Below, piece by piece: positions 1-64,000 of a stretch of 64,000 nt of DNA (position 1 is its first letter; the number at the start of each line of letters is the position of its first letter). The stretch covers positions 3,104,001 through 3,168,000 of the forward strand of contig OZ245842.1 of assembly GCA_965228895.1 (NCBI GenBank), written 5' to 3'. Made by a program: the position numbers and the translations under genes. Below the pieces are notes generated by a model. It worked only from the letters and a program-made list of their open reading frames with translations. It was not told the DNA's origin and did no database searches. This DNA comes from Alphaproteobacteria bacterium (GTDB lineage: Bacteria; Pseudomonadota; Alphaproteobacteria; SP197).

Positions 1-29
1 ATGTGCGGTATGCCAAAGCTCATCGACAT
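1..29 (-). CDS. Possible 5' end of a gene running off the left edge (MSMSFGIPH...)
   Basis: ATG at 29 preceded by AGGAGTGGGAGA on the minus strand, divergent from a LysR gene; only about 9 codons visible. Confidence 0.3.
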
Positions 30-206
30 TTCTCCCACTCCTGTAATCGCAGGGCCGGCTCTGAACGAGCTTGACGATTGTCATGAGGCCCTTCCGGCCG
101 CCCCCGGCTGACGGTGACATCCGTCAAACCGGCCGGTAGTTTGGCTGATCGATAGGCCGGCACGATAGAAGCCCGGCTCAAACTCATGTTTGGCAGAGGT
201 CAAACA

Positions 207-1145
207 GTGTCTCGACGACCAACTCCGGCAAACCGGTATCTGAGCGCAGTTCAGGATGTCGACCTGCGTCATCTGCGCGTTTTCATGGCTGTCGTGGAAC
301 ACGGTGGGTTTTCAGCCGCTGAGTCCGCTCTCAACATCGGCCGTTCAACTATCAGCCTGCAAATGACCGAACTTGAGCAGCGCCTGGGCATGAAGCTGTG
401 CCATCGCCGCGGCTCGTTTCGGTTGACCCAGCACGGCGAGATCGTTCACCGCGCAGCGATCGACCTGTACGGCGCCCTCGAACAATTCCAAGACCAGATC
501 CATGCAGCGCACGACGTCTTGTCGGGCGAGCTCAAGATCGGTTACGTCGATCAATTGATCTCACACCCTGAGTTTCGCCTGCGCGAAGCACTGCAAAACT
601 TCAACCAGATCGCTCCCAGAGTTCGCGTCACCCTGCGAGTCACGAGCACGGACGAAATTGAACGCGGCGTCCTAGCGGGAGAGATCGATTTCGGCATTGT
701 GCCCGACTACCGGCGCCTGCCCGGTTTGACGTATCGGTCCTACGTTGAGGAAGTGCAAAAACTGTACTGTGCGTCGGGACATCCCCTGTTCAGCCGCCCG
801 GATACATCGATCGATCTGCCCCAGATAGCCGGGGCGAACCACGCCATCTCAGGCTATATGGACCCCGCAAGACTGTATGGAGACGACCTTCGTGTCGAAC
901 CCGGCGCTATCGCGTATGGCGCCGAGGCGTTAGCCCAACTGATTCTTACCGGACGCTATGTCGGCATGTTGCCGGTTCATCATGCAGAGCAATGGACGAG
1001 AAACGGGGCGATGCGGCCGTTGTTATCCGACCGGTTTACCATCCGCCGTCAATTCAGCGTCATCCGAAGAAAGAACAACGAAGGAGAGCACGTCGTCGAT
1101 CAGTTTCTGATTGAGCTGATCGGCACCGACCAAGCTGGAATCTAG
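207..1145 (+). CDS. LysR-family transcriptional regulator
   Basis: N-terminal HTH DLRHLRVFMAVVEHGGFSAAESALNIGRSTISLQMTELEQRLG, about 310 aa; GTG at 207 after AGAGG chosen over ATG at 186. Confidence 0.9.
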   Translation: MSRRPTPANRYLSAVQDVDLRHLRVFMAVVEHGGFSAAESALNIGRSTISLQMTELEQRLGMKLCHRRGSFRLTQHGEIVHRAAIDLYGALEQFQDQIHAAHDVLSGELKIGYVDQLISHPEFRLREALQNFNQIAPRVRVTLRVTSTDEIERGVLAGEIDFGIVPDYRRLPGLTYRSYVEEVQKLYCASGHPLFSRPDTSIDLPQIAGANHAISGYMDPARLYGDDLRVEPGAIAYGAEALAQLILTGRYVGMLPVHHAEQWTRNGAMRPLLSDRFTIRRQFSVIRRKNNEGEHVVDQFLIELIGTDQAGI

Positions 1146-1167
1146 CCCTGTCGAGGTGGTTTAGACC

Positions 1168-2286
1168 TCAGTCGTCAACTGACGGCGGCACCAGGACGAA
1201 GTTGCCGACGAAGTCCTTCTTCATGAATTCCTTCTGCGCTTCGGCGATCTGATCCAGGGGAAAGGTCCTGGCAACCAGGGGTCTGATCTCGCCCGCTTCG
1301 ATGTAGCGAATGAGATTGGGAAACACCGGCTCGTCCCACGCGGTGCAGCCGATCAAGGTGATGTCTTTCAGGTACATGTCGCGCATGTCAAGCGAGACGA
1401 CAGGCCCGGCGATAGCGCCCGACGACACATAACGCCCGCCCCGCTTCAGAACCTTCAGCATCTGTGGGAAGCCCGGCCCGGCGACATTATCGACAACGAC
1501 GTCGACGCTGTCGGCACCGAGCAGTGCGACAAGATCGTCATCGCGGTCGACCACGCCATCGGCGCCGATGGCGCTGACCTGATCGAGCTTTGACCGGCTG
1601 GCTATTGCCGTGACGCGGGCGCCTCGCCGTTTGGCAAGCTGAACCGTGGCGGATCCGACACCGCCGGAGGCACCGGCAACGAGAACATGGTCGCCGTTTC
1701 CAACGCTAGCGCGATGCAGCATGTTTTCCGACGTCGCATAGGCGCACGGGATTGTCGCCAGTTCTTCGTCGGTCCAGTCGCAGTGGACGGCAAAGATCTC
1801 TGTGGCCGGTACCTTCACGTACTGCGCGAACGCACCGTCGAAGTCCGACGCCATCCAGACGTTGTCCATGGTGTCGTAGCCGTTCGGCCGCATACACGCG
1901 CGCACCAGGACACGTTGGCCGATGATGCCGTCGTCAACACCCGAACCGACCTCAACCACCCGGCCGCAGCAGTCGGTGCCCTGGATGAACGGAAACGGCG
2001 TCGCCTCGTTCCAGCCGCCATCGGCCTTCTGATCGGCTTCCTGACTCTGCACATCCGCCGTCGAGTCCGTGCTGTCGGTCACCGACGAGGAATACCAGCC
2101 CAGGCGCGTGTTGATTTCGGTGTTGTTGACGCCGGCCGCCAGGACCTGCAGCAGAACCTCGCCGGGCCCCGGTTGGGGAACAGGGACCTCGCGGTAGTCG
2201 AGCATGTCGTAGTCGCCGTTGCCGGTGGTCACGACCGCCATCATGGTTCGGTCGCACCCGGCGATGTCGAAACGGTCTGCGTTCAT
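1168..2286 (-). CDS. Alcohol dehydrogenase-family (MDR) oxidoreductase
   Basis: GroES-like PGPGEVLLQVLAAGVN, QGTDCCG, Rossmann VAGASGGVG, C-terminal TFPLDQIAEAQ. Confidence 0.88.
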   Translation of the reverse strand: MNADRFDIAGCDRTMMAVVTTGNGDYDMLDYREVPVPQPGPGEVLLQVLAAGVNNTEINTRLGWYSSSVTDSTDSTADVQSQEADQKADGGWNEATPFPFIQGTDCCGRVVEVGSGVDDGIIGQRVLVRACMRPNGYDTMDNVWMASDFDGAFAQYVKVPATEIFAVHCDWTDEELATIPCAYATSENMLHRASVGNGDHVLVAGASGGVGSATVQLAKRRGARVTAIASRSKLDQVSAIGADGVVDRDDDLVALLGADSVDVVVDNVAGPGFPQMLKVLKRGGRYVSSGAIAGPVVSLDMRDMYLKDITLIGCTAWDEPVFPNLIRYIEAGEIRPLVARTFPLDQIAEAQKEFMKKDFVGNFVLVPPSVDD

Positions 2287-2307
2287 TCTACCCGTCCGTG
2301 GTCATGG

Positions 2308-2337
2308 ATCCCGGCTCGCACGGCGCCTGGCCGGGAT
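2308..2337. repeat. Short GC-rich inverted repeat (REP-like hairpin)
   Basis: ATCCCGGC-N14-GCCGGGAT between glmM and the dehydrogenase. Confidence 0.45.
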
Positions 2338-2365
2338 GCGGCGATAAGATATGGTGTCGTGATCC

Positions 2366-3712
2366 CTACGCCGCGCCGGCGATGACCTCGGCGAGGTGAT
2401 CGACGACTTCGCCAACGACGGCCTTGTCGTCGTGTTCGGCCATGATTCTGATCAGGGGTTCGGTGCCAGACTTGCGCACCAGCAGGCGGCCCTCGCCCGC
2501 CAGGCGCGCCTCGACATCGCTGATCGCAGCCTGGACACCGGCGTCGTCGAGCGGCTGGCTACCGGCGAAGCGGACATTTTTTAGGATCTGGGGCACGGGC
2601 TCGAACTGATGGCCCAGTTCGCTCATCGATTGGCCGGTTGCCGCGCGCACGGCGAGCACCTGAAGTGCCGCGATCAAACCGTCGCCCGTGGTCGCGTGGT
2701 CGGCCAAAACAATGTGCCCCGACTGTTCGCCACCCATGTTGTAGCCGTGCTTGCGCATATGCTCGACCACATAGCGATCGCCGACCTGGGTGCGAACCAG
2801 TTCAAGCCCCTTGGCCTGCATGTGGCGTTCCAGGCCCAGGTTCGACATGACGGTCGCGACCACGCCACCGCCCTTGAGCTCGCCGGCATCGGCCAGCCGG
2901 CCGGCGATAAGCGCCATGATCTGGTCGCCATCAATCACCTTGCCGGTTTCGTCCGCGATGATCAGGCGGTCGGCGTCACCGTCGAGCGCGATACCAAGGT
3001 CGGCGCCATGGGTCACGACCGCCTGGCACATGGCTTCGGGCGATGTCGAACCGCAGTTTTTGTTGATGTTGTAGCCGTTGGGATCGACACCGACCGGCAC
3101 GACCTCGGCACCCAGTTCCCACAACGCTTCCGGCGCGACGCGGTAGGCCGCGCCGTTGGCGGCGTCGATGACGACCTTTTGGCCGTGCAGGGTGAGGTCG
3201 CGCGGGAACGTGTTCTTGCAGTACTCGGTGTAGCGGCCGCCAAGCGCATCATCCAAACGCCAGGCGCGGCCCAGCCGTTCGGGCGCGGCAAGGTTGTCGG
3301 CGACACCGTTTTCCATGCGCGCTTCGATGTCGGCCTCGGTCTCGTCGCTCAGCTTGAAGCCGTCCGGACCAAACAGCTTGATGCCGTTGTCCTGAAACAG
3401 ATTGTGCGAGGCCGAGATCATGACGCCCAAATCGGCGCGCAGCGACTTTGTCAGCATGGCGACCGCCGGCGTCGGCATCGGCCCGAGCAGAACGACTTCC
3501 ATGCCGACTGCGAGAAAACCGGATGCCAGTGCGTTTTCCAGCATGTAGCAGGACCGGCGCGTATCCTTGCCCAGGACGACGCGATGCACGCCGCCGTCGC
3601 GGGTGAACTGCAGCCCCGCCGCCATGCCGACCTGCAGCGCTGTCGCCGCCGTCATCGGCTCGACATTGGCCTGACCGCGGATACCGTCGGTGCCAAAGAG
3701 CTTTCGTGTCAT
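2366..3712 (-). CDS. glmM: Phosphoglucosamine mutase
   Basis: [20 protein letters not shown] (phospho-Ser), [23 protein letters not shown]. Confidence 0.97.
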
Positions 3713-4838
3713 CCGGTTTCACCCCTGCCCTCGACCGCCTGCCAGACCCGTACCGCCTGCACGGTCTGAGGCACGTCGTGGACCCGTAGTATTTGCACGC
3801 CGGCGCGCAGCCCGGCAAGGGCGAGCGCGAGACTGCCGGCCAGCCGCTCCTTGGGTGCTGCTTTCCCGGCGGTGCGTTCGATCAGACTCTTGCGCGAGGC
3901 TCCCAGCAGGATCGGGCAGCCGAGGCCGTGAAACAGCGGGAGATCGCGCATCAGCGTCAGATTGTGATCGAGTGTTTTGCCGAAGCCGATGCCGGGATCG
4001 ACACAAATGTTGCTGCGCGCGATGCCGCGCTCCAGGCAGGCCGCGATCCTGGCCTCCAGATAGTCATAGACGTCCAGGCTGACGTGATCATAGGCGGGGG
4101 CGGCCTGCATGGTGCGCGGGTCGCCCTGGGCATGCATCAAGACAACGGGCACACCGCGCTGGGCGACCAGCTCGATCGCGGCGGGATCATAGGTCAGCGC
4201 GCTGACGTCGTTGACGATGGCCGCGCCGGCGTCAAGCGCGGCGGCCATGACGTCGGCCTTGCGGCTGTCGATGGAAAGCAGGACGCCGTCGGACGCCAAC
4301 GCCGCGACAACCGGCTCGACGCGGCGGATTTCATCGGCCGTCGACACCGGTTCGGAGCCCGGCCGGGTCGATTCGCCGCCAATGTCGAGGATCTCGGCCC
4401 CCGCGTCGGCCTGCGCCCTGCCCTGGGCCGCCGCGTCATCGGGGGCCAGAGCGTCGCCGCCGTCTGAGAAGCTGTCAGGCGTTACGTTGATGATGCCCAT
4501 GATGTGCGGCTGGTCGAGCGTCAGACCGGCGAACGGTTCCGGCTGTTTGATCGACCGGCCGAGCTGGCGAAACATGGCGGCGGCGTGGGCGTCGTCGAGT
4601 TTTGCACGCCAATGACCAACGGCGTCGATGGTGTCGACAGCCTGCTCGACACGGTCGGCGTATCGGATCAGCACCTCGGCGCGGCTCGCCGGTGGTCCGG
4701 AACCGGCCAGCCGGTACTCGCCGGGAAGCACCGAGCCATCACTGGCCGGCGCTTCCGGCAGCGCTTTAACGTAGATTTTGGCGTCGGCTGGCAGCGCCTG
4801 GGGCAGCGCGTCGAGCGCCACCACAGGCAGACGCGTGG

Positions 4839-4842
<4 letters not shown>
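3709..4842 (-). CDS. folP: Dihydropteroate synthase with N-terminal extension
   Basis: [45 protein letters not shown]. Confidence 0.95.
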
Positions 4843-6776
<1,934 letters not shown>

Positions 6777-6889
6777 CCGGGCCTCGTAAGCTAGCTGTGG
6801 CGCGGCTTTCTGGCCTGCCGATCAGCGTTATTCTATCACGGCGTCGACCTGACGCCATGGTTCAATACGCGCGCACTACCGGCTGCGGA

Positions 6890-8182
6890 TTACGCCATAA
6901 GTGACGAAAACCCGGCCGGTGCCAAGGGATGTTGCGGTGCAAACGTGGCCTTAAAACGACCGGACCCAACACCCCCGCGCATCCATTGAAGGTAGGGTAC
7001 CGCTGCCAAGCCTTCAAGGTCCGAGAACGCAGGCAGAACAACCGCGCTTTCCCTGGACAGTCCCTGTATGACACCAGCGTCGACGAGTTGCCGATAGCCT
7101 GCGACCCCGAGCGGCGCCACGGAAACCCCGTCGGCCACCGTCGAAACCAGGCAGCGGCCGTCCCATTGCTGAGTCTTTCCAGGGGTCAGCAGGCGGGGCT
7201 CTGGCAGACCCCGATTCTCACGGCAAATCAAAACTTTAGCGCCTTTGCGTCGCCACAGGCACCGGCCAAGGGTGCCGGTTGAGAACGTGTCCTCCTGGTC
7301 GAGCCGAGCGCAGAAATCCAACAGGCTGTGATGGCGCGGCCCAAAGATGTGTCCACCGACCGCCATGGCGGTGCGCGCCACCACGGCCTGGCGCCGCGTG
7401 TCATCAAAACTTCGCCATACGCTGAGATCGAGGACGGCATCGCCAGCGGGCGACAGGGCCACCGCCGCCGCCAAATCGGCGGCCCTTTGACTCTCCTCGG
7501 CCTGGCGCTGTCGCTGGTGATTGGCGATCACGTCAGCGTCGGGCAAGGGCGCACGCGAGCGGCGTAGCCGCCCTCTGGCGAACGCGGGGTCTAGATTGCT
7601 GGGATCCTCGACCCATTGAAGCCCCCGCGCCTTCGCTGTCGCCAGCAACCGGACCTTGGGGATACCCAAAACCGGCCGCAGGACGCGAAGATCATGCCAC
7701 TCAAGAAGCGCGCTCATGCCGGCAAGCCCGGGTGACGCGCTGTCGCGTTGGATGCGCATGGCGACGGTCTCGCCCTGGTCGTCAGCATGATGGGCGACCA
7801 GGAGATGCAAAATGCCGGCCTTCCGGCACGCCTCCGTCAAAAGGCCGTAGCGCGCATGCCGCGCCGCAATCTGGATACCGCTGGTGGGTTTGTCGCCGGT
7901 CCACACCAGGATCTCGCTTTTCAGGCCCAGCGCGCGGCAGCGGCGGGCGACGGTCGCCGCCTCGTCGGCGGACTCCGTGCGAAGGCCATGGTCGACGATA
8001 AGGGCGTGAACGCTACCGCGATGCCAATCGGCCCATGCACCGGCCAGCGCGGCCAGCGCCATGCTGTCGCCGCCCCCGGAGACGGCCACGGCGATCACGG
8101 GCCGCGCCTCGAACGGCGCGAACCGCGTCATCAGGCCATCAAACGCGTCGTCGGTGAGTGGCGCGGCAGCTTCTAGCTGCAC
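6890..8182 (-). CDS. tilS: tRNA(Ile)-lysidine synthetase
   Basis: PP-loop AVSGGGDSMAL, VDHGLR, ARHARY, HHADDQGET, EDPSN; upstream of ftsH. Confidence 0.95.
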   Translation of the reverse strand: MQLEAAAPLTDDAFDGLMTRFAPFEARPVIAVAVSGGGDSMALAALAGAWADWHRGSVHALIVDHGLRTESADEAATVARRCRALGLKSEILVWTGDKPTSGIQIAARHARYGLLTEACRKAGILHLLVAHHADDQGETVAMRIQRDSASPGLAGMSALLEWHDLRVLRPVLGIPKVRLLATAKARGLQWVEDPSNLDPAFARGRLRRSRAPLPDADVIANHQRQRQAEESQRAADLAAAVALSPAGDAVLDLSVWRSFDDTRRQAVVARTAMAVGGHIFGPRHHSLLDFCARLDQEDTFSTGTLGRCLWRRKGAKVLICRENRGLPEPRLLTPGKTQQWDGRCLVSTVADGVSVAPLGVAGYRQLVDAGVIQGLSRESAVVLPAFSDLEGLAAVPYLQWMRGGVGSGRFKATFAPQHPLAPAGFSSLMA

Positions 8183-9117
8183 CCGGCTCCCGCAGCTTCC
8201 TGGGCGGCCTTGTCGCGCATGTTCTGCGGCGCATCCGGGAACTTGCGGCCAAGCTCAGCGAACGTGGCGCAGGCTTCCGCCGTCTTGCCCAGGCGGCTCA
8301 ACGTCACACCCAGTTTCAGCAGGTTGTCCGGCGCTTTCGTGCTTTCGGGAAACTGCTGATAACCTTTCAGGAAGTTGATCGCCGCCTGCTGGAAATTGTT
8401 GCGGACATAAAAGGTCTCGCCCAGCCAGTAATAGGCATTGCCGGACAGATCACCGTTCGGATGCATGGTGAGGAATTCCTGGAACGCCGCTTCCGCCGCG
8501 TCATAGTCGGCCTGGCGGAGCAGCGAAAACGCGTAGTTGTATTGGTCCATCTCGCTGCCTGGCGGCAAGGTTGCACCGACCGAGGCGGTCTCCGTCGTGA
8601 CGACGGCACCGTCGTCGATCACCGTCGTGGTCTCGCTGACAACATCGGCCGCGTTACCGGTCGCGCCGCTCGTCGTGGCAACACCGCCGGTCGCCGCGCC
8701 GGCACCACCGCCTTCGAGCGCGGCAAGGCGCAGATCGACATCGGCGATCAATTGTTCTATCCGCTGCCCCTGTTGGCGCTGCTGGAACTGGAGTTCCTCG
8801 ATCTGGCCAGTCAGCGTGCGCAACCTCTCCTCCATCTGCATCAAGCGAACCTGCGCGCTGGCGCCTTCCTGTCCGGTCAAACCGGTGGTCGTGTCGATCG
8901 GCTGGACCGTGATGCCGGATGCCTCGAGCGCTTCGGCCGATATGCCGCCGCCTTCGCCGGAATAGACGAACCGCTGCAGGTCGGCCATGTCCGCGCGCAA
9001 GGCGTTGAGCTCCTGCTGCATGGTCTGGAGGTCGTAGATTTGGGCCTGGGATGCGGGTGCAGCCAGCATCAGGCCACACGCGCCGATCAAGGCAAGAAAG
9101 CGAATTCGGGTCGTCAT
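8173..9117 (-). CDS. cpoB: Tol-Pal system protein CpoB/YbgF
   Basis: Signal peptide, coiled coil, TPRs (NAYYWLGETFY, KAPDNLLKLG); ATG at 9117 after GGGGAG. Confidence 0.92.
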   Translation of the reverse strand: MTTRIRFLALIGACGLMLAAPASQAQIYDLQTMQQELNALRADMADLQRFVYSGEGGGISAEALEASGITVQPIDTTTGLTGQEGASAQVRLMQMEERLRTLTGQIEELQFQQRQQGQRIEQLIADVDLRLAALEGGGAGAATGGVATTSGATGNAADVVSETTTVIDDGAVVTTETASVGATLPPGSEMDQYNYAFSLLRQADYDAAEAAFQEFLTMHPNGDLSGNAYYWLGETFYVRNNFQQAAINFLKGYQQFPESTKAPDNLLKLGVTLSRLGKTAEACATFAELGRKFPDAPQNMRDKAAQEAAGAGCS

Positions 9118-9412
9118 GGGGCTCCCCGGCTGCTGTTTGAGCGGGTCACAACGTGATGGAACCGCTGTGGCGGTTTCATCGGGTCTTGCGAAGCCGCTCG
9201 ACATCAAGGTTTCAAAGCACACTCGCCCACATCGATGGCGTCGCATAGCGAGGCCAACGTCACGGGTTTCGCTCCAAAGGGGCCTTTAAGCGCCAAGCGC
9301 GGCAAAAATGCGGCATCGTGGCCACGCCTAAATGCGGCAAGGCCGCACGCTCGCCCGGTCGAAACCGGGGAAACGCACGGCCTTGTCACGAGAACTGCGT
9401 CGAAAAGCTTGC

Positions 9413-9910
9413 TCAGTTTACCTTCAGGTCGTCACGCCGGTTCTGGGCCCAAGCGGCTTCGGTGTGACCTTCGACCTTGGGGCGTTCCTTGCCGTAACTG
9501 ATGGTCGAGATACGGCTGGGATCGATGCCCAGAGCAATCAGGTAGTTCTTGGCAGCCTGCGCGCGGCGTTCGCCGAGCGCCAGGTTGTATTCGCGGGTGC
9601 CCCGCTCGTCAGCGTTACCTTCGATGGTCACGGAGACCTGCGGATAGGCCTGCATCCACTCGGCCCAGCGCTGGATCGTGCGCTCGGCATCAGCGGTGAT
9701 GACGGAGCTGTCGAAATCGAAGTAGACCGAACCGCCCAATTCCAGATCCACGAACTCCTGGCTCAACGGATCAATGGCTTCAACCATGACCACATCTTCT
9801 TCGATCATGACTTCACCCTGGCCGGACGCATCGTCGGCGGTCTCCGGCGTCGATTCGCACGCGGCGACGAGCAGCAAGGCAGCAAACAAACTCAGAATTT
9901 TAACGCGCAT
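9413..9910 (-). CDS. pal: Peptidoglycan-associated lipoprotein Pal
   Basis: Lipobox LVAAC, VYFDFDSS, GNADERGTREYNLALGERRA, SYGKERP. Confidence 0.97.
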   Translation of the reverse strand: MRVKILSLFAALLLVAACESTPETADDASGQGEVMIEEDVVMVEAIDPLSQEFVDLELGGSVYFDFDSSVITADAERTIQRWAEWMQAYPQVSVTIEGNADERGTREYNLALGERRAQAAKNYLIALGIDPSRISTISYGKERPKVEGHTEAAWAQNRRDDLKVN

Positions 9911-10068
9911 GCGAGAAATCCCCTCTCTCTGGTGACTTAGACAAGTATTCGACGCGCTCTGAATAGACCAGGAAGGCTAAAAAAGCCCCCTTCATGGAGT
10001 TTCAGACAATCTCCGCCCATCCATTTCCAGGAAAAGCAAAAATCTAGCGCGACTATAAATTCGCTCCC

Positions 10069-11403
10069 CTATGGAATCAAGGGCGACCAGGCCGGATCAG
10101 AGCCGTCCAGCGGCGTCTCAACCAGGCGGTCGTTGCGGCCGGTCAGATCGATCGAAAACAACTGCACTTTGTTCTGATCGCCGACCGGCGTATCGCGGAA
10201 ATACATGAGCACACGACCGTTGGGGGCCCATGTCGGCCCCTCAACCAGGAAGCCATTGGCGATCAAACGTTCCCCGGATCCATCGGGGCGCATGACACCG
10301 ATGTTGAACTGTCCTCTGTGGCTCTTGGTAAACGCGATCAAGTCGCCACGCGGCGACCATACCGGTGTCGAATAACGCCCTTGCTCGAACGAAATCCGCT
10401 GCACGTTCGAACCGTCGGCGTTCATCACGTAGATTTGTGGCGTGCCGCCACGATCGGAGTTGAAGGTGACGAACTGGCCATCGGGCGAAAATGACGGCGA
10501 CGTATCGATCGCCGAGTCATTGGTCAGCCGTTGGAGCTGTCGCGTCGGCAGGTCCATGACGTAGATGTCGGAATTGCCGTCAATCGCCAACGACATGATC
10601 ACCTTGCGCCCATCGGGCGAGAACCTTGGCGCAAACGTCATGCCCGGGAAGTCGCCCAACACTTCGCGCCGGCCGGTGTCAATATCCAGGATGTAAACGC
10701 GCGGCGTGTTGTTGACATAGGACATGTACGTGATTTCCTGCGCCGTCGGCGAGAACCGCGGGGTCAACACCAGATAACTGCCATCGGTGATGAAACGGTG
10801 GTTGGCGCCATCCTGATCCATGATGGCAAGTTGCTTCATGCGGTTGCTCGCGGTGCCGCTCTCGGCGATGTAGACCACACGCGTATCGAAGTAGCCGCTT
10901 TCGCCAGTCAGCCGCTGATAGATGGCATCGGCAATCTTGTGCGCGATGCGCCGCCAGATCTGCGTGTTGCCGCGATAGACAAAACCATCAAGCTGCTGCT
11001 CCGCAAAGGTATCCCACAGCCGGAAGCTGACGGCGATACGGCCGTCGGCCTCGCGATCGACCCGGCCGGCGACAAGCGCCTGGGCATTGATGGTGCGCCA
11101 ATCACCGAAGCGCGGCGCGACATCGATGTCGGCGGAGCTTTGGATAAACGCCTGCGCACTGATCGGATCGAACAGGCCCGAGCGCTCCAGATCGGCCGCG
11201 ATGACCCGGGCGATGTCTTGACCAAGCACCGCGTCCTCGCCTTGACCGACAAAATCGGTGACGGCAATCGGCAGCGGATCGGCGACGCCTTCGTTGATAT
11301 CGATGACCAGCTGCGCGCGAGCCGGCGTGGCCAGGGCAACCAAGAGGACGACCACGGCAAGCAGTGCCGAGGGGACCAGTCGAAAGTCAGATTTGCATGT
11401 CAT
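10069..11403 (-). CDS. tolB: Tol-Pal beta-propeller protein TolB
   Basis: [28 protein letters not shown]40 repeats, C-terminal DPAWSP. Confidence 0.97.
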
Positions 11404-12407
11404 TACAGCACCTTGCTCGGGTCAAACTTCAGTTCCATGAAGCGCCATTCGTCATAGGCGTCGGGCGGCAGCCCCTCCAGCGGCCGGTCCTTAAAATGCA
11501 GAACGGCACGAAGCGCACTCTCCGCTGCAGCACGATAGAACTGCCCACCGGCTGCGGCGTCTGACGTGCTGTTGACGACCTCGGCCGTCAGCACCCGGCC
11601 GTCAGGCGCCAGGCGTATCTGAATGGTGACGCGCAGTGTTTCGGCGTCGCGCGCGCCGGCTGGGATAAGCCATTGGCGTTCGATCTGCCGGCGGATCGCG
11701 TCAATCACCGTCGCCGTCACCTGACTTGACTGGTTGGGCGCGATGTTCGTGTTGTCGAGGGACGCCAGCATGTCATCGAAATTCACCGGCGGCGTTTCTT
11801 CGACGACAGGCTGCGGCTCTTCGTCCTCCAGCGACTTATCGATCAACAGGCTTTCCATCACGTTCTCAAAACTCTGTTCCGGTTCCGGCTCCGGCTCGAC
11901 CTCGGGCGGCGGCGTCGGTTTGTCGGTCGGCGTCGGCGCCACGGCAACCTGCGGCTCCGGCACCTCTTCGGGCTCCGGCTCCGGCGCCGGCTCGGGCTCG
12001 ACCACCTCGGGCTCCGGTTCCGGTAGCGGCTCCGGTTCCGGTGCGACCTCTGGCAGCGGTTCCGGTTCCGGCAGCGGCTCCGGCTCGGGCAAGGCGGCCA
12101 GCTCCGGCAGCGCCTCCGGCTCGGGCAATTCGATCGGTTCCGGCTCCGGCAACGGCTCGGGCGGCGTTTCCTCGACCGCCGCGGCAACCGGTTCGGGCTG
12201 CGGCGGTACCGGTTCGGGTTCCTCCGGCTCGACCACCGGCTCGGGCGGCGGCGCGGCGCTTTCCTCGGCGATGGTAATGATCTCCACATGTACCGCCGCT
12301 TCAGCCAAGCGGTTGTCGTCCCACCAATGGGGCAAGCCAAGCACCGCCATCATAATAACGATGACGTGAAGCCCGGCCGACATCACCATGCCGAGACGCG
12401 GTATCAT
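11403..12407 (-). CDS. tolA: TolA-like energy transducer with Pro/Glu-rich linker
   Basis: N-terminal TM with SAGLH, long PEPEP linker, C-terminal domain ([21 protein letters not shown]); located between tolR and tolB. Confidence 0.85.
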
Positions 12408-12408
12408 G

Positions 12409-12864
12409 TTACGGCTCGCCCACCGTCGGCAGCCGCGTGATCAAGGCCACGTTGTTGAAGCCTGCCTGGTTCAAGGCGCCCATCACCGCCATCACGTTTC
12501 CGTATTCGATCGTTTCGTCACCTCGCACGAAGATCCTGACATCCGGATTGTTCTGGCTAATTGCGACAAGACGAGGGCCAAGCTCTTCGAGCGCCAGTTC
12601 CGTGTCCTGCAGGAAGATACGCCCCTCGGCATCGACCGAGACGGCGAGCGGTTCGTCGCTGCCCTGCACCTCCGGCACGTCGGCTTCCGGCAGATCGACC
12701 TCGACACCGACAGTCAAAAGCGGTGCGGCGATCATGAAGACGATGAGCAGCACCAACATGACGTCGACAAACGGCGTCACGTTGATCTCGCTCATCGGTG
12801 GGCGCCGGCGGCGCGCCCGGGCGCTGCGTTCACGCCCGCCAGCGTGGGTGAACTGGACCGCCAT
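12409..12864 (-). CDS. tolR: Tol-Pal protein TolR
   Basis: [35 protein letters not shown]. Confidence 0.96.
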
Positions 12865-13601
12865 CAGCCGCCCTTCTCGTCAAGCTGGCGCGACAAGAGC
12901 GAGTGGAATTCGGCGGCGAAGTTCTCAAGCCGGCTGGCATAACGGTCGAGGTCGGCGGAGAGTTTGTTATAGGCGACCACCGCCGGGATCGCCGCCAGCA
13001 GACCGAGCGCGGTGGCGAACAGCGCCTCGGCGATACCCGGCGCGACGACCGCCAGCGACGTGTTCTTGCTGATCGCAATCGCGGTGAACGCGTTCATGAT
13101 ACCCCAGACGGTGCCAAACAGACCGACGAACGGCGCCGTCGATCCGACGGTCGCCAGGAAACCCATGTAGCGCTCCAGCCGATCCATCTCACGGTCGACG
13201 GTCACGTTCATCGCCTGGTTGATGCGCTGTTGCAGGCCGGCCCGCAACCGGTCGTCGGCGAGCACGTGTTGTTTCTGGATACCGCGTTTTAGTTCCTGCA
13301 TGGCGGCGGCGAAGACCGAGGCCAGCGGATGGCCGGGACGCCGTCCGACGCGGTCATAGAGATCCTCCAACGAGCCGCCGGACCAGAAGGACTCCTCGAA
13401 CGTTTCGGCCTGGCTGCTGAGCCGCCGGATGCGGACGATCTTGTCGAAGATGATCGCCCAACACCAAAACGACGAGAACAGCAGGATCAGCATCACCGCC
13501 TTGACGATCAGGTCGGCGCGCCAGAACAGGCCGAGGATCGACATGTCGACGTCGCCGACCGATCCGGCCAGTGCCGCAGCTTCGAGGTCTTCGGTTTCCA
13601 T
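12864..13601 (-). CDS. tolQ: Tol-Pal protein TolQ
   Basis: LATVGSTAPFVGLFGTVWGIM, VAPGIAEALFATALGL. Confidence 0.97.
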   Translation of the reverse strand: METEDLEAAALAGSVGDVDMSILGLFWRADLIVKAVMLILLFSSFWCWAIIFDKIVRIRRLSSQAETFEESFWSGGSLEDLYDRVGRRPGHPLASVFAAAMQELKRGIQKQHVLADDRLRAGLQQRINQAMNVTVDREMDRLERYMGFLATVGSTAPFVGLFGTVWGIMNAFTAIAISKNTSLAVVAPGIAEALFATALGLLAAIPAVVAYNKLSADLDRYASRLENFAAEFHSLLSRQLDEKGG

Positions 13602-13640
13602 CAAGTCTTTCCCTGGATTGAGAACGTCATATTGAGAGCG

Positions 13641-14057
13641 TCAGAGGTTGGCGCCGGGCGTGAGAACCTGGCGCAGATGATCGGGCATACGGTGGGGCCG
13701 TCCGTCGGAACCGACGAAGGCGATCTTGAGTTTCATGCGCACAATCGCTTCACCGTCGCGCAGCACGTCCTGTTCCAGGCTCGCGCTGGCGCCGCCGGTT
13801 TTCAGGATGCGGGTTTCGACCTCCAGGAGGTCATCGAGCAGCGCGGGCTTGCGGTAATCGATCTCGCACCGCGAAACCGTGAAACCCGCGCCATAGGCGT
13901 CGCGCAAACTCGTGTGGTCGTAGCCGAGGTCGCGCATCCACTCCGTGCGGCCACGCTCCGCGAAACGCAGATAGGCGCTGTGATAGACAATGCCGCCGGC
14001 GTCGGTGTCTTCGTAATAGACCCGCACCGGGAACCGATGTGACGGCGTCTCAGCCAT
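13641..14057 (-). CDS. ybgC: Tol-Pal-associated acyl-CoA thioesterase
   Basis: [28 protein letters not shown]; ATG at 14057 overlaps the ruvB end. Confidence 0.93.
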
Positions 14058-15132
14058 CGCCTCCGTCTGCGCCCCCCTGGCCATTGCCTGAACCGCCCGG
14101 CTGATCGCCGGCGAAGATATCGAGCTGATCACGCAACGCGCGCGGCATGGTGAGGCCCAGGTGGTCAAAACTCGCTTGGGTCAAAAGCCGGCCGCGCGGT
14201 GTGCGTTGCAGGAATCCCTGCTGAATCAGAAACGGTTCGATCACGTCTTCCAAAGCATCCCGATGTTCGGAAAGCGCGGCCGCCACGGTCTCGACCCCCA
14301 CCGGCCCACCGCCATAGTTCTCCGCAATACAGGCCAAATAACGGCGATCCATGGCATCCAGACCACATTTGTCCACATCGAGGCGCTGCAGCGCCGCGTC
14401 GGCGGCGGCCTGGTCGATGGTGTCGTGGCCACCGACGGCGGCGAAATCGCGCACCCGGCGCAACAGGCGCACGGCAACGCGCGGGGTGCCGCGGGCACGC
14501 GTCGCAATCTCGCGCGCGCCGTCATCGGTCAACATCACACCCAAGACCCGCGCACCGCGCGCCACCACGGTCGTCATATCGTCGGCGCCATAGAAGTTGA
14601 GCCTGAGCGGAATGCCGAAGCGTTCGCGAAGCGGCGTCGTCAGCAGGCCCGAGCGGGTTGTCGCGCCGACAAGGGTGAACCGCGGTAGATCAATGCGTAC
14701 CGAACGCGCCGCTGGTCCCTCGCCGATGATGAGATCGAGCTGATAATCCTCCATCGCGGGATAGAGAACTTCCTCGACCGCCGGGTTGAGGCGGTGGATC
14801 TCGTCAATGAAGAGCACGTCACGCTCTTCCAGATTGGTCAACAGCGCGGCCAGATCGCCGGCGCGCGCGACCACCGGGCCTGATGTCGCGCGAAAACCGA
14901 CACCCATCTCACGCGCGACGATCTGCGCCAGTGTCGTTTTGCCGAGCCCTGGCGGCCCATGCAGCAGGACATGATCGAGCGCCTCGCGCCGACTGGCGGC
15001 GGCTTTCACGAAGACACGCAGGTTGTCGCAGACGTCACGCTGACCGATGAAATCGTCAAGCGTCAGGGGACGCAGTGAGCCGTCGAGATCGTCCTCGGCC
15101 GGGTCGCCGTCGATGACGCGGGCGTCGCTCAC
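14050..15132 (-). CDS. ruvB: Holliday junction branch migration helicase RuvB
   Basis: [34 protein letters not shown]. Confidence 0.98.
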
Positions 15133-15734
15133 CGGGCCAGTTCCTTCAGGCCATCGCGGATCAGGGTTTCGACGGCGGCCTTGTCACCCAGCGTCTTGCG
15201 GGCGGCTACGACGGCGCCATAGGCCTCGGACCGGCCATAGCCCAGGTTGACCAGGGCCGAGACCGCATCAGCGTCTGGCCCGATCTCGCCGGCCGGCGCC
15301 GGCGCCAGCGCCGCGCCCGGCCCCATGCCGATGTCGCCGACTTTGTCTTTCAGTTCGGCGACGACCCGCTGGGCGAGTTTCGGCCCGACGCCCTGGGCGC
15401 GTGCCACCGCGGTCTTGTCCTGGGCCAGGATCGCTTGGGTCAGTTCGTCGGCGGTGAGCGCGCTCAAAATCGCCAGCGCGACCCGGGCGCCGACGCCCTG
15501 AACATTCAACAGCATGCGGAACCAATCGCGTTCGCCGGTATCGGCAAAGCCATAAAGCTGCATCCGGTCATCGCGGATGAACGTCTCGACATAGGCGCTT
15601 GTCGGTTCGCCGACCGTCCCCAGAGCGCGCAAGGTCGAGGCCGAACAGGCGAGCTGGTAGCCGATGCCGCCGACATCGATCAGCGCCCAGTCGTCGCCCA
15701 TGCTGTCGATAACACCCGTCAGTTTCGCGATCAC
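15129..15734 (-). CDS. ruvA: Holliday junction branch migration protein RuvA
   Basis: [36 protein letters not shown]. Confidence 0.97.
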
Positions 15735-16252
15735 GCGGTGGCCTCCTGATGGCGGCCGACCGCGTTGGACGTCGCCGCGTGATGGGCATGGCAGATGGCG
15801 ACGGCGAGCGCGTCGGCGGCATCCTCGCTGGCGATCGCTGCGCCGGGCAGCAGGACCGAGATCATCATGCCGACCTGGCCCTTGTCGGCCTTACCGGTGC
15901 CGACGACCGACTTCTTGACCAACCGGGTCGCGTATTCGTGGACCGCCAGACCGGCAAGCGCCGGCGCCAAAAGCGCCGCGCCACGGGCCAGGCCCAGCTT
16001 CAGCGTGGTGTCCGGGTTCTTGTTGACGAAGGTCTCCTCGACCGCGGCTTCGCGCGGCCCATGATCGGCAAGCACCACGTTCAGACCCTCGAAGATAAAC
16101 CGCAGGCGGTCGGCCATGGTGCCGCCGCGTGGCGGATCGATGGTGCCGTTGGCGACGTGGCTGAGCCGATTGCCATCGACGTCGATGACGCCCCAGCCGG
16201 TGTGGAGAAGACCTGGATCGATGCCCAGGAGGCGCATCGATCCCGGGCTCAC
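15731..16252 (-). CDS. ruvC: Crossover junction endodeoxyribonuclease RuvC
   Basis: [38 protein letters not shown]. Confidence 0.97.
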
Positions 16253-16998
16253 GCGACCAGGCGCTCCATAACGTCATCCGCGATTTCAAAGTTCGCGGAG
16301 ACGGACTGAACGTCGTCGTTGTCTTCCAGCGTGTCGATCAGCTTCAGCAGGGTGCCGGCCTTGTCCTCGTCGACCTCGATGGTGTTCTGCGGACGCCAGA
16401 TCAGGCCGGCCTCCTGCGGTTCGCCGAACTGGTCGACCAGGGCGTCGCTGACCTGGCCGAAGTCGCCGGTGTCGCAGATGATCTCGTGGGTCTCGTCGTC
16501 GGAGACGACATCGGTGGCGCCGGCTTCCAGCGCGGCCTCGAACATGGTGTCAGCATCGGCGACGCCGGCGTCGAAAACGACATGGCCGATGCGGTCGAAC
16601 ATGAAGGCAACGCTGTTGGTCTCGCCCAAGGATCCGCTGAACTTGTTAAAGGCGGCGCGGACCTCGGGCGCCGTGCGATTCCGGTTATCGGTCAGCGCCT
16701 CGACAATCAGCGCGACGCCGCCCGGACCGTAGCCCTCGTAGCGGATTTCCTCGTAGTTGGCGTTGTCGTCGCCGCCGGCCGCGCGTTTGATCGCGCGCTC
16801 GATGGCGTCCTTGCCCATGTTGACGGCGCGCGCGGCGGCAATCGCCGAGCGCAGGCGCGGGTTATGTTCGGGGTCGGGCATGCCGGTTTTGGCGGCAACC
16901 GCGATCTCTCGCCCGACCTTGGTGAACTGTTTCGCCCGCTTGGCGTCCTGCGCGCCTTTGCGGTGCTGGATGTTTTTCCATTTGGAATGGCCGGCCAT
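16249..16998 (-). CDS. yebC: YebC/PmpR family protein
   Basis: [43 protein letters not shown]. Confidence 0.96.
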
Positions 16999-17141
16999 GG
17001 CGTCCTCAAACCCTCTCGTAGCTTCACCAGATATCGCGGCCCGCTGCAAAGCACAATACCACATCGTGGTATGACAGGGGCAGAAATGCGCCGATTCCGG
17101 CTATTCTGTCCCGGTTTGCTGGGGATATCGCATCCCGGTCG

Positions 17142-18044
17142 TCACCCGATCGTCGACCCGGTCTTCAGATAGTCGACAAACAGGCGGAACACCGTGAGCC
17201 GCGTGCTCTCCCTGGGGAAATATAGGAAGAAGCCCGGCCGCTCAACGGCGTGTTCGTCGAGCACGCTCTCCAGGGCGCCAGACGCCAACTCGTCGATGAT
17301 GTTGCCCTCAAACAACCAGCACAGCCCCAGGCCCTGTTTGGCCGCCTCGATCTGCGCCGTCGTCGAGTCCACGATCAGGTTGCCGGAGACGTCGACCGCA
17401 TAGATGCCGTCCGGGCCCTGAAACTGCCATGCGGCGAACTGTTTCGAGCCGATATAGCGGTAGCGGATGCAATTGTGCTGCAGCAGATCGCGCGGCTCCC
17501 GTGGCCGGCCGTGCCGGTCCAGATAGGCGGGCGAGGCGAAATAGATCTCCTTTTGCGGTGGGGTCAGGCGCACGGCGACCATGGTGTCGTGGACCAGATG
17601 GCCCATGCGCACGCCGGCATGGAAACCCTCGCTGACGATGTCGACGAAGCCTTCGTTGAACGAGAACTCCAGCTCGACATCGGGATAGGCCTCGCGAAAC
17701 GCCGCCAGACGCTTGACCAGGGACAACTGGAAGGCGGCGAAGGCCACGGTCACGCGGATTGTGCCTTTGGTCGCCTTGCCGATGCCCCGCGCCTCCTCCA
17801 GCGCTTCGCCGATCTCCGCCATGGCCGGCTGGGCGCGGCGCAGCAACTGGCGCCCGGCATCGGTCAGCTTCACCGAACGGGTGGTGCGGGCAAAAACGCT
17901 GACACCAATCTGCTCCTCCAGCGCCTTCAGTTGCAGGCTGACCGCCGGCGGCTGGACGCCAAGCGCCGCCGCGGCGGCGCGTAGCGAGCCGTGCTCGGCA
18001 ACCGCCAGAAAGGTCTCCAGGCCGCGGATTGGCGTCTCAGCCAT
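17142..18044 (-). CDS. LysR-family regulator (CrgA-like)
   Basis: FLAVAEHGSLRAAAAALGVQPPAVS, DIVSEGFHAGVRMG, ASPAYL. Confidence 0.92.
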   Translation of the reverse strand: MAETPIRGLETFLAVAEHGSLRAAAAALGVQPPAVSLQLKALEEQIGVSVFARTTRSVKLTDAGRQLLRRAQPAMAEIGEALEEARGIGKATKGTIRVTVAFAAFQLSLVKRLAAFREAYPDVELEFSFNEGFVDIVSEGFHAGVRMGHLVHDTMVAVRLTPPQKEIYFASPAYLDRHGRPREPRDLLQHNCIRYRYIGSKQFAAWQFQGPDGIYAVDVSGNLIVDSTTAQIEAAKQGLGLCWLFEGNIIDELASGALESVLDEHAVERPGFFLYFPRESTRLTVFRLFVDYLKTGSTIG

Positions 18045-18148
18045 TATTTAGATCTGCTTATCTGTAAAGTAAGATTATAAAGTCTACACGAATTAATCAG
18101 TCTGATCTATCTGGTTTCCAGAGACCACGAACGAGGGGGCCAACGACG

Positions 18149-18598
18149 ATGACGACACGACACAAGGGCGCCTGTCAGTGCGGCGCGGTGACCTATGAGG
18201 CCCAGGGCGATCCCATCATGGTCTTTGCCTGCCACTGCACGATCTGCCAGCGCCAGTCAGGCGCGGCGTTCGGCATGGCGGTGGTGTTCGACGGCGCTGA
18301 TTTCACGCTATCAGGCAAGGCGCCCGCCCATTTCGTCCGGCCCGGCCATGGCCGCGACTTCCGCTGTTACTTCTGCCCGGATTGCGGCACCCGGCTCTAT
18401 CACCAGTGGTTCACGGCCGAGGGCGACTATCCCTTCTTGAGCGTCAAGCCCGGCACGCTCGACGACACCGGCTGGGTCAAACCGGGCTGCCATGTCTGGA
18501 CCCGCCACGCGCAGCCCTGGATGCGCTTCGGCGCGGACGAGGTGGTGTTCGACGAACAGCCCGACCTCGACGCCATGCCGAAGTTCGCTGCGCCATGA
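18149..18598 (+). CDS. GFA (glutathione-dependent formaldehyde-activating/CENP-V) family protein
   Basis: GACQCGAV, CHCTICQR, FCPDCGT zinc ligands. Confidence 0.9.
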   Translation: MTTRHKGACQCGAVTYEAQGDPIMVFACHCTICQRQSGAAFGMAVVFDGADFTLSGKAPAHFVRPGHGRDFRCYFCPDCGTRLYHQWFTAEGDYPFLSVKPGTLDDTGWVKPGCHVWTRHAQPWMRFGADEVVFDEQPDLDAMPKFAAP

Positions 18599-19542
18599 GC
18601 GTCGTGCATGCCGCGCGCCCGGACCGGGTCGCGCTCGGCTTCACCATCATGACGGCGACGGCGCTGGGGCTCGCCTTCTCCGATGCCATGGTCAAACTGT
18701 TGAGCACCGACTTTTCGGTCTGGCAGGTCTTCACCGCGCGCGCATTCGTCGCGGTCCCCCTGCTTGCGGCATTGCTGATGTGGGGCGGCGGCTGGCAGGC
18801 ACTTGTGCCGCGGGCACCCGGTTGGGTGATCCTGCGCTGCCTGTGCCTGATGGCGATGTGGCTCGCTTTCTATACGGCCCTGCCCCTGCTCAACCTGGCG
18901 GTCGCGGCGGCCGGCTACTACACCGGCCCGCTCTTCATCACGCTGTTGTCGGCGCTTCTGATCGGCGAGGCGGTCGGCGCGAAACGCTGGGCCGCGATCG
19001 CGATCGGTTTCGCCGGCGTGCTCGTGATCCTGCGGCCCGGCACCGACGCGTTCAGCGTGGTCGCGCTGTTGCCGGTGCTGGCCGCCGTCTTTTACGCGCT
19101 CGCCGCCGTCATCACGCGCGCCAAATGCACCGAAGAGAACCCGCTTGCCCTGGCCTTCGCCCTCAATGTCGCGTTCCTGGTGTTCGGTCTGGTCGGCTCG
19201 ACCGCTGTCATCTTGATGGAGCCGGGCAATGTCGAAGCGACCGCCTACCGTTTCATGCTGGCCGACTGGTCGCCAATGGGCTTCAAAGAATGGGTCATCA
19301 TGGCGTTTCTGGCGGTGCTGATCGTCGGCGTCACCACCGGCACGGCCAAGGCCTATCAAAGCGCCCCCGGCGCCATCATCGCCGCATTCGACTACACCTA
19401 TCTGGTGTTCGCCACACTGTTCAGCCTGGTGATCTTCGCGGCACCGCTGGATCTCTTGACCGTCACCGGCATGGTGCTGATCACCGGCGCCGGCATGCTC
19501 GCCATCGCGCCCGAACGCCTCCTGCGCCGCGTCAGGTCTTGA
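18595..19542 (+). CDS. DMT/EamA-family transporter
   Basis: About 10 hydrophobic segments, GEAVG..RW.AI.IGFAGVLVILRPG; ATGA overlap with the GFA gene. Confidence 0.9.
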   Translation: MSVVHAARPDRVALGFTIMTATALGLAFSDAMVKLLSTDFSVWQVFTARAFVAVPLLAALLMWGGGWQALVPRAPGWVILRCLCLMAMWLAFYTALPLLNLAVAAAGYYTGPLFITLLSALLIGEAVGAKRWAAIAIGFAGVLVILRPGTDAFSVVALLPVLAAVFYALAAVITRAKCTEENPLALAFALNVAFLVFGLVGSTAVILMEPGNVEATAYRFMLADWSPMGFKEWVIMAFLAVLIVGVTTGTAKAYQSAPGAIIAAFDYTYLVFATLFSLVIFAAPLDLLTVTGMVLITGAGMLAIAPERLLRRVRS

Positions 19543-19714
19543 AAACGGAGTCCGCCGAGGCACGCGCCGACTGTTTGCTGGCGATCATCGCCTGCGCGCG
19601 TTTGATCTCGGCTTCGAGCTCGACGACATAGTCGCCCAGCGCCTCAATCGACATGCCCTCCAGCTCCTTCGTTGTTGGCTTGGGCCGGAGCGGTTCAAGA
19701 TCGTCAGTGTCCAT
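19532..19714 (-). CDS. DUF1192-family small protein
   Basis: MDTDDLEP...LEGMSIEAL...LEAEIKRA...SARASADSVFK; usual neighbour of the PIG3 oxidoreductase. Confidence 0.85.
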   Translation of the reverse strand: MDTDDLEPLRPKPTTKELEGMSIEALGDYVVELEAEIKRAQAMIASKQSARASADSVFKT

Positions 19715-19774
19715 CAATGAAGGCTCCGTTGTTGTTAGCGGCACACCGCCAGCGCGCTCGACTGGGCCATGACG

Positions 19775-20218
19775 TTACTCAGCCAGGTTGACGCCGTTCT
19801 GGTTGAGCACCTGCACGATCTTGGGAACGTCCAACGGCCCCGGCGGGATCTCCCGATCGACCGCGGTGAACATTTGGGACGCAAGACTACCCTGGCCGGT
19901 GATCTCCAGCATTTCTCCGCCACCGGGCCCATAGGTGAAACCATGGACGGTTCCAGCCGGCAGATGCACCAGCGTCCCGGCGGTCGCCACTCTGGCCTCG
20001 CCACCGACAGTGAACGCGACGCTGCCCTTGGTGACAAAAAAGGCCTCGTCCCAGTCATGGCTGTGTGGCGGTGGGCCCGTGCCTTCGTCACCGCGTTGAA
20101 ACGTAATCTCGTAGCCGCCCGTCGCGGCCTTCGACGCGAGCACGGTCACTTCGGTTCCGACGACGTTCAACGCCCGATCGTAGTCTTCAGGCGCGACGAC
20201 CAGTGGTTCTTTTTTCAT
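19775..20218 (-). CDS. Cupin-domain protein
   Basis: GPPPHSHDWDEAFFV...G and PAGTVHGF cupin motifs. Confidence 0.85.
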   Translation of the reverse strand: MKKEPLVVAPEDYDRALNVVGTEVTVLASKAATGGYEITFQRGDEGTGPPPHSHDWDEAFFVTKGSVAFTVGGEARVATAGTLVHLPAGTVHGFTYGPGGGEMLEITGQGSLASQMFTAVDREIPPGPLDVPKIVQVLNQNGVNLAE

Positions 20219-20367
20219 GGTTGACGGGTCTCCCTGTTGAAACCGGCGGATCATCGCGCTGCGCCCGTGAACGATAGGATGCCGACGCCCTCCACGAATA
20301 TCCGGCTGTGTAGTATAGGAAGCCTAGACCTCGCCGCCAACGCACGCGAACAGACAAGGAGACCACC

Positions 20368-21369
20368 ATGGCCGCCACCATCCCGAGCCAGATGACCGTG
20401 ATCGAATATGACGGCGCCGGCGGGCCGGAGGTCATCAAGACGGCGACGCGGGATGTGCCGGCGCCGGATGTCGGCGAGGTGCTGGTCAAGGTGCATGCCG
20501 CCGGCGTCAACCGGCCGGACGTGCTGCAGCGCCTCGGCGGTTACCCCCCGCCGCCCGGCGCCAGCGATGTTCCGGGCCTGGAGGTCGCCGGCGAGGTCGT
20601 GGCGCTGGGACCGGACGCCGACCGCTGGAAGCTCGGCGATCAGGTGATGGCGCTCGTGACCGGCGGCGGCTACGCCGAATACTGCGCCGTGCCGCAGCCC
20701 CAGGCACTTGCCATCCCCGCAAGCCTCTCGATGGCCGAGGCGGCGGGCGTGCCGGAGACCTTCTTCACCGTCTGGACCAACGTTTTCCAGCGCGGCCGGC
20801 TCCAGGCCGGCGAACGCTTCCTGGTGCATGGCGGGGCAAGCGGCATCGGCACCACGGCGATCCAGCTTGCCGAAGCCCGCGGCGCCCGCGTCTTCGCCAC
20901 CGCCGGCGACGACGCACGTTGCCGGGCGTGTGAAGAGCTTGGCGCCGAGCGTGCCATCAACTACCGCGACGAAGACTTCGTCGAGATCCTGAACGAGGTC
21001 ACCGGCGGCCAGGGCATCGACGTCATCCTGGACATGGTCGGCGGCGACTATATCGCCAAGAACCTGAAGCTCCTGGCGATCGAAGGCCGCATCGTCTTCA
21101 TCGCCTTCCTGGGTGGCTCGAAGGCCGAGATCAACTTTCTGCCCTTGATGATGAAACGCGGCACCATCACCGGCTCGACCCTGCGCGCCCAAAGCGTCGA
21201 GGCCAAGGGCCAGATCGCCGATGAGTTGGCGCGCGAGGTCCTGCCGCTCTTGGAAACCGGCCGCGTCAAACCGATCGTCCACGCCACCTACCCGCTGGCC
21301 GACGCCGCCGACGCCCACCGCGCCATCGACGAGGCCCACGTCGGCAAGATCGTGCTGACGATGGGTTAG
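20368..21369 (+). CDS. NAD(P)H-quinone oxidoreductase, PIG3 family
   Basis: AAGVNRPDVLQRLGGYPPPPGAS, PETFFTVWTNVF, HGGASGIG, GSTLR. Confidence 0.93.
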   Translation: MAATIPSQMTVIEYDGAGGPEVIKTATRDVPAPDVGEVLVKVHAAGVNRPDVLQRLGGYPPPPGASDVPGLEVAGEVVALGPDADRWKLGDQVMALVTGGGYAEYCAVPQPQALAIPASLSMAEAAGVPETFFTVWTNVFQRGRLQAGERFLVHGGASGIGTTAIQLAEARGARVFATAGDDARCRACEELGAERAINYRDEDFVEILNEVTGGQGIDVILDMVGGDYIAKNLKLLAIEGRIVFIAFLGGSKAEINFLPLMMKRGTITGSTLRAQSVEAKGQIADELAREVLPLLETGRVKPIVHATYPLADAADAHRAIDEAHVGKIVLTMG

Positions 21370-21435
21370 CGACCAGCGGGGCGAAATCGACACCGGTGCG
21401 CGGAGACGTGGCGCCAGGGCCTGATTGATGCGGGC

Positions 21436-21487
21436 TTGACACGATTAGGACACTTGTCCTAAATCTCCATTAGGACAAATGACCTAG
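21436..21487 (+). promoter_or_regulatory. Sigma70-like promoter overlapped by two TetR-type operators
   Basis: TTGACA at 21436; perfect palindrome TTAGGACA-CT-TGTCCTAA (21445-21462); imperfect copy TAGGACA-AA-TGACCTA (21471-21486). Confidence 0.75.
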
Positions 21488-21541
21488 GACTCGGTGAGCG
21501 GCCATGCCCCTAAGCTGGCAGCGCATCGAGAAGAACGGACG

Positions 21542-22156
21542 ATGGACCAGTCATCAACGCGCGAACGCATTGTGGGTGAGGCCGATCAGCTCTTTTATGA
21601 GCAGGGTTTCGACCACACATCCTTCGCCGACATCGCCGACGCCGTCAGTATCTCGCGCGGCAACTTTTATCATCACTTCAAGACCAAGGACGACATCCTG
21701 GGAGCCGTCATCAAGAAGCGGCTGGCCAAGACCGAAGAGATGCTGCGGGGCTGGGAAGCCGACGGCGCCACGCCTGAGGCGCGTATTCATAGCTTCATCG
21801 ACATCCTGCTGGTCAACGAGACGGCGATCATGAAGTTCGGCTGCCCGGTCGGCACGCTCTGCGGCGAACTGGCGAAGCTGAACCATGATGCGCGAGGTGA
21901 CGCCGGCGCTGTCTTCACGCTCTTCCGAGACTGGCTGCGCCGGCAGTTCGTTCTTGCCGGCCATGAAGCCGAGGCGGACACCTGGGCCATGCATCTTCTG
22001 GCGCGTAGTCAAGGCGTCGCGACGATGGCCAACGCCTTCCACGACGATGATTTCGTGCAGGCGGAGGTCAATCTGATGAAAGCATGGCTGCGTTCGGTCT
22101 TGACCGGTGCGCCGTCATCCGATGCAGCCCGTGATCATTCTTCATCAAACAAATAG
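21542..22156 (+). CDS. TetR/AcrR-family regulator
   Basis: TRERIV...LFYEQGFDHTSFADIADAVSISRGNFYHHFKTKDDIL, GCPVG. Confidence 0.92.
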   Translation: MDQSSTRERIVGEADQLFYEQGFDHTSFADIADAVSISRGNFYHHFKTKDDILGAVIKKRLAKTEEMLRGWEADGATPEARIHSFIDILLVNETAIMKFGCPVGTLCGELAKLNHDARGDAGAVFTLFRDWLRRQFVLAGHEAEADTWAMHLLARSQGVATMANAFHDDDFVQAEVNLMKAWLRSVLTGAPSSDAARDHSSSNK

Positions 22157-22169
22157 GAGGACACCTGTC

Positions 22170-22457
22170 ATGTTCGTGGTTTGCCTGCGGTTTTCAGAGA
22201 ACAAGGCATCGGCCCCGGCGCTGATGGACGGCCACAGAGCCTGGATCGAAAAGGGTGTCGCCGACGGCGTGTTTCTTCTGGTTGGAAGCCTGCAGCCGAG
22301 CGCCGGTGGCGCGATCATCGCCCACGGCCTCAGCCGTGACGAAATCGAGAGCCGGGTCGCCGACGATCCGTTCGTCGCGGAGAAGGTTGTCGAAGCGGAA
22401 GTCCTTGAGGTCACACCCAACCGCGCCGATTCCCGCCTCGACTTCCTGATGGGCTGA
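22170..22457 (+). CDS. YciI-family protein
   Basis: GHRAWI, GSLQP..GGAII, DDPFV; RBS AGGAGG. Confidence 0.8.
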   Translation: MFVVCLRFSENKASAPALMDGHRAWIEKGVADGVFLLVGSLQPSAGGAIIAHGLSRDEIESRVADDPFVAEKVVEAEVLEVTPNRADSRLDFLMG

Positions 22458-22569
22458 CGCCGTTTTCCCAGTAGACAGTCCCGACAATCGCAACAAGACA
22501 TTGACGCGGTGCGGCGGCGGTGCCACCGCTTCCCGTCACAGGTTTGGTGAGAGTTTCGCCTCTCTGCCG

Positions 22570-23058
22570 CTAAGGCAGGGCGAGCCTCTCAAGCCCCGTC
22601 TTATCCAGGCTCATCAACGTCGCGACCGCGTCGTCGCGCGCCGCGCCCAGGCGGTCGTAGAAGCGGTAGGCTTCGGCGTTCTCTACCCAGACTTCCCAGA
22701 AGACGGCCTGGCAGCCGAGATCGAGGGCGTGGCGGGCGACGCCGGCCATCAGCGCCTGGCCGATGCCTCTACCCTTGGTGTCCGGCCCGACCGAGAGATC
22801 GGCGAGGTAGAGTTTGCGCCGGCCGTCGTGAAGCTGGAGCGCGCGGGTCAGGACAGCGACACCGGCGACGTGTTTGTCCATCGTCGCAACCAGCATGTCG
22901 CACCAACGGCTCGGGCCGAAAGCGAGCGGGGCGAGCGTCTCGGGTGTCCAATCCGGCGGCTCGTCATCGACGTGTCGCGCCAAGTGAGCACCGAGCGCGA
23001 TGATGGTGGGCAGGTCGGCGCGGCGGGCGCGGCGAACGTTGGGCTGTGACTTGGTCAT
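22570..23058 (-). CDS. GNAT-family acetyltransferase
   Basis: LYLADLSVGPDTKGRGIGQALM, NAEAYRFYDRLG; ATG at 23058 overlaps the stop of the upstream GNAT. Confidence 0.85.
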   Translation of the reverse strand: MTKSQPNVRRARRADLPTIIALGAHLARHVDDEPPDWTPETLAPLAFGPSRWCDMLVATMDKHVAGVAVLTRALQLHDGRRKLYLADLSVGPDTKGRGIGQALMAGVARHALDLGCQAVFWEVWVENAEAYRFYDRLGAARDDAVATLMSLDKTGLERLALP

Positions 23059-23525
23059 GAGGCGCCCTCTCCTGCCAGATCCTTCGCCATATAGACGCGG
23101 GGGAAGCCGCGTTCGGTGCGGCGGTCGGTCTCGACATAGCCGCGCCGGGTGTAGATCTCGATGTTCTCGGTCATCATCTCGTGGGTGTAGAGGTCGAGGC
23201 GGTCGTGGCCGCGCCGGGCGGCCTCGGCCTCGGCGAAGTCCATCAGGCGGCGGCCGAGGCCCGAGCCCTGAGCTTCGGGCGCGACGGCGATGTTGTCGAA
23301 CAGGATCGTGCCGTCCGGCTTTTCGATCAGGACGACCACGCCGCTGATCGTCTGGCCATCGCGCGCGACATGGACGATGTGATCGGCGATGACGGCCGCA
23401 TAATCGTCCAGCATGGGCCCCGGTTTCGTGCCGATCCGCGCGATGTAGGGGGTATAGGCGGCATTGACCACCGCCGTGATGGCGGCGGCGTCCTCGGGTC
23501 TTGCTGGTGAAAGGGTCCACGTCAT
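23055..23525 (-). CDS. GNAT-family acetyltransferase
   Basis: NIAVAPEAQGSGLGRRLM, LYTHEMMTENIEIYTRRGY. Confidence 0.9.
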   Translation of the reverse strand: MTWTLSPARPEDAAAITAVVNAAYTPYIARIGTKPGPMLDDYAAVIADHIVHVARDGQTISGVVVLIEKPDGTILFDNIAVAPEAQGSGLGRRLMDFAEAEAARRGHDRLDLYTHEMMTENIEIYTRRGYVETDRRTERGFPRVYMAKDLAGEGAS

Positions 23526-23683
23526 GGCCCTAAGCCTATGCCGGAAGCGTGAAACGGGCCATGGCCGCCATGGTTGTCACCGGCCCGCCCGTCGACTAAG
23601 TAACAGGGAGCATTCAGAGACTGCCGCGTTGGGGCTTGGCCCCTGGGTCCAGCCCACGGCGGCCGCCTCATTAAGGAGATATC

Positions 23684-24292
23684 ATGGTTCAACTGCTGAT
23701 GCCCCAGGCGACTGCCGTCTGGCTGGTCGACAACACCACCCTTTCCTTTGGGCAAATCGCCGATTTCTGCGGCATGCATCCCTTGGAAATCCAGGCGATC
23801 GCCGACGGCGAGGTCGCCGTCAATATCGTCGGCCAGGACCCGGTGACCGGCGGGCAGTTGACGCCCGAAGAGGTCGCACGCTGCGAAAAGGACCCGGACG
23901 CCCGGCTCGAGATGCGCCTGCGCGAGGATCTGCCGCAACCCAAGCAGACCAAGAGCCGCTATACGCCGGTCTCCAAGCGCCAGGACAAGCCCGACGCGAT
24001 CGAGTTCCTGGTGCGCCGGTTCCCGCAGTTATCCGATGCCCAGATCATGCGCCTGGTCGGCACCACCAAGCAGACCATCAACGCGGTGCGCGAGCACACC
24101 CACAAGAACAGCGCCAACATCGTGCCCAAGGACCCGGTGCTGCTGGGCCTTTGCAGCCGCGACAAGCTGAACACGGAAATCGACAAGGCGAACGCCAAGG
24201 TCAAGGCCAAGGAATCGGCCATGGAAAAGGCGCGCGCCGAACTGGCCGCCCGCGACGAGGCGGAGATCCAGGCGGGCGACGTCTCGTCCTAG
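23684..24292 (+). CDS. DUF1013-family conserved alphaproteobacterial protein
   Basis: LMPQATAVWLVDNTTLSFGQIADFCGMHPLEI, RYTPVSKRQDKPDAI, PKDPVLLGLCS. Confidence 0.92.
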   Translation: MVQLLMPQATAVWLVDNTTLSFGQIADFCGMHPLEIQAIADGEVAVNIVGQDPVTGGQLTPEEVARCEKDPDARLEMRLREDLPQPKQTKSRYTPVSKRQDKPDAIEFLVRRFPQLSDAQIMRLVGTTKQTINAVREHTHKNSANIVPKDPVLLGLCSRDKLNTEIDKANAKVKAKESAMEKARAELAARDEAEIQAGDVSS

Positions 24293-24304
24293 GATAGCCG
24301 TTCG

Positions 24305-25414
24305 ATGGTTGGCCGCGTTAACGACGGCCAGCCCCCTGCCACCGACGGCATGGGCGGCAAGGGCTATTACGACGACCATTCCAGCGCCCAGAAGGACGGC
24401 ATCCGCAGTCAGGAGGCACGTCTGCGCGGTGCCGTGCGCGCGCTCGACCTGAATGGTCAGGAACTGCGCGTCATCGACTACGGCTGCGGGCCCGGCCGCA
24501 ATTCCATGACCGCGTTTCATACGGTCCTGGCCGAAGTGCGGCAGCGCCGGCCCGACATTCATGTTGTCGCCATGCACAACGATCAGATCGGCAACGATTG
24601 GAACGATCTGTTCGCCAACGTGCGCGGACCCGACGGTTATCTGGACGACATCGAGACCATTCGTGTCGAGGCGGCGGTCGGCAGTTTCTTTGGTCCCGTG
24701 GCAAGCCCAGGCGTGATCGACTTCGGTATGTCGTTTGCCGCCGCCCATTGGCTCGATAGCGCGGTCCGGATGCCCGCGCCCGGCAGCCTCTTTTTCTGCG
24801 ATCTGCCGGAACCGGTCAGAAGTGACATCGCGGCAATGGCCGGGCGCAACTGGTCGGTGTTCCTGAAACAGCGTGCCCGCGAACTCAAACCCGGCGGCAT
24901 GCTGGTGATCGACATGCTGTCGGCGGTCGAGGACGCGAGCGACCCGAGCGGCGTCGCGGCCGCCGGCGCCGGTCTCTATCGCGCCATGGGAGAGATCGCC
25001 AACGGCCTTGCCGCGGAAGGCCGCATCGATCGCGGCGCCCTCGATAACTTCATCTTCCCGGTCTACTTCCGTCTGACCGGTGAGATACGCGCGCCGCTTG
25101 TCGATGACGCCGAACTGAAGAACGCCTTCGAGGTCATCGAACTGAGCAACGACCTTCTACCGATGCCGACCGAGGAAGCGCTCAAGCAGACAGGCGACGC
25201 GGCGACCTATGCCAAGGCCTATGCCGGTTTTGCCCGCGCGTTCGCCGAAGCGACGTTGAATGCCGGCCTGTTCACGCTATCGACAGCGAACGAGACCGAG
25301 GCCAAGGCCCTGGCCGATACGTTTTTCCAACGCCTTGAAACCCTGTTCGCGACCGAACCCGACAAACACCGCTTCGACCACCGTGTCGCCACGTTGGTGT
25401 TGAGACGTCTGTGA
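24305..25414 (+). CDS. SABATH-type (Methyltransf_7) SAM-dependent methyltransferase, copy 1
   Basis: GMGGKGYYDDHSSAQ, DYGCGPGRNS, HNDQIGNDWNDLF, GSFF, SFAAAHWL, FLKQRARELKPGG, FIFPVYFR. Confidence 0.85.
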   Translation: MVGRVNDGQPPATDGMGGKGYYDDHSSAQKDGIRSQEARLRGAVRALDLNGQELRVIDYGCGPGRNSMTAFHTVLAEVRQRRPDIHVVAMHNDQIGNDWNDLFANVRGPDGYLDDIETIRVEAAVGSFFGPVASPGVIDFGMSFAAAHWLDSAVRMPAPGSLFFCDLPEPVRSDIAAMAGRNWSVFLKQRARELKPGGMLVIDMLSAVEDASDPSGVAAAGAGLYRAMGEIANGLAAEGRIDRGALDNFIFPVYFRLTGEIRAPLVDDAELKNAFEVIELSNDLLPMPTEEALKQTGDAATYAKAYAGFARAFAEATLNAGLFTLSTANETEAKALADTFFQRLETLFATEPDKHRFDHRVATLVLRRL

Positions 25415-26526
25415 CGTCGGGAAGCGGCATAGGCGATCGCGATGCCTCGGCCACCGAAGGTATGGGCGGCGACGGTTACTACGACAACCATTCGCAGGTT
25501 CAAAGAGGCACGGTCATCGGACAAGCCGAGCGATTGCGCAACGCCGTGCGCCAACTCGAGCTGACGGCGGGTGGACTGCGTATCGTTGATTACGGCTGCG
25601 GTCCCGGCCGCAACTCCATGGCTGCGTTCGATACGGTGTTAAACGAAGTCGGGAAACATCGGCCCGACGTACCGGTCGTCGCCGTGCACAACGATCAGGC
25701 CGGCAATGACTGGAACGACCTGTTCGCCAACATCCGAGGGCCCGATGGGTATCTGCGCGATCACCCCTCCGTCCGCGTCGAGGCGTCCGTCGGTAGTTTC
25801 TATGAACCCGTTGCTAGCGCCGGCCAGGTTGATCTCGGTATGTCGTTCATGGCCGTTCACTGGCTCAACGGCACCGTCCGCATGTCGTCGCCCGGCACAC
25901 TGTTCTTCTGCGATGTCGAAGGACCAGCGCGAAAGGAACTTGCCGAGCGCGCCGAGCGCGACTGGGCAGCGTTCTTTACCGCGCGGGCCAGCGAGATAAG
26001 GTCCGGCGGCTGGCTGGTCATCGAGAGCCTGTCGTCAGTACCGGATCCCGACGACCCCAGCGGCTTGCTGGCGGCGGGTCGATGGAACTATCGCGCCTGC
26101 TACCGGATCGCCAAAGCGATGGCTGAGGAAGGTCTGATCCAAAACGATCTGCTCGATCATTTCGTCTTCCCCGTCTACTTCCGTGAAGAGCACGAGGTGT
26201 GCGCGCCGTTCGAGCGCGATGGTGATCTTAGAGACGTTTTCGAGATCGTCGAGGTTGTCAATGAGCTCTACGCGACGCCGTTCGAAGAAACCTTCAAACA
26301 GGACGGCGATGCCGCGGCGTATGCATCGGCCTATGTCGGATACGTCCGCGCTTACTCAGAGTCCACGCTGCGCAGCAGCCTATTCGGGGGATTGGCAAAC
26401 AGCGTAGACGAGGTCAACGCGTTGACAGAGACGTTCTACGATCGCCTGGAACAACTGTATCGAGACGAACCGGGCCGCCACCCATCGGAAACCCAGTCGA
26501 TGACCCTGGTGCTGCGGCGGCGATGA
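25411..26526 (+). CDS. SABATH-type SAM-dependent methyltransferase, copy 2
   Basis: GMGGDGYYDNHSQVQ, DYGCGPGRNS, HNDQAGNDWNDLF, GSFY, SFMAVHWL; GTGA overlap with copy 1. Confidence 0.85.
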   Translation: MTSGSGIGDRDASATEGMGGDGYYDNHSQVQRGTVIGQAERLRNAVRQLELTAGGLRIVDYGCGPGRNSMAAFDTVLNEVGKHRPDVPVVAVHNDQAGNDWNDLFANIRGPDGYLRDHPSVRVEASVGSFYEPVASAGQVDLGMSFMAVHWLNGTVRMSSPGTLFFCDVEGPARKELAERAERDWAAFFTARASEIRSGGWLVIESLSSVPDPDDPSGLLAAGRWNYRACYRIAKAMAEEGLIQNDLLDHFVFPVYFREEHEVCAPFERDGDLRDVFEIVEVVNELYATPFEETFKQDGDAAAYASAYVGYVRAYSESTLRSSLFGGLANSVDEVNALTETFYDRLEQLYRDEPGRHPSETQSMTLVLRRR

Positions 26527-27638
26527 CCACAGCCGCCGACGACAAACCGCCACGCACACAGGCCACCGACGGGATGGGCGGTCAGGGCTTTTACGACGGC
26601 CACTCGCGCGAGCAGGCCAAGGTGATCAGGGGTGAAGCCGATCGCCTGCACCACGTGGCGGCGCAGCTTGATGCGTCGGGCCCGGAACTGCGCATCGTCG
26701 ACTATGGTTGCGGGCCCGGCCGCAATTCGATGAAGGCGTTTCACACAGTGCTCGACACGGTGCGGCGGAACAAAACCGACTTGCCCATCGTCGCGGTCCA
26801 CAACGATCAGGTCAGCAACGACTGGAACGATCTTTTCGCCAACGTCAGGGGACCGGGCGGTTATCTGCGCGGCGATCCCTACGTTCGTGTCGAAGCCTCG
26901 ATCGGCAGCTTCTACGACAGTGTCGCAAGCGATGGCACCGTCGACCTCGGCATGTCGTTTGTTGCGGCCCACTGGCTTAGCAACGTTGTCCGCCTGTCCA
27001 CACCGGGAACGCTGTTCTTCGCCGATCTGACCGGGCAGGCGCGCCAAGAGATGGCCGCTCATGCCGACAAGGACTGGACATCATTCCTGCGTCATCGCGC
27101 GCAGGAGATCAAACCGGGCGGCTGGCTCGTTGTGCACGTGTTTTCGTCGGTGCCGGACACTGATGATCCCAGCGGCTTGCGGGCCGCGGGCCGCCATCTG
27201 TTCCGTGCGTTCTGGCGGATCGCCGATGGCATGGCCGGCGACGGTATGATCGACCGGGACCTGCTCGACAGGTTCGTCTTCCCCGTTTACTTCCGCGAAG
27301 AAGATGAGGTGCGCGCACCGCTTGAACGCGAGCAGGACCTTTGCCAAGCGTTCGACATTGTCGAACTCAGCAGCGAACTCATCCCTTCTCCCGCCCTGGA
27401 AGAGCTTGATCGAACCGGCGACGTCAGCGCTTATGCGGTTTCCTATGCCCAACACTGCCGGGCCTTTACGGAGTCGGCGTTCAGCAATGGCTTGTTTGCG
27501 GTGACGGCGTCGAGCCCGGCCGAAGCCGATCGTCTGGTCGATGACTTCTATGGTCGGCTCGAAACCCTGTTTCACGACGAACCCCGCGCGCATGACTCCG
27601 AACTCCAATCGATGACACTGGTGCTGAGGCGGCGGTAG
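26523..27638 (+). CDS. SABATH-type SAM-dependent methyltransferase, copy 3
   Basis: GMGGQGFYDGHSREQ, DYGCGPGRNS, HNDQVSNDWNDLF, GSFY, SFVAAHWLS; ATGA overlap with copy 2. Confidence 0.85.
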   Translation: MTTAADDKPPRTQATDGMGGQGFYDGHSREQAKVIRGEADRLHHVAAQLDASGPELRIVDYGCGPGRNSMKAFHTVLDTVRRNKTDLPIVAVHNDQVSNDWNDLFANVRGPGGYLRGDPYVRVEASIGSFYDSVASDGTVDLGMSFVAAHWLSNVVRLSTPGTLFFADLTGQARQEMAAHADKDWTSFLRHRAQEIKPGGWLVVHVFSSVPDTDDPSGLRAAGRHLFRAFWRIADGMAGDGMIDRDLLDRFVFPVYFREEDEVRAPLEREQDLCQAFDIVELSSELIPSPALEELDRTGDVSAYAVSYAQHCRAFTESAFSNGLFAVTASSPAEADRLVDDFYGRLETLFHDEPRAHDSELQSMTLVLRRR

Positions 27639-27670
27639 TCTAGAACCGGCAAAAGGGAGCGCAGACATCC

Positions 27671-28777
27671 ATGGCAACCGGCACCGACAATGGCAGCAAA
27701 GCGACCGACGGCATGGGCGGCGAAGGCTATTACGACAGCCATTCGGCGATCCAGGCGGGCGCCGTCGAACAACAGGCGGCACGACTGCGCCGCGCCGTCG
27801 CGGCGCTGAATCTCGACGGGCCGGAACTCACCATCATTGATTACGGTTGCGGTCCCGGCCGCAATTCGATGGCGGCGTTTCGCGCGGTGCTCGACGAGGT
27901 TCGCCAGCGCCGGGCCGACCTGCCCATCGTCGCCGTGCACACCGATCAGATCAGCAACGATTGGAACGACCTGGTCGCGAACATCCAGGGGCCTGGCGGT
28001 TATCTGAACGATGTCGAGGGTGTGCGCGTCGTTGTTTCGGCCGGCAGCTTTTTCGACACCGTCGCCAGCGATCATTCGATCGACCTCGGCATGTCGTTCA
28101 TGGCCTCACACTGGCTCGACGGTCCCATCAGCCTGCCCTCACCCGGCACGCTCTTCTTCGCCGACATGACGGGCACGGCACGCGAGGAGGTCGCGGCCAT
28201 CGCCGACGAGCACTGGACGCGCTTCATGCACCACCGTGCGCGCGAGGTCAAACCGGGCGGCTGGCTTGTCTTCGAAGCGATGTCGGCGATCAAAGACCCC
28301 ACCGACCGGAGCGGCCTCGCCGCCGGCGGCCACCGTCTTTACCGCGCCTTCTGGCAAATCGCCGACGGCATGGCGCAGGAGGGGCTGGTCGAGCGCGCCC
28401 ATCTCGACGCCTTTGTCTTCCCGATCTATTTCCGCGAGCTCCATGAGATCCGTGCGCCGCTGGAACGCGAAGCCGACCTGAAGGCCGCGTTCGAGATCGT
28501 CGAATTGGAAAGCGAGCTGATCCCCAACCCCTATGTGGAGGCGTGGCGCCGCGACGGTGACGATACGGCTTATGCCAAAGCCTATGCCGCATTCGCGCGC
28601 GGCTTTTCGGAGTCCGCCTTCCGCAACGGGCTGTTCAACCTGTCGGCCAATTCCGACAACAGCGCCGATGCCCTGACCGAGACGTTCTACACGCGCCTTG
28701 AAGACGTGTTCCGCGCCGAACCCGGCGACCACATCTTCGACAACCACTCGATGACGCTGGTGCTAAGGCGGCGTTAA
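27671..28777 (+). CDS. SABATH-type SAM-dependent methyltransferase, copy 4
   Basis: GMGGEGYYDSHSAIQ, DYGCGPGRNS, HTDQISNDWNDL, GSFF, SFMASHWL; own RBS AGGGAG. Confidence 0.85.
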   Translation: MATGTDNGSKATDGMGGEGYYDSHSAIQAGAVEQQAARLRRAVAALNLDGPELTIIDYGCGPGRNSMAAFRAVLDEVRQRRADLPIVAVHTDQISNDWNDLVANIQGPGGYLNDVEGVRVVVSAGSFFDTVASDHSIDLGMSFMASHWLDGPISLPSPGTLFFADMTGTAREEVAAIADEHWTRFMHHRAREVKPGGWLVFEAMSAIKDPTDRSGLAAGGHRLYRAFWQIADGMAQEGLVERAHLDAFVFPIYFRELHEIRAPLEREADLKAAFEIVELESELIPNPYVEAWRRDGDDTAYAKAYAAFARGFSESAFRNGLFNLSANSDNSADALTETFYTRLEDVFRAEPGDHIFDNHSMTLVLRRR

Positions 28778-29628
28778 ACGTACGCCATATCGTACGCGTC
28801 CTGCCGCCTGACCACGTGACCGATCGACGGCAGCGGGAAGTGGATGGTCATGACCTTCGTGTCGGTCTCACAGTGTGTATCGAGAAAACGCCGGCGCGTC
28901 GCGCGTGATTGTTCGATGTCGTAGTCGAAATGCGGACTCCAGTCGGGTTGGGCGAGCTGCAGGGGGCTGTGAATGAGGTCGCCGGTGACGACGCCGTGGG
29001 CCGATCCCGATTTCAGGTGGACGGCGACGTGGCCCGCCGTGTGGCCCAGCGTCGGTTCGAGCCACACCTCGTCGTCCAGCGCGTAGTCGGTGTCGACCAG
29101 CACGGCCTGCTTGGCGTCGAGCACCGGCTGCACGTTTTCGGCGAAGACGGCCGTGCCCTCGTCAGCGGCGGCGGCGACTTCGTCACGTGCCAGGATGTAT
29201 TTGGCGTTGGGAAATGTCGGCACCCAACGCCCGTCGACGAGACGCGTGTTCCAGCCTGAGTGGTCGAGATGCAGGTGCGTACAGAAGACGAAGTCGATCT
29301 CTTCGGGCGCAACACCGGTCGCCACGAGATTGCGCAGCCAGGTCTCGTCGCGCCGGTCCTGCCATGCAGGAATGCCGTCATAGGACTTGCGGCAGCCAAC
29401 GCAGGTGTCGATCAGGATGGTGTGGTGGCGCGTGCGCACCAGATAAGACTGGACGGTCAGCAGCATCTCGCCGGTCTTGGGATCGAGCGCGTCGGGTTCC
29501 AGCCAGGACCGGTAGGGTTCGACCGCGTCGGGCGTCGCCTCGTGAAAGAAGTCCGGCAGCACGAACGGCGCCTTCTCCATTTCGATGACGCGATCGATGG
29601 CGATCTCGCCCAAATTCAGCGTTGTCAA
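28774..29628 (-). CDS. MBL-fold metallo-hydrolase
   Basis: THLHLDHSGWNT, GHTAGH, GDLIHSP; TTG start after GGGGAGGGG. Confidence 0.88.
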   Translation of the reverse strand: MTTLNLGEIAIDRVIEMEKAPFVLPDFFHEATPDAVEPYRSWLEPDALDPKTGEMLLTVQSYLVRTRHHTILIDTCVGCRKSYDGIPAWQDRRDETWLRNLVATGVAPEEIDFVFCTHLHLDHSGWNTRLVDGRWVPTFPNAKYILARDEVAAAADEGTAVFAENVQPVLDAKQAVLVDTDYALDDEVWLEPTLGHTAGHVAVHLKSGSAHGVVTGDLIHSPLQLAQPDWSPHFDYDIEQSRATRRRFLDTHCETDTKVMTIHFPLPSIGHVVRRQDAYDMAYV

Positions 29629-29677
29629 AGGCCCCTCCCCTGACGCGTTGTCGAAGCGATGATGCTGTCGTCGTCGC

Positions 29678-30262
29678 TCAGTCGGCCTCACCGCCCTCTG
29701 CGGTTTCCGGTAGCATGTGTCGTTTGATGAGCCCGATCTGGCACATGCCGAACGCCATGGTCAGTAAGACGATGCCGAAGGTCTTGAACCCGACCCAGAT
29801 ATCGGTCGACTGGGTGCGCCACACCACCTCGTTAATACCGGCCATGACCAGAAAGAAGATCGCGAAGCGCATCGAAAGCTTGCGCCAGCCGTCATCGTCC
29901 AATTGCAGCGCCGCGCCCATCAGCGGTTTCAGCAACGACTTGCCCATCAGCAGGCCGCCGAACAGCACGGCAGCAAACAGCGCCTGGATAATTGTCGGCT
30001 TGAGTTTGATGAAGGTCTCGTCGTTCAGCCACAAGGTCAGTCCGCCGAAGATGCCGACGATGATTGCGGTGACCAGCGGCAGCATCGGGATGTGGCGCGC
30101 GATAGCGTAGGAAAGCGCCAGGGCGATGCCGGTCGCGGTCATCAAGGCGGCGGTCGCCACCATCAGATCGCCGAGCACATAGGCAACGACAAAGACGACC
30201 AGCGGGCCGTATTCGGTGACCGGCTTCAGCCAGGCCGGTTGTTTTGGTTTTTCTTGCGTCAT
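29678..30262 (-). CDS. yciB: Inner membrane protein YciB (septation protein A/IspZ)
   Basis: EYGPLVVF, FGGLTLWLNDETFIKLKPTII, NEVVWRTQSTDIWVGFKTFG. Confidence 0.92.
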   Translation of the reverse strand: MTQEKPKQPAWLKPVTEYGPLVVFVVAYVLGDLMVATAALMTATGIALALSYAIARHIPMLPLVTAIIVGIFGGLTLWLNDETFIKLKPTIIQALFAAVLFGGLLMGKSLLKPLMGAALQLDDDGWRKLSMRFAIFFLVMAGINEVVWRTQSTDIWVGFKTFGIVLLTMAFGMCQIGLIKRHMLPETAEGGEAD

Positions 30263-30318
30263 GGTCCGCACAATATTGGAGACTGGGGCGTCGCGGGCAA
30301 GGATTGATCAGCCCACGA

Positions 30319-31245
30319 TTACGTCACCCGAAGGTTGGGCATGATCTCCTGGCACCACAGCGACAGGTGGTCGGCGACGAAGAAGCCCGGTGATCCGCCG
30401 TGTTCGTCTGGCCTGGTGGCCGCCCACCAGACGATGTCGCATGTCTTGCCGTCGAGCGGCAGAACGGCCACCTGTCCGCCGCGCCGCAGGGTTTCAGCGT
30501 CACGCGCGCCGACCAGGCTAATACCCAGGCCCGCCGCGACATAAGCCAGCACGCCGTCGGCCGATGCCGCCTTCAGCACCTGCGCCGGGGCAACGTCGGC
30601 GTCCGACAACAACGCCTGATGGGCAATGCTGCGCTCGAAGACCGGGGCGGCACTGACATAGGTTTCGCCTGCGATCATATCCGCATCGAATGCCTGTTGC
30701 GCCGCCAGCGCGTGATCGGCAGGCACGATGGCGACCAGGGTGTCGCGAAAGAGTTCGAAGTTCTGCCGGCCCGCGGGTTTTGCCGCGCCGTGACCGATGA
30801 CGACATCGGCTGTACCGCGCGCCAGCGCCTCGGCTGGTGTGTGCAGCGCGGCAGGCACCAGGTCGATCGTGATCTCACCGTTACGTTCGGCCAAGAACCT
30901 GACGAAGGACGGCAGCCAGGACGGGCACAGGCGATCGGCAACGCCGACCCTGACGACATAATGGATGCCGCCGGCGAAACGGTGGACGTCGTGCTCGGCG
31001 CGCGCCAGTTCGTCCAGCACGCGCCGCGCCGACGGCAGCAGGCGTTCGGCGGACGGCGTCATGCGCAGGCGCTTACCCCGCCCCTTGACGAACAACGGCG
31101 CCCCCAGCCTGCGCTCAGCCTCGCGCAGGCGGTAGGTCAGCGCCGGTTGGGTGACGCCAAGATCCTGGGCCGCGTTGTTCAGGCTGCCGCTGTCGGCAAC
31201 CGCGACGAGCAGCTCCAGATGGGGCACATCGAGCGCAGTGGGCAT
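30319..31245 (-). CDS. LysR-family transcriptional regulator
   Basis: LVAVADSGSLNNAAQDLGVTQPALTYRLREAERRLG. Confidence 0.9.
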   Translation of the reverse strand: MPTALDVPHLELLVAVADSGSLNNAAQDLGVTQPALTYRLREAERRLGAPLFVKGRGKRLRMTPSAERLLPSARRVLDELARAEHDVHRFAGGIHYVVRVGVADRLCPSWLPSFVRFLAERNGEITIDLVPAALHTPAEALARGTADVVIGHGAAKPAGRQNFELFRDTLVAIVPADHALAAQQAFDADMIAGETYVSAAPVFERSIAHQALLSDADVAPAQVLKAASADGVLAYVAAGLGISLVGARDAETLRRGGQVAVLPLDGKTCDIVWWAATRPDEHGGSPGFFVADHLSLWCQEIMPNLRVT

Positions 31246-31255
31246 ACCCCACGTT

Positions 31256-31270
31256 ATCAGGAATACTGAT
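31256..31270. promoter_or_regulatory. Putative LysR binding site
   Basis: ATCAG-GAATA-CTGAT dyad containing T-N11-A in an AT-rich divergent promoter. Confidence 0.55.
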
Positions 31271-31357
31271 TATTTCTTATTAAATTTCGATTAGAAACAG
31301 CGAGGCTGCCGGCCCTAGCTTTCGTTCCAACGGCGGAACCGAAAGCTGGAAGTCATC

Positions 31358-31822
31358 ATGACGGCTACCCTTACCATTGACCAAGCGAGCGCCGAAGACG
31401 CCGCCGTTGTCGCCGATTTTGTCACCCGACTGCTGGCCGAGCTCTTCGACAGCGTGCGCGACGCCGCCGAGATGGAAGCGACCGCGCGCAATCTCTTGGC
31501 GCGCCCGGACCTGTTCACGGCGCTCATCGCGCGGCGCGACGACCGGCCGGTCGGGGTTTTGACTCTGGCGACCTGCGTTTCAGTCTATGCCGGCGGACAG
31601 TTCGGCGAAATTGCCGAGTTGTGCGTCAACCCAGACGAACGCTCAGTCGGGATCGGGGAAGCGCTGATCGCGGCCGCTGCCGCGTATGGGCGTCAACAGG
31701 GATGGTCGCGCCTGGAAGTCGGCGCGCCGCCGGCTGATCGATGGGCGCGCACCGTGGCGTTCTATGAGCGCCACGGCTTTACCGAAATCGGCCCGCGCCT
31801 GGGTCTGACGCTCAACACCTGA
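31358..31822 (+). CDS. GNAT-family acetyltransferase
   Basis: GEIAELCVNPDERSVGIGEALI, FYERHGF. Confidence 0.88.
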   Translation: MTATLTIDQASAEDAAVVADFVTRLLAELFDSVRDAAEMEATARNLLARPDLFTALIARRDDRPVGVLTLATCVSVYAGGQFGEIAELCVNPDERSVGIGEALIAAAAAYGRQQGWSRLEVGAPPADRWARTVAFYERHGFTEIGPRLGLTLNT

Positions 31823-31825
31823 GCG

Positions 31826-32722
31826 ATGACGTCGCAAAGCCAGACGCCGGCGACGGACGCCCATCATCTGCGCGGCATCGGCTGGATCGTCGTCTCGACC
31901 CTGTGTTTCGCCACCGAAGACAGCATCGCCAAGTGGCTGGGCAGCGAGATCGACCCGATCCAGGTTCTGTTTGTCTACGGCCTCGTGTTGTTGGCCTGGG
32001 CCGTGGCGGGCGCGCTTAGGCGCGGTGGCGCGGCGGCGTTGGTGCATCTGCGCGTACGCCGACCCTGGCTTTTGATCCTGCGCTCGCTGGTGTTGCTCGG
32101 CACGTTCCTGGCGTTCATCTATGGCGTCGTCCTGCTGCCTCTGGCCGATGCGGTCGCGATCAGCTTCACGACGCCGCTGCTTGCGACCGTGCTCGCCGCG
32201 GTTGTTCTGAAAGAACAGGTTGCGTTGCGGCAATGGCTGGCGGTCGCCACCGGGCTCGTCGCCGTCGTCTGGATGGTGCAGCCGGGCGCCGGCGTCATCT
32301 CGGCCGGTGCCGCATGGATGTTGTTGAGCGCGCTGCTCGCCGCCATCGACATCATGCTGACGCGCGTTCTGACGCGCAGTGAGAGCAACACGACGATCGT
32401 GCTCGCCCTTGCCCTGACCTTCGTTGTGGTTTTGGGCGCGGCGGTGCCGTTCGTGTGGCAACCGCTGACCCTCATCGATATCGGCTTGATTATCGCCATG
32501 GGCACCGCCGGCATGATGGCGCAGGCAAGCTTCACCCAGGCAAACCGGCGCGCGCCGCCGCAGGTCTTGGCGCCGTTCGACTATCTGATGCTGGTCTGGG
32601 GTGTCTTCTTCGGCTTCGTCATCTGGCGTGAGTGGCCGACGCCGGAGGTGATGGCCGGCGCCGTTGTGTTGATCGCCGTCGGCCTCTATCTGGCGCGCGC
32701 CGAGACCCGCGTCCAGGCCTAG
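31826..32722 (+). CDS. DMT/EamA-family transporter
   Basis: About 10 TMs, LPLADAVAISFTTPL...LKEQV, APFDYLMLVW. Confidence 0.9.
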   Translation: MTSQSQTPATDAHHLRGIGWIVVSTLCFATEDSIAKWLGSEIDPIQVLFVYGLVLLAWAVAGALRRGGAAALVHLRVRRPWLLILRSLVLLGTFLAFIYGVVLLPLADAVAISFTTPLLATVLAAVVLKEQVALRQWLAVATGLVAVVWMVQPGAGVISAGAAWMLLSALLAAIDIMLTRVLTRSESNTTIVLALALTFVVVLGAAVPFVWQPLTLIDIGLIIAMGTAGMMAQASFTQANRRAPPQVLAPFDYLMLVWGVFFGFVIWREWPTPEVMAGAVVLIAVGLYLARAETRVQA

Positions 32723-32753
32723 ATCGCCGCCAACAACGCTTGCTGCGGATTGT

Positions 32754-33461
32754 TTGCAATCGCGCTATAACCCGGCTTGCGGACCGGGCGGGCTCCGCGT
32801 TGCTGGGAAGAAGATCATCGTTGGCTACAAGGTCTCCGACACGTTTGCGCTGCGTTACGCAGCGGTCGTGTCGATCATCGCAAGTTTCTACCGATCGGAA
32901 GCGCGCAAAGGCGGGCCGACCGCCGACATGCTGGCAGACGTCGCGCGCGAACTGGAGCGACTGGCGCCGCCGGAAGCGCCCGAACCATCCCGCCTGCCCG
33001 GCGCCAAACATCTGGCGGCCGCGCTGCCGGAAGCACTGGATGGTCCGATGGCGTCGGTCGTGCACGGCTTCATGGCGATCGAACCGGAGTGCCCGTGGTT
33101 CCAGACGGAGCACTACCGCGCGTCCCTGGGCGACGACTACATGGACAACTACGGCTACGTCACCCTGGTCGGCGACCGCGCGATCCTGAAACACGATCGC
33201 ATCGCCTGCGGCTTCTTCGTCATCGGGCCGGGACGGCACTACCCCGAGCATCACCATGAAGCCGAAGAGATCTATCACCCGCTGTCCGGCGATACGTTGT
33301 GGAGCCAGAATAGCGGGCCTGGGACGGCGCGCGCGATTGGTGAGGCGGTCCACAATCCGCCGTGGCAGCTCCACGAGATGACGACGCGCGAGACGCCGCT
33401 GTTTGCGCTTTATTGTTGGCGCGGGCGCGTGGCCGATCAGGCGCAGTTGACGGATCCCTGA
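32754..33461 (+). CDS. DMSP lyase-family cupin (DddQ/DddL-like); start uncertain, possibly GTG at 32868
   Basis: GFFVIGPGRHYPEHHHEAEEIYHPLSG and HNPPWQLHEMTTRETPLFALYCWRG. Confidence 0.7.
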   Translation: MQSRYNPACGPGGLRVAGKKIIVGYKVSDTFALRYAAVVSIIASFYRSEARKGGPTADMLADVARELERLAPPEAPEPSRLPGAKHLAAALPEALDGPMASVVHGFMAIEPECPWFQTEHYRASLGDDYMDNYGYVTLVGDRAILKHDRIACGFFVIGPGRHYPEHHHEAEEIYHPLSGDTLWSQNSGPGTARAIGEAVHNPPWQLHEMTTRETPLFALYCWRGRVADQAQLTDP

Positions 33462-33483
33462 ACCCCAACGGACGGAGGTGCCC

Positions 33484-34293
33484 ATGCAGACGGGAACCTT
33501 GAAGACGGACGTCGCCGACGTTTTCTACCTTCAGCAGGGCGCAGGCCCCGACATCGTCTGGATACCCGGCGGCGATCAGACGGGAGAGGAATGGGCCGAA
33601 CAGATGGCCGCCTTCCCCGACTACCGCAACACCAGCTTCGATCCGCGCGGCGCTGGCAAGACCGTGGTCCATGAACCCACGCCATGGCCGATCGCGTCGT
33701 TCGCCAAGGACTGCGCGGCGCTGATCCGCGAGGTCTGCACCCCACCGGTCAATCTGGTCGGTCTCTCGATGGGCGCGCTGATCGTGCAAGAGATGGCGCT
33801 CGCTTATCCGGAACTGGTGCGGGTCGCGATCGCCATGGGAACGTCCGGCAGCAAGGCCGGTTTCATCCATGAATGGGAGGATGCGGAGATCCGGTTCCGC
33901 GAATCCGGCGGCACCCTGCCGCCCGACTTCGCCATGGCCCACTACGCGCTCCTGATGTACCCGTCCGAAGTGCTGGGCGACGACGCGCTGTGGGAAAAGG
34001 TGAAGCCGATCGTCGCGGCGGCCTATCGCGAACGCGATGGCGACATGCTGGCCGCGCAGTGGCAGGCGTGCCTGGACTATTCGGCCATGGACCGCCTGCC
34101 CGACTGCACGCGCCCGCTGCACGTCATCGGTTTCGGTCAGGACATGCAGACTCCGCCGGCGCGCGGCAAGCTGGTCGCCGAAGCGGCCAAGGACGGTCAC
34201 TTCCATTTGCTGGAAGGCCTCGGCCACTGTTCGCTGTTCGGGCACAAACCGGAAGTCGTCAGTGCGAAGATCCGCGAGATCATCGAGACCTGA
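33484..34293 (+). CDS. Alpha/beta-fold hydrolase
   Basis: FDPRGAG, nucleophile elbow GLSMG, C-terminal GLGH; RBS GGAGG. Confidence 0.88.
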   Translation: MQTGTLKTDVADVFYLQQGAGPDIVWIPGGDQTGEEWAEQMAAFPDYRNTSFDPRGAGKTVVHEPTPWPIASFAKDCAALIREVCTPPVNLVGLSMGALIVQEMALAYPELVRVAIAMGTSGSKAGFIHEWEDAEIRFRESGGTLPPDFAMAHYALLMYPSEVLGDDALWEKVKPIVAAAYRERDGDMLAAQWQACLDYSAMDRLPDCTRPLHVIGFGQDMQTPPARGKLVAEAAKDGHFHLLEGLGHCSLFGHKPEVVSAKIREIIET

Positions 34294-34295
34294 CG

Positions 34296-34814
34296 GTGAA
34301 GGTCGAACTCATTGTAGCGGGCGATGACGACCGCGCCTTCGTGCAGGAGCTCGGGCGTTTGTACGTCTACGAGATTGCGCGCGTGTTCGGCCCCGATCCC
34401 GAATGGGCGATCGGCAAGGACTGGCTTTATGACGCCGATGACTTCGGCACCTATTGGCAGGACGGCAACCACGCGTTTCTGATAACGGCCGACGATCAGA
34501 TCGCCGGCTTCTGTCTGATCGACCACTATGAGATCGCACCCGGCATCGACTGGAACATGGGGCAGTTCTTTGTTCTCGGTCCCCATACCGGGCGCGGCGT
34601 CGGTAGGCAGGCCGCCACTGCCGCGTTCGCTCGCTTCCCGGGCCGCTGGCAAGTGACCCAGGTGCCCGGCAACGATCCGGCGATCGCGTTCTGGCGACGC
34701 GTCATCGACGACTACACCGGCGGCGGCTTTCTGGAGCAGAGCCTGCCCGATACCCGTCGCGACGACGAACCGCGCAACGTCATGACGTTCGAAAGCCCGG
34801 CGTCACAAACTTGA
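34296..34814 (+). CDS. GNAT-family acetyltransferase
   Basis: MGQFFVLGPHTGRGVGRQAA, GRWQV, NDPAIAFWRRVI. Confidence 0.85.
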   Translation: MKVELIVAGDDDRAFVQELGRLYVYEIARVFGPDPEWAIGKDWLYDADDFGTYWQDGNHAFLITADDQIAGFCLIDHYEIAPGIDWNMGQFFVLGPHTGRGVGRQAATAAFARFPGRWQVTQVPGNDPAIAFWRRVIDDYTGGGFLEQSLPDTRRDDEPRNVMTFESPASQT

Positions 34815-34874
34815 CATAGGGCGCGGTGTCGGCGCGAAGATAACGCGGCAGGTTCCGCCCATCCCAGTCACGGG

Positions 34875-36092
34875 ATGGCGCCTGCCGGGGGCACGGCGCC
34901 GTTGTTGAGTTTCCGTCTATCCCGTCTGCTGGACGTCACCGGCATCCCCCATGCCTTCACCTTTGCCGCGCTTCAGGGCGTGCAGGGCATTGCATGGGCG
35001 CTGCCCGCGGCGATTATTCCCATCGTCGCGCTGGAGCGCCTGGGCGGCGCGCTGGAGGCAAGCGTGTTTTTCTTTGCCGTCAGCTTTGTCGGCCTGTTCG
35101 GCAACATGGCCGGGCCGACATTGATCGATTGGATCGGCCGGCGCCGGACGTTTCTTTTGGGTGGCATCCTGGTCGTTCTCTCCGGCATTTTCTTTCCGAT
35201 GGACGGTATCGTCGCGCTGGTCATCGGCATGGTGTGTTACGTGCTGGGTTTCCTGTGTCTCGATCTCTGCTTCACGGTCGCCTTCATGGAGCGCATTCCG
35301 CGGCGCGCCTTCACCCGCTTCGAGCCGCTGCGCATGATGTTCATGGGCGCCGGTTTCATCATCGGCCCGACACTTGGCGTGCAGCTCAACCTGAGCGTGG
35401 CGCTGTGGGCGCCGTTCGGGTTGATGGCCGCTCTTGGTCTGATCAACGCGGTTTATGCGCTTCAAAGAAAACTGATCGACGAACCGGTAGGTGGGCCGCG
35501 GGGACGTCGCCGGTCGAACCCGCTTCAGTTCGTGCCGCGCTTCACGCGCCAGCCGCGCTTGCGGCTTGCCTGGTTCCTGGCCGTCCTCAGATCGTCGTGG
35601 TGGACGATGTACTTCATCTACGCGCCGATCTATTGCGTCGAGTACGGCCTGGGCGAGGGCTGGGCCGGCATCATTCTGTCGGTCGCCTCGACCTTTATGC
35701 TGTTGGTGCCGCTGTGGGGGCGGCTTGGCCGGCGCATCGGCCTGCGCGCGTTGTTGGCGGCCGGTTACCTGGGCACCGGTTTGCTGTCGATTCTGGTCGC
35801 GCCGGTCGCCGATTGGCCGTCATTGGGCGTTGCCGTTCTGCTGGCCGCAGCGCTCGCCGCCTCGCTGATTGATGCCGCCGGAAACTCGCTTTTCCTGCGC
35901 GCCGTCCACCCCCATGAACGGCCGCAAATGGCGTCGGTGTTCTCGACCTACCGTGAAATCGGCAAGATCGGGCCGCCCGGTCTGTGCGCGGCCTTGCTGG
36001 TCGTTTTCCCCCTGCCCGTGGTGTTTGTCGCGGCCGGCACCTTGGCCGTGACCGGCGCCTGGTACACACGGTTCGTGCCGAGGCGCTATTAG
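34875..36092 (+). CDS. MFS transporter
   Basis: About 12 TMs, motif A-like IDWIGRRRTF and WGRLGRRIG. Confidence 0.85.
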   Translation: MAPAGGTAPLLSFRLSRLLDVTGIPHAFTFAALQGVQGIAWALPAAIIPIVALERLGGALEASVFFFAVSFVGLFGNMAGPTLIDWIGRRRTFLLGGILVVLSGIFFPMDGIVALVIGMVCYVLGFLCLDLCFTVAFMERIPRRAFTRFEPLRMMFMGAGFIIGPTLGVQLNLSVALWAPFGLMAALGLINAVYALQRKLIDEPVGGPRGRRRSNPLQFVPRFTRQPRLRLAWFLAVLRSSWWTMYFIYAPIYCVEYGLGEGWAGIILSVASTFMLLVPLWGRLGRRIGLRALLAAGYLGTGLLSILVAPVADWPSLGVAVLLAAALAASLIDAAGNSLFLRAVHPHERPQMASVFSTYREIGKIGPPGLCAALLVVFPLPVVFVAAGTLAVTGAWYTRFVPRRY

Positions 36093-36267
36093 GCGAACGA
36101 CGCCGATCCATCCTTCACATCAACGTGATGGCTTAAGGCGGCGTAGGGTCGCGGCCCCTGCCCCGTAAGAACGGTAAGCAGCCGTGGGCTTCATGCCGCC
36201 ACCTTGCCGTGGCGGGTCCGTCCCATGGTTTCCGCGTGTCGAGCGCTTCGAGGGGAGAGTAGCTTCG

Positions 36268-37023
36268 ATGTTAAAGACCTTAGCCGTTGCCGCCCTGATC
36301 AGCCCGTTGGGCCTTCAGTCCTTAGACGATCAACTGCAGTCAACGACCGCGTTGGCGACCCAGCCAGCGGTTATCGACCAAGCGTCAGAAGGCGCGTTCG
36401 TCGACGACCTCACCTGGGATGGCGAGGACGCCGGCCTTTATGACGTCCACCACAGATACTGGCACCATGGCGGCCACGGTGGTGAGGGCGGCGAAGGCGG
36501 TGAAGGTGGCGAGGGCTATTACAACATCTATAACTACCCGAGCCACCAGACCTATTACCCCGCCTACACCAACCAACCTTATCAGGCGCCCAAGGGCCAG
36601 TCGTATTTTGGCCCGTGCAACCGCGACAGCCTGATCGGCGCGCTCGCCGGCGGCGCTGCGGGCGGTCTGCTGGGCAGCCAGATCGGCAAGGGTAACGGCC
36701 AGCTCGTCGCCGTCGGCGCCGGCGTCTTGATCGGCGCGCTGTTGGGCCAGGAAGTCGGCTCGCGGCTCAGTGCCGGCGACCTCGCCTGCGCCGAACAGGC
36801 TGGATACCAGGCGCATACCGTGCCGGTCGGCCAGCAGATCGCCTGGAACAACCCGCAGACCGGCAACTCAGGCTACGTCGTGCCGGTGCGCGACGGCACC
36901 CACCAGGGCACCGGCCAGTACTGCCGCGAGTACCAGACGGTGGTCTATGTCGGCGGCCGCCAGGAAAGCGGGTACGGCACGGCGTGCTACCGGCCGGACG
37001 GATCATGGGAAATCATTAACTAG
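36268..37023 (+). CDS. Glycine-zipper 2TM / 17-kDa surface antigen-like (RT0821/Lpp0805) protein
   Basis: GALAGGAAGGLLGSQIGKGNG...GVLIGALLG, WNNPQTGNSG, YCREYQ, GTACYRPDGSW. Confidence 0.85.
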   Translation: MLKTLAVAALISPLGLQSLDDQLQSTTALATQPAVIDQASEGAFVDDLTWDGEDAGLYDVHHRYWHHGGHGGEGGEGGEGGEGYYNIYNYPSHQTYYPAYTNQPYQAPKGQSYFGPCNRDSLIGALAGGAAGGLLGSQIGKGNGQLVAVGAGVLIGALLGQEVGSRLSAGDLACAEQAGYQAHTVPVGQQIAWNNPQTGNSGYVVPVRDGTHQGTGQYCREYQTVVYVGGRQESGYGTACYRPDGSWEIIN

Positions 37024-37035
37024 AGGATCCGGCCT

Positions 37036-38451
37036 CTAGTCGGCTATCTCCGACACGAAGTCCTGGAACTTGCCGGCGGCACTGCGCGGGAGTTCGTCCA
37101 GCTCTGTGACCGTTACGTCGAAGCTTTGGCCGTACTTGTCGCGGACCCAGGCGGCGAGCGCCTTTGCCTCGTCGGCCTGAAGCGGGCGTGAGACCTCGAC
37201 GCGCAGTTCCAGGCACCTGATGTCGTGCTGCACGAATTGATAGCGGTTGATCGGTGCGAGGCTGAGCAAGGCCTTGATGTTGGGCGACGAGAGCAGTGGC
37301 CAATGGCGGTCGCCTGAGGGCATCACCAGCATGTTCTGGGTGCGGCCGTGGATCCGGGTGAGCACCGGCAGGCCGCGCCCGCACGGGCAGGGCTCGCCGA
37401 CCTCCGCATAGTCGCCGATATCGTAGCGCAGCATGGGCATGGCGAAGTTGTGGAGCGGCGTGACGACGACCCGGCCGGTTTCGCCGGGTCCGCAGGGTTC
37501 GCCCGCTTCGTCCAGCACCTCCAACAGCACGCCTTCGCTTTGCACGTGGTAGTGATCGTGGTCCGGGCATTGCAGCGCCAAGTATCCGGCTTCGCGCGCC
37601 GTATACATGTCGACCACAGGCACGTCCCAGGCTTCGCGCACGAGGTCGCGCACGGCCGGTTGCAGGATTTCGGAGATCGTCAGGACCTGCCTGAGATCGG
37701 GCAGTTCGATGCCTTGTTCCAGACATAGGCGCGCGAGATCGGCGGCGTTGCTGGGGTGGGTCAACAGATAATCGGCGTTCTGCCGGACCAGCCACAGGAG
37801 CTGATGGTCGACCGGCGTCAGGATGTTGAGGCTGACGCTTGGCCCCGTGGCGAAGACCGGGTTCGACGAACGGCCCCAACCCGGTGAGACGACGCCATCG
37901 GGATAGGGCGCCTTGCCCACGCCGGACTCGCGCAGGACAGCCAGCGTGCCCGCGCGATCGCGGCGATGCCACAGGTGGTCGCGCTGGGTGAAGGCGCTCC
38001 AGATCATCTCCCACAGTTCCGTGCGCACGGCGCGGATCGGCGTGCCGGTAGAGCCGCTGGTGAAGATCTCCTTTCGGCGGCCATGGCCCGCGGGCAGGCT
38101 ACGGGTAACGAGATCCTCGCCAGCCGCCTGGATATCGGCGCGGGTCAGCAACGGAAGACGCCGCCAAGTGTCGGGGCCCTCCAGGTCAATGGGCGTCAGA
38201 CCTGCGCCCTCGAACCGTTGGCGATAAAACGGCACGGTGAGATAGGCGTGGGCGGCGAGCTTTCCTAGTTGTTCGAACTGAGAGGCAAGCAGCCGCTCGG
38301 GTTGCCACCACTGGCTCTGCTCGAACTGATAAAGCAGCGCCAGGATGGTCGCGTTGCGCCGGTCCGGCAGTGCCGGCCAGACAATGTCGTCGATTGCCGT
38401 TGTCGGCAGATGGTCCTTCACAACGCCAAAACCCGCCTGCCCTGAATACAA
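37036..38451 (-). CDS. Phenylacetate--CoA ligase (PaaK/CapK-like) family adenylate-forming enzyme
   Basis: TSGSTGTP, YTAREAG, GRVVVTPLHNFAMPMLRYDIGD, IHGR, GKF. Confidence 0.85.
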   Translation of the reverse strand: MYSGQAGFGVVKDHLPTTAIDDIVWPALPDRRNATILALLYQFEQSQWWQPERLLASQFEQLGKLAAHAYLTVPFYRQRFEGAGLTPIDLEGPDTWRRLPLLTRADIQAAGEDLVTRSLPAGHGRRKEIFTSGSTGTPIRAVRTELWEMIWSAFTQRDHLWHRRDRAGTLAVLRESGVGKAPYPDGVVSPGWGRSSNPVFATGPSVSLNILTPVDHQLLWLVRQNADYLLTHPSNAADLARLCLEQGIELPDLRQVLTISEILQPAVRDLVREAWDVPVVDMYTAREAGYLALQCPDHDHYHVQSEGVLLEVLDEAGEPCGPGETGRVVVTPLHNFAMPMLRYDIGDYAEVGEPCPCGRGLPVLTRIHGRTQNMLVMPSGDRHWPLLSSPNIKALLSLAPINRYQFVQHDIRCLELRVEVSRPLQADEAKALAAWVRDKYGQSFDVTVTELDELPRSAAGKFQDFVSEIAD

Positions 38452-38521
38452 GACAGACGGGTTCTAGATCATTGGCGCTGACTCCGGAATGGTCAGCAAA
38501 CAGACTTTTTTGGGACCTCGC

Positions 38522-38887
38522 CTACTGCGTCGGCGGGCGGTAGGTCGTGTTGCGGCGGCCGGCTGCGGCGCGGCGCTCCAAGATGTCGTTCCAGGGATCC
38601 CAGGTCGCCAGCGGAACCGGCGAGGTTCTGGGACAGGTCACCAGGAACTCGGTCTCGGGAAAGCGCTGCCGCAGCTTATCGAGGTCATCCTCGGTATCGT
38701 CTGGCAGATCGGTCATATCGATCAGCACAACATTGGGTTTCGGATCGCCCCTGCCCAGCGACATCAACGACTTCAAGTTGACGGCCTGCAGGGTGACGCA
38801 CATTCCCCGATAACCGAAGATATCTGCCAGTTTTTGACGAGAATCCTGGTCGCGCCCGACACAGTAAGCAAAGCTCGATGTTGCCAT
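38522..38887 (-). CDS. Hypothetical protein, atypical receiver-domain-like
   Basis: KPNVVLIDM and LDKLRQRFPETEFLVT resemble receiver beta3 and alpha3-beta4. Confidence 0.5.
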   Translation of the reverse strand: MATSSFAYCVGRDQDSRQKLADIFGYRGMCVTLQAVNLKSLMSLGRGDPKPNVVLIDMTDLPDDTEDDLDKLRQRFPETEFLVTCPRTSPVPLATWDPWNDILERRAAAGRRNTTYRPPTQ

Positions 38888-39334
38888 TGCGGCATCCCCC
38901 ACCTGAGTGGCCAAACTTGCCTCGATTCCAGCCATATTGATTCACCATTTTGAATCTTATGCCTATGGCCGTTACCGAGACATGAGATCATCTTCGTTTG
39001 ATAACCTCTTGACTCAAAACGAAGATACCATAACGGCCAATTCGTATCCAAAAGGTTAACGGATTACAGGGTGGCGTAAGTGCGCGACGTCACACGTCAA
39101 GTGTGCGCGTCGTCACGATCCCGCGTTTTGTGGTTAGACAGGGTGGTTAATCGGCAGAAAACCGCCGATTCCTGAAGGGCGCGATGACGGGCTTAAAACC
39201 CCGCGCCGGCGGCAAAACCCATCGAAAGGGGTGTGATTCCCAGAACACAGTGCTGGCGAAAAAGCACTGAGTCCGACGGACTTGGCGTCGAGTCCTGAGT
39301 CCAAGGACTCGCAAACGGCGCCAAAACTGCATCG

Positions 39335-39613
39335 TTAGGTGTCGAGGATATCGGCGAGCGCGGCGGCGGTCGCCTTACCGGTCTGGACCGGGATGATTTC
39401 GAAGGCAACGAGGTCCGACCACTGGCCGACCCAGCGCTGCAAAAGGCCGATATCGTCGCATTCCATGACCTGAAAACAGCGGCTCATGTCCGCGGCAATC
39501 CAGCTGTCGTGGAAGATCAAGCCGTCGGGCACCATGCGGCCCTGGTCGCGAAACCGGCGGTACACCGCGCGGCCGTCCTGATTGCGGAACGTCTCGATGA
39601 CGAAATAGAGCAT
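39335..39613 (-). CDS. DUF3303-like small protein
   Basis: MLYFVIETF...VYRRFRDQGRMVPDGL...SWI...RCFQVMECDD...WSDLVAFEIIPV; RBS GGGGAGG. Confidence 0.75.
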   Translation of the reverse strand: MLYFVIETFRNQDGRAVYRRFRDQGRMVPDGLIFHDSWIAADMSRCFQVMECDDIGLLQRWVGQWSDLVAFEIIPVQTGKATAAALADILDT

Positions 39614-39656
39614 ATCGGCCCTCCCCTATTCTGGTGGATCAACTTCGTTGGCATGA

Positions 39657-39724
39657 CCGGCCCGCTCCCCTCCCGGCCACCCCAAGGATGCTGCCATGGG
39701 TGGCCGGGAGGGGGAGCGGGCCGG
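39657..39724. repeat. Long REP-like palindrome (26/27-bp arms)
   Basis: CCGGCCCGCTCCCCTCCCGGCCACCC-N15-GGGTGGCCGGGAGGGGGAGCGGGCCGG, one bulged G. Confidence 0.85.
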
Positions 39725-39741
39725 CGCCGAAGCATCATTCT

Positions 39742-40695
39742 TTAGCGGAACAACGCGGATACGGACGATCCGTTGTGAATGGCGCCGATGGCATTGGCGA
39801 ACAACCCGGCGACGGACACCACCTCGACCTTGGAGCTGCGGCGTTCCGCCGGGATCGGGATCGAATTGGTGACGACGACGCGCCCGATCGGCGAACCATC
39901 CAGCTTGGCTTTGGCGTTGCCGGACATAACGGCATGCATGGCGGCGGCTTCGATCCGCTTGGCGCCCCGGCTCTGCAGATAGTCAGCGGCGGCAATCAGT
40001 GTCCCGCCGCTGGCGATCTCGTCATCGACAATCAAGGTGTCTCGCCCTTCGACATCGCCGATCAGGCCGACCGCCACCGGCTGTTCGCTATCGTCGTGCC
40101 GGCGCTTGTCGATGATCGCCATGGGCAGATTCAGCCGATGGGCGTAGTGCTCGAGATCCTTGGCCTCGCCGACATCGCCGGCGACCAGCACCGTATTTTC
40201 CAGCGGCATGGCCTGCAGCAGGTGATCGCAGACCAGAGGCGTAGCGTCGAGCTGATCGACGGGAATGCGGAAAAACCCCTGCACCTGCGGCGAATGCAGG
40301 TTCATGGTCAGCACCCGGTCGGCGCCGGCGGTCTCCAGGAGATCGGCGATCAGGCGCGCGGTGATCGAAATGCGCGGCCGGTCCTTCTTGTCCGAACGCG
40401 CATAGGGAAAATACGGCATGACGGCGGTGATGCGCCGGGCGGACGCGTGCTTCAACGCATCGATCATGATCAGGAGTTCGATAATGCCATCGGAGACAGG
40501 CGGGCAGGATGTCTGAATGACGAAGACATCGCTTTCGCGAACGTTCTCGTTGCACTGAAAGAGGATGTTTTCGTTGCCGAACCGGACGGTTTCGGTCTGC
40601 GTCAGCTCAAGATCAAGACAACCGGCAATCTCCTGGGCGAGATCCGGATGCGACGAGCCGGAGATCAGTTTGATGTCGTTTGCCACCGTCATCAC
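39742..40695 (-). CDS. prs: Ribose-phosphate diphosphokinase (divergent PRPP synthetase)
   Basis: ENVRESDVFVIQT, ELLIMIDALKHASARRITAVMPYFPYARSD, DKRR, IVDDEIASGGT, VVTNSIP. Confidence 0.9.
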   Translation of the reverse strand: MMTVANDIKLISGSSHPDLAQEIAGCLDLELTQTETVRFGNENILFQCNENVRESDVFVIQTSCPPVSDGIIELLIMIDALKHASARRITAVMPYFPYARSDKKDRPRISITARLIADLLETAGADRVLTMNLHSPQVQGFFRIPVDQLDATPLVCDHLLQAMPLENTVLVAGDVGEAKDLEHYAHRLNLPMAIIDKRRHDDSEQPVAVGLIGDVEGRDTLIVDDEIASGGTLIAAADYLQSRGAKRIEAAAMHAVMSGNAKAKLDGSPIGRVVVTNSIPIPAERRSSKVEVVSVAGLFANAIGAIHNGSSVSALFR

Positions 40696-40790
40696 CCCCT
40701 CGCCTGACGGCCCAGGGTTTAGGCCGGGGTGACGCGATTGGCTAGAAAAATTCGGCCGTTAACCCGGCGGCCGCAAGAGTCGGCGCGGCC

Positions 40791-41075
40791 TCAGTTGTTG
40801 GCGGTCAACGGATCGATGACCTGCGAAATCTCCGTAATCTTGTTCGCCGGGATACCACTCAGCTCGGCATGTTCTTTGATCAGGTCTTCGCTCTCGGCGA
40901 GATAGATGCAGAACGTCTTGTCGGCTGCGACGTAACTGTGTTGCCACTGGATCCCGTTGCCAATCTGGCCAATGGCCTGGTTCGAGGCGCGAGACGCACC
41001 ACAAAGTTCGACGATCGACATGGCGCCGACACCAGGAATGTCCCGTTCAATCAAGAACCGCTTCATGGTTGTCAT
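40791..41075 (-). CDS. DUF4242-family small protein
   Basis: FLIERDIPGVG, IQWQHSYVAADKTFCIYLAESEDLIKEHAELSGIPANKITEI. Confidence 0.85.
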   Translation of the reverse strand: MTTMKRFLIERDIPGVGAMSIVELCGASRASNQAIGQIGNGIQWQHSYVAADKTFCIYLAESEDLIKEHAELSGIPANKITEISQVIDPLTANN

Positions 41076-41138
41076 GACTGATCCCCTCAAGTGCGTCGGG
41101 TTTGCCCAACCAATGTCGATCATGTGGGCCAAACATCA

Positions 41139-41176
41139 AGCTAAAGGTGCTTTATCTAGCTAAAGGCGAGCTTTAT
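41139..41176. promoter_or_regulatory. Tandem dyads, putative LysR sites
   Basis: AGCTAAAGG at 41139 and 41158, each forming a TAAAG...CTTTA dyad. Confidence 0.5.
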
Positions 41177-41184
41177 GATAGCCC

Positions 41185-42117
41185 ATGGCCACGGTGACCT
41201 ATCTCAAGTCTCTTCAGGCGCTGGAGCTTGCGGTGCGAACCGGTTCGTTACGCGCGACGGCGGAACACCTCGCGATTACGCCCGCCGCCGTCGGCCAGCG
41301 GATCAAATCTATCGAAGACTATCTTGGGTTGGAACTGGTCGTGCGCGGTCGTTACGGCGTCCACCCGACACCGGCGCTGGAACGCGTCCTGCCCCATCTC
41401 AACGCGGCCTTCGATGAGCTGGAAAAGGCTGCGGAAGCCCTGGACTTCCAACGCGTTCGCGAAATTCACATCGTGGCGAATTCGGATTGGGCCGACCTTT
41501 GGCTGTTTCCCAGGCTGCCGCGATTCAGAGCTCAAAATCCCAACATCCTGTTCTGTGTCAACGGCGTTGGTGACGTCCCGACACGCATTGGGCAGAAAGA
41601 CTGCGAAATCTGGTTTGGCAAATCGCATGCAGCGCATCCAAGCGATAGCCTGTTCAGAGACTATCTGCTGCCGGTGAGTTCGTCAGAGAACAAGCAGCGC
41701 ATCTCCGATCTGCCGGCGGAAGAACGGCTTGAAGGGTTCCCGCTCATTCACCTGGAGTGTTATGCGGATGATCCCGACGCGATCGGCTGGCCGGACTGGA
41801 TCAAGGCGCACGGCTACCGGAATACCGCGCCTGAGCGGGGCGTCAGATACCGCCATGTCACCCATGCGCTTGACGCCGTGCACTCGAGCGCCGGGCTGCT
41901 GATCTGCGGTCTGTCGCTGATACTGGGCGCGGTCGAGAAGGACCATGTTGCGCTGCCGTTTCCGATCTCACTGGGAGCCTGGACCAGCCACGCCTACCAG
42001 GTTCGTTTCCACGACAGATCGCTTCGACGACCACAGGTTCAACGGTTCAGGGACTGGCTGCTGGACGAGAGCGCAACGACCGCCAACGACCTGCATCGGC
42101 TAACCGGCAACCGGTGA
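41185..42117 (+). CDS. LysR-family regulator (GcvA-like)
   Basis: LQALELAVRTGSLRATAEHLAITPAAVGQRIKSIEDYLG, WLFPRLPRF, FRDWL. Confidence 0.9.
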   Translation: MATVTYLKSLQALELAVRTGSLRATAEHLAITPAAVGQRIKSIEDYLGLELVVRGRYGVHPTPALERVLPHLNAAFDELEKAAEALDFQRVREIHIVANSDWADLWLFPRLPRFRAQNPNILFCVNGVGDVPTRIGQKDCEIWFGKSHAAHPSDSLFRDYLLPVSSSENKQRISDLPAEERLEGFPLIHLECYADDPDAIGWPDWIKAHGYRNTAPERGVRYRHVTHALDAVHSSAGLLICGLSLILGAVEKDHVALPFPISLGAWTSHAYQVRFHDRSLRRPQVQRFRDWLLDESATTANDLHRLTGNR

Positions 42118-42133
42118 CAGATCACACCCGAAC

Positions 42134-44035
42134 CTAGGCACCCTTCGCGTAGCCGAGCGGTTTCAGCGCGTCGGCGATTTCGCCCAGGATGGCCGGCTCG
42201 TCGATGGTCGGCGGAACCGGCACGTCCTCGCCGTCGGCGATCTGGCGCATGGTCTTTCTGAGGATCTTGCCCGAGCGGGTCTTGGGCAGGCGGTCGACCA
42301 CGGTCGCGGTCTTGAAGCTGGCGACAGGGCCGATCTCGTCGCGCACCATCTGGACGACCTCCTTCACGATGTCCGCGTCCGGCCGGTTGACGCCTGCCTT
42401 CAGCACCAGGAAGCCGACAGGCACGTGACCCTTCAGCTTGTCGGCGACGCCGACGACGGCGCATTCGGCGACATCCTGATGTTTGGACAGAACCTCCTCC
42501 ATGCCGCCCGTCGAGAGGCGATGGCCGGCGACGTTAATCAGGTCGTCGGTGCGGCTCATGATGTAGATGTAGCCGTCCTCGTCGATCATGCCGGCATCGC
42601 CGGTCTTGTAGTAGCCGGGGAAGTCGGCCATGTAGGCGTCGATCAGGCCCTGATCGTTGTTCCAGAGCGTCGGCAAACCGGACGGCGGCAGCGGCAGTTT
42701 GACGCAGATGGCACCGATCTCGCCGGTCGCGGCCTTGTGGCCGCCGTCGTCCAGGATGTCGATGGCATAGCCTGGCACCGGTTTGGTCGGCGAACCGTAC
42801 TTGACCGGGAAGCGGCCCAGGCCCAAGCAGTTGGCGGCCATCGCCCAGCCGGTTTCGGTCTGCCACCAGTGATCGATCACCGGGCGGTCCAGGATACGCT
42901 CGGCCCATTGGATGGTGTCGGGGTCGGCGCGCTCCCCGGCCAGGAACAGCGTCACGAACTTCGAGATATCGTACTGGCCGACAAACTTGCCGTCGGGATC
43001 GTCGCGCTTGATGGCCCGGAACGCTGTCGGCGCGGTGAAGAGCGCCTTGACGCCGTGCTGCGAAATGACGCGCCAGAACACACCGGCGTCCGGCGTGCCG
43101 ACCGGCTTGCCTTCGAACAGGATGGTCGCGCAGCCGTGCAGCAATGGCGCGTAGACGATGTAGCTGTGGCCGACGACCCAGCCGATGTCGGAGGCCGCCC
43201 ACCAGACGTCGCCGGGGTCGAGGTCGTAGACCGCCTTCATCGACCATTTCAGCGCCACCATGTGGCCGCCGTTGTCGCGCACCACGCCCTTCGGTTTGCC
43301 GGTGGTGCCGGAGGTATAGAGGATATAGAGCGGATCAGTCGCCTTGACCGGCACGCAGTCGGCAGGCTCAGCCTTGGCGATTTCATCGTCCCAATCGAGG
43401 TCGCGTCCGGGTTTGAGCTCTTCGTGCTGTTGCTCGCGCTGCAAGACAATGATCGTCTTCGGCTTATGCGCAGCAATCTCGAAGGCTTCGTTCAGGATCG
43501 GCATATAGGCGACAACACGGCCGGGCTCGATACCGCAGGTCGCGGACAGAACGAGTTTCGGTTCGGCATCGTCGAGGCGCTTGGCAACCTCGCTGGCGGC
43601 GAAGCCGCCAAAGACGACGGAGTGGACGGCACCAAGACGCGCGCAGGCCAACATGGCGATGACGGCCTGGGGAACGGCGGGCATATAGATGAGAACGCGG
43701 TCACCCTTCTCGACGCCGTTGGCCTTCAAGACACCGGCAAAACGCGACACCGCGTCTTTCAGCTCGGAGAAGGTCCAGGTCTTGACGACACCGGTGATCG
43801 GGCTGTCGTAGATGAGCGCGCGCTGATCGCCCCGCCCCGCTTCGACATGGCGGTCGACGGCGTTAAAACAGGTATTGGTCTCGGCGCCGTCGAACCAGCG
43901 GTAGAACGGCGGTTTGTCGTCGTCGAGCACGCGGTCCCACGGTTTGGTCCAGTCGATATCGGCGGCCAGCTCGCCCCAGAACCCCGCAGGATCCTCCAGC
44001 GAGCGGCGATAGGCTTCGTCATAGGCCCGCGTCAT
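42134..44035 (-). CDS. prpE: Propionyl-CoA synthetase (acetate/propionate-CoA ligase family)
   Basis: YILYTSGTTGKPKGVVRDNGG, GKPVGTPDAG, AGERADP, DHWWQTETG, LPKTRSGKILR. Confidence 0.88.
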   Translation of the reverse strand: MTRAYDEAYRRSLEDPAGFWGELAADIDWTKPWDRVLDDDKPPFYRWFDGAETNTCFNAVDRHVEAGRGDQRALIYDSPITGVVKTWTFSELKDAVSRFAGVLKANGVEKGDRVLIYMPAVPQAVIAMLACARLGAVHSVVFGGFAASEVAKRLDDAEPKLVLSATCGIEPGRVVAYMPILNEAFEIAAHKPKTIIVLQREQQHEELKPGRDLDWDDEIAKAEPADCVPVKATDPLYILYTSGTTGKPKGVVRDNGGHMVALKWSMKAVYDLDPGDVWWAASDIGWVVGHSYIVYAPLLHGCATILFEGKPVGTPDAGVFWRVISQHGVKALFTAPTAFRAIKRDDPDGKFVGQYDISKFVTLFLAGERADPDTIQWAERILDRPVIDHWWQTETGWAMAANCLGLGRFPVKYGSPTKPVPGYAIDILDDGGHKAATGEIGAICVKLPLPPSGLPTLWNNDQGLIDAYMADFPGYYKTGDAGMIDEDGYIYIMSRTDDLINVAGHRLSTGGMEEVLSKHQDVAECAVVGVADKLKGHVPVGFLVLKAGVNRPDADIVKEVVQMVRDEIGPVASFKTATVVDRLPKTRSGKILRKTMRQIADGEDVPVPPTIDEPAILGEIADALKPLGYAKGA

Positions 44036-44161
44036 GCTTGCCTCCCCGTTTTTCTATGATCGGGTATGCCACCCCCGGGCACATCGAATCAACAGTGGCG
44101 CCCGTTGCATTCCACCGGCTCGTCGGGCATCTAAGGAGAGGGTTCGGTATGGGAGGCCGCG

Positions 44162-45805
44162 ATGGCCAAAACCAGCATCTATGACGACCATTTGGGGCGC
44201 AACGCGGCCAATCACGTGCCGTTGACGCCACTTTCGATCCTGCCCCGGACCGCGGCGATCTATCCCGAACGCACGGCCTATATCCACGGCACCGTGAGGC
44301 GGAGCTACAAGGACTATGACGCGCGCTGCCGTCAGCTTGCTTCGGCCCTCACCCAGCGCGGCATCGGCAAGGGCGACACGGTCGCGATCATGGCCGCCAA
44401 CATCCCGGCTTTTCTGGAAGCCAGCTTTGGTGTGCCGGCGACCGGCGGCGTCTTGAACTCGCTGAACACACGGCTCGACGCGGCGGCCATCGCGTTCATC
44501 CTGGACCACGGCGAAGCCAAGGTGCTGCTCACCGATACGGCGTTTTCCGGTGTCATCAAGGAGGCGCTAGACCAAGCGAAGGCCAAACCTCTGGTGGTCG
44601 ATATCGCCGATCCGGAGAACGCGGCAGGCGGCGAGCGGTTGGGCGAAATCGAATACGAAGATTTCATCGCGACCGGCGATCCGGCGGGACCGTGGCGCAT
44701 GCCCGACGACGAATGGGACGCGATCACGTTGAACTATACATCGGGTACGACCGGCGACCCGAAGGGTGTCGTCTATCACCATCGCGGCGCCTATCTGCTG
44801 GCGATGGGCAATGTGCTGTCGTGGTCGCTACCGCCGGAGCCGGTCTATCTGTGGACGCTGCCGATGTTCCACTGCAACGGCTGGTGTTTCCCGTGGACAC
44901 TGCCGCTTGTTACCGGCACCAGCGTGTGCCTGCGCCAGGTCGCGGCCAAACCCATCTTCGATGCCATTGCCGATCATCAGGTGACGCACTTTTGTGGCGC
45001 GCCGATCGTGTTGAACATGCTGATCAACGCCAGACCGGAGGAACAGCGGACCTGGGACCACAAGGTCCAGGTGATGACCGCGGCAAGCGCACCGCCCGCC
45101 TCTGTCCTGGCGCACATGGACCAGATGGGTTTCGACGTCGCCCACGTCTATGGCCTGACCGAAACCTACGGTCCGGCGGCGGTCTGCGCCTGGCATGACG
45201 AATGGGACGCGCTGCCGATCGAAGAGAAGGCAGACCTGAAGGCGCGCCAGGGTGTCGCCTATCCGGTACTGGAGGCGCTCACCGTCGGTGACGCCGAAAC
45301 CTGTGAGCCTGTGCCGGCCGACGGCGAAACCATGGGCGAGGTGCTGTTCCGCGGCAATGTCGTGATGAAAGGGTATCTGAAGAACCCAAAGTCGACGGAC
45401 GCGGCCTTTGCCGGCGGCTGGTTTCATTCCGGCGATCTCGGCGTCATGCACCCCGACGGCTATATCCAGCTGAAGGACCGGGCCAAGGACATCATTATCT
45501 CCGGCGGTGAAAACATCTCGACCCTGGAAGTCGAAAGCGTGCTCTACCGCCACCCCCAGGTGTTGGAGGCCGCGGTTGTCGCGCGGCCCGACGACAAGTG
45601 GGGTGAGACGCCGTGCGCCTTCGTCACGCTCAAGGACGGTCAGAAGGCAAGCGAGGAGGAGATAATCGCGTTCTGCCGCGATAACATGGCGCACTTCAAA
45701 GCGCCCAAGACCGTGGTGTTCGGCGATCTGCCCAAGACGTCGACCGGCAAGGTGCAGAAGTATGTGTTGCGCGATCAGGCGACCGCATTGAACCAGCAGG
45801 AATAG
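44162..45805 (+). CDS. Acyl-CoA synthetase (DmdB-like medium-chain ligase)
   Basis: ANHVPLTPLS, LNYTSGTTGDPKGVV, LPMFHCNGWCFPW, YGLTETYGP, LPKTSTGKVQK. Confidence 0.9.
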   Translation: MAKTSIYDDHLGRNAANHVPLTPLSILPRTAAIYPERTAYIHGTVRRSYKDYDARCRQLASALTQRGIGKGDTVAIMAANIPAFLEASFGVPATGGVLNSLNTRLDAAAIAFILDHGEAKVLLTDTAFSGVIKEALDQAKAKPLVVDIADPENAAGGERLGEIEYEDFIATGDPAGPWRMPDDEWDAITLNYTSGTTGDPKGVVYHHRGAYLLAMGNVLSWSLPPEPVYLWTLPMFHCNGWCFPWTLPLVTGTSVCLRQVAAKPIFDAIADHQVTHFCGAPIVLNMLINARPEEQRTWDHKVQVMTAASAPPASVLAHMDQMGFDVAHVYGLTETYGPAAVCAWHDEWDALPIEEKADLKARQGVAYPVLEALTVGDAETCEPVPADGETMGEVLFRGNVVMKGYLKNPKSTDAAFAGGWFHSGDLGVMHPDGYIQLKDRAKDIIISGGENISTLEVESVLYRHPQVLEAAVVARPDDKWGETPCAFVTLKDGQKASEEEIIAFCRDNMAHFKAPKTVVFGDLPKTSTGKVQKYVLRDQATALNQQE

Positions 45806-45810
45806 AACGG

Positions 45811-47274
45811 ATGCCCGAGAAACAAGCGCTTCTTTCCGCCGTCGGCGGCCTGGCCGGCGCGCAGGTCATGTGCATCGGCGATCTTATGCTGGACCGGTTC
45901 GTCTACGGCGAAGTCGACCGCGTGTCGCCGGAGGCGCCGATCCCGGTGTTCCTGGTCGGCAGCGACGAAAGCATGCTGGGCGGCGCCGGCAATGTGGTGC
46001 GCAATCTGGTCGCGCTTGGCCTTGAGGCCTGCCTGGTCGCGGTTGTCGGCGATGACCCGACCGGCCACGACCTGGTCGAGATGGTCGGCGAAGAAACGCA
46101 GATCGAGCCTTACCTTTTGGTCGAACGCGCGCGCCGCTCGACGACCAAGGTGCGCTATGTCGCCGGCGGCCAGCAGATGTTGCGCGCCGACCGCGAGACC
46201 GACCGGCCGATCGAGGCGACGACGCGCGCACGCATCATCGATGTTGTCGCGACCGGCCTGGACGGTATCGGTGCATTGATCCTGTCGGATTACGCCAAGG
46301 GCGTGCTGGCGGGCGATCTGCTGGAGACCATTATCGGCCACGCGCGTGACGCCGGCGTTCCCGTCGTCGTCGACCCCAAGGGCGGCGACTTTTCGATCTA
46401 CAAGGGCGCGACGGTCCTAACGCCGAACCGCAAGGAACTGACCCAGGCGACGCGCATGCTGGCCGAGACCGACGACGAAATCGTCGCCGCCGCCCGGCGC
46501 GCGATCGAGGAATGCGGTGTCGACGCAATCCTGGCAACACGCGGCGCCGACGGTCTTTCGCTGATCGCCGCCGACGGCACGGTCGTGCACATGCCCGCCG
46601 AGGCGCGCGAAGTCTACGATGTCTCCGGTGCCGGCGACACGGTGGTCGCGACCGTCGCCGCGGCGCTGGCGCGCCAGATGGACCTGTCGGCGGCGGCCCG
46701 GCTGGCCAACATCGCCGGCGGCATCGTCGTCGGCAAGATCGGCACCGCCGTGGTGCATCGCGAGGATCTGGAGCGGGTGTTGCGGGCGGAATCCCTGCAC
46801 GCCAACGAAGACAAGATCATCTCTGCCGATGCCGCCGCCGATCAGGTGAAGCGTTGGCGCGCCAAGGGAGAGAAGATCGGCTTCACCAACGGCTGCTTCG
46901 ACCTGCTGCATCCCGGCCACGTTTCGCTGATGCGCCAGGCAAAGGCGCGTTGCGACCGGCTAATCGTCGGGCTGAACAGCGATGCGTCGGTCGGACGGCT
47001 TAAAGGAGCCGACCGACCGGTCCAGAACGAGTCTGCCAGAGCCCAGGTGATCGCGTCGCTCGGCGACGTCGATGCGGTCGTGATCTACGAAGAGGATACG
47101 CCGCTTGCTCTGCTGGAACTGCTAAGGCCGGATGTGCTGATCAAGGGCGCCGACTACACCGAAGATCAGGTCGTCGGCGCGACTGAGGTCAGATCGTGGG
47201 GCGGCGATGTCTATTTAGCTGAGTTGGTGGATGGCCAGAGCACGTCGACGACAATCTCGCGCCTGACGGCCTGA
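45811..47274 (+). CDS. hldE: Bifunctional heptose-7-phosphate kinase / heptose-1-phosphate adenylyltransferase
   Basis: SPEAPIPV, GGAGNV, LSDYAKG, DVSGAGDTV, FTNGCFDLLHPGH, GLNSDASV. Confidence 0.95.
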   Translation: MPEKQALLSAVGGLAGAQVMCIGDLMLDRFVYGEVDRVSPEAPIPVFLVGSDESMLGGAGNVVRNLVALGLEACLVAVVGDDPTGHDLVEMVGEETQIEPYLLVERARRSTTKVRYVAGGQQMLRADRETDRPIEATTRARIIDVVATGLDGIGALILSDYAKGVLAGDLLETIIGHARDAGVPVVVDPKGGDFSIYKGATVLTPNRKELTQATRMLAETDDEIVAAARRAIEECGVDAILATRGADGLSLIAADGTVVHMPAEAREVYDVSGAGDTVVATVAAALARQMDLSAAARLANIAGGIVVGKIGTAVVHREDLERVLRAESLHANEDKIISADAAADQVKRWRAKGEKIGFTNGCFDLLHPGHVSLMRQAKARCDRLIVGLNSDASVGRLKGADRPVQNESARAQVIASLGDVDAVVIYEEDTPLALLELLRPDVLIKGADYTEDQVVGATEVRSWGGDVYLAELVDGQSTSTTISRLTA

Positions 47275-47372
47275 TCTAATGATGAATGAAAGCGTTGCCT
47301 GACCGCGCTTGATGGCAAGTCAGGCTTCTGTCTCCGGGGTCGGGCCGCCTCGTTCTCGGCCCGACCGGCAAC

Positions 47373-47403
47373 AAAAAACCCGGAGCGCTTATGCGATCCG
47401 GGT
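47373..47403 (-). terminator. Rho-independent terminator of the DUF465 gene
   Basis: ACCCGGA...TCCGGGT stem followed by a T run on the minus strand. Confidence 0.7.
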
Positions 47404-47413
47404 GTGCGAGAGG

Positions 47414-47584
47414 CTAGGAGAAGCCCTCCCTCTTGGACAGTTCTTCCTTGACCTTCAGTTTCTCCCTCTTCAGCTCGGTCAGGTGGACCTGGTCCGGGAG
47501 AGGACGGTTGATCTCTTCGTCGATCTGACGCTCGAGATCAGCGTGTACGGTCTCCAATTCCGCCATATCAACCATTTGGCCCAT
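47414..47584 (-). CDS. DUF465/YdcH-family small protein
   Basis: LETVHADLERQIDEEINRPLPD...LTELKREKLKVKEEL; RBS GGAGG. Confidence 0.85.
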   Translation of the reverse strand: MGQMVDMAELETVHADLERQIDEEINRPLPDQVHLTELKREKLKVKEELSKREGFS

Positions 47585-47714
47585 CGGCACCTCCAGATTA
47601 AGGTTGCTCACGCGCGGACCACTCGGTGCGCATCACGGCCTCTTCCAATCGGGATCCAAGCCGGATGCGCGCCGTCATGGTCCTAACGAAATAGTATAGC
47701 TTGGGACGGCGAGC

Positions 47715-48305
47715 ATGGCGACTCCACAAAGGCTGATCGTTGGAATCAGCGGCGCATCGGGCGTTGTCTATGGCATCCGTTTGCTTCAAGCGCTGCGCGA
47801 CCTCGCGATCGAGAGCCATCTCGTCATGTCGAAATCCGCAGAATTGACGGCTTCCTACGAGTCGCCCAAATCCGGGACTGAGATCCGCGCCCTCGCCGAT
47901 CATATCCACAAGGACGGCGACCTCGGCGCGCTGCCCTCCAGCGGCTCGTTCAAGACACTAGGTATGGTGGTTGCACCGTGCTCGATACGCAGTATGTCGG
48001 AAATCGCCACAGGCACCACGACGACGCTGCTGACCCGCGCGGCGGATGTCACGTTGAAGGAGAAGCGCCGGCTGGTCTTGATGGTGCGCGAGACGCCGCT
48101 GCATGCCGGCCACCTGCGCAACATGCTGGCGCTGGCCGAAATGGGCGCGGTCATCGCCCCGCCGGTGCCGGCCTTCTACACCAAACCTCAGACCATCGGC
48201 GATCTGGTCGACCATTCGGTCGGGCGCGTGCTCGATCTGTTCGATATCGACAACGACCTCGCCAAACGCTGGGACGAGATCCATCCCAAGGACGCCAAGT
48301 CCTAG
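47715..48305 (+). CDS. ubiX: Flavin prenyltransferase UbiX
   Basis: RLIVGISGASG, SSGS, APCS, RAADVTLKEKRRLVLMVRETP, PPVPAFY. Confidence 0.95.
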   Translation: MATPQRLIVGISGASGVVYGIRLLQALRDLAIESHLVMSKSAELTASYESPKSGTEIRALADHIHKDGDLGALPSSGSFKTLGMVVAPCSIRSMSEIATGTTTTLLTRAADVTLKEKRRLVLMVRETPLHAGHLRNMLALAEMGAVIAPPVPAFYTKPQTIGDLVDHSVGRVLDLFDIDNDLAKRWDEIHPKDAKS

Positions 48306-48829
48306 GACGTCGAGGCGCCCGCCCCGACCGGCACCAAAATCGGACAGTTCGTGCATGCGGCGCTGTCGCACAGACGGCAGGTCCTGAGTTTGTGCGTGTC
48401 ATCGCGCGATCCCGCGATCAGCAGTTTCTCAAGCAGTCTGCCTAGCGACCGTTGGTCGCCTGCCGAAAGACCGGAGACCAGAGGGACAAGCGTGGCTTCG
48501 CGTTCCTTCAAAATCTCCCGCCGGATCGCCTCCCCGGCTTTGGTCAGGTAGAGCGCGGCGACGCGTCTGTCGTGTGCCGCCGTACGCCGCTCGACCAGCT
48601 TATCGTCAATCAACCGGTCGATCAGGCGAACGGTCCCGGTGTGGGTCAGGCCGAGCAGACGGCTCAAGCCGTCGTTGGAGAGGCCGGGCTGATGGCCAAG
48701 GGCGCAAAGCGCCGCCGCCGACTCGCCACCGTGGCCCGAACTCTGTTCGACGGCCTGCTTCAGTTCGTCGTGCAGGCCAAGCACCGCCGCGCCAAGCAGG
48801 TTGGCGGTGCGCAAGGTTAGTTTGCTCAT
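48302..48829 (-). CDS. MarR-family regulator
   Basis: LSRLLGLTHTGTVRLIDRL, DRRVAALYLTKAG, C-terminal CRLCD...C..CP. Confidence 0.88.
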   Translation of the reverse strand: MSKLTLRTANLLGAAVLGLHDELKQAVEQSSGHGGESAAALCALGHQPGLSNDGLSRLLGLTHTGTVRLIDRLIDDKLVERRTAAHDRRVAALYLTKAGEAIRREILKEREATLVPLVSGLSAGDQRSLGRLLEKLLIAGSRDDTHKLRTCRLCDSAACTNCPILVPVGAGASTS

Positions 48830-48836
48830 GGAAAAA

Positions 48837-48897
48837 ATATGTGACTCACACACTTGAATGGCAAGGCCTCATCAATATATGTGAGTCGAACACATAT
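48837..48897. promoter_or_regulatory. Two putative MarR operators
   Basis: ATATGTG-N7-CACATAT (48877-48897) and ATATGTG-N7-CACTTGA (48837-48857). Confidence 0.65.
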
Positions 48898-49001
48898 TTT
48901 AGGGGGACCGGCCATGCGCGTTCAGCCCACCGTTTCCGATGCAACGCCGAGGCGGTCTCATCATCCTGCACCAGCCAACCTGCCTTCAGGGAGTTAAAGA
49001 C

Positions 49002-50054
49002 ATGATCACGACATCCCGACGCCGGGTTCTCGGTACACTCGCGAGCACGGCTGCCATCGCGCTGCCGTCGACAATGGCTTCACCATCCGTCGCGCGAGCC
49101 AGCAATCGCAACGCCGATAATCTGTCACCCGCGGTCGATCCGATGGAGACCTTCGCGGGGACCTGGCCGTTCCAAGCCCGCTACGACACCGCGTCCGGAT
49201 TCGCCATGCATTACATCGACGAGGGCCACGGCGACGACACCCTGCTCCTGCTGCATGGCGAACCGACCTGGGGTTATCTCTTCCGTCAGCAGATACCGTT
49301 GTGGGCGCGCCAGGCGCGCGTCATCGCGGTCGACCACATGGGCTTCGGCAAGAGCGCGACACCAGGCGACAGGACCTATTGGCTGCAGGACCATATCGAC
49401 AATCTCGAGCGTTTCGTGGTGTCACAAGACCTGCGCGACCTGACGCTTGTCATGCACGATTTCGGCGGTCCGGTCGGCATGGGACTGGCGATCCGCCACC
49501 CCGACCGGATCAAACGCATTGTGTCAATCAACGGCCCGACACCGCTCGGACAAACGGATCTGATCGACCGGCTCACGGCCAATGCCGCCATCGCGCCGTG
49601 GTTCCAGTGGATCTTGAAGGCAGAAGCCGACGGCACGCTGGAAAACGTGCTGGGCCAGCTCGATTACAACATCCTGTCGACCCTGAAACTTAACGGGTTC
49701 GAGCGTAACGAGATCATCACCGATACATGGCTTGCAGCCTATCGCGCGCCCTTCCCGACCCCTGCTCAAGCGGCAGGCGCGATCGGCTGGGCCAAGGGTT
49801 TTGCCACCGGCGCCCACGTTTTCGAAACGCCGGATGCAGCCGCCGCCGCAGAACTGGCGACAAAACCCGCGCTGGCACTTTGGGGCGAGGCCGACCGAAC
49901 CCTACACGCCGACCATTTCCTGCCGCTGTTCCGTCAGGCTTTTCCAGAAGGCCGCGTACACCGCCTTGCCGGCGCCGGGCACTACAGCCCCGAAGACGCG
50001 CCAGGCGATGTCGGCCGGCTTGTCGCCGATTTCATCGGCACCATACCGTCCTAA
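49002..50054 (+). CDS. Tat-signal alpha/beta hydrolase, haloalkane dehalogenase-like
   Basis: SRRRVL twin-Arg leader, MHYIDEG, HGEPTWGYLFR, HDFGG, WGEAD, GHYSPED. Confidence 0.85.
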   Translation: MITTSRRRVLGTLASTAAIALPSTMASPSVARASNRNADNLSPAVDPMETFAGTWPFQARYDTASGFAMHYIDEGHGDDTLLLLHGEPTWGYLFRQQIPLWARQARVIAVDHMGFGKSATPGDRTYWLQDHIDNLERFVVSQDLRDLTLVMHDFGGPVGMGLAIRHPDRIKRIVSINGPTPLGQTDLIDRLTANAAIAPWFQWILKAEADGTLENVLGQLDYNILSTLKLNGFERNEIITDTWLAAYRAPFPTPAQAAGAIGWAKGFATGAHVFETPDAAAAAELATKPALALWGEADRTLHADHFLPLFRQAFPEGRVHRLAGAGHYSPEDAPGDVGRLVADFIGTIPS

Positions 50055-50602
50055 CCCGTCAACGCGGCTTCCAATGCCGCTTCGGCGGCATCGGCACCGG
50101 CATCGGGGCAGCCGGCGGTAAGTAGAGCGAGCAAGGCATCGCGGTCTTCCTTGGCAAGCGGCGCGGGATTCAAGCCGGCGACGGCGGCAAGACCGGCGGC
50201 GGCTGTCGCGAGGTCACCGGACTCCTTGACGTCGTGGGCGGCCGGGGCCTTGGTCGCGGCAATCAGCATGATCTGTTCGATCTGCTCGGCTTCCAGTTCC
50301 AAGCCCAGGAGTTTCTTGCGCAACTCCTCGACCTCGTCGGCGGGCGCGTTCGGGATACCGCCCTTCAAATCACGCCGAAGCTGGCGGATCGGTTCGATGG
50401 CGGTGGCGCGCACCGGCGCCATGGTCTCGGTCAAGGCGGCGGCACCGGCGGCGTCCAGCGCTGGGCGGCCGGTCGCGGCGAGCCACAAAACATAGATCAG
50501 CAGGTTCACGTCGCTGCCACGCGCGTCCTGCAGATGGATGGCCGCGCCTTGAAAACCCTCGCGCGGATAGACTTTGAGTGAAAAATCCCAGAGTTCCGAC
50601 AT
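50051..50602 (-). CDS. TIGR02444 (DUF2390) family protein
   Basis: LWDFSLKVY...LQD..G.DVNLL...W, IEPIRQLRR, LELEAEQIEQ. Confidence 0.8.
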   Translation of the reverse strand: MSELWDFSLKVYPREGFQGAAIHLQDARGSDVNLLIYVLWLAATGRPALDAAGAAALTETMAPVRATAIEPIRQLRRDLKGGIPNAPADEVEELRKKLLGLELEAEQIEQIMLIAATKAPAAHDVKESGDLATAAAGLAAVAGLNPAPLAKEDRDALLALLTAGCPDAGADAAEAALEAALTG

Positions 50603-50657
50603 CGCGTGCCCCCCTTTCCTGACCGCATGGCAACGCAGGTCGGGCGCCAGCGGTGGG

Positions 50658-51395
50658 TCAGCGCGAACTGCGTTCTTCGTGCTTGTGCGTGTACATGGCC
50701 TTATCCGCCAAGGCCAGCGCCGAAGCCGCGTCATCGCGCGATGTCAGGGTGTGGACGCCGAAGGAAATGGAAACATAGATCGGGCCGCCGCCGACGATCA
50801 GCGGTTTGCCCTGTGCCATCACCGGCTGTTCGGCGATCAACTGGGCGAGCTCCGATACCTTCTTGAACGCCTGATCACTGTCGGCATGGGGCAGGATCAG
50901 GCCGAACTCGTCGCCGCCCAGACGTCCGACAAGATCCGAGCGGCGGAGGTTCTGAACCAGGGTGTTGGCGACATGAAGCAGCGCCAGATCGCCGGCCACG
51001 TGGCCATACTGGTCGTTGATCTCCTTCATCTGGTTCAAGTCCACGTAGACCACGCTGGACGCGATCTTGTGCCGGTAGGCATAGGCGATCGTGCGGTCGA
51101 GCTCGCGCATAAAGGCACGGCGGTTGGCAACCGGGGTCAGCGCGTCCTGGTCAGTCAGGCGCTCCAGATACTCGATGCGGGAACGGGTGTTGAACAGCTC
51201 CTGGCGCAGGCGTTCAACGTCCTCCAGCAGGCGGATAATGGTCGACCGCACATGGGGCGTCATCTGCTCGCGCGGAATGCCGATCGCCTTGACCAGATCG
51301 TCTGTCGCGTCCCCCGATGCGACAGGATCCCGGTCTTGTGCCGGCGCGCCTGTTCCAGTGCGGGACACAGGTATCCCGTCGTTTTTCTCGCTCAT
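50658..51395 (-). CDS. Diguanylate cyclase (GGDEF domain)
   Basis: DALTPVANRRAF, KEINDQYGHVAGD, RRSD I-site, RLGGDEF, ADKAMY. Confidence 0.92.
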   Translation of the reverse strand: MSEKNDGIPVSRTGTGAPAQDRDPVASGDATDDLVKAIGIPREQMTPHVRSTIIRLLEDVERLRQELFNTRSRIEYLERLTDQDALTPVANRRAFMRELDRTIAYAYRHKIASSVVYVDLNQMKEINDQYGHVAGDLALLHVANTLVQNLRRSDLVGRLGGDEFGLILPHADSDQAFKKVSELAQLIAEQPVMAQGKPLIVGGGPIYVSISFGVHTLTSRDDAASALALADKAMYTHKHEERSSR

Positions 51396-51658
51396 GACAT
51401 CCTTTCCCCCCTCGTGATCCATTGCTGGACCTTATCCAAGGCCCCGGATGCGCGGGCTCTGGCAAATGGTTGTTCACACGCTCGCAGTCAGGTGTCGCGG
51501 TCCGATCATGGTTTCGGCCTCGACTTGTTTCACCTGTGTGATGCAGCAAACGTGCCAGCATACGGATCCCTCTCCAAATTTCCTGACAGAGGCGATACAG
51601 AGCTTGAGGTTACCCCCCTAAGACACCAGAATGGCCGCCTTTTTTAGGAAGCTGGGAA

Positions 51659-52165
51659 ATGAGCGCCATGGCGAGCGAGGGTCCTCGCGTCGGGATTATC
51701 ATGGGCAGCCAGTCGGACTGGGAGACCATGCGCCACGCGGCGGAAACGCTGGCGGAGCTTGGTGTGGCCTCAGAAACCAAGATCATGTCGGCCCACCGTA
51801 CGCCCGACCGCATGTTCGCCTATGCCGAAGCCGCCAAGGGCCGCGGGCTTCAGGTCATCATCGCCGGCGCCGGGGGCGCCGCCCACCTGCCCGGCATGAC
51901 GGCAGCCAAGACGCCGCTGCCGGTGCTCGGCGTACCCGTCGAAAGCAAGGCGCTGAGCGGGATGGACAGCCTGCTCTCCATCGCCCAGATGCCCGGTGGC
52001 ATCCCGGTCGGCACGCTCGCGATCGGCCGTGCCGGCGCGGTGAACGCAGCGCTTCTGGCAGCCGCCATCGTTGCCCTGCAGGACGAGACGATCGCCGCTG
52101 CCCTGGATGCCTGGCGGGCCAATCAAACCGCGAACGTGGCCGACGCGCCCAGCGATAAGACTTGA
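51659..52165 (+). CDS. purE: N5-carboxyaminoimidazole ribonucleotide mutase
   Basis: [44 protein letters not shown]. Confidence 0.98.
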
Positions 52166-52172
52166 CCGGAAC

Positions 52173-53261
52173 GTGACGGACGACGGCAGGATCGTTCCGC
52201 CCGGCGGCACCATCGGCATTGTCGGCGGCGGCCAGCTTGGCCGCATGACGGCACTCGCCGCCGCGCCGCTCGGCTATCGCTGCCATATCTATTGTCCCGA
52301 CGCCGACAGTCCGGCCGAACAGGTTGCCGACAAGGCGACGGTCGCGCCCTATGACGATGCCGACGCGCTCGACCGGTTCGCCGCCGAGGTCGACGTCATC
52401 ACCTATGAGTTCGAGAACCTGCCGACCGAAGCCTTTGCGCGCATGGGCCGGCAGGCACCGGTGCGCCCGCACTGGCGCTGCCTGGAAACGACCCAGCATC
52501 GGGTGACGGAGAAAGATTTCATCAACGCCCAGGGTATCGGCACCGCGCCCTACCAGTTGGTGCAGGGCCCCGACGAGCTTGCCGCTGCGCTCGAGGCCGT
52601 CGGCCGACCGGCGGTCTTGAAGACGACACGGCTGGGCTATGACGGCAAGGGTCAGGTCGGGATCAAGGACGGCGACGATCCGGCCGAAGCCTGGGCCGCC
52701 ATGAACGGCGATGAAGGCATCCTGGAAGGCTTCGTCGATTTCCGCTGCGAGGTCTCGTCGATCATCGCGCGCGGCCTGGACGGTGAGACCGCGGCCTTCG
52801 ACGTGGTGGAGAACCGCCACACCAACCACATCCTGGCGACCACCACCGCGCCCGCCGCGATCTCGAGCGACCTGGCGCGCGATGCCCAGGCAATGGCGGC
52901 AACGCTTGCCACCGCGCTCGATCTGGTCGGCCTGCTGGCGGTCGAGATGTTCGTCAGGTCAGACGACCGGCTTCTGGTCAACGAACTGGCGGCGCGGCCG
53001 CATAACTCCGGCCACTGGTCGATCGACGCCTGCCACGCCAGCCAGTTCGAACAGTTCGTGCGCGCCGTCTGCGGCCTGCCGCTAGGCGACCCGACACGCC
53101 ACAGCGACGCCGTCATGACCAACCTGCTGGGCGACGACATCGATCAGTGGCAGACGCTGCTGGCCGAGCCCAACGCGCATCTGCACCTCTACGGCAAGGC
53201 CGAAGCCCGGCCCGGCCGCAAGATGGGTCACGTGACGCGGGTCAATCCGCTAACGCGTTAG
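52173..53261 (+). CDS. purK: N5-carboxyaminoimidazole ribonucleotide synthase
   Basis: IGIVGGGQLGRM, TYEFEN, GYDGKGQ, NELAARPHNSGHW, YGKAEARPGRKMGH. Confidence 0.97.
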   Translation: MTDDGRIVPPGGTIGIVGGGQLGRMTALAAAPLGYRCHIYCPDADSPAEQVADKATVAPYDDADALDRFAAEVDVITYEFENLPTEAFARMGRQAPVRPHWRCLETTQHRVTEKDFINAQGIGTAPYQLVQGPDELAAALEAVGRPAVLKTTRLGYDGKGQVGIKDGDDPAEAWAAMNGDEGILEGFVDFRCEVSSIIARGLDGETAAFDVVENRHTNHILATTTAPAAISSDLARDAQAMAATLATALDLVGLLAVEMFVRSDDRLLVNELAARPHNSGHWSIDACHASQFEQFVRAVCGLPLGDPTRHSDAVMTNLLGDDIDQWQTLLAEPNAHLHLYGKAEARPGRKMGHVTRVNPLTR

Positions 53262-54144
53262 ATCGCGTCCGCCGTCCCTCGAACAAGTCCCGGTCGGCGT
53301 GGATGCGCTGGGCGATGAAGTCGGTGAACAGGCGCACGCGCGCGACTTGTCTGACATCCGGGTGGGTGAGCACCCATAGATCCGGCGCGGTCTCGACGAC
53401 CGGCTCGGCAATGATGCGCCGCAGTTCGGGATCGGGGTCGCTGACATAACAGGGCAAGGCGACGACGCCCAATCCCTGCTGCGCCATGGCGCGCATGGTC
53501 TGCAGATCGTCGACACGGTGGCGAATGCGCGCCTGAGGATAGCTGCTCAGGATCGTCAATTGGTCATAGGCTTCGTCCTGCCAGCCGATCCATGTCCAAT
53601 CGGCGGGACCCGAACCATCGACGGCGTGCGTGGTTTCCGACGGTGAGGCATAGACGCCGAGCGCGGCTTTGGCGAGCCGCCGGCCGACCAGCGTATCCGG
53701 CGGCCGGCTGGCGACGCGTACCGCGATATCGGCTTCGCGCCGGCCCAGGCTCAAGTGCTGGAACGTACAGATGACGCTGAGATCGATCTCCGGGTGGTCG
53801 ACCAGGAAGTCGGCGAGATGGGGTGCAAGATAAAGGTTCGCCATGACCTCGGTGCAGGTGATCCTGATCGCGCCAGTCAGCCGGCGATCCTGTCCGAACA
53901 CCTTGCGGTCGATGCTGTTCAGTTCGTCTTCGATCTGCTCGACGGCTTCGACAATCTCCATGCCCGGCGCCGATAAGACGTAGCCCGACGGCGTGTGTTC
54001 GAGCAGGCGAACGCCAAGACCATCCTCCATCGCCTTCAGGCGACGCGATACGGTCGGTTGGCTGACGCCCAACGCCTTGGCCGCCTCGGTCAGGGTGCGG
54101 GCACGGGCGATGGCGAGGAAGTAGCGGTAGTCGTCCCAGTTCAT
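53242..54144 (-). CDS. LysR-family transcriptional regulator
   Basis: MNWDDYRYFLAIARARTLTEAAKALGVSQPTVSRRL, READIAVR. Confidence 0.92.
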   Translation of the reverse strand: MNWDDYRYFLAIARARTLTEAAKALGVSQPTVSRRLKAMEDGLGVRLLEHTPSGYVLSAPGMEIVEAVEQIEDELNSIDRKVFGQDRRLTGAIRITCTEVMANLYLAPHLADFLVDHPEIDLSVICTFQHLSLGRREADIAVRVASRPPDTLVGRRLAKAALGVYASPSETTHAVDGSGPADWTWIGWQDEAYDQLTILSSYPQARIRHRVDDLQTMRAMAQQGLGVVALPCYVSDPDPELRRIIAEPVVETAPDLWVLTHPDVRQVARVRLFTDFIAQRIHADRDLFEGRRTRSNALAD

Positions 54145-54157
54145 CGTTTCCTCACGT

Positions 54158-54215
54158 CATTCAAATTTGAATGCGAACTATCGAAACTTGTCGATGGTAC
54201 TTCAAAATTGTTGAA
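54158..54215. promoter_or_regulatory. Putative LysR binding sites
   Basis: Perfect 16-bp palindrome CATTCAAATTTGAATG (54158-54173) and TTCAA-N5-TTGAA (54201-54215). Confidence 0.6.
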
Positions 54216-54273
54216 ATGTAGATTGAGTCCGCAAGGCCGATGATCGGCCAGGCCATCCGAGGAGACAGGGCCC

Positions 54274-55428
54274 ATGGGGACATTCGATGTCATCGTCGTG
54301 GGGTTAGGCGCGATGGGCGGCGCCGCCGCCTTTCACTGCGCCAAGCGCGGCGCCCGTGTCCTTGGCCTCGATGCCAATCCGCCCCATCACCGCCTGGGCT
54401 CGTCCCATGGCGCGACGCGGGCCATTCGCGAGACCTATTTCGAGTCACCTGACTACGTGCCCTTGGCATGGCGTTCATTCGACCTGTGGCGCGAGCTGGA
54501 GGCCGAAACGGGCAACGCCTTGCTGTCCTGCAATGGCGCGGTCTATGTCGGGCCGGAAGGCCATCCGATGATGAACGGTGTCGCATCGGCGGCCTTGCAA
54601 CACGGCCTTGATTACGAAACGCTCGCGCGCGCAGACGCGATGCGGCGCTTTCCCGGTTTTTCCATGCCCGATGGCTGGCAGGCGATCTACGAACGACGCG
54701 GCGGTGTCCTGCAGGCCGACCGTTGTCTGGACGGCCATGCCGATCTGGCGCGCCGGCACGGCGCCGACCTGCGTTTCGGCGAAAGCGTCCGGGCGTGGCG
54801 GCAGAGCGATAACGGATCGGTAGCCGTCGAAACAGACAGCGGCGCGCACGAAGCCGGCGCGATGATTTTGACCGTCGGCCCGTGGGCCTGCGAAGCGCTC
54901 GACGAACTCGGCCTGCCGCTGACCGGCCGACGCATTACCGTCGTTCACTTCGAAACCGACCAGCCAGCGCTTTACGATCCCGATAGCATGTCGGTCTATT
55001 TCTGGGCGACGCCCGAAGGCGTCTATGCCGGCTTTCCGCATTTCGACAATGAAGGTACCAAGATCATGCGCCACGACACCGGCGATGTGTGCACGCCGGC
55101 GACCGTGCGGCGCACGGTTACCGACGATGACATGGCGGACGTCACGGGCTTCGCCGATACCTATATGCCGCACGCCAACAACGGCGTGCGTGAAAGCCAT
55201 GTCTGTCTCTACACGATGACGCCGGACAACCACTTCATCATCGATCGGCATCCCGGCTTTGAAAACGTTGCCTATGCCACGGGCTTCAGCGGCCATGGCT
55301 TCAAGTTCGCGCCGGTGGTCGGCGAGATCCTGGCCGACTTCGTGCTGGATCAACAATCGTCGCGCCCGATCGGTTTCCTGAGCGCCGACCGCTTTGCCGG
55401 CGCGGACGTCACAAGCGCCACGGACTGA
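54274..55428 (+). CDS. solA: N-methyl-L-tryptophan oxidase / monomeric sarcosine oxidase-family flavoprotein
   Basis: VIVVGLGAMG, GSSHGATRAIR, CLYTMTPDNHFIID (covalent FAD Cys), GFSGHGFKF. Confidence 0.85.
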   Translation: MGTFDVIVVGLGAMGGAAAFHCAKRGARVLGLDANPPHHRLGSSHGATRAIRETYFESPDYVPLAWRSFDLWRELEAETGNALLSCNGAVYVGPEGHPMMNGVASAALQHGLDYETLARADAMRRFPGFSMPDGWQAIYERRGGVLQADRCLDGHADLARRHGADLRFGESVRAWRQSDNGSVAVETDSGAHEAGAMILTVGPWACEALDELGLPLTGRRITVVHFETDQPALYDPDSMSVYFWATPEGVYAGFPHFDNEGTKIMRHDTGDVCTPATVRRTVTDDDMADVTGFADTYMPHANNGVRESHVCLYTMTPDNHFIIDRHPGFENVAYATGFSGHGFKFAPVVGEILADFVLDQQSSRPIGFLSADRFAGADVTSATD

Positions 55429-55440
55429 CGCCACGACGGA

Positions 55441-56049
55441 TCAGGTTTCGCGCGTCTGCTCCAGGCCGGCGACAAAACACGACATCAAGGTCTCCGCCAT
55501 CGCGTGAACGGTCTGGTCGGAGACGATCTGGAGTTTGCCGGCCCCCGACAGCGAACAAATGCCGTGCAGGCTGGCCCACAGAACCCTGGCCGCGCCTTTC
55601 AGGCTGTCGTCATCGAGATCCGGCAGACGCCGTGCAAGTGCGGCTTCGATCAAACCCAAGACCCGGTCGATCTTCTGCACGTACCAGTCTGGCAGTGTCT
55701 GGCCGGCCGATAGCCGGTGTTCGAACAGGACCGCCCACAGGTTCCGGTTGCCGTCGAGAAAATCGAGGTAACCGGTGAGCAGCGCGTTGAGATCGCGGGC
55801 CGGATCGCCGGTCTGTGGGATGGCGGCCAGGTCGTCGAAAAGCGCGTCCAGGGTACGCCCGTTCATGTGGACGATCAGATCGTCCAGATCGTCGAAGACG
55901 TTGTAGAGCGTTCCCGGTGAATAGCCGATCGCCTGCGCGACCTTGCGCGCGGTGAGTGCCGAGAGGCCGTCATTGGTGACAATGCCGCGCGCGGCGGTCA
56001 GAGCGAGGTCATAGAGCTCCTCGCGGCTGTGATCGGATCTGCGCCCCAT
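55441..56049 (-). CDS. TetR-family regulator (WHG-type C-terminus)
   Basis: LTARKVAQAIGYSPGTLYNVF, LWASLHG. Confidence 0.9.
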   Translation of the reverse strand: MGRRSDHSREELYDLALTAARGIVTNDGLSALTARKVAQAIGYSPGTLYNVFDDLDDLIVHMNGRTLDALFDDLAAIPQTGDPARDLNALLTGYLDFLDGNRNLWAVLFEHRLSAGQTLPDWYVQKIDRVLGLIEAALARRLPDLDDDSLKGAARVLWASLHGICSLSGAGKLQIVSDQTVHAMAETLMSCFVAGLEQTRET

Positions 56050-56092
56050 TTTCCCTGCTTTTTCCGTTGGTTCCCCTGATCTGAAAAAATAT

Positions 56093-56137
56093 ATTGAACG
56101 ATGTTCAATTGCAACCTATATTTTGAACGCTGTTCAA
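56093..56137. promoter_or_regulatory. Two palindromic TetR operators
   Basis: ATTGAAC-GAT-GTTCAAT (56093-56109) and TTGAAC-GCT-GTTCAA (56123-56137). Confidence 0.75.
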
Positions 56138-56159
56138 TTCTTGGATGTGGGAGGATCGT

Positions 56160-56810
56160 GTGTCGCTCTACAATCTCAAGCCACGCTTCCTGTTCATGCT
56201 GTGTCCGCTGGCCCGCGCGCTGGCGCGCCGCCGGGTCACGCCCAACCAAGTCACCCTGTCGGCCGCGCTTGGGTCGCTGGTCGTGGGCGCCATCGTGTTC
56301 GGCTTTGCCAGCACACGCTGGATCTTCCTGCTGATCCCGATCTGGCTGTTTGCCCGCATGGCGCTGAACGCACTGGACGGGATGATCGCCCGCGACGCCA
56401 ACCAGACCACCAAACTCGGCGCCTACCTGAACGAGTTGTCGGATGTGGTCTCCGATACCGCGATCTATCTCCCGTTTGTCCTCATCGCCCCGTTCAATGG
56501 CTATTCTGTCGCGATCGTCATCTATCTCGGTGTCCTGTCGGAGTTCGCCGGCGTGCTCGGCCCGACGGTCGGCGCCTCGCGTCGTTATGACGGCCCCATG
56601 GGCAAGAGCGACCGTGCGCTTGTCTTCGGCGGCTTGGGCCTTGCCGTGGCCTGCACGACGACCCTGCCGGCATGGCTTGCCTGGTTCTTCCCGATCATGG
56701 GCGTTGCCTTGCTCATCACGATCGTCAACCGGGTGCGCGGCGGTCTCATGGCCACGCGTACGGCGACAGCCCCCTTACCCCACCATCAACGCCCCAGCCA
56801 TCAGGAATGA
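56160..56810 (+). CDS. ynbA: CDP-alcohol phosphatidyltransferase (YnbA-like)
   Basis: SLYNLKPRF, TPNQVT, RMALNALDGMIAR, GAYLNELSDVVSD, GPMGKSDRA. Confidence 0.85.
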   Translation: MSLYNLKPRFLFMLCPLARALARRRVTPNQVTLSAALGSLVVGAIVFGFASTRWIFLLIPIWLFARMALNALDGMIARDANQTTKLGAYLNELSDVVSDTAIYLPFVLIAPFNGYSVAIVIYLGVLSEFAGVLGPTVGASRRYDGPMGKSDRALVFGGLGLAVACTTTLPAWLAWFFPIMGVALLITIVNRVRGGLMATRTATAPLPHHQRPSHQE

Positions 56811-56816
56811 TCCATC

Positions 56817-58574
56817 ATGAAATCGCGAACGGTCACCGAAACAACGTTTGATACCCATGACGGCGCCAAGCTGTTCTACCGTCACTGGCCTGCCCTGACC
56901 GATAACCCGAGGGGCGCCATCGTTCTGCTGCACCGGGGCCACGAGCATTCCGGACGCGTCGCCCACCTGGTCGGCGAACTCAATCTGCCGGAGTTTTCGT
57001 TTTTTGCCTGGGACGCGCGCGGTCACGGTCTGTCGTCCGGCGAGCGCGGCTTCAGCCCGAGTGCGGCAACGTCGGTTCGCGACGTCAAAAGCTTCGTCGA
57101 TCACATCACCTGTACCCACGATGTGTCTTCCGGCGATATCGTGGTGATCGGTCAAAGCATCGGCGCGGTCCTGGCCGCTGCCTGGGTGCACGACTATGCC
57201 CCGAACATACGCGCCCTTGTGCTCGCCGCGCCCGCGTTCAGCGTCAACTTGCGCATCCCCCTTGCCTTGCCTGCCTTGCGGCTGAAACACGCGGTCGGCG
57301 GCAACTTCTTCGTCAAGAGTTACGTCAAGGTGAAACAGTTGACCCATGACCGCAATCGCATCGCCTCCTACAACAACGACCCCCTGATCAGCCGGCCGAT
57401 CTCATCGACCATGTTGTTGGACCTGCATGATCTGTCGGCACGCCTCGTTGATGACGCTGCCGCCATCACGGTTCCGACCCAGCTTCTGATCCCGGGCAAG
57501 GACCGGATTGTCGATCAGGCTCCGCAACACCGCTTCTATGAGCGGCTTGGCGCCCCGGTCAAAGAGCGGCATGTCTTTCCCGGTCATCTGCATGACATCT
57601 TGGGAGAGAAAGACAGGCGTCCGGTCATCGAGTGTACGCGCGCGTTTGTTTTGGCAAACTTCGACAAGCCGACCGCCCCGCCGTCGCTTCTGGATGCCGA
57701 CAAACATGGTCCGACGTGCCGCGACGTCGATCGGTTGCGCGCGCCGCTGCCGACGTTGTCGGCGAAGGGGCTTTACTGGTCCAGTCTGCGGTTGGCGTTA
57801 CGGCTTGGCGGCTGGTTGTCCAAGGGCCTACGCATCGGACGGCGCTACGGCTTCAATTCGGGCACCATGCTCGACTACGTCTATCAGAACAGGCCTAAAG
57901 GCCTGACACCGCTGGGCCGCGCGCTTGACCGCGCCTATCTGAACGCGGTCGGATGGAAAGGTATCCGCCAGCGCAAACCTCACCTTGAGGAGCTGCTGCG
58001 CTCAGCCATCGAACGGGTGCGTGAGGCCGGCGAGCCCCTGCACATCCTCGACATCGCCGCCGGACGCGGCCGCTATGTGCTGGACGTTGTCGAGGCCATC
58101 GAGCCACGGCCGCAGTCCGTCATGCTGCGCGATATCAGCGACGTGAACGTCGAAGCGGCAACGCAGTCGATCGCACACAGGCGATTGAGCGACATCGTCA
58201 CCTTCACCAAGGGCGACGCGTTCGACACCGACGGCATCGCCGCCATCGAACCCCACCCGACGGTCGCCATCGTTTCCGGCCTCTACGAGCTGATCCCCGA
58301 TAACGCCCCCGTCCGGGCATCGCTGGAAGGGCTTGGGCGCGCCGTTCGCGACGGTGGTTACCTGATCTATACGGGGCAGCCCTGGCACCCCCAGCTGGAA
58401 ATGATCGCCCGCACCCTGACGGACCACAAGCACGGCGCACCCTGGATCATGCGTTGCCGCACTCAAGTCGAACTGGACCAGCTCGTCGCCGCCGCTGGCT
58501 TCAAGAAGATCGATCAGCGGGTCGACGCGTGGGGCATCTTCACCGTCTCGCTGGCGCAAAAGGTGACGTCATGA
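56817..58574 (+). CDS. ynbC: Bifunctional alpha/beta hydrolase - class I SAM methyltransferase (YnbC-like)
   Basis: HRGHEHSGR, DARGHG, GQSIG; LDIAAGRGRY, VSGLYEL, YTGQPWHPQLE. Confidence 0.88.
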   Translation: MKSRTVTETTFDTHDGAKLFYRHWPALTDNPRGAIVLLHRGHEHSGRVAHLVGELNLPEFSFFAWDARGHGLSSGERGFSPSAATSVRDVKSFVDHITCTHDVSSGDIVVIGQSIGAVLAAAWVHDYAPNIRALVLAAPAFSVNLRIPLALPALRLKHAVGGNFFVKSYVKVKQLTHDRNRIASYNNDPLISRPISSTMLLDLHDLSARLVDDAAAITVPTQLLIPGKDRIVDQAPQHRFYERLGAPVKERHVFPGHLHDILGEKDRRPVIECTRAFVLANFDKPTAPPSLLDADKHGPTCRDVDRLRAPLPTLSAKGLYWSSLRLALRLGGWLSKGLRIGRRYGFNSGTMLDYVYQNRPKGLTPLGRALDRAYLNAVGWKGIRQRKPHLEELLRSAIERVREAGEPLHILDIAAGRGRYVLDVVEAIEPRPQSVMLRDISDVNVEAATQSIAHRRLSDIVTFTKGDAFDTDGIAAIEPHPTVAIVSGLYELIPDNAPVRASLEGLGRAVRDGGYLIYTGQPWHPQLEMIARTLTDHKHGAPWIMRCRTQVELDQLVAAAGFKKIDQRVDAWGIFTVSLAQKVTS

Positions 58575-59278
58575 GCGCGGTCGTCGACCCCGCCTATGCC
58601 GACCAGGCGGGGCATCGCCCGTCCGCCCTCAGGCAGTGGCTGGCGTCCCTGTTCACCGCCGCCGTGCTGGTGTTCGTGCGGCTGATGACCTCGGCAACGA
58701 CCACCTGGGTCGGGTCGAAGCCGTTGCCCGTGCAGCGCATCTATTTCGCCAACCACGCCAGCAATGGCGACTTTGTTCTCATTTGGTCCGCACTGCCCCG
58801 CGCGCTGCGGTCCATGACCCGGCCCGTGGCCGGCGCCGACTATTGGCTGAAGAACGCCGTGCAGCGGTTTGTCGCGACGGACGTGTTCGGCTCGGTTTTG
58901 ATCGACCGAAGCTGCTCGGCTCCCGCAGCCGAGGCTCTGGAACACATGGCCGATGCCTTGCGCGACGGCGCATCACTCATCCTGTTCCCCGAAGGCACGC
59001 GCAACATGACGGACGCGCCCTTGCTGCCGTTCAAAAGCGGCCTGTTTCATTTGGCCAAACGGCAACCCGATGTCGAAATCGTGCCGGTCTGGCTCGCCAA
59101 CACCGGGCGTGTGTTGCCGAAAGGCGAGATCGTGCCCGTGCCGCTGCATTGCACCGTGACGTTCGGCGCGCCGCTCAAGCTGAAATCCAAGGAACCAAGG
59201 GCTGCGTTTTTGGAGCGCGCATCAAACGCGCTGCTTTGTCTGGCGCCAAAGGCCCTTCCCAACGCGGCGCCTGCGTGA
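58571..59278 (+). CDS. Lysophospholipid acyltransferase (PlsC family)
   Basis: ANHASNGD (HX4D), RPVAGADYW, FPEGTR, PFKSG. Confidence 0.9.
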   Translation: MSAVVDPAYADQAGHRPSALRQWLASLFTAAVLVFVRLMTSATTTWVGSKPLPVQRIYFANHASNGDFVLIWSALPRALRSMTRPVAGADYWLKNAVQRFVATDVFGSVLIDRSCSAPAAEALEHMADALRDGASLILFPEGTRNMTDAPLLPFKSGLFHLAKRQPDVEIVPVWLANTGRVLPKGEIVPVPLHCTVTFGAPLKLKSKEPRAAFLERASNALLCLAPKALPNAAPA

Positions 59279-60222
59279 TGATACCCGCGTTCGACATGAT
59301 CGCGTTGTTCGGCGGTCTTGCCGCGGTGCTGACGCTGGCGACCGTGGTTGGTCGGGTCCTGGCGCGCACCCGTCAAACAAATCAATCGCGGCATGTCATC
59401 GAGAATGTGAACCAACGCGTCAATGCATGGTGGGTGATGGTCGCCGTGATGGGCGTTGCCTTCCTGCTCGGCGCGAGCGCCATCGTGATCCTGTTTGCGC
59501 TCTTGTCATTTGCCGCGTTCCGCGAGTTCATGTCGTTGGCCGAGACCAGGCGCAGCGACCACTGGGTCCTGCTCAGCGGATTTTTTGTCGTGTTGCCGGT
59601 CCAGTACCTTCTGGTGTGGCAGGGCTGGCTGGAACTGGCCGCTCTCTTCATTCCGGTATGCGTCTTCATTCTGCTGCCCATCGTTTCGGCCTTGCAGGGT
59701 GATGCCGCGGGTTACCTCGGACGCATCGCGGCAACGCACTGGGGCCTGATGCTGTGCATCTACTGTCTTTCTTTCGTCCCGATGTTGACGAGCCTCGACA
59801 TACCGGGTTTCGAGCAGCGCCAACTTCTGCTCGTCGCCTTCTTCCTCGTCATCGTCCAGGCCAGTGACGTCTTCCAGTTCATCTGGGGCAAACTTGTTGG
59901 GCGTCACAAGGTTGCGCCGACGCTCTCGCCGTCGAAAACGATCGAAGGCCTGGTGGGCGGCGTCATCTGTGCGGCCGCACTGGGCGCCGCACTCGCGTGG
60001 CTTACGCCGTTCAACCCGTGGCAGGCATCATTGATGGCCCTGATGATCGCCGTCCTTGGTTTCTTTGGCGGGCTCGTGATGTCAGCCATCAAACGTGACC
60101 GCGGGGTCAAGGATTGGGGTGCGATGATCGCCGGTCATGGCGGCGTCCTTGATCGTCTGGACTCCGTCGTCTTCGCGGCGCCCGTCTTCTTCTATGCCGT
60201 GCAGTATGGATGGGCTGTCTGA
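59278..60222 (+). CDS. ynbB: Phosphatidate cytidylyltransferase (YnbB-like)
   Basis: SDVFQFIWGK, SPSKTIEG, MSAIKRDRGVKDWG, GHGGVLDRLDS. Confidence 0.88.
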   Translation: MIPAFDMIALFGGLAAVLTLATVVGRVLARTRQTNQSRHVIENVNQRVNAWWVMVAVMGVAFLLGASAIVILFALLSFAAFREFMSLAETRRSDHWVLLSGFFVVLPVQYLLVWQGWLELAALFIPVCVFILLPIVSALQGDAAGYLGRIAATHWGLMLCIYCLSFVPMLTSLDIPGFEQRQLLLVAFFLVIVQASDVFQFIWGKLVGRHKVAPTLSPSKTIEGLVGGVICAAALGAALAWLTPFNPWQASLMALMIAVLGFFGGLVMSAIKRDRGVKDWGAMIAGHGGVLDRLDSVVFAAPVFFYAVQYGWAV

Positions 60223-60342
60223 GTCGGTGGATACGACCGCGCGGAACGGTTCAACTGTCTGCCGCCGCGATAACTTGGTTTGTGCGCGCTACGCTCTCCG
60301 TTAGGCTGTGCGATCAAACGCAAGCCATGGCCGGAACACAAC

Positions 60343-60858
60343 ATGACAGCCCAAGGCGTTCTCATCACGGGCGTTTACGGCACCGGCAAGTCGTCGGTGG
60401 TTGAGGAGATCGCGGGACTTCTCGAAGAGGCCGGCCACAACTACGGCGCCATCGATCTGGACTGGCTGCAGTGGTTCGACGCCGACATCGACGAAGCCAG
60501 AAGCACGGCCGTCTATCTGGCCAACCTCTCAGCCGTCGCCGGCAACTACATCGATGTCGGCGTCGAGCGGTTGGTGATGGCGGGCGCCATTCGCGATGAA
60601 ACCACGCTGGCTGCCATCAGGTCAGCCGTTCCCGTGCCGATGCGTGTTGTCCGCCTGACCGCGCCCTTCGCCACGATCGAGGCGCGACTGGGTACGGCGA
60701 TCACGGCTGGGCGCGCGGATGACCTGCGGGTTGCCGCGGAATGGCTCGAGGCCTCCATCGGCGTCGGCTTTGAAGACATCGCCGTGGCCAACGACCGGCC
60801 GGTACGCGAGACCGCGCTTGAGGTGCTGGACTGGTTAGGCTGGTGGTCGCCGGCTTGA
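60343..60858 (+). CDS. Small P-loop NTPase/kinase-like protein
   Basis: Walker A GVYGTGKS, AIDLDWL. Confidence 0.7.
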   Translation: MTAQGVLITGVYGTGKSSVVEEIAGLLEEAGHNYGAIDLDWLQWFDADIDEARSTAVYLANLSAVAGNYIDVGVERLVMAGAIRDETTLAAIRSAVPVPMRVVRLTAPFATIEARLGTAITAGRADDLRVAAEWLEASIGVGFEDIAVANDRPVRETALEVLDWLGWWSPA

Positions 60859-60912
60859 TCGAGATCGCTGGACATCCGGCCGTCGCCTAAAGCGACGGCC
60901 GATCATCAAGGC

Positions 60913-61341
60913 CTATTCTTCCTCAGGCACAAGATCGACGGCAATCAAGACCGTCGGCACGTCGCCCATGTTGCCACCCCAATGCCGCATGCTCGCATCC
61001 TCGAACCAATAAGTACCGGCGCCATGGGCGATCTGCTCCCCTGCGTCTGGTACCTCGGTAAACGAGCCGCTGATGAGATAGACAGCGATGGGTCTCTGCT
61101 CGTGCGAATGATGCGCGACGATCGCGCCCGGCTCCAATGTGATCTGACGGACACGAAGGACATAGCCCTCCATCGCTGGGATCTGTTCGGCCAGTGGCAA
61201 GATGTCCATAGAGTCGATCGTTATGCCCGACGACTCTTGCGGTGGCGCATCCTGAGCGCTGGTGATTTGGACAGATGCCAGCAATACCAGACCTGCAATG
61301 ACTGGCACGCTCCATCGCGTCATTTGTCGACTAAAGCTCAT
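60913..61341 (-). CDS. Exported cupin-domain protein
   Basis: Signal peptide ending TSA-QD, LEPGAIVAHHSH, HWGGNMG. Confidence 0.8.
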   Translation of the reverse strand: MSFSRQMTRWSVPVIAGLVLLASVQITSAQDAPPQESSGITIDSMDILPLAEQIPAMEGYVLRVRQITLEPGAIVAHHSHEQRPIAVYLISGSFTEVPDAGEQIAHGAGTYWFEDASMRHWGGNMGDVPTVLIAVDLVPEEE

Positions 61342-61419
61342 GATTCCTCCCCTTTCGTTACGATATTGCCATGGTCGCCAGCCGATCGGTGCAACGCCGG
61401 CGTCATGTAGATCACGCTA

Positions 61420-62256
61420 TCACGCGACGGGCACGCCCTCGACCGTGACACGGTGCATGACGCGGCGTTCGCCGGGATAGTCGTTGATCGCCTTGTGCCA
61501 GGTCGCGCGGTTATCCCAGATGCCGAGCGTGCCCGGCTGCCATCTTACGCGGCAGGTGAACTCCGGCTGCGCGCAGTGTTCGTAGAGCTGGGTCAACAGC
61601 GGCGCCGACTCTTCCGCCGTCCAACCGTCGATATGGGTGGTGAACGTGCGGTTGACGTAGATGCCGCGCCGTCCCGAAAGCGGATGAGTAATGACGACGG
61701 GATGCAGCGCGTCCTGGGTCGCGTCGCCGGCGTTCATGTATTTTCCGGGCTGCTCGCCGTCCTGTTGCCTGCCGCGCTCGCTGTCGACGCCGAACACATG
61801 GCGCGACGAATGCCACGCCTTCAGCCCGTCAAGGGTCGCGCGGAAACCTTCCGACAGCGCCATATAGGCGGCGTGCATGGAAGCGAACGCGGTGTCACCG
61901 CCGGCATCCGGTGTTTGCACCGCATAGAGCAGCGATCCCATCGCGGGAATCTGATCGTAGGAATGATCGGTATGCCATTCCTCGCCGGTGACGCGGGTCT
62001 CGCCCGGTTCCTTGATGACCGTCGCGATCTCGGGATGACTGTCTAGCCGTTGGAAGAACCGGTTGACGTTGATGTTGCCCCAGCGCCGCGCGAAGGCCAG
62101 GTGCTCGTCGGGTGACAGATCAAGGCCGCGAATGGCGACCACGGAATAGTCCACGAACGCCTGGCGAATCGCCTCGAAGTGGTCATCGCGCGAGAGATCT
62201 GCGTCGTAGATTTCGGCGCCGAAGGTGGGCGTCATCGGTCGAATGTCGGGGGTCAT
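61420..62256 (-). CDS. TauD/TfdA-family Fe(II)/2-oxoglutarate dioxygenase
   Basis: WHTDHSY, GGDTAF, HPVVITHP, WDNRATWH, RVT. Confidence 0.92.
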   Translation of the reverse strand: MTPDIRPMTPTFGAEIYDADLSRDDHFEAIRQAFVDYSVVAIRGLDLSPDEHLAFARRWGNINVNRFFQRLDSHPEIATVIKEPGETRVTGEEWHTDHSYDQIPAMGSLLYAVQTPDAGGDTAFASMHAAYMALSEGFRATLDGLKAWHSSRHVFGVDSERGRQQDGEQPGKYMNAGDATQDALHPVVITHPLSGRRGIYVNRTFTTHIDGWTAEESAPLLTQLYEHCAQPEFTCRVRWQPGTLGIWDNRATWHKAINDYPGERRVMHRVTVEGVPVA

Positions 62257-62311
62257 TGGCTACCATTCCATCACGCCGTTGGATTGTCCGAAGCATAGAC
62301 CAGTCTGCCCG

Positions 62312-64000
62312 CTACGCTCCAGTGCAGCGTAAACTGATCAGGCGGAACAACACGATCGACTGGTTGCGGCCGCGCAGGGTGGTCGGGCCGAGCGGTTCGG
62401 TGACATAAGCCTGGGACGTCGCGGCCAACGTGTCCTCGGTCACCAGGATCGTGACGTCGCCTTGCATGTGCTGGCGCCCGGCCGCCTCGACTCGGCTCGC
62501 AACATTCACGGTATCGCCGATGGCGGTGTAGTTGATGCGGCTTTCCGCCCCGAGGTCGCCGACAATGGCATCACCGGTATGAATGCCGATACGAACCTGG
62601 ATCGGCGGCTCGCCGCAGTCGCGGCGCTCCTGATTGTTGGCCGACAACGCACGACCTATGGCCAAGGCGGCCCGGCACGCCCGGTCGGCATGATCGACCT
62701 GCTGTTCGGGCGCGCTCCAAAACGCCAACAGACCATCGCCGATGTACTTGTCGATGGTGCCGTCTTCATCGTCGACACAGGCGCCGATGCGCGCGAAGTG
62801 GTCGTTCAGCAAGGCGGCGGTCGCCTGAGGCGTCATGTTTTCGGCCATGGGCGAGAAACCGACGATATCGACAAAAAGAAGTGTCAGCTGCCGTTGGTCG
62901 GCATCGATCCGTTCGCGGCCCTCGCGCACGATCATTTCGACCAGGCGTTTGGGCACGTAGCGCTCGAAGATGCGCAAACCAGCGAACATGGCGTCGAACG
63001 CCTTGGCGGCGCTATCCAGCTCAACGATGCGGCTGCCGGTCAGCGGTTTGTAGGCGTCGAGATCCATGCGCTGAATGGCGATGGCGTTGTCGGTCAGGTG
63101 GCGGAACGGACGCGCCATGCGCCGTCCAAGCAGACCGCCAACGCCGATGAACAGAAACAGCATGCCGACAGCGATGCCAAGCACCCACCAGAACTGCCGG
63201 ACCTCCGTACCTTCGATCGAGGAGTCATAGTGAAAACCGATCAGCCAGGGCGTTTCGCCATAGGCAGACGTCTCGACGAAGATGAAGACCTGCCACTCGC
63301 CGTCTTCGTAGAAGTAGTGGCCTTGTCCGATGTTCATGCTGGCTTGGGAGATTACCGGGCTGGTATCCGGGCGCCAAATTTGGCTAAAGCGGTCGTCACC
63401 GATACTGTGGATCGTCGCCATCGGTTGTTCGAGAGAGGCTTCGAACGTGCCTTCCGTCAGCTTGGGGTGCGCGATGATGTTCTCGCGCCCGTGCAGCACA
63501 AAGACGGTCTGGCCCAGGCCAGTGGACAGTTGTTTGGCATAGCTTGACAGCGCGAAGAGGTCGACGCCGGCGAAGAGAATGCCGAGAAAGCGGTCGCCCT
63601 GCCAGACGGCCTCGCGGCGCACGATAATGGTGCGCCCGACATTGGGACTGAACAACGGATCGCTCCAACCCATGGGCTCACCATCCGGTCCCCGCGCCTC
63701 GGCCTCGCGCATCGCGGCCACCACCTCGTCGCGTCCGGAGAGGTCGTTGACGTAGACGCCGCCATCGGGGCGCTCGACCCGGATCGAGCTGGTGTCGGGC
63801 CGCATGAAGGCAATGGCTGTCACCTGCTCCGTGCCAGCCAAGGCGGCCTCCAGGGCGATTGCCAGCCGCGCGTTGTCGCCGGCGAGCGTGTCGTTCCCCG
63901 CTATCAGGTTGCTGAGATAGACCGACTGACCGTTGACGACCGAGAGGTGATCGTCGACGCGCGCACTAATCGCTCCCAGTGCCAGGTCCGATTCATCGGC
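62312..64000 (-). CDS. Membrane class III adenylate cyclase with Cache-like sensor and HAMP domain (5'-truncated by the window edge)
   Basis: FVDIVGFS, DKYIGDG, RIGIHTG, YTAIGDTVNVASRVE; frame stays open to 64000. Confidence 0.9.
   Translation of the reverse strand, partial: ADESDLALGAISARVDDHLSVVNGQSVYLSNLIAGNDTLAGDNARLAIALEAALAGTEQVTAIAFMRPDTSSIRVERPDGGVYVNDLSGRDEVVAAMREAEARGPDGEPMGWSDPLFSPNVGRTIIVRREAVWQGDRFLGILFAGVDLFALSSYAKQLSTGLGQTVFVLHGRENIIAHPKLTEGTFEASLEQPMATIHSIGDDRFSQIWRPDTSPVISQASMNIGQGHYFYEDGEWQVFIFVETSAYGETPWLIGFHYDSSIEGTEVRQFWWVLGIAVGMLFLFIGVGGLLGRRMARPFRHLTDNAIAIQRMDLDAYKPLTGSRIVELDSAAKAFDAMFAGLRIFERYVPKRLVEMIVREGRERIDADQRQLTLLFVDIVGFSPMAENMTPQATAALLNDHFARIGACVDDEDGTIDKYIGDGLLAFWSAPEQQVDHADRACRAALAIGRALSANNQERRDCGEPPIQVRIGIHTGDAIVGDLGAESRINYTAIGDTVNVASRVEAAGRQHMQGDVTILVTEDTLAATSQAYVTEPLGPTTLRGRNQSIVLFRLISLRCTGA

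Follow-up and report, generated by a model that had tools for sequence, protein, structure and literature searches.

Four diverged SABATH-family methyltransferase genes form one packed array in an alphaproteobacterial genome

Work on the small-molecule carboxyl methyltransferases known as SABATH enzymes has dealt almost wholly with plants, and one preprint terms SABATH methyltransferases "plant-specific". Among the solved SABATH structures that we found, mycobacterial FAMT was the only bacterial member. The presence of four such genes in tandem in an alphaproteobacterium raises the question of what these enzymes do, and whether they perform one activity four times or several different ones. 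The genes (MT1–MT4) lie in the window, i.e., the whole 64,000-nucleotide stretch of DNA that was analysed, together with the following neighbours:

23684-24292, plus strand: trcR, transcriptional cell-cycle regulator (PF06242, Pfam E 1.4e-56), core gene directly upstream of MT1
24305-25414, plus strand: MT1, 369 aa, ATG start (PF03492 E 5e-27, 95.4 bits)
25411-26526, plus strand: MT2, 371 aa, GTG start (PF03492 E 2e-28)
26523-27638, plus strand: MT3, 371 aa, ATG start (PF03492 E 1.3e-31)
27671-28777, plus strand: MT4, 368 aa, ATG start (PF03492 E 1.9e-25)
28774-29691, minus strand: MBL-fold hydrolase, lactonase/methyl-parathion-hydrolase type (PF00753 E 3.4e-18)
29678-30271, minus strand: ispA/yciB, intracellular septation protein A (PF04279 E 8.8e-61), core gene

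The original prediction described four adjacent same-strand ORFs of 368–371 aa with two translationally coupled junctions, and the coordinates and start-to-start spacings in the ORF list (1106, 1112 and 1148 bp) were exactly as claimed. Both coupled junctions were read directly in the sequence, with the MT1 stop and MT2 start overlapping as GTGA (25411-25414) and the MT2 stop and MT3 start as ATGA (26523-26526). Between MT3 and MT4 lie 32 nt, and MT4 has its own GGGAG ribosome-binding site ahead of the ATG; the gap from the trcR stop to the MT1 start is 12 nt. Sequence scans revealed no terminator-like site in the trcR–MT1 gap or at any junction of the array, and no sigma-70-like promoter in 23300-29900. 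Because the promoter scan was empty, the transcription unit is drawn from spacing alone; on this basis MT1–MT4 are probably co-transcribed as one tight unit, and transcription may possibly read through into the array from trcR. Of the sequencing runs listed as containing the stretch, none is recorded as RNA. All four frames are open, with no stops within any match. The MT genes have a G+C content of 61–65% and GC3 of 0.72–0.82, near the values of the flanking core genes. Antisense ORFs overlapping the array are what a G+C content of 63% commonly produces.

All four proteins matched the PF03492 (Methyltransf_7/SABATH) profile at 90.2–110.5 bits (E 1.9e-25 to 1.3e-31), far above chance and above the gathering cut-off of 29.8 bits; MT1–MT3 cover positions 13–335 of the 335 in the profile and MT4 covers 14–300. 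These scores bear out the prediction of four intact family members, and the eight motifs quoted in it were all found in the translations and their alignment, where their correspondence to the SABATH signatures was confirmed. Pairwise identity among the four proteins is 52–60% (52–55% to MT1, 53–60% to MT3). The AlphaFold2 model of MT3, the sole copy modelled (pLDDT 94.8, pTM 0.92), superposes on SABATH structures, with a class I methyltransferase core and a helical cap. When this model was compared with the PDB by Foldseek, the top match was FAMT in complex with SAH and octanoate (5f2k; TM 0.87/0.91, rmsd 2.6 Å). The nine other SABATH entries listed, all from plants, gave TMq values of 0.71–0.81 (TM 0.71–0.86 for the plant enzymes), and the next class I methyltransferases reached TMq 0.44 at most. 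In a PDB search with a profile built from 116 sequences, FAMT scored E 2.7e-94 (residues 19–363), followed by IAMT at 1.5e-49 and SAMT at 1.1e-48. The sequence profile and the predicted fold thus both place mycobacterial FAMT nearest among solved and characterised relatives, with the plant SABATH enzymes second, and the label "plant-type" given to the array originally does not hold.

FAMT (EC 2.1.1.15; PDB 5f2k, 5f2n, 5f2o) is, like MT1–MT4, a bacterial protein, its length is comparable (368 aa), and its SAM motifs, Gln/Trp carboxylate clamp and C-terminal helical cap align with theirs; its primary papers are those of Nawabi in 2011 and of Petronikolou and Nair in 2015. However, identity is only 23–24%, FAMT has Gln154 before the Trp where MT1–MT4 have His, further differences fall at residues mapping near the pocket, and FAMT is known as a single gene, in contrast to the four tandem paralogues found here. 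Because of the low identity and the replacement of Gln154 by His, fatty acids, including the octanoate and 3-hydroxydecanoate named as FAMT substrates in the PDB titles, are not implied for MT1–MT4. Orthology to FAMT was rejected on the same two features, His being present in all 112 tree rows of the four lineages.

The plant SABATH carboxyl methyltransferases (Clarkia SAMT, 1m6e; Arabidopsis IAMT, 3b5i; the loganic acid enzyme, 6c8r; the geniposidic acid enzyme, 8wwq) share the Pfam family and fold of the array (TMq 0.73–0.76, profile E 1e-45 to 1e-49). The listed motifs align in the same order, the equivalents of Gln25 and Trp151 are conserved in MT1–MT4, and the His-Trp pair of MT1–MT4 is that of IAMT and geniposidic acid methyltransferase. 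They differ from the array in their ~20% identity, in insertions that are missing from the bacterial clade, in origin and in genomic context. The plant SABATH N-methyltransferases (tea CkTcS, 6lyh, and CkTbS, 6lyi; coffee XMT and DXMT, 2eg5 and 2efj) have the fold of MT3 (TMq 0.71–0.81) and act as several paralogues in series in one pathway; however, CkTcS and CkTbS carry Thr at the carboxylate-binding position where MT1–MT4 carry Gln, and XMT and DXMT were the weakest of 11 PDB sequence matches to the array profile. Another group, the OPCMT-like microbial carboxyl methyltransferases, is likewise bacterial and small-molecule-directed, with five paralogues, MnMT2–6, in M. neoaurum. As set out in a section of PMC10193983, these enzymes belong to a different family, <12% identical to SABATH, and are monomers of ~300 aa with landmark residues Thr20 and Tyr194; SABATH enzymes are described there as homodimeric. 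An LCM-type/OPCMT-like assignment was rejected for MT1–MT4, which match PF03492 and, among Pfam hits with E ≤ 1, no LCM-type family.

Retention of the SABATH SAM motifs was judged by D-x-G-C-x-x-G-x-N, an acidic residue in the N-D-L/Q motif and G-S-F-Y/F. The SAM-binding segments DYGCGPGRNS, H(N/T)DQxxNDWNDL and GSF(F/Y) are invariant in MT1–MT4 and align with the motifs of FAMT, SAMT and IAMT. Across the 112 rows of the four lineages, Gln29, His148, Trp149, Asp58 and Asp93 (MT1 numbering) are 100% conserved, and conservation is complete or nearly so at Gly60, Gly62, Ser127 and Phe128. According to a section of PMC10193983, this Gln and Trp (SAMT Gln25 and Trp151) guide the carboxylate in SABATH carboxyl methyltransferases. 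FAMT, SAMT and geniposidic acid methyltransferase likewise carry Gln where they align with Gln29, whereas both tea N-methyltransferases have Thr there. Because the SAM motifs and the Gln/Trp pair are retained, MT1–MT4 are most likely active carboxyl O-methyltransferases. N-methylation appears disfavoured, since the carboxylate-binding Gln is kept in all four; the SABATH N-methyltransferase type was set aside on the two tea sequences aligned, and with it the caffeine-like N-methylation pathway suggested in the original prediction. We infer O- rather than N-methylation. MT1–MT4 would be cytosolic S-adenosylmethionine-dependent small-molecule enzymes in which the conserved Gln and Trp would hold the deprotonated carboxylate beside the SAM methyl group, each yielding a neutral methyl ester and SAH.

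The age of the copies was examined in a tree of 151 rows, 112 of which fall into the four lineages (MT1, 55; MT2, 6; MT3, 3; MT4, 48). The alphaproteobacterial clade accounts for 116 or more of the tree rows and for at least 162 proteins in the database (E ≤ 1e-5), and single-copy kin of the MT1 and MT4 lineages occur in other alphaproteobacterial MAGs. In the careful tree, 12 single-copy genes from other taxa form the sister group of the genus MT4 sequences (support 100/99), and four others that of its MT1 sequences (93/84). MT3 has as relatives P0006 (91%), P0007 (79%) and P0005, the last through its second half (80%). A single genus-only clade, as expected from the local duplication implied in the original prediction, which had named non-monophyletic copies as evidence against itself, was rejected by the AU test (delta lnL 130, p 2.6e-99), the p-value being weakened by the definition of the tested group after the quick tree had been inspected. 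Judged from these relationships, the four genes are not a recent local amplification but old paralogues that came, or stayed, together as one packed unit.

Among the sampled genomes, the array was found in this genus only, with four copies here and three in two sister species (G001 and G002), in which MT3 was not found; the order MT1-MT2-(MT3)-MT4 is kept in all three. The predicted four-copy array stands for this genome, and both other species of the genus carry the three-copy version, a point against the original interpretation. Few of the sampled relatives have PF03492, and at every other place found there was one copy, with MT1-type or MT4-type genes alone in 16 other species genomes and both types together in none seen. 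The array occupies a variable slot bordered by trcR on the left and ispA on the right. A single copy of trcR was present in 25/25 relatives searched, and ispA lies downstream of it, at variable distance, in 6/8 loci from three other genera. No conserved neighbour hinting at a substrate was found, the array-flanking genes being absent from the 25 largest neighbour clusters of 40 other loci and the window, and Pfam analysis of the window neighbours revealed no biosynthetic genes beside the array. Literature searches with SABATH-directed terms returned no description of a bacterial SABATH array, in agreement with the earlier statement that no characterised bacterial operon of this kind was known.

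The orthologues in the three species are under purifying selection (dN/dS 0.14–0.19 for MT1, MT2 and MT4). The MT1 orthologues of the sister species, located after trcR, are 79% identical (dN/dS 0.16–0.18), those of MT2 75% (0.16–0.19) and those of MT4 83–86% (0.14–0.16); dS between the copies is 0.8–1.7. Lineage-specific fixed residues were identified at MT1 positions 145, 165, 203, 205, 222, 225, 309, 312, 318, 357, 359 and 361, and are kept over 48–55 rows in the two large lineages, MT1 and MT4. By sequence alignment, positions 145, 205 and 225 correspond to SAMT Tyr147, Leu210 and Trp226, which we take to line the SAMT substrate pocket; this mapping combines the alignment with a list of SAMT pocket residues and is not based on coordinates. 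Since lineage-specific fixed residues map near the pocket, the array most likely spans four different carboxylic acids or acid size classes rather than one activity quadrupled, and we infer distinct specificities for MT1–MT4, although drift along long branches could explain the lineage-specific sites instead. Default guesses for the substrates would be acids of the FAMT type, either medium-chain fatty acids or hydroxy acids, or else aromatic acids of small size. Overall, we consider it rather probable that MT1–MT4 belong to a FAMT-like bacterial branch of the SABATH/Methyltransf_7 family and are carboxyl O-methyltransferases, old paralogues gathered in one packed unit and acting on different acids.

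Other explanations were weighed against this reading. Sequential action of the four enzymes on one molecule (a polycarboxylate or a multi-N/O scaffold), in the manner of the caffeine pathway, would agree with the overlapping stop and start codons, with the gene order conserved in three species and with the distinct lineage residues at positions mapping near the pocket. However, the MT1-type and MT4-type genes found alone in 16 other species genomes, never seen together, can therefore work without the others; MT3 is missing from two of the three species, the conserved Gln disfavours N-methylation and biosynthetic genes are not co-located, and we regard sequential action as unlikely. No more likely, in our judgment, is local amplification of one gene, with the copies either functionally equivalent, as redundant dosage, or decaying, as a relic. 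Same-strand tandem paralogues are the usual signature of amplification, but identity of only 52–60%, the dS values between copies, the rejection of a within-genus origin, selection on MT1, MT2 and MT4, the open frames, and residues conserved throughout the two large lineages all argue against it. We consider it highly improbable that the genes were recently transferred from a plant or alga for the modification of host hormones (salicylate, jasmonate, IAA): most of the characterised PF03492 enzymes are plant methyltransferases for hormones and volatiles, and the pocket His-Trp is as in IAMT and the geniposidic acid enzyme, yet bacterial FAMT is closer than any plant structure, the 120 homologues listed are labelled either as bacterial MAGs or as unnamed metagenomes and never with a plant name, and base composition is near that of the flanking core genes. 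Hormones themselves may still be among the substrates, as the original prediction suggested.

The MBL-fold hydrolase next to MT4 could be linked with the methyl esters that MT1–MT4 would make, with N-acyl amino acid esters involved. The two genes overlap tail to tail at their stops (TTAA), and the hydrolase shares the genus-specific slot with the array in 3/3 species. Its nearest relatives are lactone- and ester-cleaving enzymes: it matches the PDB entries 4o98 and 4le6, organophosphorus hydrolases (E 1.3e-19 and 1.5e-19), and the NCBIfam AidB lactonase model was matched at E 8e-18. In addition, N-acyl alanine methyl esters occur in marine Roseobacter-group bacteria, with the synthase gene not known according to a section of PMC11580390. 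On the other hand, an MBL homologue lies beside an MT homologue in 0/40 other loci (L015–L054), a 1.5-kb low-G+C insert separates the hydrolase from the array in G001, and the NCBIfam scores are far under the cut-off. Furthermore, because the genes are convergent, the hydrolase and the array do not form one operon, and such a link seems to us decidedly unlikely.

The locus is a real expansion of a known enzyme family whose members here are uncharacterised, and it reveals no new mechanism. What it adds is an alphaproteobacterial clade split into subfamilies with distinct pocket-mapped residues, gathered in one genus into an array of three to four genes. More tentatively, and with considerable doubt, the array may be an "esterification panel" in which each subfamily methylates another class of carboxylate from the habitat or the cell, such as fatty acids (medium-chain or hydroxylated), aromatic acids of algal or plant origin, or N-acyl amino acids. 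If so, charged acids would be converted to neutral, membrane-permeant or volatile methyl esters serving as signals, as allelochemicals or as a detoxification route, and the clade would provide candidate genes for bacterial methyl-ester natural products without known methylating enzymes. Such a panel would, moreover, mirror in bacteria the tandem SABATH expansions seen in plants, where such arrays are common as described in part of PMC12019346. The array offers a compact, testable set for asking what bacteria methyl-esterify. It can also be mined for new biocatalysts that make esters in water, and it gives a bacterial case against which the evolution of SABATH specificity after duplication can be compared.

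The original prediction placed four adjacent methyltransferase ORFs, here MT1–MT4 (the array), on the plus strand of the window, and ORF listing together with junction reading bore out their coordinates, lengths, spacing and both overlaps. All sequence motifs quoted for them are likewise present in the MT1–MT4 translations. The array and its surroundings are arranged as follows:

Further upstream of trcR: ruvAB, yebC, a LysR regulator and a zinc alcohol dehydrogenase gene
23684–24292, plus strand: trcR, directly upstream of MT1 (PF06242, E 1.4e-56)
24305–25414, plus strand: MT1, ORF of 369 aa, co-directional with MT2–MT4
25411–26526, plus strand: MT2, ORF of 371 aa, co-directional with MT1, MT3 and MT4
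26523–27638, plus strand: MT3, ORF of 371 aa, co-directional with MT1, MT2 and MT4
27671–28777, plus strand: MT4, ORF of 368 aa, co-directional with MT1–MT3
28774–29691, minus strand: gene of a metallo-beta-lactamase-fold (MBL) hydrolase
29678–30271, minus strand: ispA
Beyond ispA, in this order: a LysR regulator, a GNAT acetyltransferase and an EamA transporter

The starts of the four genes lie 1106, 1112 and 1148 bp apart. MT1 and MT2 overlap by 4 nt (GTGA, 25411–25414), as do MT2 and MT3 (ATGA, 26523–26526), while MT3 and MT4 are separated by 32 nt with GGGAG upstream of MT4; the trcR stop is followed by the MT1 start after 12 nt. Between 23300 and 29900, 0 sigma-70-like sites were found against 1.4 expected from shuffles, and 8 terminator-like sites against 5.0 expected, 0 of them at gene junctions. 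Because the genes overlap or are closely spaced and terminator-like sites are absent at their junctions, MT1–MT4 would probably be carried on one transcript. The translations can be aligned end to end with 135 invariant columns, and MT2, MT3 and MT4 are 52–55% identical to MT1.

Profile searches confirmed the predicted family, since all four proteins scored 90–110 bits against PF03492 (Methyltransf_7, 'SAM dependent carboxyl methyltransferase'), well over the gathering cut-off of 29.8, and covered nearly the whole profile. No NCBIfam model matched MT1–MT4 significantly, which leaves the clade without a curated bacterial name. When the PDB was searched with a profile of the four sequences, the mycobacterial fatty acid O-methyltransferase FAMT (5f2k) ranked on top (E 3.4e-25), followed by plant SABATH enzymes; with a 116-sequence profile the gap widened, FAMT reaching 2.7e-94 against 1.5e-49 and 1.1e-48 for the plant carboxyl methyltransferases IAMT and SAMT. 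MT3 was modelled with AlphaFold2 from the 116-sequence alignment (mean pLDDT 94.8, pTM 0.92), and a Foldseek comparison of this model with the PDB gave the same ranking: the best match was FAMT with SAH and octanoate (TM 0.87/0.91, rmsd 2.6 Å), nine plant SABATH entries had TMq values of 0.71–0.81, and unrelated class I methyltransferases did not exceed 0.44. MT1–MT4 are thus genuine SABATH-fold enzymes and share a bacterial branch with FAMT, and since both profile and fold rank FAMT above the plant enzymes, the 'plant-type' label of the original prediction overstated that affinity and is wrong.

In SABATH carboxyl methyltransferases the substrate carboxylate is guided by a conserved Gln25 and a Trp, according to PMC10193983, where this Trp is printed as Trp115; the aligned SAMT Trp is residue 151 in our profile alignment. 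The enzymes described in that paper belong to another family of microbial carboxyl methyltransferases; MnMT1, a SABATH-like mycobacterial protein, is reported there to be inactive on the steroid acids of the study. Our alignments revealed Gln at the Gln25 position in FAMT, SAMT, a geniposidic acid methyltransferase and MT1–MT4, and Thr in both aligned tea N-methyltransferases. In the 112 rows that make up the four paralogue lineages, conservation is 100% for Gln29, His148, Trp149, Asp58 and Asp93 (numbered as in MT1) and full or almost full for GSF and the other residues of the glycine-rich SAM motif. Because the Gln, the Trp and the SAM-motif residues are conserved, we infer that MT1–MT4 are active carboxyl O-methyltransferases, neither N-methyltransferases nor dead copies.

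The age of the copies was assessed with two trees. A quick tree of 151 proteins combined MT1–MT4 of the window with database homologues of full length and with ORFs of the loci retrieved; it omitted database proteins outside 340–410 aa, 11 rows that matched another row exactly over their last 330 residues, locus L013 (the same place as L014), and loci L051, L053 and L054, whose methyltransferase frame was interrupted or did not reach 250 aa. Its core clade comprised 116 rows, with 55 in the MT1 lineage, 48 in MT4, 6 in MT2, 3 in MT3 and a further 4-row group. In a careful tree (LG+C20) of 47 rows hand-picked from the 151, the MT2, MT3 and MT4 types grouped together (31 rows, support 100/99); the genus MT4 group had as its sister 12 genes that occur in other taxa as single copies (100/99), and the genus MT1 group had 4 others (93/84). 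Forcing the 19 genus-level sequences, a group named after the quick tree had been seen, into one clade cost 130 log-likelihood units and was rejected by the AU test (p-AU 2.6e-99). By the placement and this rejection, the copies do not stem from recent local amplification; either the paralogues are older than the genus, or genes have passed from the genus into other lineages. Local duplication of the copies was thereby rejected, as they do not form a genus-only clade, an outcome that the original prediction had named as counting against it, while the array itself stands.

Comparison of the genus's three species gave dN/dS values of 0.16–0.18 for MT1, 0.16–0.19 for MT2 and 0.14–0.16 for MT4, similar to the 0.08–0.17 of the flanking MBL and ispA genes; dS between paralogues was 0.8–1.7. 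Near-fixed residues differ by lineage at MT1 positions 145, 165, 203, 205, 222, 225, 309, 312, 318, 357, 359 and 361. At position 145, MT1 has Ala/Gly, MT2 and MT4 have Met and MT3 has Val; at position 205, MT1 and MT2 share Leu, MT4 has Met and MT3 has Phe. Through the profile alignment, positions 145, 205 and 225 map to SAMT Tyr147, Leu210 and Trp226, which we take to line the salicylate pocket. This lineage-specific pattern is compatible with four different specificities, short of proof.

The window's genome encodes a fifth, distant PF03492 paralogue (G000:C1:5455904–5456983; L005 1444–2592) of 382 aa (E 4.5e-35), which is 31–33% identical to the array copies and is flanked by genes for a divergent MFS transporter and for a malic enzyme. 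A 371-aa ORF at 48939–50054, considered as a further copy, is an alpha/beta hydrolase (PF00561, E 1e-26) unrelated to the array. Matches at E ≤1e-10 were found in 5 of 41 relatives' genomes, the window's own counted, and the other 36 had none at this threshold. Both other species of the genus carry three array copies (MT1, MT2 and MT4 types) and a single distant type, and in a different genus of the family two genomes carry the distant type only, as a single gene. An even sample of the class gave matches (E ≤1e-20) in 11 of 400 other genomes, all single, 26–32% identical and none of them a core-clade member. The PF03492 model found single copies in 4 of another 400 genomes and none in 14 control genomes. 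A scan of a species-level genome collection, which rested on two peptide patterns so that copies can be missed, returned 41 loci. Three copies occurred only in L014, on the same contig as the array (L062) of the sister species G001; in L030 an MT4-type gene lies beside a distant-type gene, three loci are one gene in two pieces, and the remaining loci are single. In this two-pattern scan, MT1-type and MT4-type genes were not seen together in any of the 16 species carrying either.

A large protein database contained 162 homologues at E ≤1e-5, and none of the 120 listed had a functional name beyond generic methyltransferase labels; a 50%-identity library gave 1449 clusters at E ≤1e-3. MT3 has just three close relatives, among them P0005, a 631-aa protein on a 9684-bp metagenome contig whose first part resembles MT2 (78% identity) and whose second part resembles MT3 (80%). 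The fusion probably arose through a frameshift or an error of assembly where the stop and start overlap, and the fused call shows that MT2 and MT3 are adjacent in another relative too. Shared longest_contig values suggest putative further arrays, with four methyltransferase genes on a 7148-bp contig and three on a 7421-bp contig. A metagenome scan yielded 11 loci on short contigs, 9 with one match each and 2 with none at E 1e-8, and no arrays among them. A mobile origin by plasmid was rejected, since homologues occurred in just 3 of 72,556 plasmid records, at 24–31% identity.

The array occupies a slot bordered by core genes. All 25 relatives searched (25 of 25) have one copy of trcR, and comparison of the window's trcR–ispA interval (24293–29677) with loci L055–L064 showed that three further genera of the family share the backbone adh-(gnat)-trcR ... 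ispA, preceded by yebC wherever the compared stretch extends that far; ispA was not found in the stretch compared in 2 of 8 loci of other genera. The interval measures ~0.4 kb in one genome (L059) and 2–7.6 kb, filled with unrelated genes, in other genera, and among the loci compared the array with the MBL gene fills it in the window's genus only. Because the content of the slot varies and the array is confined to the genus, the array is cargo in a variable slot within a core chromosomal region. Its G+C content (61–65%) and GC3 (0.72–0.82) are slightly under those of its neighbours. In G001 a 1.5-kb stretch of 52.5% G+C lies between MT4 and the MBL gene (L062 6881–8440, G001:C492), and its minus strand has a single open frame that runs 412 codons from stop to stop; the stretch looks like a foreign insertion. 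A remnant of a further methyltransferase copy in this gap was unconvincing (best tblastn E 0.004 over 41 residues).

Several other ORFs in the window were noted. Upstream, divergent from trcR, 22570–23520 (minus strand) encodes a 316-aa protein with a GNAT domain at C-terminal residues 191–292 and no family match for its N-terminal ~190 residues; other genera have shorter GNAT matches at this position. Three long overlapping ORFs of 378–386 aa span both strands at 18382–19631, and several of 235–341 aa, also on both strands, lie at 32619–34293, where the EamA transporter gene is the neighbour on one side and a gene with a GNAT domain on the other. Pfam scans of two ORFs in the former region, one per strand, and of two minus-strand ORFs in the latter gave no match.

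Gene context gave no clue to the substrate. The MBL gene is downstream of and convergent with the array, its stop overlapping that of MT4, and its product is nearest to quorum-quenching lactonases and methyl-parathion/organophosphorus hydrolases, far under the family cut-offs. A link to methyltransferase function was rejected, as an MBL homologue stood beside a methyltransferase homologue in 0 of 40 other loci. When all ORFs of at least 70 aa within 6 kb of methyltransferase genes were clustered for these 40 loci and the window, the biggest cluster covered 14 loci at scattered distances, and the genes flanking the window's array were in none of the 25 largest. Neighbour families are not conserved around the homologues in other genomes, so the substrate cannot be read from context.

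FAMT, the closest relative with a characterised activity, takes medium-chain and 3-hydroxy fatty acids as substrates according to PDB titles and secondary passages in PMC4275033; however, identity to it is only 23–24% and its pocket residues differ, so its substrates cannot be transferred and those of the array are a matter for experiment. The literature searched, in which some queries were swamped by the author name 'Sabath' or by general terms, contained no description of a bacterial SABATH array. As a speculative lead, the array might serve N-acyl alanine methyl ester synthesis, for which, according to PMC11580390, candidate synthase genes have so far not been found. MT1–MT4 would be four soluble SAM-dependent carboxyl O-methyltransferases, each turning a different carboxylic acid into its own methyl ester. 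The novelty claimed for the array was overstated; the array is a well-preserved, genus-restricted tandem set of four old paralogues of a known enzyme family, in an uncharacterised bacterial clade.
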